The notes beneath the pieces are model-generated. The model made no database searches. It had not been told where the DNA came from and worked only from the letters and a program-made list of their open reading frames with translations. Source: Methanocalculus alkaliphilus (GTDB taxonomy: Archaea > Halobacteriota > Methanomicrobia > Methanomicrobiales > Methanocorpusculaceae). From it: a stretch of DNA of 32,000 nt. Both the position numbers and the translations under genes were made by a program. The stretch spans positions 39,676 to 71,675 of the forward strand of contig NZ_JALJYG010000010.1 in assembly GCF_024170505.1 (NCBI RefSeq), read 5' to 3'. Below are positions 1 to 32,000 of the stretch, one piece after another (the first letter of the stretch is position 1; every line of letters starts with the position of its first letter).

Positions 1-688
1 GGAGAACCTCTCCGGAGAAGCCTTCCACCATCCCGGCGGCGGCAGGGATCATCGGATCCCCGGCAGCAGCGACGATGTCGAGGGGATCGGTGATTCCTTC
101 GTCCTGTATCCTCCGGAGAACCGCCCCTGCAATCTCTTCTTTGAGTGAATGCGGGTTGTCAATGAAACTGCTTGAGACGCGGGCATCATATCCGAGGCCG
201 CGCAGGACGCAGAGGGATGTCGTCGTTCCCCCCGGAACACATTCTCCGATGACGAGCATATCCGAGAGTTGCGAGAGGAACGCTCCAAGCTCCCTGCCCC
301 TCTGATAGAGCATCCCTGCCATCGGGACGGCATCGGAGATCCGGGGGTCTCTTCCCGGCTCGCCACAGAGATGGTAGGTTGGTGTTGTTGCCGGATGCTC
401 AAGACCGGCGTTGATGAAGAGGGGGGTGAGGCCGCAGAGCTGCATCATCGCCCGCGTGATGGTGGCGGGTGTCGGGCACCCTGTCGGGGTATTCGGCCGG
501 ATCGGCATACTGGTGATCCTCCCGTCAGCGATCAGCTCCGCATCAAGGATGGGGGTAAAGACGGTCTTTTCAGGGGACGGGCCTGCCCCGGATATCCCCG
601 GCACCTTTGAAAGCATTGTGTTTGCCAGGATAGGCGCAAAAACAGGTCTTTTCGGATGGTATGTGATCTCTTCGGATAAAAATGCCAT
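1..688 (-). CDS. cobT: Archaeal-type CobT (nicotinate-nucleotide--dimethylbenzimidazole phosphoribosyltransferase, UPF0284 family). The first ~229 codons are present; the 3' end lies beyond the window start.
   Basis: Not in the ORF track because it runs off the left edge. Manual translation of the minus strand from the ATG (complement of 686-688) gives MAFLSEEITYHPKRPVFAPILANTMLSKVPGISGAGPSPEKTVFTPILDAELIADGRITSMPIRPNTPTGCPTPATITRAMMQLCGLTPLFINAGL...LVIGECVPGGTTTSLCVLRGLGYDARVSSSF. The frame stays open to nt 1. It resembles archaeal UPF0284/CobT-like proteins as I recall them. It is divergent from cobZ-cobS. Confidence 0.7.
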   Translation of the reverse strand, partial: MAFLSEEITYHPKRPVFAPILANTMLSKVPGISGAGPSPEKTVFTPILDAELIADGRITSMPIRPNTPTGCPTPATITRAMMQLCGLTPLFINAGLEHPATTPTYHLCGEPGRDPRISDAVPMAGMLYQRGRELGAFLSQLSDMLVIGECVPGGTTTSLCVLRGLGYDARVSSSFIDNPHSLKEEIAGAVLRRIQDEGITDPLDIVAAAGDPMIPAAAGMVEGFSGEVL

Positions 689-700
689 ATAGGTTAATGA

Positions 701-1162
701 TTGCCTGCCTCCCAGATAATAGTCATCATGTTTGAGATAGAGGAACGCCTTCTTGCCCTTGGCGTGGATATGGATGCGATACTGGATGCCGGAATGGAGC
801 TGTATGTTCCCCACGGGCTTACGGCAGAAGAAGGACGACTGGTTCTTGAGAAGAATATCCGGCGTGCCCTTGGAGATCCGAATGTCTCTGCAATGCTCCT
901 CTCTGCGATCCTCCTTGAAGAGGAGCTGTACGCGAAGCGGAAGGATTCGGAGATCGCTGACGATCCCGTCTTCCTCCTTGCAGATGAGATCATCGGGATG
1001 GCGATTGCGGAGATCATCGCAGGCACCTATGCGAGATTTGAGTTTACCAGGTACGACCAGAAGAAACCGGGTATCCTCTCGCAGCTGGGCCCCTTCATGG
1101 ATGATGCGATCGCCGGCCTCATCGCAGGCTGTACATCAAAGCTCTATAGTGACGGTCAATGA
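701..1162 (+). CDS. cobZ: Alpha-ribazole-5'-phosphate phosphatase CobZ (PgpA-like fold)
   Basis: The ORF contains PgpA/CobZ-like motifs (DDPVFLLADEIIGMAIAEIIAG, GPFMDDAIAGLIAG). Its stop overlaps the cobS start (ATGA at 1159-1162). The true start may be the ATG at 728 (MFEIEERLL), which would leave a 39-nt divergent spacer to cobT. Confidence 0.65.
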   Translation: MPASQIIVIMFEIEERLLALGVDMDAILDAGMELYVPHGLTAEEGRLVLEKNIRRALGDPNVSAMLLSAILLEEELYAKRKDSEIADDPVFLLADEIIGMAIAEIIAGTYARFEFTRYDQKKPGILSQLGPFMDDAIAGLIAGCTSKLYSDGQ

Positions 1163-1884
1163 GTCTCTTTGAGGGTGTCAGGGCGCTCCTCCAGTTCTCA
1201 ACCATCCTTCCGGTTGGGCGATCAGCAGACTTTGAGGCTTTTGCGAAGCGATCCTATCTTTATCCGCTTGCAGGGTACCTGATCGGGGCTGTTGCCCTCC
1301 TCCCGCTCTTCATCATTCCAAACCCTCTGGCAGGAGCAGCCCTCTCAATCGGCCTTCTCCTCTTCCTCTCCGGATGCAACCATTTCGATGGCCTCCTTGA
1401 TCTTGGGGACGGTCTGATGGCACACGGGAGCAGGGAGATCCGGGTCAGGGCATTGACGGATCGGCAGATTGGTGCGGGGGGTGTCGCCATGGGGCTTACA
1501 ATCACCCTCATCTCCTTTGGATCGCTCTCTGCGCTCGCTGCGATCCCGGCTGTTCTCCTCATCGCCGAGGTTGCATCGAAGGCATCAATGGCAACCCTGA
1601 CGGCTCTTGGTGCACCGTTTCGTGACGGAATTCATAGCTTTCTCTACGAACGCGCACAATGGTGGTTCCTGATTCCCGCCTGGCTCTTCGCGATGCCGCT
1701 CTTTCTGCTCCCCCTTCCATGGGTGGCGATTACCGTGGCGCTGGGAGCTGCAGCCTCAGCAACAGGGATCCTGCTTGCTGGTGCCCGTCGTCTCTTCGGT
1801 GGGATCAACGGTGATCTCGTCGGGGCATCAAATGAGATTGTGAGGGCTGTCGTGCTCCTCACACTTGTGATTATGCTCGCCTGA
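1159..1884 (+). CDS. cobS: Adenosylcobinamide-GDP ribazoletransferase (cobalamin synthase)
   Basis: 241-aa polytopic membrane protein. The N-terminus (LLQFSTILPVG...YPLAGYLIG) and the internal HFDGLLDLGDGL motif are typical of CobS/CobV. It sits in cob context. Confidence 0.85.
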   Translation: MSLFEGVRALLQFSTILPVGRSADFEAFAKRSYLYPLAGYLIGAVALLPLFIIPNPLAGAALSIGLLLFLSGCNHFDGLLDLGDGLMAHGSREIRVRALTDRQIGAGGVAMGLTITLISFGSLSALAAIPAVLLIAEVASKASMATLTALGAPFRDGIHSFLYERAQWWFLIPAWLFAMPLFLLPLPWVAITVALGAAASATGILLAGARRLFGGINGDLVGASNEIVRAVVLLTLVIMLA

Positions 1885-1890
1885 AAAAAA

Positions 1891-2196
1891 TCAGCGTGCT
1901 GAGAGGTGGGAGAAGCCGGTCCCCTTCTCATCGGCACACTCGATCGCTTCTGCGCGGGGGTCGTCGATCAGCTGGTTGAACATCATCGCTGCGGTGAGGA
2001 GATCATGATCCGATGCCCGGCCGCGCCGGAGCTTCTCATGGGTCTGAAGAAGCGGCGACGGTGTCAGCCTTCTGGCGATCCGTATCCCGGCACAGTGCCT
2101 GCAGTAAGCGCACCGGATATGTATCGCGACCTCACCTGTCGCGCACTCAACGGTGATACGGTCATTTGGTCCTCGAATAAAAGGAAGCGTCTTCAT
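1891..2196 (-). CDS. Hypothetical small Cys-rich protein (CxxCxxC motif, possible metal/Fe-S binding)
   Basis: 101-aa ORF with codon usage similar to its neighbours. It contains the motif C29-AY-C32-RH-C35 plus C18 and C87. It converges on cobS with a 6-nt gap. I recognise no family. Confidence 0.4.
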   Translation of the reverse strand: MKTLPFIRGPNDRITVECATGEVAIHIRCAYCRHCAGIRIARRLTPSPLLQTHEKLRRGRASDHDLLTAAMMFNQLIDDPRAEAIECADEKGTGFSHLSAR

Positions 2197-2265
2197 GACG
2201 GGAGGATAGGATCGGATAGTTCATCATTGTATCGTTTCCTTTAGGGATTTCGGGTAAAAAGTGAA

Positions 2266-2277
2266 ATATTTTATATA
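2266..2277 (+). promoter_or_regulatory. Archaeal TATA box (atattttatata) with an A-rich BRE-like upstream flank, for tuf-rps10
   Basis: Near-consensus tttatata lies in the AT-rich stretch aaaaagtgaaatattttatatag, about 80 nt upstream of the tuf ATG. A GGAGG Shine-Dalgarno at 2343-2347 precedes the ATG at 2355. Confidence 0.6.
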
Positions 2278-2354
2278 GTTGCCTTTCCTATCTATTATAC
2301 TCGCATTGGACAGGCTGCACGCTTGACTGTCTCTATATGAGTGGAGGATTGAGA

Positions 2355-3632
2355 ATGGCAGCAGAAAAGCCACACATGAATTTAGCCGTTATCGGCCACA
2401 TTGACCACGGAAAGTCAACTACGGTTGGTCGCCTTCTTTTCGAGACCGGTGCTGTAGCCCAGCACGTTCTTGACTCATTCAAGAAGGAGGCCGAGTCGAA
2501 GGGCAAGGGCTCCTTCGAATTTGCATGGGTTATGGACAGCCTCAAAGAGGAGCGGGACCGTGGTATCACCATCGATATCGCCCACAAGAGGTTCGACACT
2601 CCGAAGTACTACTTCACCGTCGTCGACTGCCCGGGCCACCGTGACTTCGTCAAGAACATGATCACCGGTGCCTCGCAGGCAGATGCAGCAGTACTTGTCG
2701 TCGCTGCACCTGACGGTCCGATGGAGCAGACCAAAGAGCACGTCTTCCTTTCAAGGACCCTCGGTATCACCCAGCTGATCATCGCCGTCAACAAGATGGA
2801 TGCTGTTAAGTACGATGAGAAGCGGTTCAATGAAGTGAAACAGCAGGTCAGCGATCTGATCAAGATGGTCGGATTCAAGGTTGATGAGACGATCTTCATC
2901 CCGATGAGCTCATTTGCCGGTGCCAACATCAAAGAGAAGTCCAAGGATACTCCATGGTACAATGGCCCGACACTTCTTGAGGCACTCGACACGCTCAAAG
3001 AGCCTGAGAAGCCCACCGACAAGCCGCTCCGTCTCCCGATCCAGGATGTCTATACCATCTCCGGTATCGGAACCGTTCCGGTCGGCCGTGTTGAGACCGG
3101 TCTCCTGAAGAAGGGAATGAAGGTCTCGTTCATGCCTGCCAACAAAGAGGGTGAGGTAAAATCCATCGAGATGCACCATGAGGAGCACGCACAGGCAGGA
3201 CCCGGCGACAACGTAGGGTTCAACGTTCGTGGTATCGCAAAGAACGATATCCGCCGTGGAGATGTCTGTGGTCCGGTCGATGCACCACCAACCGTTGCAG
3301 AAGAGTTCACTGCCCAGGTCGTTGTTCTTCAGCACCCAAGTGTCCTCTCAATCGGGTACACCCCGGTCTTCCACTGCCACACAGCCCAGGTTGCCTGTAC
3401 CTTCCTTGAGCTTCAGAAGAAGCTTGACCCACGGAGTGGCCAGGTCAAGGAGGAGAACCCTGCCTTCCTCAAAGCAGGAGATGCTGCTATCGTCAAGATT
3501 GTTCCCACCCGCCCACTCGTCATCGAGAAGGCAAAAGAGCTTCCGCAGCTCGGCCGCTTTGCGGTCCGTGATATGGGATCCACCATCGCTGCAGGTATTG
3601 TCCTCGATATTAAAGCGAAGCAGATGAGATAA
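2355..3632 (+). CDS. tuf: Translation elongation factor EF-1 alpha (aEF1A)
   Basis: The sequence [22 protein letters not shown]...DCPGHRDF...NKMD carries the full GTPase motifs and archaeal EF-1alpha domains II/III. I chose the ATG at 2355 (SD 8 nt upstream) over the track start at 2337. Confidence 0.97.
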
Positions 3633-3658
3633 ACTCTCATCTTTTACGGTGACCCCCT

Positions 3659-3967
3659 ATGCAGAAAGCCAGAATACGCCTGACCGGGACAGATTACGAA
3701 AAAATTGAGACGGTTTGCTCCCGCATCCGTGAGATTGCTGAAAGAACCGGTGTTAATTTAGCAGGTCCGATATCACTCCCGACGAAGCGTCTTATTGTCC
3801 CAATCCGGAAGAGCCCGGATGGAGAAGGGACGGCTACGTGGGATCGCTGGCAGATGCGTGTCCATAAGCGGCTTATCGATATCGATGCCGACGAGCGTGC
3901 ACTCCGTCAGCTGATGCGGATACAGGTGCCCAAGGACATCGGCATTGAGATCGTCCTTGAGGGATGA
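3659..3967 (+). CDS. rps10: 30S ribosomal protein S10
   Basis: The sequence [20 protein letters not shown]...[10 protein letters not shown]...[13 protein letters not shown] is classic archaeal S10. It lies directly after tuf, which is the conserved order. Confidence 0.95.
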
Positions 3968-3985
3968 TCATCGTGAGATAGCGGC

Positions 3986-5596
3986 ATGAAAGCCGCAACG
4001 GATACACCAATTTTTCAGCGGCTCCTTTCACCGGAGTTGCTACTCTTTTACATCATTCTTCTGGCGGGCATCCTTCGGTTTGCCTTTCTGGATCTGAAAC
4101 TCTATCACCATGATGAAACAGTTCATGCATGGTTTGCCTATGAACTCCTGACGAAAGGAACCTATATCTATGATCCAAAATTTCATGGTCCGTTCCTCTT
4201 CTATGTGACGGCGGGGCTTTTTTCCCTCTTTGGAGACTCGGATCTTGTCGGGAGACTGCTTCCTGCATTTCTTGGAACCGCTCTTATAGCACTCGTCTAT
4301 CCGCTCTACCGGATGGAATATCTTGATGCACGGCAGATGCTTGTTGCCGCGGCTTTCCTCGCGCTTTCGCCGGAGATGGTCTATTTTTCGAGGTTCCTCA
4401 GAAACGATATCTTCATCGCCTTCTTCACACTTCTTCTCATCGTCGCTGCGTGTGCGTACTTCAGATATGAAAAACTCAGGTATGCACTGCTGGCCGCTGT
4501 TGCGGCGGCCCTTGGCATGTCAAGTAAAGAGAATATGCCGATCGTCCTTGTGATCCTCGGCTCGTACCTCCTCTTTGCCATCTGGACAAGGCGCCTGGTC
4601 TTTCCGGTCACCTGGCGGCGGGATCTCACTGCTGCGATCCTCCTTGGTGCAGGTATCATCGCCCTCTTTTATTCGTCCTTTGGCTCACATCCCGAGATTG
4701 TCCTCTATGCCGGACAGATGGCGATCTCCCACTGGATGGAGATGCATGGGATTGAACGGCTTGGAGGACCCTGGTACTTTTATTTTGTCTTCCTGGTCCT
4801 CTATGAGGTGCCGATCCTCATTCTGGCCGCACTTGGTATGATCCATTTCATCCTCGGGGGGACGATCATACAACGTATCCGCTCTCTCCGGGAGAAGGGG
4901 GCATCTGATCAGATGCTGCCCCTCGCCCCATCTGCCATACCCGATGAGATCCGATCAATATTCCGCCGCCCCGAGCCCGGCATTACCTATGATCCGAAGA
5001 TGGAGTTCATCCGCTTCTCAATCTGGTGGATGATCACCTCCCTTGCCGTCTATGCATATATTGGTGAGAAGGTACCCTGGCTCATCCTCCATCAGCTCCT
5101 CCCGATGATCTTTGTTGCCACATATATGCTGGATCGGACCAAGATGGTGATCGTCGGCCTTGGCATCATCTTCCTCTTTGGGATGACGATGCATGTTGCA
5201 TTTACCCCGGCAGATATTCCTGAGCCGATTGTCCAGGTGCAGAATTCAGAAGACCTGCGTATTCTGATGGACTGGATCGATGAATCTGATCGTGTCGCCA
5301 TAGCGACTGATATCTACTGGCCGCTTCCCTGGTATTATCGCGGGGATCGGTGGGGGCCGTTCACCCTCTTTGGTGACAGGCCGAATGAAGGATCCCTTCT
5401 GGCCGGCAATTATGATCTCATCATCACCCATGACAGGAACAGCTATGATGCACTCCCCGGATATGAGAAAGTGACACTACGGCACAGCTACTGGGTGACC
5501 TATTACGAGGTGAAGGGGAACCTGGTATGGTATTACTTCACCCGGCAGGTCCCGACCGGGGGTCAGAACTATGATGTCTTCAGGCGGGTGGCATAG
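3986..5596 (+). CDS. Polytopic GT-C/PMT-like membrane protein, TIGR03663 family (Agl23-like, flippase-activity-associated)
   Basis: 536 aa with more than 10 predicted TM helices. The N-terminal region has the family-invariant DE dipeptide (4112-4117, YHHDETVHAW) and HGP tripeptide (4184-4192, KFHGPFLFY). It resembles dolichyl-phosphate-mannose protein mannosyltransferase N-termini. Confidence 0.7.
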   Translation: MKAATDTPIFQRLLSPELLLFYIILLAGILRFAFLDLKLYHHDETVHAWFAYELLTKGTYIYDPKFHGPFLFYVTAGLFSLFGDSDLVGRLLPAFLGTALIALVYPLYRMEYLDARQMLVAAAFLALSPEMVYFSRFLRNDIFIAFFTLLLIVAACAYFRYEKLRYALLAAVAAALGMSSKENMPIVLVILGSYLLFAIWTRRLVFPVTWRRDLTAAILLGAGIIALFYSSFGSHPEIVLYAGQMAISHWMEMHGIERLGGPWYFYFVFLVLYEVPILILAALGMIHFILGGTIIQRIRSLREKGASDQMLPLAPSAIPDEIRSIFRRPEPGITYDPKMEFIRFSIWWMITSLAVYAYIGEKVPWLILHQLLPMIFVATYMLDRTKMVIVGLGIIFLFGMTMHVAFTPADIPEPIVQVQNSEDLRILMDWIDESDRVAIATDIYWPLPWYYRGDRWGPFTLFGDRPNEGSLLAGNYDLIITHDRNSYDALPGYEKVTLRHSYWVTYYEVKGNLVWYYFTRQVPTGGQNYDVFRRVA

Positions 5597-5995
5597 GAGC
5601 AGGCTCTGTCTCTGCTCTTTCTCTCTTTGTTTTGCTCTCAGGGATTATCCTTCCCTCTCCTGATACCTGTCTGATCAGGGTCATCCCTGGATACTCTCTC
5701 TCAGAGGGATCTGACGCTGTCCTCCACCACTCTCTGACGTCTCCATCTCTTTCTCCAAAGACAGCTCAATCTCGTCCTTTCCCCTGCTCAGGGAGAGATT
5801 ACGACGAAGGAGCCTCATACCCATTGTCTATTGTGCTGATGGATCAACAAGATACCATCATGATTACCAGAAGAGTCGTGGTAAAGAAGAGATCGAAAAA
5901 AAGCTCATGATGCCCATACGGGCAACAGGCATACAAGATGAAAAAGGGGGGTTATTTCCCAGGTTTTTTCTTATACCAGTGATTTGGCTGTGCAG

Positions 5996-7093
5996 CTATC
6001 CAAGTTCATCCCAGGCACGCCGCTTCTTTATAACAACGAATCCGATCACTCCGATGATCGCACCCCCGACGATGATCCAGAGGAACGGCTTGCCCGGATC
6101 AACAACGGCGGGGAGAGATTCAATATCCTCTCTCAGATCACGTGCTTCCTGAAGCACTCTCTCCCCATCCGCTACTGCATCCCGTGCCTGGGTCTGGGCC
6201 CGTGCATAATTTCCGGTCTCGTATGAGTCTTTTGCCGTATCAACAAGATTTTTGATACTCTGCCGCTTGGAGGTGAGCAGGATGACACGGGAGTCGCTTG
6301 CTCTTCCTCGTTCATTTGAGAGATAGTCGATGATACCATCGATCTCGGCAACGTATCCTTCTGCTTTGCTGATAGAGTGCTGGACGATCGTCTGTTCGAG
6401 GAGAGTCTCTGCCTCTGCGATCTGTGTCTGTGCAGCGTTCAAATGTGTCTGTGCAGTTGCAACATTCGCTCCGGCGGCCTCCGCACTCTCAAGGGAGACT
6501 TTTGCAGCATTATATTTTGTATCAATATTTGCAGTATCAACCCCGTCGTCATGAGCATTGTCGATAGCTGTTTTTAATACCTGCAAATCTGACTTTGCTG
6601 AGACAATTCTGGTTTGTACTTCTGCCGGATTAATGACCGTTCTGGTTACGAGGAACTCTTCCCGAACATTATCAGAAGAACCGAGCTGGCGAATTCGAAT
6701 AATGGATTTATCCCCGGTTGTCGATACTTCCGGCACTGTTCCTTCAAGGTTGACACGAACACTCACATCGAACGGGTAATTAAGCTCCCAACCCGATATT
6801 CTTGTTGTCCTGAAACCTGTCGGTTGACGTGGATTATCGATCCCATCAAGAACAATTGTATAGGTCCACCGTGGAGAGTCGAGATCTGTAAAGAGCTGTA
6901 AGGAATTATCATCCGGGATGGTAGTTCCATCTGTATGTTTAAAGCTGACAGTTGTATCGATGGTCAGTTTCGTTCCGGGTGCCAGATCTCCAGTTGGTAT
7001 GCCTGATGGCGGCTGAACCGTAAAGGCAGAAACCGATACGGCACAGAGTGCCAGGAAGGCGATAAGTATCAGTAATAATCGTCCTTTTTTCAT
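5996..7093 (-). CDS. Exported coiled-coil protein with a C-terminal membrane anchor, function unknown, in an operon with cetZ
   Basis: Signal peptide MKKGRLLLILIAFLALCAVSVSA (7025-7093). About 140 aa of beta-rich domain follows, then an Ala/Gln/Glu-rich helical region (about 6104-6601). The C-terminal TM is PFLWIIVGGAIIGVIGFVVI (6029-6088), followed by a 10-aa tail KKRRAWDELG. The SD GAGGAG overlaps the cetZ stop, with a 9-nt gap. Confidence 0.8.
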   Translation of the reverse strand: MKKGRLLLILIAFLALCAVSVSAFTVQPPSGIPTGDLAPGTKLTIDTTVSFKHTDGTTIPDDNSLQLFTDLDSPRWTYTIVLDGIDNPRQPTGFRTTRISGWELNYPFDVSVRVNLEGTVPEVSTTGDKSIIRIRQLGSSDNVREEFLVTRTVINPAEVQTRIVSAKSDLQVLKTAIDNAHDDGVDTANIDTKYNAAKVSLESAEAAGANVATAQTHLNAAQTQIAEAETLLEQTIVQHSISKAEGYVAEIDGIIDYLSNERGRASDSRVILLTSKRQSIKNLVDTAKDSYETGNYARAQTQARDAVADGERVLQEARDLREDIESLPAVVDPGKPFLWIIVGGAIIGVIGFVVIKKRRAWDELG

Positions 7094-7102
7094 ATTTTCT
7101 CC

Positions 7103-8263
7103 TCACTCAAAGAGCGGATCAATGGCATCTTCAAACATCGTCGACTGCCGCTCCTTGGATCTGATGACGTCCTGTTTTGTCTCTTTTGCTACTTCAAGCA
7201 GTTCGGTGATCCGGGGGGCATTCCCGATCGTGGCGAGGACGACGACAGCTGCGATGTATGTCGAATCGACAGGATAGTCGCCGCCTCTCACCTCAACCCC
7301 TGCAATGTTCTCTTCGACCCATGACTTTGACTTCTCAACACCTTTTCTGTCAAGTTCATCGGGTGGTCCGGCAACCAGAACGAGCGCACGTTCGGCGGTT
7401 GTGTAGTCACAGGGAAGGGTCAGGCGGCCGAGCATGGCTCTTCGTATAAGTCCGATGATCTTCGCGGACTTATCCTCTCCGGTAAGGAGATTCTCTCCCT
7501 TATCCTTCCGGGTAAATGCTGAGAAGATACTCTTCTTGGGTTTGCTCTTTGTGATCACATCAGAGATTGCATAGCCGATGGTTGAGATGCCACCGCCCCT
7601 GAGGGTGTTGATGATCTCAGACGAATCCACGACCATCTCACCAACACCCAGCTTTCCAACCTCTCCCGCACGGAAGAGAACTCCGAACCGGCGGACCAGC
7701 TCTTCATTCAGACGCTCATATGCGCTCTTGACGCTCTCCCCTTCGTTCTTCCACGCACTGTTATCGAAGATGAAGGTGTTGTCAGCTTCATTGACAAGGG
7801 TGGCAAGACTGCGGGCGGCATTATACGAGTAGAGTCGCCCTTCTTCGGGGGCTGGAATCATTCCGAGGGCATAGACCGGTTCCCTGTAGATGCGTTTCAG
7901 GTGGCGGCAGAGCACCGGGGTTCCCCCGGATCCCGTTCCACCGCCCAGGCCGGCGACGACGACGAAAGCATCGATATCATGGGTTCCTCTGGTGTCGATC
8001 GCATTGATGATGGTGTCGATCTCGTCCGCTGCGATCTTGGCACCGGTCACATTATCGGTCCCCACACCGTGCCCTTTAACCACAGTCTGGCCGATAAGGA
8101 GACGGTCTTTCATATCGATGTGTTTCAGGCCCATCAGGTCGGTTCGTGCCGTATTTACGGCAATACCACGGAAACTGCCATACTGGAGTTTCCGATCCAT
8201 GGCAAGGAACATATCAACGATCTTCCCCCCGGCCTGTCCGAATCCGATGAAAAATACTCGCAT
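7103..8263 (-). CDS. cetZ: Tubulin/FtsZ-superfamily GTPase, CetZ type
   Basis: The sequence MRVFFIGFGQAGGKIV...VVVAGLGGGTGSGGTPVL carries the tubulin signature. The downstream NAARSLATLVNEADNTFIFDNSA region is typical of archaeal CetZ rather than FtsZ1/2. Confidence 0.85.
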   Translation of the reverse strand: MRVFFIGFGQAGGKIVDMFLAMDRKLQYGSFRGIAVNTARTDLMGLKHIDMKDRLLIGQTVVKGHGVGTDNVTGAKIAADEIDTIINAIDTRGTHDIDAFVVVAGLGGGTGSGGTPVLCRHLKRIYREPVYALGMIPAPEEGRLYSYNAARSLATLVNEADNTFIFDNSAWKNEGESVKSAYERLNEELVRRFGVLFRAGEVGKLGVGEMVVDSSEIINTLRGGGISTIGYAISDVITKSKPKKSIFSAFTRKDKGENLLTGEDKSAKIIGLIRRAMLGRLTLPCDYTTAERALVLVAGPPDELDRKGVEKSKSWVEENIAGVEVRGGDYPVDSTYIAAVVVLATIGNAPRITELLEVAKETKQDVIRSKERQSTMFEDAIDPLFE

Positions 8264-8384
8264 TTAGATGACACCATCCATACTAATGATTTTACCTTTG
8301 GTATCCTCACTATATATGACTTCTTAGTTTATTGGGTTAAGAGATTCAAAAACTTTCTTATGCTCCTGATAGCACAATTATTAC

Positions 8385-9614
8385 ATGCATATCTGCGTAA
8401 TCGGTGGAGGACTCACCGGCCTTTCGGCGGCACTACGGCTCTCCGGAGATCATACGGTGACTGTTCTTGAGATGGATGAAGAGCCCGGGGGGTGCCTCTC
8501 ATCCTATCGGCTCCCTGATTACGCGATCGAGTCGCTGTACCATCACTGCTTCTCCGGGGATCGGCATCTGCTCTCTCTTATAGATGAGCTTGGTCTTACT
8601 GACCGACTCGAATGGCTGAAAGGGAGTACCGGATACATGGTCGGAGGGAGGATCTCACCGCTCACTACTCCGTTTGAAATTCTTCGCTACCCTCATCTCT
8701 CTCTCTTTGAGAAGATCCGGCTCGGTCTCTTTGTTCTTGGATCAAAGAATACGGATTACAAAAGCCTTGATGAGATCCCGGCAGAGAGATTCATCCGGGA
8801 AAAACTGGGTGATCAGATCTATCGTTCCTTCTTTGAGCCGCTCCTCAGGTCAAAATTTGGAGAGAGGCGTTCGGAGGTCTCCGCTGCCTGGCTGATGAGC
8901 AGGATAGCAATCCGATCTGATCGTGGATCAGAGGGTGAACGGCTCGGCTATCTTCAAAATGGGTTTGCAGAGCTCATCGATGCTCTCCTCCTGAGGCTGG
9001 ATGAGATGGGCTGCATGGTGCAGACAGGCCACCGGGTCTCCTCTCTTGAGGCAACAGAAAATGGATGGCTGGTGGATGGTGAGAGGTATGACTGCGTCAT
9101 ATCAACCCTTTCTCCACAGGAGACGGGGCGTCTCTCCTCTCTTCCCCTTTCACCTCTTCCATACCAGGGGTCTGCCTGCCTCACCCTTGCAACATCCTCC
9201 GATCCGACGGAGGGGATCTACTGGGTGAATATCGGAGATTCTGCCCCCTATGGTGCCGTGATTACGCATACAAACCTGGTACCGTTTGAGAGATATGGAG
9301 AGCATATTGTCTACATCGCATCCTACTTCTCAGGAGACCCTCCGGCAGATTGTGAGGAGCTCTTCCTCTCGGACTTCTGCTCCCGCTTCTCGGTTCCGAG
9401 ATCCTCGATCCATTGGCACCGCCTCCGCATCGAGCAGTATGCAGGCCCCGTCTATCTGACCGGATATCGTTCAATGATACCAGATCAGAATCCTGCCCCT
9501 GGTCTCTTCATTGCAGGGATGTTTTCGTTTGAGAATTATCCGGAACGAAGTATGGATGGATCCGTTGCAGCGGGCGAGGCGGTTGCCCAATCTGTTATGG
9601 GGTGGTTGTCATGA
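8385..9614 (+). CDS. FAD/NAD(P)-dependent oxidoreductase (amine-oxidase / phytoene-desaturase / protoporphyrinogen-oxidase-like fold)
   Basis: The N-terminal dinucleotide-binding motif is MHICVIGGGLTGLSAALRLS...VLEMDEEPGG. It is 409 aa long and is the first gene of a 4-gene overlapping module. Confidence 0.75.
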   Translation: MHICVIGGGLTGLSAALRLSGDHTVTVLEMDEEPGGCLSSYRLPDYAIESLYHHCFSGDRHLLSLIDELGLTDRLEWLKGSTGYMVGGRISPLTTPFEILRYPHLSLFEKIRLGLFVLGSKNTDYKSLDEIPAERFIREKLGDQIYRSFFEPLLRSKFGERRSEVSAAWLMSRIAIRSDRGSEGERLGYLQNGFAELIDALLLRLDEMGCMVQTGHRVSSLEATENGWLVDGERYDCVISTLSPQETGRLSSLPLSPLPYQGSACLTLATSSDPTEGIYWVNIGDSAPYGAVITHTNLVPFERYGEHIVYIASYFSGDPPADCEELFLSDFCSRFSVPRSSIHWHRLRIEQYAGPVYLTGYRSMIPDQNPAPGLFIAGMFSFENYPERSMDGSVAAGEAVAQSVMGWLS

Positions 9615-10321
9615 TGGAGGTATCAGCGGTCATTCCCGTGTTTAATGACAGAAAGGCACTTGAAAGAGCAATTCCTGAATCTATCCGGCGACTTGAGGAG
9701 ATCACCGGATCATTTGAGCTTCTCATTGCCGAAGACGGCTCCAATGACGGGAGTGCTGAATATGTCCGTTCATGGGAAGAGCGCGATCCCCGTGTCCGCC
9801 TCCTTCATGCCGATGAACGGCTCGGACGTGGCCGTGCGCTGAATCGTGCGTTTGCGGAGTCACAAGGAAAAATCTTCTGCTATTATGATGTTGATCTTGC
9901 AACCGATATGGTACATCTTGCCGATCTCATTGGTGCCATCCGTGATGGCTGTGCTATCGCAACCGGATCCCGACTGATGCCGGATTCGGCAATCGATCGG
10001 GGCCATGGGCGTGAGATTGCAAGCAGAGGGTATAACGCCCTTGTCCGTTTCTTCCTGGGAAGCCGCCTCTATGATCATCAGTGCGGCTTCAAGGCATTCT
10101 CCCGGGATCTCCTCACCTCCCTCCTCCCCGCTGTCCAGGCACCACACTGGTTCTGGGACACCGAGATCCTTGTGCTTGCAGAGCGTGCAGGGTACCGTGT
10201 CTGCGAGTTCCCCGTTGTCTGGAGGCAGGGTGAGCAGACAACAGTGAAATTCTCCGATGTAACCGGAATGGGATCAGACATCCTGAAACTCTGGTGGCGC
10301 CTCCATGCTTCGAAAGATTAG
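9611..10321 (+). CDS. Family-2 glycosyltransferase, polyprenyl/dolichyl-phosphate hexose synthase-like (DPM1/ArnC-like)
   Basis: VIPVFND...LIAEDGSNDGS...YYDVDL...HQCGFKAF are GT-A/GT2 DxD and acceptor motifs. The ATG at 9611 overlaps the upstream TGA (ATGA). The track start is GTG at 9602. Confidence 0.8.
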   Translation: MMEVSAVIPVFNDRKALERAIPESIRRLEEITGSFELLIAEDGSNDGSAEYVRSWEERDPRVRLLHADERLGRGRALNRAFAESQGKIFCYYDVDLATDMVHLADLIGAIRDGCAIATGSRLMPDSAIDRGHGREIASRGYNALVRFFLGSRLYDHQCGFKAFSRDLLTSLLPAVQAPHWFWDTEILVLAERAGYRVCEFPVVWRQGEQTTVKFSDVTGMGSDILKLWWRLHASKD

Positions 10322-11276
10322 TACCGTCATTCTTTCAACGCTCCTTGCGGCTGGATTAATCATTTTTCTCCTCTCCCGTGTATGGGATGAACTTCTCATC
10401 ACGCTCCATGAAGCAGATCTCCGGTTTCTCCTTCTTGCAACTCTCATCTGCCTTGCTGCCTGGTACCTTCGGGGCTGCCGGTACCGGTTCATCCTCTCCC
10501 GACTCTCAATAGCAGTCGGGGCCATCTTCTCGACAGCCTGTATCTTTGTCTCCCAGACGGCAAATCTGATCATCCCGGCACGGCTGGGGGATCTCATCAG
10601 ACTTCTGATCCTCAGGCATGAGAAGGGGACGACCTACTCGACCGGTCTCTCCTCCCTCATCGTTGAGCGTGTCTTTGATATCATCACCATCGCCCTTATC
10701 GGTGCAATTGCGCTTCCGTTCGTCGTCACCCAGGCGACATGGTTTTCAACGCTCATCGGTGTTACACTGCTTGGAGGGCTTCTCTTCATCATGGTTCTCC
10801 TCTTCTCCGGAAGATTCTCTTCGGAGAACCGTATTTTTGGAAAGATTCTGAAGATCCTGGATGAGATCCGCACCGTCTCAGGAACCACATCTGCCCTCGC
10901 GATTCTTTCAGTCTCATCCATTGCCATCTGGATCATCGACTGTATCATCTGTGCGATGGTTGCGATGATGTTTGGAGAAGTGGTACCCTTTCAGGTGATC
11001 GTTTTAGCCATTGTCATCGGCAACCTCGTCAAGGCTGTTCCGATTACCCCGGGCGGTGTTGGTACCTATGAGCTTGCTCTTGCCCTGACATTTGAGCTTG
11101 CCGGGGTTACACCGGGAACGGCGGTTCTTATTGCCATCATCGATCATCTCATCAAGAATCTGGTGACGCTTGCAGGCGGGGTCGTTTCCATCTACTACTT
11201 TGGGGAATGGACGCTTGCATTATTGAAGCGGGCATACTCAGGGGATATCAGGGGAGAGATCAATGGTCGGAGCTGA
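10305..11276 (+). CDS. Flippase-like membrane protein (UPF0104 / LPG_synthase_TM domain, as in the MprF N-terminal flippase)
   Basis: 323 aa with about 8 TM helices. It carries the motifs PARLGDLIRLLIL and VPITPGGVGTYELAL characteristic of this family. It overlaps the GT2 stop by 17 nt. Confidence 0.7.
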   Translation: MLRKISTVILSTLLAAGLIIFLLSRVWDELLITLHEADLRFLLLATLICLAAWYLRGCRYRFILSRLSIAVGAIFSTACIFVSQTANLIIPARLGDLIRLLILRHEKGTTYSTGLSSLIVERVFDIITIALIGAIALPFVVTQATWFSTLIGVTLLGGLLFIMVLLFSGRFSSENRIFGKILKILDEIRTVSGTTSALAILSVSSIAIWIIDCIICAMVAMMFGEVVPFQVIVLAIVIGNLVKAVPITPGGVGTYELALALTFELAGVTPGTAVLIAIIDHLIKNLVTLAGGVVSIYYFGEWTLALLKRAYSGDIRGEINGRS

Positions 11277-13263
11277 AGCCCAGGTACTGACGGTCATCCT
11301 CTGGCTCATTGCCCTGAAAATACTTCAGATATCGATCTATCCCCTCCTCCGACCCACCCTTGGCGAGATCGCCTACCCGCTCTCTTATCCCCTCTCACTC
11401 CTTGCATTTACCCTCTTCTCATGGTATGCAGGTCTGCTCCATCTTCCGGTACAGCTTGCGGCATTGTTCTTTCTTCTCCTCGGGTCTGTCATGCTCATCC
11501 GTAAGGAGTATGTGCCAGAGGATCTGAAGCGAAATCTCAGATGGGATGCGGTCTTCCTTGCCGGATTCCTCTATCTCCTTGAGATCCGGTTCTTCAATCC
11601 ATCGATCTCGTTTGCTGAGAAGTTCATGGACCACGCCTTCCTCGCCTCGGTGATGAGAAACCCGGTGGTTCCGCCTCCTGACCCCTGGTTTGCGGGGGGG
11701 GATCTCTCCATCTACTATTATCTTGGTCACTGGATGGCCGGGGCACTTGGTATCACAATTGGCGGAGAGTCGGTTGTCGTCTTTAACCTGATGCTCCCGA
11801 CCGTCGCAGGTATGGCGGTCGTGGCTGCAGCGGCTCTTGGGTATCTCCTGATCCCGCGATACTTCTACCTTCCTGCCGCCGTCCTTCTGATCCCAAACCC
11901 TGCTGCGGTCTGGCATCTGATCGCCGGCACCCCCGTTGATGTACTCCCCTGGGAGAGCACCCGTGTCATCACCGGGACAATCACTGAATATCCTCTCTTC
12001 TCCTTCTTCTGGGGTGATCCTCACGCCCATATCCTCGGTATCTTCAATCAGATACTCTTCATCACCCTCTGTATGGTCCTCTATCTCGGATATGGCGACC
12101 TCTCTCTTCGATCCCGTTATGTTCTTGCTCTCCTTCTGGCCCTCTCTCTTGGTACCATGCCGGGGGTGAACTCCTGGGATGTCCTCCTCTATGCTCCCTT
12201 CTACTGCCTGATCGCACTCCTGACCGGCATCCGGTATGCAGGGTGGGATCTCCGGGGGTGGCTGCCGCTCCTTTCTGTCCCTCCCCTCTCCATCCTTCTG
12301 TATGCGCCATTTCTGGCTGCGATTGAGGGGGCAGGAATTCTTGGGGTGGGTATTGTGCCAGAGGGGAGCAGCCTCGTGGAATTCATCCTGGTGCACGGAT
12401 TTTTCCTTGCCATCTTTCTTATGTATGGGTTGAAGGATCTGAGCCGGTATCCCTGGCTCCTGGCGCTCCCCCTCCTCGGCCTTCTCACCGGATATGGGGC
12501 GGCAGGTCTTGCCGGCATGGTACTCCTGCTCCTTGCGGTACGGCGATCCGGCCGGCCGGAAGAGATCCTCGGGATGGCAGGCCTTGCTGTCATCATCTTC
12601 TGTGAACTCATCTATCTGAAGGATAACATGGGGGAGTTCTACTACCGGATGAATACCGTCTTTAAGTTCTCGATGGTCGCCTGGGTGATGATGGGGCTTT
12701 CAACAACTATCATCATCGGCAGGTGGCTCTCCCGGCAGACATGGCCATGCGCCCTTCCACCATGGGCTGTCCGTTCTGCTCTGGCAGCAGGCATCCTGTT
12801 CCTGATTGTGATCCCCCCGTTTACCCCGCTCACCTATGGATATGCCACGCAGACCCTCGATGGATCAGCATGGCTTCAGGAAGCGCATCCGGGCGATGCA
12901 GCGGCGATCACGTATCTCCGTTCCCTTGACGGGGATCTCCGTATCATTGAGGCTGTCGGGGAGGGGTACTCCTATGCAGGGCGGATCTCCTCGTTTACAG
13001 GGATCCCGACGATCCTTGGATGGCAGGGTCATGAACTGGTATGGCGGAGTAATGAAGATGGATGGTATGGCAGGCGGATCGCCGATGTCCGCTCTATCTA
13101 TCAGGATCCTGGGCGATCCCTTCCTCTCCTTGAAGAGTATGGTATTACGCACCTCATCGTCGGACCACTTGAGAATGAACGATACAGGGTTCATCTCCCG
13201 GATGAAGGGCTTATTCTTGTCTTTGAAGCGGATGGGACATTGGTCTATGAGGTCGCTCCCTGA
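11263..13263 (+). CDS. Large polytopic membrane protein, DUF2298 / TIGR03662 'Chlor_Arch_YYY' family (putative GT-C-like)
   Basis: 666 aa and highly hydrophobic, with a soluble C-terminal domain. The diagnostic YYYxG motif is present (SIYYYLGHW, YYY = 11713-11721), as is EKFMDHAF. It overlaps the upstream stop by 14 nt. Confidence 0.75.
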   Translation: MVGAEAQVLTVILWLIALKILQISIYPLLRPTLGEIAYPLSYPLSLLAFTLFSWYAGLLHLPVQLAALFFLLLGSVMLIRKEYVPEDLKRNLRWDAVFLAGFLYLLEIRFFNPSISFAEKFMDHAFLASVMRNPVVPPPDPWFAGGDLSIYYYLGHWMAGALGITIGGESVVVFNLMLPTVAGMAVVAAAALGYLLIPRYFYLPAAVLLIPNPAAVWHLIAGTPVDVLPWESTRVITGTITEYPLFSFFWGDPHAHILGIFNQILFITLCMVLYLGYGDLSLRSRYVLALLLALSLGTMPGVNSWDVLLYAPFYCLIALLTGIRYAGWDLRGWLPLLSVPPLSILLYAPFLAAIEGAGILGVGIVPEGSSLVEFILVHGFFLAIFLMYGLKDLSRYPWLLALPLLGLLTGYGAAGLAGMVLLLLAVRRSGRPEEILGMAGLAVIIFCELIYLKDNMGEFYYRMNTVFKFSMVAWVMMGLSTTIIIGRWLSRQTWPCALPPWAVRSALAAGILFLIVIPPFTPLTYGYATQTLDGSAWLQEAHPGDAAAITYLRSLDGDLRIIEAVGEGYSYAGRISSFTGIPTILGWQGHELVWRSNEDGWYGRRIADVRSIYQDPGRSLPLLEEYGITHLIVGPLENERYRVHLPDEGLILVFEADGTLVYEVAP

Positions 13264-13294
13264 TCAGATGAGAACAACCTTTATCCCCGTTCTC

Positions 13295-13307
13295 TTCATA
13301 ATAATAT
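13295..13307 (+). promoter_or_regulatory. TATA-like element for the rpl7ae-rps28e-rpl24e-ndk operon
   Basis: The element ttcataataatat lies about 75 nt upstream of the rpl7ae ATG. The predicted TSS near 13330 would make the leader consist almost entirely of the kink-turn element. Confidence 0.45.
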
Positions 13308-13333
13308 GGTTACGCCAGCATCGGTTCCTGAAC

Positions 13334-13377
13334 CGCTGATGAGTGATGAGGGAGGATATTCCTCCTGAATGAGGTGA
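13334..13377 (+). promoter_or_regulatory. 5'-UTR kink-turn element (box C/D-like, probably double), candidate L7Ae autoregulatory site that sequesters the SD
   Basis: CUGAUGA (13336-13342) and GUGAUGA (13343-13349) are followed by a perfect hairpin, GGAGGA 13351-13356 / UCCUCC 13360-13365. CUGA (13365-13368) and AUGA (13369-13372) follow the hairpin. The hand fold gives two nested tandem G.A/A.G pairs, each with a 3-nt GAU bulge. The outer stem pairs with the GGUGA SD (13373-13377). Confidence 0.6.
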
Positions 13378-13380
13378 GTT

Positions 13381-13749
13381 ATGTCAAAGATGTACCAGAA
13401 ATTTGAGGTTCCCGAAGAACTTCAGAATAGTGCGCTTGAAGCGCTCGAGCTTGCACGTGATACCGGAAAGATCAAGAAAGGATCAAACGAGGCAACAAAA
13501 TCTGTGGAACGCGGCATCGCCCAGCTTGTGCTGGTCGGCGGAGATGTCGAGCCGGAAGAGATTGTGATGCACCTCCCCCCGCTCTGCATGGAGAAAGAGA
13601 TTCCATTCATCTTCATTACCAAACAGTCCGAGATCGGTGCCGCTTGTGGTCTTGATGTCGGATCAGCAGCAGTTGCAATCGTTAAATCCGGAAAAGCCAA
13701 GGATCTCGTTGAAGAGATTGTAACAAAAGTTACTGCACTGAGAGGCTGA
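13381..13749 (+). CDS. rpl7ae: 50S ribosomal protein L7Ae (kink-turn binding; also an sRNP/RNase P component)
   Basis: The sequence ...[57 protein letters not shown]... is a canonical L7Ae. Confidence 0.95.
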
Positions 13750-13756
13750 GTGTTCT

Positions 13757-13966
13757 ATGGCTGATAATGGAACGCCGGCAGAAGTCATCGAAGTGATCGG
13801 GCTTACCGGGATGCACGGTGAGGCATCCCAGGTGAAGTGCAGGATCCTTGATGGCCCAAACAAGGGGCGGATCATCACCCGCAATACCTTCGGTCCAATC
13901 CGGGAGGGTGATATCCTGATGCTCCTTGAGACTGAACGTGAAGCGAAGAAGCTCTCGAGGCGGTGA
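13757..13966 (+). CDS. rps28e: 30S ribosomal protein S28e
   Basis: The sequence [57 protein letters not shown] is canonical S28e. Confidence 0.93.
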
Positions 13967-13971
13967 GCAGG

Positions 13972-14163
13972 ATGGTCGAGAAGTACACCTGCAGTTTCTG
14001 TGGCGATCAGCTCGAACCAGGTACTGGTAAACTCTTCGTCCGCAAGGACGGCGCGATCTTCTACTTCTGCTCCTCAAAGTGCCAGAGCAACTACAGGCTC
14101 CGCAGAGTTCCGCGCCGTGTCGAATGGACCGCAGCAGGCCGTAAGGCCCGTGGCAAGGAGTGA
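13972..14163 (+). CDS. rpl24e: 50S ribosomal protein L24e
   Basis: The sequence [37 protein letters not shown] is the L24e zinc-ribbon. The ATG at 13972 has a GGUGA SD 6 nt upstream. The track start is GTG at 13963. Confidence 0.9.
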
Positions 14164-14168
14164 TCCTA

Positions 14169-14618
14169 ATGGAACGCTCCTTTGTGATGATTAAACCTGA
14201 TGGTGTCCAGAGAGGACTCATCGGTGAGATCATCTCCCGGTTTGAAAGAAAAGGCCTGAAGATGCTCGCTGCCAGATTCGAATGCCTCCCTGAGGACCGG
14301 GTTGCAGCACAGTACAACGAGCACCTTGAGAAGCCCTTCTTCCCCGGTCTCAAGACCTATATCATGAGCGGCCCGGTCTTTCTGATGGTCTGGGAGGGAA
14401 AGAATGCGGTCGGTATCATCAGGTCGCTTGTTGGTGCAACTAACCCCGTTGAGGCGGCTCCCGGGACCATCCGTGGCGACTTTGCAGTTGATATCGGCAG
14501 AAACGTCATTCATGCTTCCGATTCACCGGCATCAGGAGAGCGCGAGATTGCCATCCATTTCGGAAGCGATGATCTCGTAGCATATTCTGGTATCGCTGAG
14601 TCGATGCTGTACGAATAA
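14169..14618 (+). CDS. ndk: Nucleoside diphosphate kinase
   Basis: The sequence [31 protein letters not shown]...NVIHASDS carries the active-site His motif. GGAGUGA lies upstream of the ATG at 14169. Confidence 0.93.
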
Positions 14619-14636
14619 GATCTATCACCTCCACAC

Positions 14637-14647
14637 TCTTCTTTTTC
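14637..14647 (+). terminator. Oligo-T tract (tcttctttttc), candidate archaeal intrinsic terminator after ndk
   Basis: A T-rich run lies 19 nt after the ndk stop. Archaeal RNAP terminates at oligo-dT stretches. Confidence 0.35.
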
Positions 14648-14694
14648 ATCCACTTCCAGAAATGCCTTAAACATAGAGGTTCAATCGTAGATCA

Positions 14695-15345
14695 ATGGCT
14701 GATCTTCTGACCTTTGGGCTTCTCTCCCTTTCGTCACTCCTGATCATCGTCAATCCACTTGCAGTGGCACTTATCTATGTAAGCCTGACGGATATGATGG
14801 AGAAGACGGACCGGCTCAAAGTTGCATACGATGCAAGCCGTGTCGCTCTCCTTGTGGTGCTGACATTTGCAATAGCAGGGGGTTTGATCCTCCAGCTCTT
14901 CGGGATATCCCTTGAGGCGTTCCGGGTTGCAGGCGGCATCCTTCTCTTCGGGATCGGGATGGAGATGGTCTACGCAAAGACATCGCGGACGAAGATGACC
15001 GCCACCGAGAAGTATGAAGGGATTGATACCGATGAGGTCTCGATCGTCCCGTTGGCGGTTCCGATGATATCGGGTCCCGGCACGATCACAACAGTCATTG
15101 TGCTGATGAACGAGGCATCGTATCTTGGTATGTATGCATATGCCATCGTTATCCTTCTCTGCCCCTTCGTCATCGGGATCAGCTATTATATGATGAAGAA
15201 CGCTGATATCATAACAAAATATATTGGCCCGAGGGAGTACCGTGTGATCGGGCGGCTGATGGGGATACTGTTGATCGCCATAGCTGTTCAGTTTGTCATT
15301 ACCGGGCTCAGGACGGCGTTTCCGATCCTTGTTGGAGGTCTATAA
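14695..15345 (+). CDS. MarC family (UPF0056) integral membrane protein
   Basis: 216 aa with 6 TM helices. Motifs IIVNPLAVALIYVSLT and AGGILLFGIGMEM are typical of MarC/NAAT. Confidence 0.8.
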   Translation: MADLLTFGLLSLSSLLIIVNPLAVALIYVSLTDMMEKTDRLKVAYDASRVALLVVLTFAIAGGLILQLFGISLEAFRVAGGILLFGIGMEMVYAKTSRTKMTATEKYEGIDTDEVSIVPLAVPMISGPGTITTVIVLMNEASYLGMYAYAIVILLCPFVIGISYYMMKNADIITKYIGPREYRVIGRLMGILLIAIAVQFVITGLRTAFPILVGGL

Positions 15346-15554
15346 TGGTGCATATAAACGGGTTTGATCTCTTCTTCCTCTTCCTCGGGGGGTGTATGAT
15401 CATCGGAGCAGGACTTGTCGGGCTGATGACACTTGGGTATGAGGTACACTACACTCCTATTGTACTCATCACAATCGCGATGCTTATTGCAATGGTCGCT
15501 GTTGTGGTCATCCTCACCGGGTATTTTTCAGGTAAGGAAGGGCGGGGGGAGTAG
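15345..15554 (+). CDS. Small two-TM membrane protein, hypothetical
   Basis: 69 aa with two hydrophobic helices. The start overlaps the marC stop (TAATG). Its stop abuts the next ATG, an arrangement that suggests translational coupling. Confidence 0.5.
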   Translation: MVHINGFDLFFLFLGGCMIIGAGLVGLMTLGYEVHYTPIVLITIAMLIAMVAVVVILTGYFSGKEGRGE

Positions 15555-16352
15555 ATGGAGGTCTGCCTGGCCCAGCTTGCATCCGTTATTGATGATCCGG
15601 ATGCCAGTCTTCAGAAGGCTGATGGAGCAGTATCCGAGGCTGTCTGCCGGGGCGCTGATCTTATCGTCTTTCCTGAACAGTATGCCACCGGGTGGGATCC
15701 GAAATCCACTCGCCATGCCGAGGGTGATGACGGCCCGATTATAACCGGGTGGCGCCGGATCGCAGAGGAGTATGGTGCCTGGATTGCAGGGTCACACCGG
15801 GAACTATCTGGCAGCGGTGTGAAGAATACAACCCTCCTCATCGACCCCGATGGGGCGCTGAAGGGGCGATATGCAAAGATCCACCTCTTCACTCCCGGGG
15901 GGGAGGGAGAGCTGTATACAGCCGGTGACAGATTTGTTATCTGTGATGTCGCAGGTATCCGGGTTGGATGCGCCATCTGTTACGATCTCCGGTTTCCCGA
16001 ACTCTTTCGGAAGTATGCTGATCGTGGGGCTGAGTGTATGATCGTTCCTGCGGCATGGCCGTGCAGCCGGCTGGATCACTTCCATCTCTTTGCCAGGGCA
16101 CGGGCGGTGGAAAACCAGTTCTATATCGCTGCAGTCTGTACAACGGGGAAGACGCCTGTCGATACCTACTGTGGCGGCTCGTATATCGTTGATCCTGTGG
16201 GAGAGGTGATCTCCCGGGCGGGTGATGGTGAGGCTCTGATATCTGCCCCGATCTCATCAGATCAGGTTCGGAGGGTTCGCGAGGCGTTTCCTATGCAAAG
16301 AGACCTCAGGCGTGACATTTACATGGATATAAGCCCATATAATGGAGAATGA
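15555..16352 (+). CDS. Carbon-nitrogen hydrolase family protein (nitrilase/omega-amidase-like)
   Basis: The Glu-Lys-Cys triad context is present: LIVFPEQ, YAKIHLF, CAICYDLRFPE. Confidence 0.85.
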   Translation: MEVCLAQLASVIDDPDASLQKADGAVSEAVCRGADLIVFPEQYATGWDPKSTRHAEGDDGPIITGWRRIAEEYGAWIAGSHRELSGSGVKNTTLLIDPDGALKGRYAKIHLFTPGGEGELYTAGDRFVICDVAGIRVGCAICYDLRFPELFRKYADRGAECMIVPAAWPCSRLDHFHLFARARAVENQFYIAAVCTTGKTPVDTYCGGSYIVDPVGEVISRAGDGEALISAPISSDQVRRVREAFPMQRDLRRDIYMDISPYNGE

Positions 16353-17038
16353 AAGGATCTGAGCACCTTGGTCTGTCACTTCTCTCCGGCGGACTGCTCT
16401 TCGTCCCCCTCCTCCCTCCCTCTCCTGTAACCTACATCATTCTCTTTTCGGGCCTTCTTACCGGCTCGCTGGCGCCTGATGCCGATGTCAGGCGCTCAGC
16501 CCAACATGGTCGCGGTGGGCCCTCTCTTCCTTCCATGATTTTTATGTATATCATCAGATATCTGATCTACTACCCCGCTTCTCTCATCTTCATGGCTGTC
16601 TATGGGAAGCGGTGCACACCCCGGCATCGGGGCCTGCTTCATTCACTTCCGGGCATAACCATCATGTCGGTTCTCATCGGCCTCTTCCTCCTCGCATCTG
16701 CAGGCTACTGTGGGATCTCCCCAAATGAGCAGATCCTCCTCTTTACTCTGGCATTCTTTTGTGGTGCCCTCATCCACCTAACCGCAGATACCTGTACATT
16801 TTCCGGGATCGGATGGCTCTTCCCCCTCTCCCGGAGGCGACTGTCAGGTACGATCAGAACCGGGGATCGGGATGATATCCGCCCCCTCCTCTACCTCTGC
16901 ACACTCGGCCTTGCAGGTCTCTTCATCCTCTTCCTCCCGGCATACGGGGTCGTGGCGGATGACCTCTATCCGTATTCAGGGGCTGTTCTTCTTCCACTTC
17001 TCTGGCTCCTCTTCTTCGTATCGGCAGGTGTCCGGTGA
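16349..17038 (+). CDS. Membrane-bound metal-dependent hydrolase (YdjM/DUF457 family)
   Basis: Polytopic protein with the motifs GSLAPDADV and HRGLLHSLPG. It has an ATGA overlap with the nitrilase-family gene. Confidence 0.7.
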   Translation: MKGSEHLGLSLLSGGLLFVPLLPPSPVTYIILFSGLLTGSLAPDADVRRSAQHGRGGPSLPSMIFMYIIRYLIYYPASLIFMAVYGKRCTPRHRGLLHSLPGITIMSVLIGLFLLASAGYCGISPNEQILLFTLAFFCGALIHLTADTCTFSGIGWLFPLSRRRLSGTIRTGDRDDIRPLLYLCTLGLAGLFILFLPAYGVVADDLYPYSGAVLLPLLWLLFFVSAGVR

Positions 17039-17078
17039 ATCCCTTCCCCTTATTATCCATCGGATCACATCTATACGC

Positions 17079-18284
17079 ATGCATCGTCTCGTCTGCATCC
17101 ATTGCCACACCCACTATCCACCGGATGCGATCATATACACCTGCTCTGCATGCGGCCACCTCCTGACGGTCGAGTATGATATTGATAGCATCTCTGTCTC
17201 ACACTCGGATCTCCTCTCACGGCCGCTCTCGGTCTGGCGGTACCGGGAACTTCTCCCGGTCAATATTCCGCCGGTGACGTTGCAGGAGGGGGGCACACCT
17301 CTCTACCATCTCAAGCGGATTGGTGAAGAGATTGGCCTTAAAAATCTTTATGCCAAGCATGAGGGGATGAACCCGACCGGCTCATTCAAGGATCGCGGGA
17401 TGACACTCGGTGTCTCGATGGCCATCCAGCTGAATATGAAGATGGTCGCCTGTGCCAGTACAGGAAATACCTCTGCCAGCCTTGCTGCATATGCTGCACG
17501 GGCAGGCATCCCTTCGGTTGTCCTCCTTCCTTCAGGAAAGGTTGCCATCGGGAAGGTTGCCCAGGCCCTGATGCATGGGGCGCGGGTTATATCGATCAAC
17601 GGCAACTTCGACCGCGCCCTTGAGATGGTCCATGAACTCTGTATCTCGCATGGCATCTATCTTCTCAACTCGGTGAACCCATACCGGCTGGAGGGGCAGA
17701 AGACCATCGGATACGAGGTGATCGATCAGCTCGGCTATCTTCCGGATCGAATCGTCCTTCCCGTCGGGAATGCCGGTAATATCTCAGCAGTCTATAAAGG
17801 ACTTACTGAATGGCGCGATCTCGGCTGGATCGATACGATCCCGAAGATGACTGGTATCCAGGCAGCAGGATCCGCACCTGTTGTCCGTGCGATCCAGGGC
17901 GATCTCCCTTCAGTGGTCCCTGATGCCTCACCGGAGACGATTGCGACCGCAATACGGATCGGCGCCCCGGTAAATGGTGAGAAGGCACTCATTGCCATCA
18001 GGAAGACCGGCGGTATCGCAGAGTCCGTGACCGATGAAGAGATCCTCTCGATGCAGCGGGACCTTGCCCGGCTTGAGGGGATCGGTGTTGAACCGGCTTC
18101 GGCCGCATCGGTCGCCGGCATCAGAAAACTCAGGGAGATGGGGATGATCGATTCTGACGAAGAGATCGTCTGTGTCGTGACCGGCCACCTCCTCAAAGAT
18201 CCCCAGACGGTGATAGCTCAATGCAGTCCCCCCATCGAGATCGATGCAACATTGCCTGCCTTGCTCTCTGCCTTGCAGCTCTGA
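17079..18284 (+). CDS. thrC: Threonine synthase (with an N-terminal zinc ribbon)
   Basis: The sequence MHRLVCIHCHTHYPPDAIIYTCSACGHLL...GMNPTGSFKDRGM carries the PLP lysine motif. The track ORF start at 16872 is an upstream extension that overlaps the DUF457 gene. The homology-consistent ATG is at 17079. Confidence 0.92.
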   Translation: MHRLVCIHCHTHYPPDAIIYTCSACGHLLTVEYDIDSISVSHSDLLSRPLSVWRYRELLPVNIPPVTLQEGGTPLYHLKRIGEEIGLKNLYAKHEGMNPTGSFKDRGMTLGVSMAIQLNMKMVACASTGNTSASLAAYAARAGIPSVVLLPSGKVAIGKVAQALMHGARVISINGNFDRALEMVHELCISHGIYLLNSVNPYRLEGQKTIGYEVIDQLGYLPDRIVLPVGNAGNISAVYKGLTEWRDLGWIDTIPKMTGIQAAGSAPVVRAIQGDLPSVVPDASPETIATAIRIGAPVNGEKALIAIRKTGGIAESVTDEEILSMQRDLARLEGIGVEPASAASVAGIRKLREMGMIDSDEEIVCVVTGHLLKDPQTVIAQCSPPIEIDATLPALLSALQL

Positions 18285-18835
18285 TACTGATCGTTCCTGT
18301 ATCTGCTCAGGATGCCGTATTTACGGTGTATGAGAACGGAACAGGGTACTCGGCAGTAATCGGGATAGTGGATGCCGAGGAGTACCGGTTCACAGAACCC
18401 GGCCTCCTCGGGGAAGCAGTTCCGATCCAGGCACGCAACATCAGTCTTACTGACGGTTCAGGAGACGTGGTACTCTCAGCAGATGAAGAGTCGAGGATCA
18501 CCTTCCCGAGGGGGGATTATCTGCTCTTCTATGAAGGAACGCTCTCTGGTAACTCGTTTGCCGCCGTCTTTTCCGATCGGCATAATATCACGGTCTTTCT
18601 CCCGGAAGGGTATGATGTCAGAAACCCGCTCCTTGGATATGTGAGCCAGGGTGGAAAGACAACGGTCGTTGACGGGGGTCTTATGATCACCTGGGAGAAG
18701 ACCCGGTATGCCGACATTCGTTATTATGATGAGACCAGGGAGGTCATCCTCTATGCTTTTGGAACCATCTGGATAATGCTGATGATCATTCTCCTCTTCG
18801 GCTATTATGCGATGAGGGTGAGTACAAAAGAGTAG
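18221..18835 (+). CDS. Exported protein with signal peptide and C-terminal TM anchor (candidate surface glycoprotein), function unknown
   Basis: The signal peptide is ...CNIACLALCLAALILIVPVSAQ|D. The C-terminal TM is VILYAFGTIWIMLMIILLFGYYA. There are three N-x-S/T sequons (NGT, NIS, NIT). It overlaps the thrC 3' end by 64 nt. Confidence 0.65.
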   Translation: MQSPHRDRCNIACLALCLAALILIVPVSAQDAVFTVYENGTGYSAVIGIVDAEEYRFTEPGLLGEAVPIQARNISLTDGSGDVVLSADEESRITFPRGDYLLFYEGTLSGNSFAAVFSDRHNITVFLPEGYDVRNPLLGYVSQGGKTTVVDGGLMITWEKTRYADIRYYDETREVILYAFGTIWIMLMIILLFGYYAMRVSTKE

Positions 18836-18842
18836 TTGGGGT

Positions 18843-19724
18843 CTAAATATCGATCCCAAATTTTGCGGCATTTGCATCCGCGATCGCCTGGATCTTTGCG
18901 ATCTCTTCTTCGTTTCTCTTTGGCTTGAAGAGGTGGCGGAACCGTTTCTGGACTGAGAGATACTCCTCGACCGGCTTCCTCTTCACCTTCTTCGCTTTCT
19001 TGACAACACCATTGATCATCTCATAGTTTACCCAGAGACCGGTCTCGATGGCAAGCTTTCCGACAGCCACCGTCTGATCACCCTCAAAGCCCCACCCGGT
19101 ACAGCATGGTGCATGAACCTGGATATATGTGGCTCCGGGGGTGTTGACGGCAGTCTCAACCTTCTTCATGAGGTCGGTCGGGTATGAGAGTGAAGCGGTT
19201 GCGACATATGGTGATCCATGAGCGGCAAGGATAGCCGGAACATCCTTCTTTGCATGTTTGTTCCCCATCGAACAGGACCCTGCCGGACTTGTTGATGTGC
19301 TTGCATCAAAGGGTGTTGCCCCGGATCGCTGGATCCCGGTGTTCATGTACGCCTCATTGTCATAGCAGATGTAGGTGATGTCGTGGTTCCGCTCAAAGGC
19401 CCCCGAGAGGCAGAGCATCCCGATATCGACCGTTGCCCCGTCGCCACCGATGACAAGAACCTTCTCGCTGCGCCCCTGCCGTTTGAGTGAGGCCTCGATT
19501 CCTGAAGCGACGGCTGCGGCATTTTCAAAGAGTGAGTGGATCCAGGGGACCTTCCATGCTGTTTCCGGGTAGGGTGTCGTAAAGACCTCAAGACATCCGG
19601 TCGGGGAGACGACGATGACATCCTCCCCGGCGCCTTTGAGGATCATCCGTACAGCGGTTGCCGCACCGCACCCGCCACAGGCCCGGTGACCACACTCGAA
19701 GTTTTCAATACTTTTATCGACCAT
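18843..19724 (-). CDS. porB: Pyruvate:ferredoxin oxidoreductase, beta subunit (TPP-binding)
   Basis: The motifs are [11 protein letters not shown]...[40 protein letters not shown]. It is the last gene of the porCDAB order. Confidence 0.85.
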
Positions 19725-20879
19725 TTACAACAACTCCTCGCGCAGTCCATAGAACATATCTCCACTCCCCTGTTCGGCAAGTTTTGTTATCGCTCTGATG
19801 TCCTTCTTTCTGATATCTCTTCCACCAAGGCCGAGGATATAGTCATAGACCGCAATCGACGATCCATAGAGTACATCCTTGATCTCAAGGCCGACTGCAC
19901 CCTTTGATCCAAGAGAGACGTTCTTGTCAAGAATTGCGACCGTCTTTACATGTGCAAGTGCGGCGGCGATCTCCTCGTCAGGGAATGGACGGAAGCACCG
20001 GATCTTCAGGAGCCCGACTTTGATACCGTCTTTTCGCATCTCATCGATTGCGTCTTTCACGGTGCCGCAGATCGATCCCATTGCAACAAGGGCGATCTCT
20101 GCATCCTCAAGCTCGTACCCTTCAATGAGTCCGCTGTAATCACGTCCAAACTGCTCTTTGAAGAGGGTTCCATACTTTACAATCGCTTCCTTGGCCCGGA
20201 GCATTGCCCGCTGGTTTTCGTAGCGGAACTCCATGTAGTAGTCCGGGGTGGCATACATCCCAAAGGAGATGGGATCTTTTGCATCCAGACGCTGGTATGG
20301 GTTGAAGGCGGGCAGATATGCATCGACCTCTTCCTGTGCCGGCATGTCGACCGGCTCATAGGTATGTGAGAGGATGAAGCCGTCAAAACAGACGAATGCC
20401 GGCAGGAGGATGTCATGGTCTTCACAGACCCGGTATGCAAGGAGATGGAGATCGAGTGCCTCCTGGTTATCTTCGGCATACAGCTGGATCCAGCCGGAGT
20501 CACGAAGTGAGATTGAGTCCTGCTGATCATTCCAGATGGAGAGTGGTGCACTCATCGCCCTGTTTGCGATCGTCATCACGATCGGGAGGCGCATCCCTGC
20601 TGCATTAAAGCAGACCTCAAACATCAGGGCAAGGCCCTGTGCTGTGGTTGCCGAGTAGGTCCGCGATCCGGCGGTTGAGGCGCCGATACATGCGGAGAGT
20701 GCGGAGAACTCGCTCTCGACACAGATATACTCGGCATCCAGCTTACAGTCTGCGACCATCGAGGCGAGCGCCTCGACGATATGGGTCTGGGGAGTGATCG
20801 GATACGCGGAGACGACCTGTGGCCGGCAGAGCCTGACAGCCTCGGCGACCGCGTGTGATCCTTCAAGTATCTCTTTCAT
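19725..20879 (-). CDS. porA: Pyruvate:ferredoxin oxidoreductase, alpha subunit
   Basis: The sequence is GSHAVAEAVRLCRPQVVSAYPITPQTHIVE...; 384 aa. Its stop abuts the porB start. Confidence 0.85.
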   Translation of the reverse strand: MKEILEGSHAVAEAVRLCRPQVVSAYPITPQTHIVEALASMVADCKLDAEYICVESEFSALSACIGASTAGSRTYSATTAQGLALMFEVCFNAAGMRLPIVMTIANRAMSAPLSIWNDQQDSISLRDSGWIQLYAEDNQEALDLHLLAYRVCEDHDILLPAFVCFDGFILSHTYEPVDMPAQEEVDAYLPAFNPYQRLDAKDPISFGMYATPDYYMEFRYENQRAMLRAKEAIVKYGTLFKEQFGRDYSGLIEGYELEDAEIALVAMGSICGTVKDAIDEMRKDGIKVGLLKIRCFRPFPDEEIAAALAHVKTVAILDKNVSLGSKGAVGLEIKDVLYGSSIAVYDYILGLGGRDIRKKDIRAITKLAEQGSGDMFYGLREELL

Positions 20880-21140
20880 CTATTTCTCCTCTTTTTCCAT
20901 GGTGATCGCGTCTCCGGGACACTCTTCAGCGCAGAGGCCGCAGCCTTTGCAGTAGTCGAGATCCGGCACATACTTCTTCTCGCCCTGCTTCTCAATACAT
21001 CCCTCAGGGCAGAGGAGTATGCAGATCTCACAGCCGGAGCAGGTCTCTTCTGTAAAGATCGGGTAGAAAACCCGCCATGAACCTGTTTTATTATCCCTGC
21101 CCCGACCAGGGCGGGCAGTACATCCGACATTTAACGGCAT
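20880..21140 (-). CDS. porD: Pyruvate:ferredoxin oxidoreductase, delta subunit (2x[4Fe-4S] ferredoxin)
   Basis: There are two CxxCxxCxxxCP motifs (CSGCEICILLCP, CKGCGLCAEECP); 86 aa. Confidence 0.85.
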   Translation of the reverse strand: MPLNVGCTARPGRGRDNKTGSWRVFYPIFTEETCSGCEICILLCPEGCIEKQGEKKYVPDLDYCKGCGLCAEECPGDAITMEKEEK

Positions 21141-21685
21141 TATGCATTCCCTCCCTTCACCATCTCAAAGGCTCTCTGGGCGGATCGTATGTTTGTCTCA
21201 GCGAGCCTGCCCTCGAATCTGCCGCGGATTGCGTCTTCAAGTGCAGAAAAATCGATTTCGCCGGTTGCTGCGGCAAAAGCCCCAAGCAACGCTGTGTTTG
21301 TGATCGGTAACCCGATCTCTTCAAGCGCGATCTTTGTGGCATCGATAGTGATCAGTTTGACACCCTCGGGTGCGTTATATCCGCCTGACTTCTCTGTGTT
21401 GACGATGGCAATCCCGCCCGGTTTCATACCGGCGAAGACATTGACGTCACGAATCAGTGTGCTGTCCTGGACGATGATGTAGTCCGGCTCATAAACCTGG
21501 CTCCGAAGGCGGATCGTCTCGTCACTTAGCCTGACGAATGCCTGTACCGGAGCACCACGCCGTTCGACACCAAAAGCGGGGAAGGCCTGGGCATATAAGC
21601 CACCTGCAAATGCTGCAACTGCAATCAGCTCAGCCGCGGTGACAGAGCCCTGCCCACCTCTTCCGTGGATGCGTAACTCTCTCAA
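21140..21685 (-). CDS. porC: Pyruvate:ferredoxin oxidoreductase, gamma subunit
   Basis: The N-terminus (M)RELRIHGRGGQGSVTAAELIA is typical of the gamma subunit. It apparently uses a TTG start at 21685, as no in-frame ATG lies upstream. The specificity (POR versus another 2-oxoacid:Fd oxidoreductase) is inferred from the 4-subunit layout. Confidence 0.8.
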   Translation of the reverse strand: MRELRIHGRGGQGSVTAAELIAVAAFAGGLYAQAFPAFGVERRGAPVQAFVRLSDETIRLRSQVYEPDYIIVQDSTLIRDVNVFAGMKPGGIAIVNTEKSGGYNAPEGVKLITIDATKIALEEIGLPITNTALLGAFAAATGEIDFSALEDAIRGRFEGRLAETNIRSAQRAFEMVKGGNA

Positions 21686-21725
21686 GAATAACCCCGTATA
21701 ATCTTACACGATTAATCATATAAAT

Positions 21726-22598
21726 TTACACATCCACAGGAATTCCCAGTATTTCTCTTCGACCATCCGCGATATCCTCTGCGATCATCGAAAGGCCCCG
21801 CGAGGCGGACCATTCATCATAGGTTGCAACATCACGGCAGAGGAGCTGCCTCACCTCTCCGGCTATGGCGGGCGCACACGATCCGGCGAGTGCCACCTTC
21901 GCCTCCGGGGCAAGGAGGAGGAGGGATGCACACTCCATCGCAGCGAAGAGGGCAATCGTCGGGAGATGGAGATCTTCGGGGAGATTATCGGTCACTCCCG
22001 CATGCATGAATGCCTCATTTGCACTCTCAATACCTTCATCCACTCTTCGTATCGCATCCACATCCAGTGCGCCGTGGCGTGTGCCGGGGGCAAAGATACA
22101 GGCATCGAATCCCCCAATGATCCGTGATTCCCTGATGAGGAGGGTGACGGTATTGGAACTTGTATCCGAGACAACGAAGGTTTCTCCGAGATCCTTTGAG
22201 ACTGCGTAGGCTATGCCGATCTTCTCAGGGCTTGTCTGATGTGAATAGACTTTGAACCGTGGATCGGTATCGGATCCCCGATGAATACCAGGGATGGCGA
22301 CAGCGGGGATGCCGGAGGCGGCGATCATATCATAGACCCGGGTGCCGCCGCCGACATGCTCCCCCGCACCTTCGCGGGTAATAACCCCCCGGTTCTTCAA
22401 CTTCTGTATATCGGTGATTGCGGTGAAGTTATCACCCATTGAGTAACAGAGAGCGATACCTTCAATCTCTTCAACCGGGCAGAGGCGGGTGAGATCATCG
22501 ATCACAAAATCCCGCGCATCACTCCGACTCATCTTGAAACCTCCGGTTGCTGAGGCGAAGCGGATGGCTGTCGTTCCATGATCGATGCCGATGAACAT
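21726..22598 (-). CDS. Methanogenesis marker protein 12 (UPF0285; ASKHA/BadF-BcrAD-type ATPase fold)
   Basis: The sequence MFIGIDHGTTAIRFA carries the phosphate-1 motif, followed by ...GGGTRVYDMIAASGIPAVAIPGIH...VVSDTSSNTVTLL. The track ORF runs to 22964, but that N-terminal extension is antisense to the epimerase gene. The homologous start is the ATG at 22598. Confidence 0.8.
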   Translation of the reverse strand: MFIGIDHGTTAIRFASATGGFKMSRSDARDFVIDDLTRLCPVEEIEGIALCYSMGDNFTAITDIQKLKNRGVITREGAGEHVGGGTRVYDMIAASGIPAVAIPGIHRGSDTDPRFKVYSHQTSPEKIGIAYAVSKDLGETFVVSDTSSNTVTLLIRESRIIGGFDACIFAPGTRHGALDVDAIRRVDEGIESANEAFMHAGVTDNLPEDLHLPTIALFAAMECASLLLLAPEAKVALAGSCAPAIAGEVRQLLCRDVATYDEWSASRGLSMIAEDIADGRREILGIPVDV

Positions 22599-22637
22599 AA
22601 CGGTACTTCTATGGTCTATCTCCCCTATTAGTCTATA

Positions 22638-23573
22638 ATGTTCAGTATCGTAACCGGTGGTGCCGGATTCATCGGATCTCATCTCGTTGATCTCCTCCTT
22701 GGGCGGGGCGATCGCGTCTGTGTCATCGACTCTCTCTCCAATGGGAATCGGGATCATCTCCGTGCCCATCTCAAACAGGGTGCAGTGGAGCTGATAGAAG
22801 CCGACCTCCTCTCTGATGGATGGCAGGGGGCATGCGCAGGTGCCGATCGGATCTTCCACCTCGCCGCCGATCCCGATGTCCGGGGGAGCGCAGAGACGCC
22901 CTGGTCGGTCTATGAAAATAACGTCACGGCGACGATGAAGGTGCTTGAGGCGATGCGGGAGCATGGCATCCCTGAGATATCGTTCACCTCAACCTCGACG
23001 GTCTATGGCGAGGCCTCAGTCATCCCGACACCCGAGAACTATGCGCCCCTGATCCCGATATCGGTCTATGGTGCGAGCAAACTTGCATCAGAGGCGATGA
23101 TAGCGTCATACTGCCATACCTATGGGATGCGGGGATCGATCTTCCGCTTCGCAAATATCATCGGTCCCAGGAGTAACCATGGGGTGATCTTCGACTTTAT
23201 CAGGAAGCTCCGGCGGGATCCCACGCGCCTTGAGATCCTTGGTGATGGAACGCAGACCAAATCATATCTAACCGTCGGCGCCTGTGTGGAGGCGATGGTG
23301 TATGCAACTGAACAGGGTCCGGATCGCTACAACTGCTATAACATCGGATCGACCGACTGGATCGATGTCGTCAGTATCGCAGAGATCGTTGTTGATGAGA
23401 TGGGACTTTCTGATGTTGCCTTCTCATTCACCGGTGGTGATCGGGGATGGACCGGGGATGTCCCAAAGATGCTCCTCTCGATTGAGAAAATCCAGAGCCT
23501 TGGGTGGAGACCCCCGATCGGATCTGCTGAGAGTGTCCGCGAGGCGGTCCGGGCGGGGATCCTGGAGATCTAA
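22638..23573 (+). CDS. NAD-dependent epimerase/dehydratase (extended SDR, UDP-sugar 4-epimerase-like)
   Basis: The sequence VTGGAGFIGSHLVDLLL carries the Rossmann motif. TSTSTVYG and YGASKLASE (YxxxK) are also present. Confidence 0.85.
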   Translation: MFSIVTGGAGFIGSHLVDLLLGRGDRVCVIDSLSNGNRDHLRAHLKQGAVELIEADLLSDGWQGACAGADRIFHLAADPDVRGSAETPWSVYENNVTATMKVLEAMREHGIPEISFTSTSTVYGEASVIPTPENYAPLIPISVYGASKLASEAMIASYCHTYGMRGSIFRFANIIGPRSNHGVIFDFIRKLRRDPTRLEILGDGTQTKSYLTVGACVEAMVYATEQGPDRYNCYNIGSTDWIDVVSIAEIVVDEMGLSDVAFSFTGGDRGWTGDVPKMLLSIEKIQSLGWRPPIGSAESVREAVRAGILEI

Positions 23574-24448
23574 TCTCTCTTTTTGAGAATATGCTCTCTC
23601 TTCCCCTTTCTCAGATATTCGATCATACCAATGAGAAGTACTCCGGCGACACAGGCGGCGGCTGCACCCGGTGAAAAACCTCCGGCTTCTTCTATCCGCT
23701 CAATGAGAATTCGGGTCGAGCCGAGCATGAGGCCTGTTAGAAAGGCGAGCACTGCGGCAGTATAGCGATCAAGGAGGTAGCGGAGTACTCGTGAGAAGAG
23801 GAGGATTCCAACAACCCCTCCCGCGATGAATGTGATGATCTCAGGGAGTGAGACATCGCGGATCGCCTGAAGGAGATACTCATACTGGCCAAGGACGAGG
23901 GTGAGATAAGCGCCGGAGATGCCGGGAAGGATCATCGCACAGAGGGCGACCATACCTGTGATGAAGATCATCAGAAGTGAGTGATCAAATGAGCCGGTTG
24001 GGAGATCCCCGATCAGGTATCCGATAAGGAATCCTCCTCCGACGAAGAGTACCGCGAGGGTATTTCTTGATTTGACCTGCACCGCAATCAGTACTGATGA
24101 TGCGACGATCAGCCCGAGGAAGAGGCCGAACGCCTCCGCCGGGTACCCTGTGAGGATATGGAGGATCATCCGTGACATCAGGAGTGCCGCGGTCCCGATC
24201 CCTGCAAGCAGGGTGATCAGGAAGAGCGGATCGGTTGCAAGAACATCTTTTTTGAATGAGCCGATATCACCGCGCAGAATATGCAGGAGTGACTGTGGGC
24301 GGACAGCTGCGATTGCATTGATGAGTCTGCCATAGATACCGGTGATGAAGGCCATTGTCCCCCCTGATACTCCGGGTATGATATCTGATCCCCCCATCAG
24401 GAGGCCGCGGAGGAAGATCCCAACAATATCTCTCGTATTCGATGTCAA
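23570..24448 (-). CDS. DUF368 family polytopic membrane protein (candidate polyprenyl-phosphate translocase/recycling factor)
   Basis: The motif GGSDIIPGVSGGTMAFITGIY recurs in the second half as ILPGISGAYLTLVLGQY, showing the internal duplication typical of DUF368. It apparently uses a TTG start at 24448. Its stop codon overlaps the epimerase stop on the opposite strand. Confidence 0.8.
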   Translation of the reverse strand: MTSNTRDIVGIFLRGLLMGGSDIIPGVSGGTMAFITGIYGRLINAIAAVRPQSLLHILRGDIGSFKKDVLATDPLFLITLLAGIGTAALLMSRMILHILTGYPAEAFGLFLGLIVASSVLIAVQVKSRNTLAVLFVGGGFLIGYLIGDLPTGSFDHSLLMIFITGMVALCAMILPGISGAYLTLVLGQYEYLLQAIRDVSLPEIITFIAGGVVGILLFSRVLRYLLDRYTAAVLAFLTGLMLGSTRILIERIEEAGGFSPGAAAACVAGVLLIGMIEYLRKGKREHILKKRD

Positions 24449-24510
24449 GGTGGTATCTGATTGGTTCTATGGAGGCTTTTAATGATACGACACACAGATG
24501 TAGATCTACG

Positions 24511-25731
24511 ATGCTTCCGGTTGATCGGTACGGGAAGGGGAGAAAATATCTCCTCATCCTCGGGGATGGTATGGCGGATGAACCACTCCAGGATCTTGGT
24601 GGCCTGACACCACTTGAGTATGCAGAGACTCCCAACATGGATGCAATAGCGCGTGAGGGCCGGATGGGTGCTCTCCGCACCGTCCCGCATGGGTATGAGC
24701 CCGGGTCTGATATCGCCAACCTCTCGGTTCTCGGGTATGATCCGGTCAGGCACTATACCGGACGGGGTCCTCTTGAGGCTGCCTCGATGGGCATTCCACT
24801 TGCACCTGATGATATTGCATACCGATGTAATCTGGTGACGATCCGTGACGGGGTGATGGAGGACTTCTCAGCAGGTCATATCTCAAGTGAGGAGGGTGGT
24901 GCGCTCCTTGAAGCGCTCAGAGATTCGCTTCCTGAGATTGATCTCTATCCCGGGGTGAGTTACCGGAACCTGCTTATCGCTCATCGGGCTGAAGGAGCAA
25001 AGACCGTACCCCCCCACGACATTGTTGGCAGGGATGCGGCCTCTTCACTCCCGAAAGGACCAGATGCAGAGCTTTTACGGCGCTGCATTGAGGTTTCCAA
25101 GGAGGTATTTACAGAACATCCTGTGAATCTGAAGCGCATGGAACGTGGTCTTCGTCCTGCAACATCCATCTGGCCATGGAGCGGTGGGAAAACCCCTTCG
25201 TTTCTCCCATTTTATATGAAGTTCGGCCTGAAAGGAGGTATCATCTCCGCGGTTGATCTCCTCTTCGGTATCGCGCGTCTTGCTGAGATGGAGGTGATCA
25301 GGGTTCCGGGTGCGACAGGATTCCTTGATACAGATTATCGGGCGAAGATACGCTATGCCCTGGATGCGCTCAAGCGCCTCGATTTCGTCTATGTTCATGT
25401 CGAGGCCCCGGATGAAGCAGGACATCTCGGCAGTATTGAAGAGAAGGTCCGGGCTATTGAACGGCTTGATGATGCGATCGGGATCGCACTTGACGAGTTT
25501 GATGGAACTATTGCCCTTCTGCCCGATCATCCGACCCCGATTCGGCTCAGGACCCATACCGCAGATCCTGTGCCCTTTGCCATCCTTGGAAAAGGAAAGG
25601 ACAGAACCGAGCGATACTCGGAGAAAGAGGCGAAGAAAGGCTCCCTTGGGCTGATGCGCGGACCGGATCTCCTCCCGCTTCTCTTCTCCCGCAAGACCCT
25701 TGATGAGGATTCGGACTGGCTGCGCTTCTGA
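24511..25731 (+). CDS. apgM: Cofactor-independent phosphoglycerate mutase-family metalloenzyme (archaeal ApgM / 'proposed homoserine kinase' branch)
   Basis: The sequence is KYLLILGDGMADEPLQDLGGLTPLEYAETPNMDAIAREGRMG...GSDIANLSVLGYDP...YVHVEAPDEAGH...LLPDHPTP. I chose the ATG at 24511 because it has a TATA-like cttttaatgata about 27 nt upstream and avoids overlap with DUF368. Confidence 0.8.
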   Translation: MLPVDRYGKGRKYLLILGDGMADEPLQDLGGLTPLEYAETPNMDAIAREGRMGALRTVPHGYEPGSDIANLSVLGYDPVRHYTGRGPLEAASMGIPLAPDDIAYRCNLVTIRDGVMEDFSAGHISSEEGGALLEALRDSLPEIDLYPGVSYRNLLIAHRAEGAKTVPPHDIVGRDAASSLPKGPDAELLRRCIEVSKEVFTEHPVNLKRMERGLRPATSIWPWSGGKTPSFLPFYMKFGLKGGIISAVDLLFGIARLAEMEVIRVPGATGFLDTDYRAKIRYALDALKRLDFVYVHVEAPDEAGHLGSIEEKVRAIERLDDAIGIALDEFDGTIALLPDHPTPIRLRTHTADPVPFAILGKGKDRTERYSEKEAKKGSLGLMRGPDLLPLLFSRKTLDEDSDWLRF

Positions 25732-25957
25732 GGAGGATAATGATGGATGGAAACGGTTGCTGTTGGTTCTCTACTCTCTCACGACCTTATATCGTAACAG
25801 AGATGTTTGCAGAAAGGTTGGAAAGGTGGCATCAGATCCCTGCGTCATCATCTGGTGTCAGCGGGGGTAACTCTCATCATCTGCCTGCCTCTTTATGCGC
25901 TCTCCCAAAGTATGGTTCTTCCGCAAACCATATTCTTTCATGAGGGGATATTGAAGT

Positions 25958-26572
25958 ATGGGTTCCCGCAGAGACATGACGATAGGCATCACGATTAATC
26001 TTGATAACTACGAGAATATCAGGCTTGATCTACGTGGTGAGATCGGATCAGATGAGGAGGCAGATGATCTCATCAGATCCATGGACTCTCTTCTCTCACG
26101 GATAGGGAGGGATGATCCTGCAACGGCAGAGCGAGTTGATCACTACCGGCGCCGTGTCTTTGGGTCTTTCCATCCTCATGAGGGGTCTGCGGTGCCATCA
26201 GCCTCCTGTCCGGTTACCGGGAGTCAGGATTTTTACCAGGATATGCCTTCCCGTGATCTCTCCGGAGATGACTATCCTGATCCCATGCCGATGGAAGCGG
26301 ATGCGCATCTGGAAGGAAAAACTGAGCCTGAGAATGAAATCCCTGCTCCAGCCGGTGAAGAGTATCCTCCGGAGGCTGAAATTCCCGCTCCGGATATTGA
26401 GGGGCCCGATAATGGGCATACTGCTTCTGATGGGTCTGTAAAAGAGCCACAGACTGGTGGCTCAGTTCATACCTGTGAGGCCTGCGGGGTGGAGGTGAAC
26501 AAGGTGCAACATGACGTAAGCCACCTCTTCATGAACCGGACACTCTGTAAGAAGTGCATGAACCAGTCCTGA
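25958..26572 (+). CDS. Hypothetical protein: small N-terminal domain, acidic/Pro-rich disordered linker, C-terminal CxxC...CxxC zinc ribbon
   Basis: 204 aa. The SD GAGGGGA lies 10 nt upstream. The linker has an EIPAP x2 repeat. The zinc ribbon is C173-EA-C176 ... C197-KK-C200 (26474-26557). Only 13 nt separate its stop from the orc1/cdc6 start. Confidence 0.6.
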   Translation: MGSRRDMTIGITINLDNYENIRLDLRGEIGSDEEADDLIRSMDSLLSRIGRDDPATAERVDHYRRRVFGSFHPHEGSAVPSASCPVTGSQDFYQDMPSRDLSGDDYPDPMPMEADAHLEGKTEPENEIPAPAGEEYPPEAEIPAPDIEGPDNGHTASDGSVKEPQTGGSVHTCEACGVEVNKVQHDVSHLFMNRTLCKKCMNQS

Positions 26573-26585
26573 GGGGGATTCTGTT

Positions 26586-27707
26586 GTGGTAAAGAGGCTG
26601 CTGATGTGGGATGAGACGATCTTTCGTGACCCTGAGGTCTTTGAGATGGATTTTGTCCCGGATCAGTTCTTCTTTCGTGAGAATCAGACTGCGGACCTTG
26701 CCTTTCAGATTCAGCCGGGTCTTCGGGGGGGCCGTCCCCTGAACTCCTTCTGCCGGGGCCCTCCCGGTACCGGAAAGACGACGACGGTGAAGAAGCTCTT
26801 TGCTGAGATTGAGGAGACGACGAAGAGGCTCGTTCCGGTCCATGTCAACTGCCAGATCGATAATACCAGGTACGCAATCATTGCAAAAGTCTATAAACAG
26901 CTTGCCGGCCATCCCCCTCAACCCTCGGGAACGAGCTTTAAGCAGGTGTATGAAGCCGTCTGCCGGCGTATTCAGAAGGAGGATATCGTCCTTATCATCT
27001 GCCTGGATGATGCCAATTATCTCCTTCATGACAATGAGATCAATAATATCCTCTATCCCCTCCTTCGTGCGCATGAGGCATATGAGAATGCCCGGGTCGG
27101 GTTGATCATCATCTTCTCGGATATGGATATTGACATTGCAGCTGCAGTTGATTCAAGGGTTGCATCTGTTCTCAGGACGACAGAGGTGCCTTTCCCTCCA
27201 TATACTGCTGCTGAAGTGGAGGAAATTCTCAGGATGCGGGTTTCCCAGGGCTTTTACCCCAATGTCATCTCCGAGGATGTATTTCAGCTCGTTGTTGACA
27301 GAACGATGCGGGGGGGTGATCTCCGTGCCGGGATCGATCTCCTGAAAAGAGCCGGTTTTCTGGCTGAACGGGATGCGCGGAGGACGGTGACACGGGATGA
27401 TGTCTGTAAGGCATATGAGGTCTCCCAGCGCTATCACCTCACCTCGATTCTACGGAGCCTCCGGGATGAGGAGAAGGCCGTCCTTGCGGTTATAGCAGAG
27501 ATGAGTGGTGAGGGTGCCGGAACCGCCGCTGGTGAGGTGCATGCCGCTCTGAAGAAGGATATGAAGCTCAGCTACACCCGTTACTATGAGATCATCAGGA
27601 AACTGGATATGCTCCGTCTGATCAACCTCGATTATCGCATTGGAAGAGGAAGGACCCGGGTCATCTCTCTCCGGTATGATCCGGGGATTGTTCTCGATCT
27701 CCTTTGA
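26586..27707 (+). CDS. cdc6: ORC1-type DNA replication protein (Orc1/Cdc6)
   Basis: It has Walker A GPPGTGKTT, Walker B LIICLDDA, a sensor region, and a C-terminal winged helix (...YRIGRGRTRVISL). The start is GTG at 26586 or ATG at 26604 (MWDETIF...). Confidence 0.9.
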   Translation: MVKRLLMWDETIFRDPEVFEMDFVPDQFFFRENQTADLAFQIQPGLRGGRPLNSFCRGPPGTGKTTTVKKLFAEIEETTKRLVPVHVNCQIDNTRYAIIAKVYKQLAGHPPQPSGTSFKQVYEAVCRRIQKEDIVLIICLDDANYLLHDNEINNILYPLLRAHEAYENARVGLIIIFSDMDIDIAAAVDSRVASVLRTTEVPFPPYTAAEVEEILRMRVSQGFYPNVISEDVFQLVVDRTMRGGDLRAGIDLLKRAGFLAERDARRTVTRDDVCKAYEVSQRYHLTSILRSLRDEEKAVLAVIAEMSGEGAGTAAGEVHAALKKDMKLSYTRYYEIIRKLDMLRLINLDYRIGRGRTRVISLRYDPGIVLDLL

Positions 27708-27769
27708 TGAATCAATTTGGCAACTCTTATCTATTCTCCACTACTCATTAGTGATGTTAGAGGGATTGT

Positions 27770-28714
27770 ATGGTCAGTGTAAATGAACTTGGATTAAATC
27801 TCTTTGAAGAACTTGTAGAAATCTCCGATCTCCTCAATGTCGCCTACCACGAGCTTGATAACGGCTCACGGATTGTTGACTGTGGTGTTGGTGTGCCTGG
27901 CGGCTATGGTGCGGGCGAGTACTTCACCAGAATCTGCATGGGAGGTCTTGGCGAAGTCACCTACCGTATGGGTGAGATCAACCAGTTCCCCCAGCCGTTT
28001 ATCGATATCAACACGGACTTCCCAGCCATCTCCTGCCTCGGAGCGCAGAAGGCAGGATGGACCGTGAAGGCCGGGAACTTCTTTGCGATGGGGAGCGGTC
28101 CTGCCCGTGCACTCTCGCTGAAGCCGAAGCACACCTACGAGGTCATCGAGTACGAGGATGAGTTTGACTCAGCCGTCATCTGCCTTGAGTCCGACACCCT
28201 GCCAAATGGCGAGGTTATGGAGAAGATTGCCGAGGCATGCAAGGTCGAGGTCGAGAATGTCTGCGCCGTCGTTGCACCGACCTCTTCGATCGTCGGATCC
28301 ATTCAGGTGGCAGGCCGCTGTGTGGAGACTGCTGTCTACAAGCTGAACGAGCTTGGCTTTGACACAAAGAAGATCTCAGCAGCAATCGGTACCGCCCCGA
28401 TTCCACCGGTCCGCGGCCCGAAGCTTGCGATGGGTGTCACAAACGATGCAACCATCTATTATGGCAGAATCTTCCTGACGATGAATGCTCCTGAGATTAA
28501 GGACTATCTCGGAAAGATCCCAAGCAACACCTCGAAAGGCTATGGCAAGCCCTTCAATGACATCTTCAAGGAAGCCAACTATGACTTCTACCAGATTGAC
28601 ACCTCGCTCTTCTCCCCTGCTGAGGTTGTCATCAACGAGCTCTCAGAGGGCGCAGTCTACCATGTCGGCGCTGTCAACCCTGAAGTGACACTGAAGTCAT
28701 TTGGCCTCATCTGA
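27770..28714 (+). CDS. mch: Methenyltetrahydromethanopterin cyclohydrolase
   Basis: 314 aa. The sequence VDCGVGVPGGYGAGEYFTRICMGGLG...AMGSGPARAL...APTSSIVGSIQVAGRCVETAVYKL is typical Mch. Confidence 0.92.
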   Translation: MVSVNELGLNLFEELVEISDLLNVAYHELDNGSRIVDCGVGVPGGYGAGEYFTRICMGGLGEVTYRMGEINQFPQPFIDINTDFPAISCLGAQKAGWTVKAGNFFAMGSGPARALSLKPKHTYEVIEYEDEFDSAVICLESDTLPNGEVMEKIAEACKVEVENVCAVVAPTSSIVGSIQVAGRCVETAVYKLNELGFDTKKISAAIGTAPIPPVRGPKLAMGVTNDATIYYGRIFLTMNAPEIKDYLGKIPSNTSKGYGKPFNDIFKEANYDFYQIDTSLFSPAEVVINELSEGAVYHVGAVNPEVTLKSFGLI

Positions 28715-28826
28715 AGAGCAAACAAACGAATGGAGGAGGGGTTTGGGTGAACTCTCCCCCTTCATTTTGGAGAAAGAAGATCGGCAGTCTTTAACTGTCT
28801 GCAGGGATAATAGGTATAGGCAGAGC

Positions 28827-28900
28827 GGGCTTGTGGTCTAGCTGGTCATGACGTCGCCCTTACACGGCGAAGATCTCCGGTTCGAATCCGGACAGGCCCA
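28827..28900 (+). tRNA. tRNA-Val (anticodon UAC)
   Basis: Hand-folded cloverleaf. Acceptor GGGCUUG/CAGGCCC with discriminator A. D arm GUC-UAGCUGGUCAU-GAC. Anticodon stem UCGCC/GGCGA with loop CU-UAC-AC. T arm UCCGG-UUCGAAU-CCGGA. No encoded CCA and no intron. Confidence 0.9.
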
Positions 28901-29113
28901 TTCATCCTTAATTTTTGAAATATTCCTGAAATGGGTATATTTAGATCTTATCTTCAGTGGTCTTTTTCCCCGTAAGGTGCATGTGACTCTCTTCTGTCGC
29001 CGGAGTACGCAAAAAGAAGGGTTATCTGATGGCCCTGACTTTTGATTTTCAGGATGGGTCTCCAGGGCGGGATCTTCCACCTCGGCGGGGGGGTCTCTTC
29101 GCTCCCCTCTGCC

Positions 29114-30043
29114 CTACATCCTCTCCCTGAACCAGGCGACCGTCTCTTTCAGCCCCTCTTCGAGTGTATATGCCGGTTCAAAGCCAAACGCCTTCTCTGC
29201 CCTGGTAATGTCGGCGAGCGAGTCGCGGATATCACCCTCCCGCTCGTCTTCGTATATCAGCGGACGGCGTACACCTGTTATCTCCATGAGGGTTTCTGCG
29301 AGATCATTGAGGCTGATCCGCTTCCCGCAGGCGATATTATAAATGCCGATTGCATCGCTCTCCATTGCTTTCCGGTTGGCCTGGACAACATCGGCGATGT
29401 AGGTGAAGTCGCGGGTCTGGCCGCCATCGCCGTAGATGATCGGGGATTCGTTCTGCAGAAGCCGGGTGATGAACTTGGGGATGACGGCCGCATATTCCGA
29501 ATTTGGATCCTGCCGGGGTCCAAAGACATTGAAGTACCTGAGGAAGACGGTCTGGATGCCATAGAGCTCTGAGAAGACCTTTCCATAATACTCATCGGTG
29601 AGCTTCGTTACCGCATACGGGGAGAGGGGATTTGGTACCATTCCTTCTTCTTTTGGGAGGGTCGGGGTGTCGCCATAGACCGAGGAGGATGAGGCAGTGA
29701 CGACTTTGCGGACGTTATTTTCTTTGGCGGCGACAAGAACCTGCAATGTACCGGTGACATTTGCCTCGTTTGTCGTTATTGGATCTCTCACTGAACGGGG
29801 GACGGATGGTATGGCTGCCTGGTGGAAGATCCCATCGATCCCTTTGGTAATCTCATGCATCAGATCGGCATCGGTGATGTTCCCCTCGATGAAGGTCACA
29901 TTCGGGTGGTTGATGAGATCCCGGATATTCTCACGCCTGCCTGTGGCGAAGTTGTCGATGATGGTAACTGTATGTTCTTCTGCAAGGTGGTCTGCAAGAT
30001 TCGATCCGATAAATCCGGCCCCGCCGGTGATGAGGTACTGCAT
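29114..30043 (-). CDS. NAD-dependent UDP-sugar 4-epimerase, WbpP/TviC-like (UDP-GlcNAc / UDP-GlcNAcA type)
   Basis: The motifs are ITGGAGFIGSNLADHL, ASSSSVYG, YAVTKLTDE and LRYFNVFGPRQDPNSEYAAVIPKFI. The last matches my memory of the WbpP-type block. Confidence 0.8.
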   Translation of the reverse strand: MQYLITGGAGFIGSNLADHLAEEHTVTIIDNFATGRRENIRDLINHPNVTFIEGNITDADLMHEITKGIDGIFHQAAIPSVPRSVRDPITTNEANVTGTLQVLVAAKENNVRKVVTASSSSVYGDTPTLPKEEGMVPNPLSPYAVTKLTDEYYGKVFSELYGIQTVFLRYFNVFGPRQDPNSEYAAVIPKFITRLLQNESPIIYGDGGQTRDFTYIADVVQANRKAMESDAIGIYNIACGKRISLNDLAETLMEITGVRRPLIYEDEREGDIRDSLADITRAEKAFGFEPAYTLEEGLKETVAWFRERM

Positions 30044-30130
30044 ATATAGATTGTATCCTGCGGGCTTTATGATAGTTCGTAATTGTGTTGAAAAGAGGAG
30101 GGGGTGGGGTGTTGGCTGGTTATTCTCTTA

Positions 30131-31060
30131 TTATCTGTTCCCGGAGAAGAGTTCAGCCCTCGCTTCCATATCTGCCCGTCGGATGTACCAGACCGGGGCC
30201 ATATGATTCGGATGATATCTGCTCTTCGCCTCGCGGAGTCCCGGAGCACCCATGTCCGATTCACGGTTGATGAACCTGTATGTTCCCTGAACCGTCTTGG
30301 CCGTCCTCATGTTGATAACTTTATAGATGCCGTCAAATCCGGGGAGGGCCTTCTCAAAGTGAACGACGATCGTCTCAGGGTTCAACTCACCCCAGATCGC
30401 AATAGCTCCGATTCCGTCCCCCGTCCGGATGAGGATTCCACGACACTCAAGGTCACTAAAGTGATCGACGGAGTAGATGACTGCATCACGCTCATACGCA
30501 AGGATCGGTATCTCATCGCAGTGTTTCCATTCGCACCATTCATCAAGGAAGATCCGTACCTCGGCAATCTTATCCCTGGTGATCGCCTCGACTGTGTACT
30601 TCCGGCTTTTCACAAATCTGTTTATCTGGCCCCGGATGGTGACATACTTCTTCCCCGGCAGGTCGGCAAGATCCGAGGCGACGTAGACGTAATCGGCAAA
30701 GTCGCGATCCTCATGGATAGGGAGATCCGGGTAGAGCCCCTCTGTCCACTGACGGGTTGTCTCATCCAGCATCTGTACCGGGATCTCCCCTCCTTCCCGG
30801 TAAGCAAGAGAGAAGAGATCGTTGATGAGCCCATCATCCCGGGGGCCGATGGGGAGTCGAAATGTACGTTCCCCATTGACTATTGTCATGATGAGGAGTG
30901 AGTCATTCTGAATGGAATAGTGGTAATTGGCATAATGGTTCCAGCAGAGCATATTGATGGTGGTATTATCACTGTGAGTCTGGGGATATAACCGCAGATA
31001 TCGCTCGATTGCATCCCTGCTCTCCAGCGTTACCGGTGAAAAATCATCTAAAGAGAGCAT
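30131..31060 (-). CDS. Stand-alone DUF2156 protein (LPG_synthase_C / MprF aminoacyl-transferase-like tandem GNAT fold)
   Basis: 309 aa. Family blocks present: NMLCWNHYANYHY, FADYVYVASDLADLPGKKYVTIRGQINRF, VVHFEKALPGFDGIY, FINRESDMGAPGLREAKSRYHP. Confidence 0.7.
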   Translation of the reverse strand: MLSLDDFSPVTLESRDAIERYLRLYPQTHSDNTTINMLCWNHYANYHYSIQNDSLLIMTIVNGERTFRLPIGPRDDGLINDLFSLAYREGGEIPVQMLDETTRQWTEGLYPDLPIHEDRDFADYVYVASDLADLPGKKYVTIRGQINRFVKSRKYTVEAITRDKIAEVRIFLDEWCEWKHCDEIPILAYERDAVIYSVDHFSDLECRGILIRTGDGIGAIAIWGELNPETIVVHFEKALPGFDGIYKVINMRTAKTVQGTYRFINRESDMGAPGLREAKSRYHPNHMAPVWYIRRADMEARAELFSGNR

Positions 31061-31069
31061 TTCTTCCTT

Positions 31070-31507
31070 TTATTTATACAGCATCGGGATATATTGTATC
31101 ATCGGTTGGAACCCTATCCTCTCATAGAAGGGGTCTGAGCCGGGTTCTGCAATCAGTCCGATCCAGCCGATGCCATCTTCCGCGCAGAGATCAATAAGAT
31201 GCCTGACTATCTCCACTCCGATGCGGCATCTCCGGTACTGCCTGAGGACAACAAGATCCTGAATGTAGGCATCCGAGACTCCGTCAGATATCGTCCTTCC
31301 CATACCTACGGCAGAGCCGGTTCTCTCATCAACGGCGACGACGAACCGGTGGCTTCCCAGGATGATTGCAGGTATATTGCCTGCGTCGTAGTTTTCGTCC
31401 CACCATCCCGCCTCACGGTAGAGGTGGACGATCTCCTCAGTATCCCATTCGGTGACGGCATACAGTGCTATGGCCGGTCGCCGCCCCTGCGTTGAACCTT
31501 CAGTCAT
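31070..31507 (-). CDS. GNAT family N-acetyltransferase
   Basis: The acetyl-CoA-binding block is IQDLVVLRQYRRCRIGVEIVRHLIDLC. It lies 9 nt upstream of the DUF2156 gene. The ATG at 31507 is preferred (weak SD, TATA-like acattaatc about 30 nt upstream). The longest ORF starts at 31555. Confidence 0.75.
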   Translation of the reverse strand: MTEGSTQGRRPAIALYAVTEWDTEEIVHLYREAGWWDENYDAGNIPAIILGSHRFVVAVDERTGSAVGMGRTISDGVSDAYIQDLVVLRQYRRCRIGVEIVRHLIDLCAEDGIGWIGLIAEPGSDPFYERIGFQPMIQYIPMLYK

Positions 31508-32000
31508 GGATACCACTCTTTTCAGCGATGCAAGAGAGATTAATGTATCCCGCATTCAGATGATGGCTATCGAAAGATCGGTGGGGGTGACTCTCCAGTG
31601 TTCGGGGAATTCTGGATGTGGCGAGAGGGCTTCTCTCACCCTTATCAAATCTGACTATCTGCGCGTCATCGCCATTGAGCTTCAGAATCTGATTCCATTA
31701 CGGATTTTTGGTGGGGTTTCCTTGATCCGGGATCAGTTCTGCTCTGTCCGATCCTCTCGAGTAACCGAACCTTTATCAGTGCGAATAGCATTCTATGTAG
31801 AGTCGCAGGGGGCGGGAGGGCGCCGCGACGGGGCACTGCTCCGCGTTAAAGCGCCCGAACCAGCCGCAATCCGGAGCATATCCGGGATTTCGGCATCCCG
31901 CCTCCGACCGGGCGCAGCACCCTCTCAGGGGGGTCTGTGCCACCGGGTCCCGGTGCTGTATATGCCGGGGCTCGTCAGGGTGGTGGGTGTGATCCGGTAA

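Follow-up and report, generated by a model that had tools for sequence, protein, structure and literature searches.

In RodZ, the N-terminus lies inside the cell, and MreB is bound by a folded helix-turn-helix domain in the cytoplasm. The protein described here, which is encoded directly after a CetZ-type tubulin homologue and which we call the partner, resembles RodZ in being a single-pass membrane protein that would tie a rod-shape polymer to the envelope side. It differs in that its cytoplasmic part is only 10 residues long and C-terminal and in that the polymer is tubulin-like instead of actin-like; no relationship to RodZ was found by sequence or fold. ZipA, FtsA and SepF, the FtsZ tethers, and CdpA of haloarchaea likewise sit at the membrane as partners of a tubulin-superfamily polymer, the contact being made by a short conserved terminal peptide. 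In those systems, however, FtsZ carries the peptide and the tether the folded pocket, whereas here the peptide is carried by the membrane protein, so that the pocket would need to come from CetZ1 or an adaptor. A further likeness is that of KASH-SUN (LINC), where a tail-anchored protein uses a short conserved C-terminal peptide just past the transmembrane segment as the docking site that joins cytoskeleton-linked proteins across the membrane; compartments and partners are different and there is no homology, such that the comparison is an analogy only. With no folded cytoplasmic domain, ~10 residues after the transmembrane helix and no sequence family match, the partner cannot be counted among the ZipA/SepF/FtsA/RodZ-type tethers. 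It may function like the known tethers without being a member or a homologue of them.

In the main comparative study of CetZ, the molecular mechanism is described as not understood. According to a preprint, rod formation depends on the conserved C-terminal tail of CetZ1, for which no ligand is known, and this makes a missing partner plausible. CetZ1 alone binds liposomes in vitro, so a protein anchor is not strictly required. Here we analyzed a stretch of 32,000 nt of the Methanocalculus alkaliphilus genome (the window), in which an earlier note had proposed the protein encoded after cetZ as an envelope partner of the CetZ cytoskeleton.

The cetZ gene and its junction with the partner gene

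The cetZ product matched the Pfam families PF21011 (CetZ_C, 1.1e-72) and PF00091 (1.2e-28), both above the cut-offs. Its best PDB match was CetZ1 of Haloferax volcanii (4B46, 7.3e-123, residues 1-378), followed by CetZ2 (4B45, 2.6e-78) and 3ZID (3.9e-22). Judged by these matches, the protein meets the definition of the CetZ1-like ('Halobacteria-like') subgroup and is nearer to CetZ1 than to CetZ2 or the Methanosaeta-type CetZ. Its conserved hydrophobic C-terminal tail reads ...IDPLFE, an [LI]-x-P/S-L-F end was present in all sampled clades, and CetZ1 of H. volcanii ends in LESLF, the motif mutated in the preprint. The genome carries a second CetZ1-like paralogue, which is without partner.

The features of the locus are collected in Table 1. 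The earlier note had located both reading frames correctly, as well as the gap between them, which is exactly 9 nt (7094-7102). It had also placed the Shine-Dalgarno sequence of the downstream gene at the cetZ stop; the minus strand reads ...TTTGAG TGA GGAGAAAAT ATG, such that GGAG abuts the TGA. This TGAGG junction recurs in most orthologous loci, where the genes are separated by 2-13 nt or overlap. From this configuration we infer translational coupling and co-transcription of cetZ and the partner gene. Co-transcription is without support from RNA data and rests only on the 9-nt gap or the overlaps and on the protein abundances of the two H. volcanii homologues, which are correlated.

Table 1. 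Features of the cetZ-partner locus (positions in the window).
Feature	Positions	Strand	Basis
Oligo-T tract CCCCCTTTTT, ~50 nt past the partner stop; possible archaeal terminator	5941..5945	-	Sequence inspection, inference
Partner gene, 365-aa type-I (bitopic) membrane protein, undescribed family	5996..7093	-	ORF
Cytoplasmic tail KKRRA-WDELG-COOH, aa 356-365; basic cluster, then C-terminal pentapeptide (WDELG = 5999-6013)	5999..6028	-	
Single transmembrane helix, ~aa 338-355; invariant Gly351 near the cytoplasmic face	6029..6082	-	AF2 helix 337-362
Extracellular five-helix bundle, aa 156-325	6119..6628	-	AF2 pLDDT >90
13-nt repeat TGTGTCTGTGCAG, two copies (6423-6435, 6444-6456); duplicated A-Q-T in helix	6423..6456	+	Exact match count
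Extracellular beta-sandwich (Ig-like), aa 24-153	6635..7024	-	AF2 strands, pLDDT mostly >85
Signal peptide, aa 1-23 (MKKGRLLLILIAFLALCAVSVSA/F cleavage-like site)	7025..7093	-	Inferred from sequence
cetZ stop TGA (7105-7103) and adjoining GGAG Shine-Dalgarno (7102-7099), separated by 5 nt from the partner ATG (7093-7091)	7099..7105	-	Read from sequence
cetZ, CetZ1-type tubulin/FtsZ-superfamily GTPase, 386 aa, C-terminal end ...DPLFE	7103..8263	-	Pfam and PDB matches
TATA-like element CATATATA, ~50 nt ahead of the cetZ start codon; possibly the operon promoter	8311..8318	-	Sequence inspection, inference

Architecture of the partner protein

The partner had no family match in searches against Pfam, NCBIfam and PDB sequences, and its 115 database homologues all carry the name 'hypothetical protein' and are devoid of Pfam domains. 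Its anatomy was drawn from an AlphaFold2 (AF2) model with a mean pLDDT of 87.7. A KK n-region, a hydrophobic core and a VSA|F cleavage-like site, together with an AF2 helix at residues 3-16, point to the signal peptide that the earlier note had inferred, and the pattern is present in all orthologues. The beta-rich ectodomain expected after it is modeled by AF2 as a beta-sandwich with a family-wide motif, G118-T-x-P121-x-V; L71, G118 and P121 are the same in every clade. Foldseek returned for this N-terminal domain only generic Ig-like, pilin and cohesin matches (target-side TM ~0.5), and none for the whole protein.

The Ala/Gln/Glu-rich helical region had been taken for a coiled coil; AF2 instead predicts a bundle of five antiparallel helices (156-182, 188-206, 211-261, 268-292 and 296-325). 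This region is ~120 aa shorter in alignments of the haloarchaeal, f17 and f15 (ANME-1) versions. The SEC10/PgrA surface exclusion domain (TIGR04320) was tried as an identity and discarded, the match having 26 bits against a cut-off of 70 and covering only 80 residues of the helical region. The 13-nt direct repeat in this part of the gene was present exactly twice, where the earlier note had placed it, against 0 occurrences expected in shuffles; no wider significance of the repeat was found. A flexible linker joins the bundle to the single C-terminal transmembrane helix, which, as had been claimed, is followed by KKRRAWDELG in both model and sequence. The membrane topology that we infer has the beta-sandwich and the bundle toward the envelope or S-layer and ~10 residues in the cytoplasm.

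We delimit a proposed new family by a signal peptide, a beta-sandwich with G-T-x-P-x-V, a helical region, a single C-terminal transmembrane helix, a basic cluster, a short conserved C-terminal peptide and a coding position directly after a CetZ1-type gene, all of which the 365-aa protein possesses.

Conservation of the gene pair

As a check, the earlier note had called for conservation of the pair in other Methanomicrobiales. This was borne out in full: cetZ and the partner gene were adjacent and on the same strand in 140 of the 140 testable genomes of the order (123 by coordinates, G024 and G036, and 15 fetched and checked), and they are linked in distant classes too. Pairing was observed at 26 of 30 cetZ1 loci of Halobacteria, with an overlap of 23-35 nt, and in ten further groups, among them f8 (probably Archaeoglobaceae), ANME-1, f17 and f29. 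The methanogen and haloarchaeal partner profiles aligned end to end (hhalign, 98.9%, E = 2.4e-17).

Outside the order, 253 genomes were divided into 111 with both genes, 8 with the partner only, 26 with a CetZ1-like gene only and 108 with neither; in nine families without a CetZ1-like gene, the partner was found in none of the 96 genomes sampled. The presence of the partner family thus tracks the presence of a CetZ1-type gene across the phylum. The flanking genes vary by clade, being cofC and nolA in haloarchaea, a ubiX-like gene in f8 and a glycosylation operon at the Methanocalculus locus, and no candidate for a third gene conserved beside the pair was found in the clades compared. The two genes are an ancient unit, widespread in the phylum of Methanomicrobiales, Halobacteria and ANME-1.

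Some lineages lack the partner. In the haloarchaeal groups f25 and g40, cofC directly follows cetZ1 with no partner between them, and for g88, g117 and g130 the partner was not found in genome-wide searches (positive control 1e-112). Since several haloarchaeal lineages keep CetZ1 without it, the partner is accessory and not obligatory. CetZ1 of the partner-less haloarchaea is 85.3% identical to that of H. volcanii, versus 86.5% elsewhere, and has the same tail. When partner-less and partner-bearing haloarchaea were compared for a relaxed CetZ1 surface, only V35, E185Q and I369 recurred, all of them conservative.

The C-terminal tail

The cytoplasmic tail is the best-conserved part of the partner. 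The earlier note had called it conserved-looking on the basis of one sequence; WDELG-COOH proved to be the invariant end of all the orthologues aligned (58/58, zero entropy), the other regions of which are only ~22-40% identical. G351 of the transmembrane helix is likewise invariant (58/58). The 14 unlinked paralogues lack both the transmembrane helix and the tail (14/14), and one paralogue with a transmembrane helix ends in RWDEY. In the f12 clade, which has no CetZ1-like gene, the partner homologues are without the W-D-x-L tail. In 26 genomes of f8 the linkage is broken, and both genes and the tail are retained.

The tail varies between clades, as YDKLG in Haloferax, KRG[VI][YF] in ANME-1 and RPPLG in f29, whereas the CetZ tail hardly varies. 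Charge at tail position 3 co-varied with 19 CetZ columns, including a K/R to E/D swap at 368. A single branch of the CetZ tree (99/96 support), however, separates the clades with an E in the tail from the others, so that one deep split explains the co-varying columns; they represent a single transition, from which nothing can be inferred.

The homologue of Haloferax volcanii

The H. volcanii member of the family is HVO_2203 (D4GVD6), a 'conserved hypothetical protein' that starts 32 nt inside cetZ1. It shares with the window protein its placement directly after cetZ1, its architecture and a short terminal peptide, YDKLG; it differs in its length of 264 aa (~100 aa shorter), its reduced helical region and the 32-nt overlap with cetZ1. 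The protein has been detected in proteomes, where its abundance follows that of CetZ1 (same fuzzy cluster; r ~0.92 by our own arithmetic over 6 conditions). The protein is uncharacterized, its locus tag appearing in no main text of the literature searched. As HVO_2203 starts inside cetZ1, a cetZ1 deletion, even if clean, or a C-terminal tag placed in the chromosome may disturb it. Plasmid-borne cetZ1 is reported to complement the deletion only partially. HVO_2203 is genetically tractable, being open to deletion, truncation of the five terminal residues, tagging and binding assays with standard tools.

Discussion

The proposal of an envelope partner for CetZ stands on its genetic side, with linkage, co-occurrence and a tail restricted to linked copies; it has to be qualified in that the partner is accessory and not obligatory, and physical contact is unproven. 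On balance we lean, without great assurance, toward a partner that works with CetZ1-type filaments at the membrane and whose terminal peptide docks on CetZ1, the contact between tail and CetZ being inferred in the absence of binding data. In such a mechanism, the partner, an exported single-pass protein with an Ig-like beta-sandwich and a helical bundle on the inferred envelope or S-layer side and one transmembrane helix, would act with CetZ1-type filaments on the inner face of the membrane. WDELG would be a short linear docking motif for CetZ1, recognized on the subunit or on the filament surface, and docking would link the tubulin-like cytoskeleton of the cytoplasm with a defined structure outside the cell. 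It may instead be CetZ1 that positions the partner within the envelope. The more specific claim, that WDELG/YDKLG docks directly on CetZ1 filaments and that the partner is the first transmembrane coupler dedicated to joining a tubulin-family cytoskeleton of archaea with the S-layer or envelope, is tentative, and without binding data we would sooner doubt it than assert it.

The partner could also belong to the same pathway without touching CetZ1. It would then act in a CetZ1-organized process, e.g., envelope or S-layer remodeling during shape change, and its tail would be recognized by an unidentified third protein, a cytoplasmic adaptor that might also recognize the acidic-hydrophobic C-terminal tail of CetZ1. 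The linkage and co-occurrence data fit this possibility equally well; moreover, CetZ1 surfaces are unchanged upon partner loss, the partner tail is far more variable between clades than the CetZ tail, and both proteins end in short conserved peptides. We nevertheless consider an adaptor unlikely, though not to be set aside, because no conserved third gene lies beside the pair and a membrane-held tail of 10 residues suits a membrane-located ligand, as CetZ1 filaments are. That the two genes are mere operon neighbors, with an ordinary surface protein kept by inheritance and a tail that is a topogenic, stability or turnover signal, seems improbable to us. Their adjacency persists across classes in which all other neighbors are different, the partner was in 0/96 of the genomes sampled from families without a CetZ1-like gene, and the paralogues unlinked to cetZ have no tail. 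Basic and aromatic residues after a transmembrane segment are common topology features, but an invariant pentapeptide beyond the basic cluster exceeds such a signal; the dispensability of the partner in several lineages and the lack of a functional clue from the fold search remain in favor of simple neighborhood.

A weak Pilin_N match at residues 4-70 (PF07790, E = 0.005) and the pilin domains among the Foldseek matches suggested a protein akin to type IV pilins, with a class III signal peptide, and Brown and Duggin described pilus regulons near cetZ2 and the cetZ of Thermococcales. The match, however, has 18.1 bits, below the cut-off of 25.2, and the identity was rejected on this ground; in addition, the N-terminus appears from its sequence to be of Sec type, with an AxA-like site past the hydrophobic core, a transmembrane helix and cytoplasmic tail at the C-terminus are not pilin features, and pilus assembly genes are absent beside the pair, all of which leaves a pilin very improbable. 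We give next to no credence to an archaeosortase-type (PGF-CTERM-like) signal, with cleavage, a lipid anchor and removal of the tail. The PGKPF sequence of the genus, the transmembrane helix and KKRR superficially resemble the tripartite signal, but PGKPF is limited to the genus and replaced by unrelated sequence in other orthologues, the conserved part lies past the basic cluster, where such signals have none, and none of the NCBIfam models for sorting signals gave a match at E <= 0.01. The genus-specific motif and the conserved extension after the basic cluster led us to reject it.

No published description of the partner family was found in the literature searched, and the main study of CetZ neighborhoods does not discuss it. 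Returning to the reading that we prefer, a partner that works with CetZ1 at the membrane, the protein is a strong and testable candidate for the link between CetZ1 and the envelope, conserved from methanogens to haloarchaea and previously undiscussed. If it does not bind CetZ1, it would still represent an unnamed, widespread family of archaeal surface proteins with a striking C-terminal motif. Direct docking, if true, would give the system a 'reverse' logic, with the peptide brought by the membrane protein and the pocket by the polymer, and would explain how the shape information of CetZ1 crosses the membrane.

The cetZ locus and the gene behind it

The product of cetZ matched the CetZ_C domain (PF21011, 1.1e-72) and the tubulin/FtsZ GTPase domain. 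Its closest PDB match was 4B46, the CetZ1 of H. volcanii (7.3e-123), ahead of 4B45 (CetZ2; 2.6e-78) and 3ZID (Methanosaeta CetZ; 3.9e-22), and therefore the window CetZ is one of the "Halobacteria-like" CetZ proteins known from Methanomicrobiales. The coordinates bear out the 9 nt that the earlier note placed between cetZ and the 365-aa ORF downstream, here called the partner; the junction reads GAG TGA GGAGAAAAT ATG, with GGAG right behind the stop codon. Divergent from cetZ lie genes for an amine-oxidase-like flavoprotein, a GT2 glycosyltransferase and an LPG-synthase-TM-like protein, as identified with Pfam, and in haloarchaea a sugar epimerase gene (nolA) precedes cetZ1, so that surface-glycan genes adjoin cetZ1 in both clades.

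Table. Features of the cetZ locus in the window and predicted parts of the partner protein
Feature	Position	Strand	Basis or remark
cetZ	7103-8263	-	ORF in window
Partner ORF, 365 aa	5996-7093	-	9 nt from cetZ
Flavoprotein, glycosyltransferase and LPG-synthase-TM-like genes	8385-11276	+	Pfam
Partner, N-terminal hydrophobic helix			AlphaFold2
Partner, beta-sandwich	aa 24-153		AlphaFold2
Partner, five helices packed as a bundle	aa 156-325		AlphaFold2
Partner, flexible linker between helix bundle and TM helix			AlphaFold2
Partner, single TM helix	aa 337-362		AlphaFold2

No relative of the partner above threshold was found in Pfam, NCBIfam or the PDB sequences, and its database homologues, from Methanocalculus, Methanoregula, Methanoculleus, Methanospirillum, Methanogenium and Methanocorpusculum, are without exception named "hypothetical protein"; that of M. 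chunghsingensis is 72% identical to the window partner. These names place the source of the window in Methanomicrobiales, as a Methanocalculus-like member. The AlphaFold2 model rests on 58 homologues and has high confidence (mean pLDDT 87.7); the sequence beyond its TM helix consists of KKRRA and then WDELG. The protein as described before stands in all its parts except the helical region, taken for a coiled coil and predicted here as a five-helix bundle. The 13-nt direct repeat was also recovered, in two copies in the partner gene against none expected by chance, and its coding effect is only a duplicated A-Q-T.

In an alignment of 58 orthologues, WDELG forms the invariant last five residues (zero entropy), and Gly351, within the TM helix, is likewise invariant; mean identity to the window protein is 22-40% over the signal peptide, beta-sandwich, helical region, linker, TM helix and basic cluster. 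One fetched orthologue has FDELG instead. An archaeosortase-type signal at the C-terminus was considered and excluded, because the PGKPF motif before the TM helix is confined to the genus.

Linked and unlinked copies in Methanomicrobiales

A full-length partner was present in 147/151 sampled genomes of the order, and a CetZ1-like gene in 148/151. Comparison of coordinates placed the partner start just downstream of cetZ on the same strand in 123 of the 143 genomes with a listed cetZ, two further genomes were adjacent by coordinates, and the remaining cases, when fetched, yielded 14 complete partners and one running off its contig. Leaving out cetZ genes at contig edges and a second paralogue in one fragmented genome, the pair is adjacent in 140/140 testable genomes, so that the conservation check proposed in the earlier note is passed. 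The two genes are spaced by 2-13 nt or have overlapping frames, and the TGAGG junction recurs among orthologous loci. Across these loci CetZ retains 73-99% identity, whereas the partner retains only 29-72%.

Many genomes of the order carry a second family member at another site. All 14 such unlinked paralogues that were fetched have the beta-sandwich and helical region, and none has a C-terminal TM helix, a WDELG tail or a cetZ nearby; their C-terminus is an amphipathic helix (...LSSLLSMASDN). One additional unlinked copy has the TM helix and ends in RWDEY. When 1.84 billion representatives were searched exhaustively with a profile, 726 family members were retrieved at E <= 0.001; of the best 148, 51 end in WDELG, and many others share the architecture with unrelated tails.

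The fetched second copies from Methanomicrobiales genomes (loci L162-L175) are soluble proteins of 402-467 aa without a TM helix, and their amphipathic-helix end is conserved. The window's genome also encodes a protein of 388 aa in which two beta-sandwich domains stand in tandem (L070 3196-4362). It has, moreover, a second CetZ1-like paralogue (G000:C7:21928-23088; L068 3929-5092), 88-89% identical and also ending in DPLFE, with no partner and a thermosome gene next to it about 210 nt on; such a duplicate occurs in 7/8 genomes of the genus. A third, divergent CetZ-like ORF of 657 aa (G000:C1, L069 3972-5945), 32% identical over the core, is extended at the C-terminus by about 270 aa and lies downstream of CheC-like and histidine-kinase-like ORFs.

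The pair outside the order

Outside the order the single-sequence search gave only weak matches, which were encoded directly behind genes for CetZ1-like proteins (50-60% identity) and had the ends WDELR/K, WDRLG or YDKLG. At 26/30 cetZ1 loci of the haloarchaeal class, a 250-270-aa ORF overlaps the end of cetZ1 by 23-35 nt and encodes a signal peptide, one C-terminal TM helix and the end YD[KR]L[GR]. When the profile of the methanogen set was compared with that of the haloarchaeal set, the two aligned from the signal peptide through the last residue (98.9% probability, E = 2.4e-17), with some 120 residues of the helical region missing from the haloarchaeal version. Haloferax volcanii was among the sampled genomes: 395 residues of its CetZ align with PDB 4B46 at 100% identity, and the locus position matches the NC_013967 coordinates in a published table. 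Its partner, HVO_2203, is a 264-aa ORF between cetZ1 (HVO_2204) and cofC, and starts 32 nt within the 3' end of cetZ1 (locus L129 3306-3337).

One set of 301 genomes was searched both with the family-wide partner profile and with the window CetZ. Of the 253 outside the order, 111 had both genes, 8 the partner only, 26 a CetZ1-like gene only and 108 neither, and the partner was absent from all 96 genomes of the nine families without a CetZ1-like gene. As the genomes are related and not independent, no probability is attached to this co-occurrence. The sole clade with family members yet without a CetZ1-like gene at E <= 1e-80 was f12 (genomes 75-91% complete), whose members (L131-L134) have 268-312 aa, end in PPRKKL or TRAKL with no W-D-x-L, and have no cetZ neighbour.

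Both coordinates were listed for 58 outgroup genomes, 32 adjacent and 26 non-adjacent, and all 26 belong to one family, f8, which we tentatively take to be Archaeoglobaceae. A Halobacteria-like CetZ has been reported in Archaeoglobales, and this was used for the assignment. The non-adjacent f8 genomes retain both genes and the tail. Within f8 (L050-L065, L089-L093) 26 sampled genomes have lost the adjacency of the pair and about a dozen still have it; one of the former has cetZ directly against the ubiX-like gene that in sister genera stands behind the partner, an arrangement that looks like excision of the partner from its slot. With wider sampling, adjacent partners were also found in f11, f15 (ANME-1/Methanophagales), f17 (MAGs labelled UBA148 or Methanocellales), f18, f20, f26, f28, f29 and f31.

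The partner tail is clade-specific, and the C-terminal end of CetZ is near-constant among clades (approximately [LI]-x-P/S-L-F). Tail types track the clades of the CetZ tree, which fits co-inheritance of the pair.

Table. Partner tail types by clade
Clade	Tail
Methanomicrobiales	WDELG
f8	WDEL[RK]
f17	WDRLG
f20, f28	WDKLGR
f26	WDRL
f18	RWERL
f11	RWGRL
Halobacteria	YD[KR]L[GR]
ANME-1 (f15)	KRG[VI][YF]
f29	RPPLG

Expression

Co-transcription in the window organism is inferred indirectly, without RNA data, from three points: the 9-nt gap; the lack of an AT-rich element resembling a promoter within the final 100 nt of cetZ; and, on inspection only, a TATA-like box upstream of cetZ with a T5 tract beyond the partner gene. 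In H. volcanii, CetZ1 and HVO_2203 were both detected as proteins and share one fuzzy abundance cluster (12 of 14), each under the membership cut-off; the correlation of their profiles, calculated from the listed values over six conditions, is about 0.92.

Proposed function of the partner

The genetic case for a functional link between cetZ and the partner is strong, because the two genes stay adjacent in classes that share none of their other neighbours, the two families occur together throughout the phylum, genomes in which the pair has become unlinked keep both genes, and only cetZ-linked copies have the module of TM helix plus tail. We consider it probable that CetZ1 and the partner act in the same process. 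The most economical mechanism would have the membrane-proximal C-terminal peptide of the partner dock to CetZ1 at the inner face of the membrane, with the Ig-like and helical ectodomain engaging the envelope; as a whole we hold it slightly better than even. The partner would then act like RodZ or the FtsZ tethers, with the peptide on the membrane protein and not on the polymer, and it belongs to none of these families. The transmembrane coupler suggested in the earlier note is supported by the gene-pair linkage, the test proposed there; the physical interaction is still to be shown, and direct contact between tail and CetZ1 is for us a tentative idea, somewhat short of even.

Several observations speak against an obligatory or direct link. 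In the haloarchaeal groups f25 and g40, cofC comes immediately after cetZ1, and genome-wide searches of three other haloarchaeal genera found no partner (control genome 1e-112). The second CetZ1-like paralogue of the window's genome, with a thermosome gene in the partner's place, counts on this side too. The CetZ1 of partner-less haloarchaea is conserved as elsewhere and keeps its tail, with only three recurrent changes, all conservative. Since CetZ1 persists without it in several lineages, the partner is accessory. CetZ1 is also reported to bind liposomes in vitro without other proteins. Nineteen CetZ columns, with a full swap at position 368 among them, separate by charge class the clades whose third tail residue is acidic from those in which it is basic; this carries no weight, because the acidic-tail clades all sit on one side of a single branch of the CetZ tree.

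A dedicated study of CetZ neighbourhoods analysed the haloarchaeal cetZ1 and cetZ2 regions by arCOG and discussed nolA, cofC/G/H, pur genes and regulators near cetZ1; for Methanomicrobiales it covered only CetZ genes outside the Halobacteria-like branch, with few similarities reported. Its text does not discuss a membrane protein downstream of cetZ1, and the tag HVO_2203 occurs in no main text of the literature searched, although other papers may exist. A preprint reports that the CetZ1 tail mutation LESLF -> AESGG abolishes rod formation, naming no ligand for this tail, and that plasmid-borne cetZ1 complements the cetZ1 deletion only partially. The pairing of cetZ and partner extends far past the earlier note, into the model organism H. 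volcanii, where deleting the whole cetZ1 ORF or tagging its C-terminus on the chromosome could disturb HVO_2203, since this gene starts inside cetZ1.

What the first reader, a model, noticed from the sequence alone, without database searches (positions are those of the whole stretch)
8385..13263. Translationally coupled four-gene membrane module of unknown function: FAD-oxidoreductase, GT2, MprF-flippase-like and 'YYY' (DUF2298/TIGR03662-like)
Seen in the sequence:
- Four same-strand genes are chained by start/stop overlaps: ATGA at 9611-9614, a 17-nt overlap at 10305-10321, and a 14-nt overlap at 11263-11276. This argues for fixed-stoichiometry co-expression.
- The parts are a Rossmann FAD oxidoreductase, a DPM1/ArnC-like GT2 that should charge a polyprenyl phosphate with a sugar on the cytoplasmic face, and a UPF0104 protein homologous to the flippase half of MprF.
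- The fourth is a 666-aa polytopic protein carrying the diagnostic YYYLG motif (11713-11724) of the Chlor_Arch_YYY family.

As far as I know, the YYY family's function is listed as unknown.

Inference: the layout mirrors the bacterial ArnC / ArnE-F / ArnT logic of lipid-linked sugar synthesis, flipping and outer-face GT-C transfer. It may therefore be a self-contained, AglB-independent outer-face glycosylation or lipid-modification pathway. The oxidoreductase could tailor the carrier or the sugar.

The family's usual genomic partner (TIGR03663-like) lies only 2.8 kb upstream.
Basis: partly seen in the sequence, partly recalled or inferred. Interest (0 to 1): 0.72.

Follow-up and report, generated by a model that had tools for sequence, protein, structure and literature searches.

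The report
Four-gene outer-face sugar-transfer operon in a methanogen
A methanogen operon most likely loads a sugar onto a lipid carrier, flips it across the membrane and attaches it to a surface target, using an uncharacterised enzyme family plus a flavoprotein partner that recurs in archaea and bacteria.

Summary
Four + strand genes at 8385-13263 overlap exactly as described, and all family assignments pass curated cut-offs. The organism is Methanocalculus alkaliphilus.

The Arn/Gtr-like interpretation is supported computationally:
- The 666-aa YYY/DUF2298 protein models confidently. Its only significant solved-structure matches are GT-C glycosyltransferases (STT3, DPY19, AftA, AglB, PglB).
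- A profile alignment to the PMT_2/Agl23 family places invariant D123 (EKFMD) on their catalytic "DE" Asp.
- The GT2 is closest to ArnC, Dol-P-Man synthase and GtrB.
- The UPF0104 protein is the domain fused to GT2 in AglD.

The gene set is conserved in order, with overlaps, in 80 Methanomicrobiales loci. It also recurs, shuffled or fused, in Methanosarcinaceae and in Chloroflexota. GtrA replaces UPF0104 in one archaeon.

New here: the flavoprotein (NCBIfam PRK07233, phytoene-desaturase/PPOX-like fold) is a recurrent partner. It abuts the synthase or the flippase-like gene in archaea, Chloroflexota, Proteobacteria and an actinomycete.

Sugar, acceptor, the flavoprotein's reaction and AglB-independence remain unknown. 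I found no paper on DUF2298 or PRK07233 function.

Verdict: a new variant of the known three-component glycosylation scheme.

The parts
8385..9614 (+). FAD-dependent oxidoreductase (409 aa, no TM segment), NCBIfam PRK07233 family. Phytoene-desaturase/protoporphyrinogen-oxidase-like fold.
   Evidence: PF01593 1.8e-29; PRK07233 434.7 bits against cut-off 252; HpnE, PPOX and CrtI models all below cut-off. AF2 pLDDT 84.7; best PDB match rice phytoene desaturase 5mog, TM 0.78, then PPOX 0.74-0.76. No hydrophobic segment.
9611..10321 (+). Short soluble GT2 glycosyltransferase (236 aa). DxD motif 'DVD' at 9887-9895. Candidate dolichyl/polyprenyl-phosphate hexose synthase.
   Evidence: PF00535 7e-24. 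Best solved relatives: ArnC 2.4e-13, Pyrococcus Dol-P-Man synthase 9e-11, GtrB 2.5e-5. Weak hit to haloarchaeal dolichyl-phosphate hexose transferase NF041391, 41.5 bits against 375. No TM. Motif read.
10305..11276 (+). UPF0104 / LPG_synthase_TM membrane protein (323 aa, about 8 TM). Homologue of the MprF flippase domain and of the C-terminal domain of AglD.
   Evidence: PF03706 5.7e-54; TIGR00374 103 bits against 43. Fused to an orthologous GT2 (54% identity) in L088 and in 13 metagenome loci. PMC5898192 for the AglD relationship.
11263..13263 (+). YYY / DUF2298 protein (666 aa, about 14-16 TM, plus a 146-aa acidic C-terminal domain). GT-C-fold candidate glycosyltransferase.
   Evidence: TIGR03662 532.6 bits; PF10060 1e-99. 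AF2 + Foldseek. hhalign to the Agl23/PMT_2 family. Rough topology.
11617..11631 (+). EKFMD motif (E119-D123) in the predicted first outward loop of the GT-C core. D123 is the candidate catalytic Asp.
   Evidence: Invariant or nearly invariant in A1 and A5. D123 aligns with D43 of the invariant DE of the Agl23-like family. Translation.
11713..11727 (+). YYYLG signature motif of TIGR03662.
   Evidence: YYY and G are invariant in the broad alignment A5.
12013..12030 (+). GDPHAH motif (D252, H254, H256) in a predicted outward loop.
12646..12666 (+). RMNTVFK motif, the most conserved stretch of the family. Predicted at the outer end of a late TM helix.
9611..9614 (+). ATGA start/stop overlap between FADox and GT2.
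   Evidence: Overlap conserved in 65 of 70 relatives.
10305..10321 (+). 17-nt overlap between GT2 and UPF0104.
   Evidence: The same 17-nt overlap occurs in 68 of 72 relatives.
11263..11276 (+). 14-nt overlap between UPF0104 and YYY.
   Evidence: Overlap in 59 of 67 relatives.
3986..5596 (+). Agl23-like PMT_2 / TIGR03663 membrane protein (536 aa). Fifth member of the conserved neighbourhood, separated here by CetZ and a 365-aa gene on the other strand.
   Evidence: TIGR03663 427.5 bits against 126; PMT_2 8e-16. Adjacent to YYY in 27 of 49 well-flanked metagenome loci and in L087, L089 and L173.

Best explanation
The four genes form one operon encoding a lipid-carrier-dependent glycosylation system that acts on the outer face of the cytoplasmic membrane. 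It is a 'three-component' system with a fourth, flavoprotein component.

Proposed steps:
1. On the cytoplasmic face, the short soluble GT2 transfers a hexose from a nucleotide sugar to dolichyl (polyprenyl) phosphate. It probably docks on the UPF0104 protein, to which it is fused in other lineages.
2. The PRK07233-type flavoprotein modifies this lipid-linked donor before export. It either oxidises a sugar hydroxyl, as DprE1 does, or changes the saturation of the isoprenoid carrier.
3. The UPF0104 protein, a homologue of the MprF flippase domain, moves the charged carrier to the outer leaflet.
4. The YYY/DUF2298 protein is a GT-C-fold enzyme whose conserved acidic and histidine motifs (EKFMD, DPW, YYY, GDPHAH, RMNT) and C-terminal domain face outward. 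It transfers the sugar to an external acceptor. The acceptor is most likely a surface (S-layer or sheath) protein or its glycan.

The Agl23-like PMT_2 protein 2.8 kb upstream belongs to the same functional neighbourhood, as a second user or translocator of the same donor.

Shown: gene structure, family membership, fold, and conservation of the neighbourhood.
Inferred: every catalytic step, the topology, the sugar and the acceptor.
For: Gene structure and families.

GT2: its closest solved relatives are all polyprenyl-phosphate glycosyltransferases, namely ArnC, Pyrococcus DPMS and GtrB.

YYY:
- Confident model.
- All 12 significant PDB matches are GT-C enzymes.
- Profile-profile match to the TIGR03663/PMT_2 family at E 6.6e-5. 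This aligns D123 to their DE Asp and 'DPWFAGG' to their 'DPxFHGP'.
- The conserved motifs fall in loops predicted to face outward.

Neighbourhood:
- Same order in every sufficiently long locus of 80 Methanomicrobiales loci, with conserved overlaps.
- GT2-UPF0104 fusion directly beside YYY in Methanosarcinaceae L088, in L087 and in 13 metagenome loci.
- YYY + GT2 + GtrA, with GtrA in place of UPF0104, in L086.
- YYY-PMT_2-UPF0104-FADox in eight loci. The one tested (L117) has Dehalococcoidia/Chloroflexota relatives.
- All five families within 11 kb in L173.
- 44 of 49 well-flanked loci carry at least one partner.

Flavoprotein:
- Bacterial PRK07233 members (510-548 bits) sit between an epimerase and GtrA in UbiA/DprE1-like/DprE2-like clusters in Agrobacterium, Burkholderia and a Rhodobacteraceae strain.
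- In Embleya it overlaps a GT2 that follows a DegT aminotransferase.

Literature:
- UPF0104 is the C-terminal domain of AglD and was predicted to be a glycosylation flippase (PMC5898192).
- Agl23 is linked to use or flipping of hexose-P-dolichol (PMC11182771, citing Lu 2020).
Against: - No biochemical or genetic data exist for any DUF2298 or PRK07233 member.
- The GT2 is below every curated equivalog cut-off. It lacks the C-terminal membrane helices of ArnC, GtrB and PfDPMS.
- Flippase activity of UPF0104 is demonstrated only for MprF with phospholipids.
- Some YYY genes stand alone (ANME-2c).
- Within Methanomicrobiales the flanking CetZ, L7Ae and MarC genes are equally syntenic. That data set alone therefore does not prove linkage.
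- The flavoprotein's nearest structures act on carotenoids and porphyrinogens, not sugars. Its reaction is a guess.
Confidence: 0.6

Rival explanations
1. Membrane-glycolipid pathway, as in GpgSDF or HexSDF. The GT2 glycosylates an archaeol-based membrane lipid, and UPF0104 flips that finished glycolipid. YYY elongates or remodels glycolipid head groups outside, or has a separate role.
For: Bacterial UPF0104 genes partner with glycolipid synthases (GpgSDF, PMC12713373). PplT/UPF0104 is proposed as a general lipid translocator (bioRxiv 10.1101/2022.03.11.483950). NCBIfam gives a weak hit to the GlcN-PG flippase. Own knowledge: Methanomicrobiales are rich in glycolipids.
Against: The GT2's closest solved relatives are polyprenyl-phosphate transferases, not diacylglycerol or archaeol glycosyltransferases. 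Known glycolipid systems use GT4-type synthases and no GT-C partner. A GT-C enzyme needs a lipid-phosphate-sugar donor. GtrA, a polyprenyl-P-sugar-associated protein, replaces UPF0104 in L086.
Confidence: 0.15
2. YYY, like the Agl23-type protein, is not a transferase. It is a translocator or scramblase for lipid-linked sugars built on a degenerate GT-C scaffold. The transfer step is done elsewhere.
For: NCBIfam names TIGR03663 'flippase activity-associated'. Purified Har. hispanica Agl23 flipped M5GN2-PP-Dol in liposomes and rescued yeast rft1 deletion (PMC11182771). YYY is homologous to that family.
Against: The module already contains a dedicated flippase-like protein. YYY keeps invariant acidic and histidine motifs in outward loops, plus a conserved external C-terminal domain. 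These are typical of catalytic GT-C enzymes. TPR-fused multi-copy forms resemble protein-acceptor GT-C enzymes.
Confidence: 0.12
3. The flavoprotein is an unrelated housekeeping enzyme that merely shares the operon. Pipelines label it protoporphyrinogen oxidase, or it could be a carotenoid or hydroxyarchaeol-type isoprenoid enzyme.
For: JGI annotation reads 'protoporphyrinogen oxidase'. The best folds are PDS and PPOX. A Methanosarcina phytoene-desaturase homologue makes hydroxyarchaeol (Mori 2015, cited in PMC10821996).
Against: PPOX, CrtI and HpnE models score far below their cut-offs. The gene abuts or overlaps a polyprenyl-P-sugar synthase or a flippase-like gene in four phyla. The ATGA overlap with the GT2 is conserved in 65 of 70 relatives.
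Confidence: 0.08
4. The adjacency is only inherited synteny, with no shared function.
For: Within Methanomicrobiales the unrelated neighbours CetZ, L7Ae and MarC are just as conserved in position.
Against: The same families recur together in different orders, orientations and fusions in Methanosarcinaceae, in other unassigned archaeal contigs and in Chloroflexota, where the flanking genes differ.
Confidence: 0.03

Closest known systems
Haloferax volcanii AglD / AglR / AglS (final mannose of the S-layer N-glycan)
   Same: A GT2 charges dolichyl phosphate with a hexose. The UPF0104 domain is physically attached to that GT2 in AglD. A polytopic PMT-like enzyme (AglS) transfers the sugar outside the cell (PMC5898192; PMC4973528).
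   Different: Here GT2 and UPF0104 are separate, overlapping genes. The outer transferase is a DUF2298 protein rather than AglS; the only NCBIfam model it matched was TIGR03662. A flavoprotein is added. It is unknown whether the acceptor is an N-glycan.
Haloarcula hispanica Agl22 / Agl23
   Same: A short soluble GT2 makes hexose-P-dolichol. A TIGR03663 PMT_2 protein is needed to use or flip it. The window encodes a true TIGR03663 member.
   Different: The window GT2 scores only 41.5 bits against the haloarchaeal dolichyl-phosphate hexose transferase model (cut-off 375). No YYY, UPF0104 or flavoprotein component has been described for Agl22/23.
Bacterial three-component systems: GtrA/GtrB/Gtr*, ArnC/ArnEF/ArnT, CsbB/GtcA/YfhO, and the pentofuranose systems of PMC11127046
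   Same: The logic is identical: a polyprenyl-P-sugar synthase, a flippase and a GT-C transferase. The GT2 is homologous to ArnC and GtrB. One YYY locus uses GtrA itself.
   Different: The flippase candidate is the MprF-type UPF0104, not GtrA or an SMR protein. The GT-C belongs to an unstudied family. The GT2 lacks membrane helices. A PRK07233 flavoprotein is a regular fourth member.
Mycobacterial DPA pathway (UbiA-type DPPRS, DprE1/DprE2, Rv3789, AftA/Emb)
   Same: A lipid-linked sugar is redox-tailored by a flavoenzyme before use by GT-C enzymes. AftA gives the best TM-score to YYY (0.43). Proteobacterial PRK07233 genes lie inside DPA-like clusters.
   Different: DprE1 is a VAO-type (FAD_binding_4) flavoprotein, unrelated in fold to the amine-oxidase/PDS-type protein here. 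No partner reductase is present in the archaeal operon. The synthase is a GT2, not UbiA.
MprF
   Same: The UPF0104 / LPG_synthase_TM domain is shared.
   Different: There is no aminoacyl-PG synthase (DUF2156) domain. The full MprF model scores 15.8 bits against 600.

Membership tests
TIGR03662 Chlor_Arch_YYY / Pfam DUF2298 | Full-length HMM match above the curated cut-off | tested here: met
   TIGR03662 532.6 bits against 300.25, covering residues 8-664. PF10060 335 bits against 27.8.
TIGR03662 Chlor_Arch_YYY / Pfam DUF2298 | YYYxG motif | tested here: met
   YYYLG at residues 151-155. Invariant in alignments A1 and A5.
GT-C fold glycosyltransferases | Polytopic membrane protein (8 or more TM helices), often with an extracytoplasmic C-terminal domain | tested here: met
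   About 14-16 hydrophobic helices plus a 146-aa acidic C-terminal alpha/beta domain. Based on the AF2 secondary structure and hydropathy. Orientation is inferred from positive-inside loops only.
GT-C fold glycosyltransferases | Structural similarity to solved GT-C enzymes | tested here: met
GT-C fold glycosyltransferases | Conserved acidic residue in the first extracytoplasmic loop after the core TM1 | tested here: met
   D123 of EKFMD is nearly invariant family-wide. It aligns to D43 of the invariant DE in the TIGR03663/PMT_2 alignment (hhalign E 6.6e-5, probability 64%). The catalytic role itself is not testable here.
GT-C fold glycosyltransferases | Uses a lipid-phosphate-linked sugar donor | not testable with these tools
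   Genomic context only: a GT2 of the polyprenyl-P type plus a flippase-like gene lie adjacent in many lineages.
Three-component Gtr/Arn-type glycosylation systems | Polyprenyl-phosphate glycosyltransferase of family GT2 | tested here: inconclusive
   Homologous to ArnC, DPMS and GtrB, with a DxD motif present. It is below every equivalog cut-off and has no membrane helices.
Three-component Gtr/Arn-type glycosylation systems | Small GtrA- or SMR-type flippase | tested here: not met
   No GtrA or SMR gene lies in the operon. The position is taken by a UPF0104 protein. GtrA does occupy it in L086.
AglD-type GT2-UPF0104 proteins | GT2 catalytic domain joined to a UPF0104 membrane domain | tested here: met
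   The two are split here into overlapping genes. The L088 fusion carries a GT2 domain 54% identical to the window GT2 and a UPF0104 domain 42-48% identical. There are 13 further fusions. AglD itself could not be compared because its sequence is not held.
TIGR03663 (Agl23) | HMM above cut-off, with the invariant DE and HGP motifs near the N-terminus | tested here: met
   The gene at 3986-5596 scores 427.5 bits against 126.25. D43 and E44 are invariant and the HGP region is conserved in A2.
NCBIfam PRK07233 flavoproteins | Full-length HMM match above cut-off | tested here: met
   434.7 bits against 252. Bacterial cluster members score 510-548 bits. The family carries no functional name.
Protoporphyrinogen oxidase / phytoene desaturase / HpnE | Equivalog HMM above cut-off | tested here: not met
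   HpnE 88 bits against 283. PPOX 34.6 against 97.85. CrtI family 25 against 238. Phytoene desaturase 32 against 569. Only the fold is shared.
MprF | Flippase domain plus an aminoacyl-PG synthase domain | tested here: not met
   Only the LPG_synthase_TM domain is present. The bifunctional MprF model scores 15.8 bits against 600.

The most novel reading that the evidence does not exclude
The PRK07233 flavoprotein is a previously unrecognised, obligatory fourth component of a widespread class of outer-face glycosylation systems. It chemically marks the lipid-linked monosaccharide before export. One option is a DprE1-like oxidation or epimerisation of the sugar by an unrelated flavoenzyme fold. 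The other is pathway-specific saturation or desaturation of the carrier's alpha-isoprene unit. DUF2298 would then be a new GT-C family, dedicated to this modified donor, that glycosylates surface proteins in S-layer-bounded archaea and Chloroflexota.
Probability: 0.3. Interest if true: 0.8.

Novelty: new variant of a known kind. Interest (0 to 1): 0.62.

Why it matters
DUF2298/YYY is a large family. A profile search found 7,305 clusters at the 50% identity level, including multi-copy proteins of 2,000-2,700 aa. I found no published function for it.

Placing it in the GT-C superfamily gives a concrete, testable enzymology. It comes with a named candidate catalytic residue, a defined donor-supply pair (GT2 + UPF0104) and a recurrent flavoprotein partner. 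The organisms concerned are methanogens, ANME relatives and Dehalococcoidia, whose envelopes are poorly understood.

The analysis also gives the nameless PRK07233 family its first functional context, polyprenyl-phosphate-sugar pathways in four phyla. The lineage-independent pairing of UPF0104 with polyprenyl-P-sugar synthases bears on the open question of what flips lipid-linked monosaccharides.

Tried and rejected
- Sequence searches of YYY, alone and as a broad profile, against PDB chains found nothing meaningful. The hits were NDH subunit 3 and triosephosphate isomerase at E > 0.04.
- The genome-contig scan returned only Methanomicrobiales. That showed order-wide synteny but could not separate linkage from inheritance. 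Distant homologues from the representative search and a metagenome scan were needed.
- My interim conclusion that the flavoprotein was a Methanomicrobiales-specific add-on (after) was wrong. Searches overturned it.
- The homologue search with the window flavoprotein gave only close relatives with generic names.
- The UDP-galactopyranose-mutase idea for the flavoprotein was set aside. There is no TIGR00031 hit. UGM ranks only 49th structurally. The bacterial clusters already start from a furanose.
- The idea that it is the general archaeal dolichol alpha-reductase was set aside. The family is confined to these clusters rather than universal. A pathway-specific carrier modification remains possible.
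- The AglS and Agl22/23 primary papers are not held, so AglS family membership could not be checked directly.
- Literature searches for DUF2298 and PRK07233 found no functional study.
- The Halarchaeum plasmid hit runs over the record origin and gave no usable context.
- An Rfam search of the L7Ae leader found nothing.

Full report
OBSERVATION

The window comes from Methanocalculus alkaliphilus; the YYY protein is 100% identical to P0001. Four + strand ORFs occupy 8385-9614, 9611-10321 (an in-frame GTG also exists at 9602), 10305-11276 and 11263-13263.

ATGA lies at 9611-9614, a 17-nt overlap at 10305-10321 and a 14-nt overlap at 11263-11276.

The family assignments are also right, and all pass curated cut-offs:
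- Amino_oxidase, and NCBIfam PRK07233 ('hypothetical protein').
- Glycos_transf_2.
- LPG_synthase_TM / TIGR00374.
- DUF2298 / TIGR03662.

YYYLG is encoded at 11713-11727. The TIGR03663-type gene lies at 3986-5596. NCBIfam now calls that family 'flippase activity-associated protein Agl23'.

Between it and the module, on the other strand, lie a CetZ tubulin gene and a 365-aa gene. Downstream is ribosomal protein L7Ae.

THE YYY PROTEIN IS A GT-C-FOLD PROTEIN

No PDB chain matches it by sequence, either alone or as a family profile.

An AlphaFold model built on 27 homologues is confident, with pLDDT 88.6 and pTM 0.91. Against 350,542 PDB chains, the twelve matches with E < 0.01 are all GT-C enzymes:
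- STT3 of yeast and human OST.
- The C-mannosyltransferase DPY19.
- Mycobacterial AftA, which gives the best TM-score, 0.43.
- Archaeal AglB and bacterial PglB.

A profile-profile comparison helps. I compared the YYY alignment with an alignment of 14 Agl23-like/PMT_2 proteins taken from the related loci. It gives E 6.6e-5 (probability 64%) over YYY 84-357 against Agl23-like 6-235. It superposes three pairs:
- YYY D123, in the invariant EKFMD, on D43 of the invariant 'DE' that defines PMT-type enzymes.
- YYY 'DPWFAGG' on their 'DPxFHGP'.
- The YYY motif on the start of the following helix.

Across a much broader alignment (29-41% identity) the residues that stay fixed are EK.xD, DPW, YYYxG, an Asn, E242, GD.H.H, RMNTVFK and a C-terminal W..HE..WR block.

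A rough positive-inside analysis places the KR-rich loops 81-93 and 427-431 inside. It places every one of these motifs, and the 146-aa acidic C-terminal domain, outside. The topology is inference, not measurement.

THE OTHER THREE PROTEINS

GT2. It is 236 aa, has no membrane segment and has a DVD motif. Its best solved relatives are ArnC, Pyrococcus dolichyl-phosphate mannose synthase and GtrB. All three load a sugar onto a polyprenyl phosphate. It also weakly matches the haloarchaeal 'dolichyl-phosphate hexose transferase' model, far below cut-off.

UPF0104. This protein is the MprF flippase-domain family. Makarova, Galperin and Koonin showed that the same domain forms the C-terminal half of Haloferax AglD. 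They predicted that the family flips lipid-linked sugars in archaeal glycosylation (PMC5898192).

Flavoprotein. It has no membrane segment. Its model (pLDDT 84.7) is closest to plant phytoene desaturase (TM 0.78) and to protoporphyrinogen oxidases (0.74-0.76). These are membrane-associated enzymes of hydrophobic substrates. It fails the HpnE, PPOX and CrtI equivalog models by wide margins.

NEIGHBOURHOOD

In 80 loci from eight or more Methanomicrobiales genera, the order FADox-GT2-UPF0104-YYY is present wherever the contig is long enough. The overlaps persist: 65 of 70, 72 of 72 and 59 of 67. CetZ, L7Ae and MarC are just as syntenic there, so this alone proves little.

Distant YYY homologues settle the question. 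The family is large, with 7,305 clusters at 50% identity.
- A Methanosarcinaceae contig has a single GT2-UPF0104 fusion protein directly upstream of YYY. Its GT2 half is 54% identical to the window's.
- Another archaeal contig has Agl23-like, then YYY, then a convergent GT2-UPF0104 fusion.
- A third has YYY, a 317-aa ArnC/PgfS-like GT2 and a GtrA-family protein in place of UPF0104. This is non-orthologous displacement by the classic flippase candidate of three-component systems.
- Others have YYY followed by two PMT_2 genes.
- ANME-2c has YYY alone.
- A Pseudobutyrivibrio plasmid has it inside a polysaccharide locus.

I then made a systematic scan of metagenome contigs with a distant YYY profile, scored with my own HMMs. 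Among 49 loci with at least 6 kb of non-YYY flank:
- 27 carry an Agl23-like gene.
- 22 carry UPF0104.
- 18 carry a GT2.
- 13 carry a PRK07233-type flavoprotein.
- 44 carry at least one of these.

Thirteen GT2-UPF0104 fusions were seen across all 80 loci. Orders differ between loci. Examples are fusion-YYY-UPF0104, FADox-GT2-YYY, FADox-YYY and YYY-Agl23like-UPF0104-FADox.

The last arrangement belongs to Chloroflexota. The L117 flavoprotein's named relatives are Dehalococcoidia or Chloroflexota. A 160-kb Dehalococcoidia contig carries DUF2298, DUF2298, PMT_2, LPG_synthase_TM, a 235-aa GT2, a second LPG_synthase_TM and the flavoprotein, all within 11 kb.

Five families therefore form one shuffled, fusion-prone neighbourhood across two domains of life. 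That is strong comparative evidence for a shared pathway.

THE FLAVOPROTEIN IS A REGULAR PARTNER

In the metagenome loci, the flavoprotein gene always lies within 4 kb of YYY. In most it abuts or overlaps UPF0104, the GT2 or YYY itself.

Bacterial members of the same NCBIfam family score 510-548 bits, higher than the window protein. In Agrobacterium, Burkholderia and a Rhodobacteraceae plasmid they sit in one conserved cluster:
- a HAD-UbiA prenyl-phosphate phosphoribosyltransferase-like gene;
- a FAD_binding_4 (DprE1-like) gene;
- an SDR (DprE2-like) gene;
- an NAD-epimerase;
- the flavoprotein;
- GtrA, whose start overlaps the flavoprotein's stop.

This layout matches the decaprenyl-phospho-arabinose type of donor pathway described in PMC11127046. 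In the actinomycete Embleya the flavoprotein overlaps a 325-aa GT2 that follows a DegT aminotransferase.

The common denominator in four phyla is a polyprenyl-phosphate-monosaccharide plus a flippase-like protein.

I therefore propose that the enzyme acts on the lipid-linked donor before export. Two readings remain open.
- It oxidises the sugar, in a DprE1-like role. The pairing with an extra NAD-dependent epimerase/reductase in Proteobacteria, and with an aminotransferase in Embleya, favours this.
- It alters the isoprenoid carrier. Its PDS/PPOX/HpnE-like fold favours this, as does its occurrence with different sugars.

It is unlikely to be the general archaeal dolichol reductase, because it is confined to these clusters.

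MECHANISM, AND WHAT IS KNOWN

The best-supported model has three steps: GT2-catalysed charging of dolichyl phosphate, flipping by UPF0104, and outer-face transfer by YYY. The flavoprotein tailors the donor. The Agl23-like protein is a second user or translocator.

The scheme itself is known from several systems:
- Gtr, Arn and CsbB/GtcA/YfhO.
- The mycobacterial DPA pathway.
- Haloferax AglD/AglR/AglS.
- Haloarcula Agl22/Agl23 (PMC11127046, PMC5898192, PMC11182771).

Three things differ here. The transferase family has no studied member. The flippase candidate is the MprF-type domain. A fourth, flavoprotein component is conserved.

TPR-fused, multi-copy YYY proteins occur. From my own knowledge, TMTC-type protein O-mannosyltransferases combine a GT-C domain with TPRs. 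On that basis I lean towards a protein acceptor. This is a weak inference.

'AglB-independent' cannot be judged from the window.

RIVALS

- A membrane-glycolipid pathway of the GpgSDF type (PMC12713373).
- A scramblase role for YYY, by analogy with the activity reported for Agl23 (PMC11182771).
- An unrelated housekeeping role for the flavoprotein.
- Mere synteny.

The first two are not excluded. The last is contradicted by the cross-phylum data.

VERDICT

The analysis adds three things:
- A fold-level assignment of DUF2298 to the GT-C superfamily, with a candidate catalytic Asp.
- Rosetta-stone fusions and GtrA displacement that tie GT2, UPF0104 and YYY together.
- A first functional context for PRK07233.

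No experiment exists, so the sugar, the acceptor and the flavin chemistry remain unknown. I rate it a new variant of a known kind, of moderate to high interest.

Noticed in passing
window 13330-13383 (leader of the L7Ae gene, which starts at 13381): Conserved motif CTGATGAGTGATGA-GGAGG-loop-CCTCC-TGAATGAGGTGAGTT-ATG. It has C-box/D-box-like GA elements flanking a short stem. It is nearly invariant in 10 Methanomicrobiales loci, with changes on both sides of the stem. There is no Rfam match. It looks like a K-turn in the mRNA leader of the K-turn-binding protein L7Ae itself; autoregulation of this kind is known from the literature (my own knowledge).
   Followed up: partly
window 2337-5596: The Agl23-like membrane protein gene starts 19 nt after the ribosomal protein S10 gene (3659-3967), which follows EF-1alpha (2337-3632) on the same strand. 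A glycosylation-related gene therefore appears attached to a core translation gene cluster.
   Followed up: no
window 5996-8263, minus strand: CetZ tubulin (7103-8263) and a 365-aa protein (5996-7093) always travel together. The 365-aa protein has a pilin-like hydrophobic N-terminus and weak Pilin_N, ResB and PgrA hits. The pair lies between the Agl23-like gene and the module in all Methanomicrobiales loci. A cell-shape protein thus sits next to envelope glycosylation genes.
   Followed up: partly
L090, L124, L125, L134, L153, L161 and proteins P0150-P0172: Giant proteins of 1,400-2,700 aa fuse an Agl23-like PMT_2 domain with two or more YYY domains, and in L090 also TPR repeats. They are often followed by further YYY and PMT_2 genes. 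L090 is bacterial by its gene content; the taxa of the others were not determined.
   Followed up: partly
L091 1443-7622, L092 1500-7739, L175 2433-8600: Proteobacterial plasmids carry a conserved HAD-UbiA / DprE1-like / DprE2-like / epimerase / PRK07233 flavoprotein / GtrA cluster. It is flanked by large 'hypothetical' membrane-size proteins with no Pfam match. It looks like an undescribed lipid-linked pentofuranose donor pathway with two redox pairs.
   Followed up: partly
L006, L013, L019, L050, L059 (a second GT2 after YYY); L069 12029-14068 (a second YYY): Some lineages, including Methanocorpusculum (L013, L019, L050), add a paralogous GT2 (42-50% identity) directly after YYY. One contig (L069, annotated only as Methanobacteriota) has a tandem YYY paralogue (40% identity).
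   Followed up: no
L083/L084 12000-13235: In ANME-2c the stand-alone YYY gene has a geranylgeranyl-reductase-like flavoprotein 2 kb downstream, in place of the PRK07233 type. This may be coincidence.
   Followed up: no
window 11419-12396, minus strand: A 325-aa antisense ORF lies inside the YYY gene. It has no family match and a charged, low-complexity translation. It is most likely a composition artefact opposite a hydrophobic coding region.
   Followed up: no
window 28827-28900: A single tRNA gene. It is the only Rfam match above gathering score in the window.
   Followed up: no
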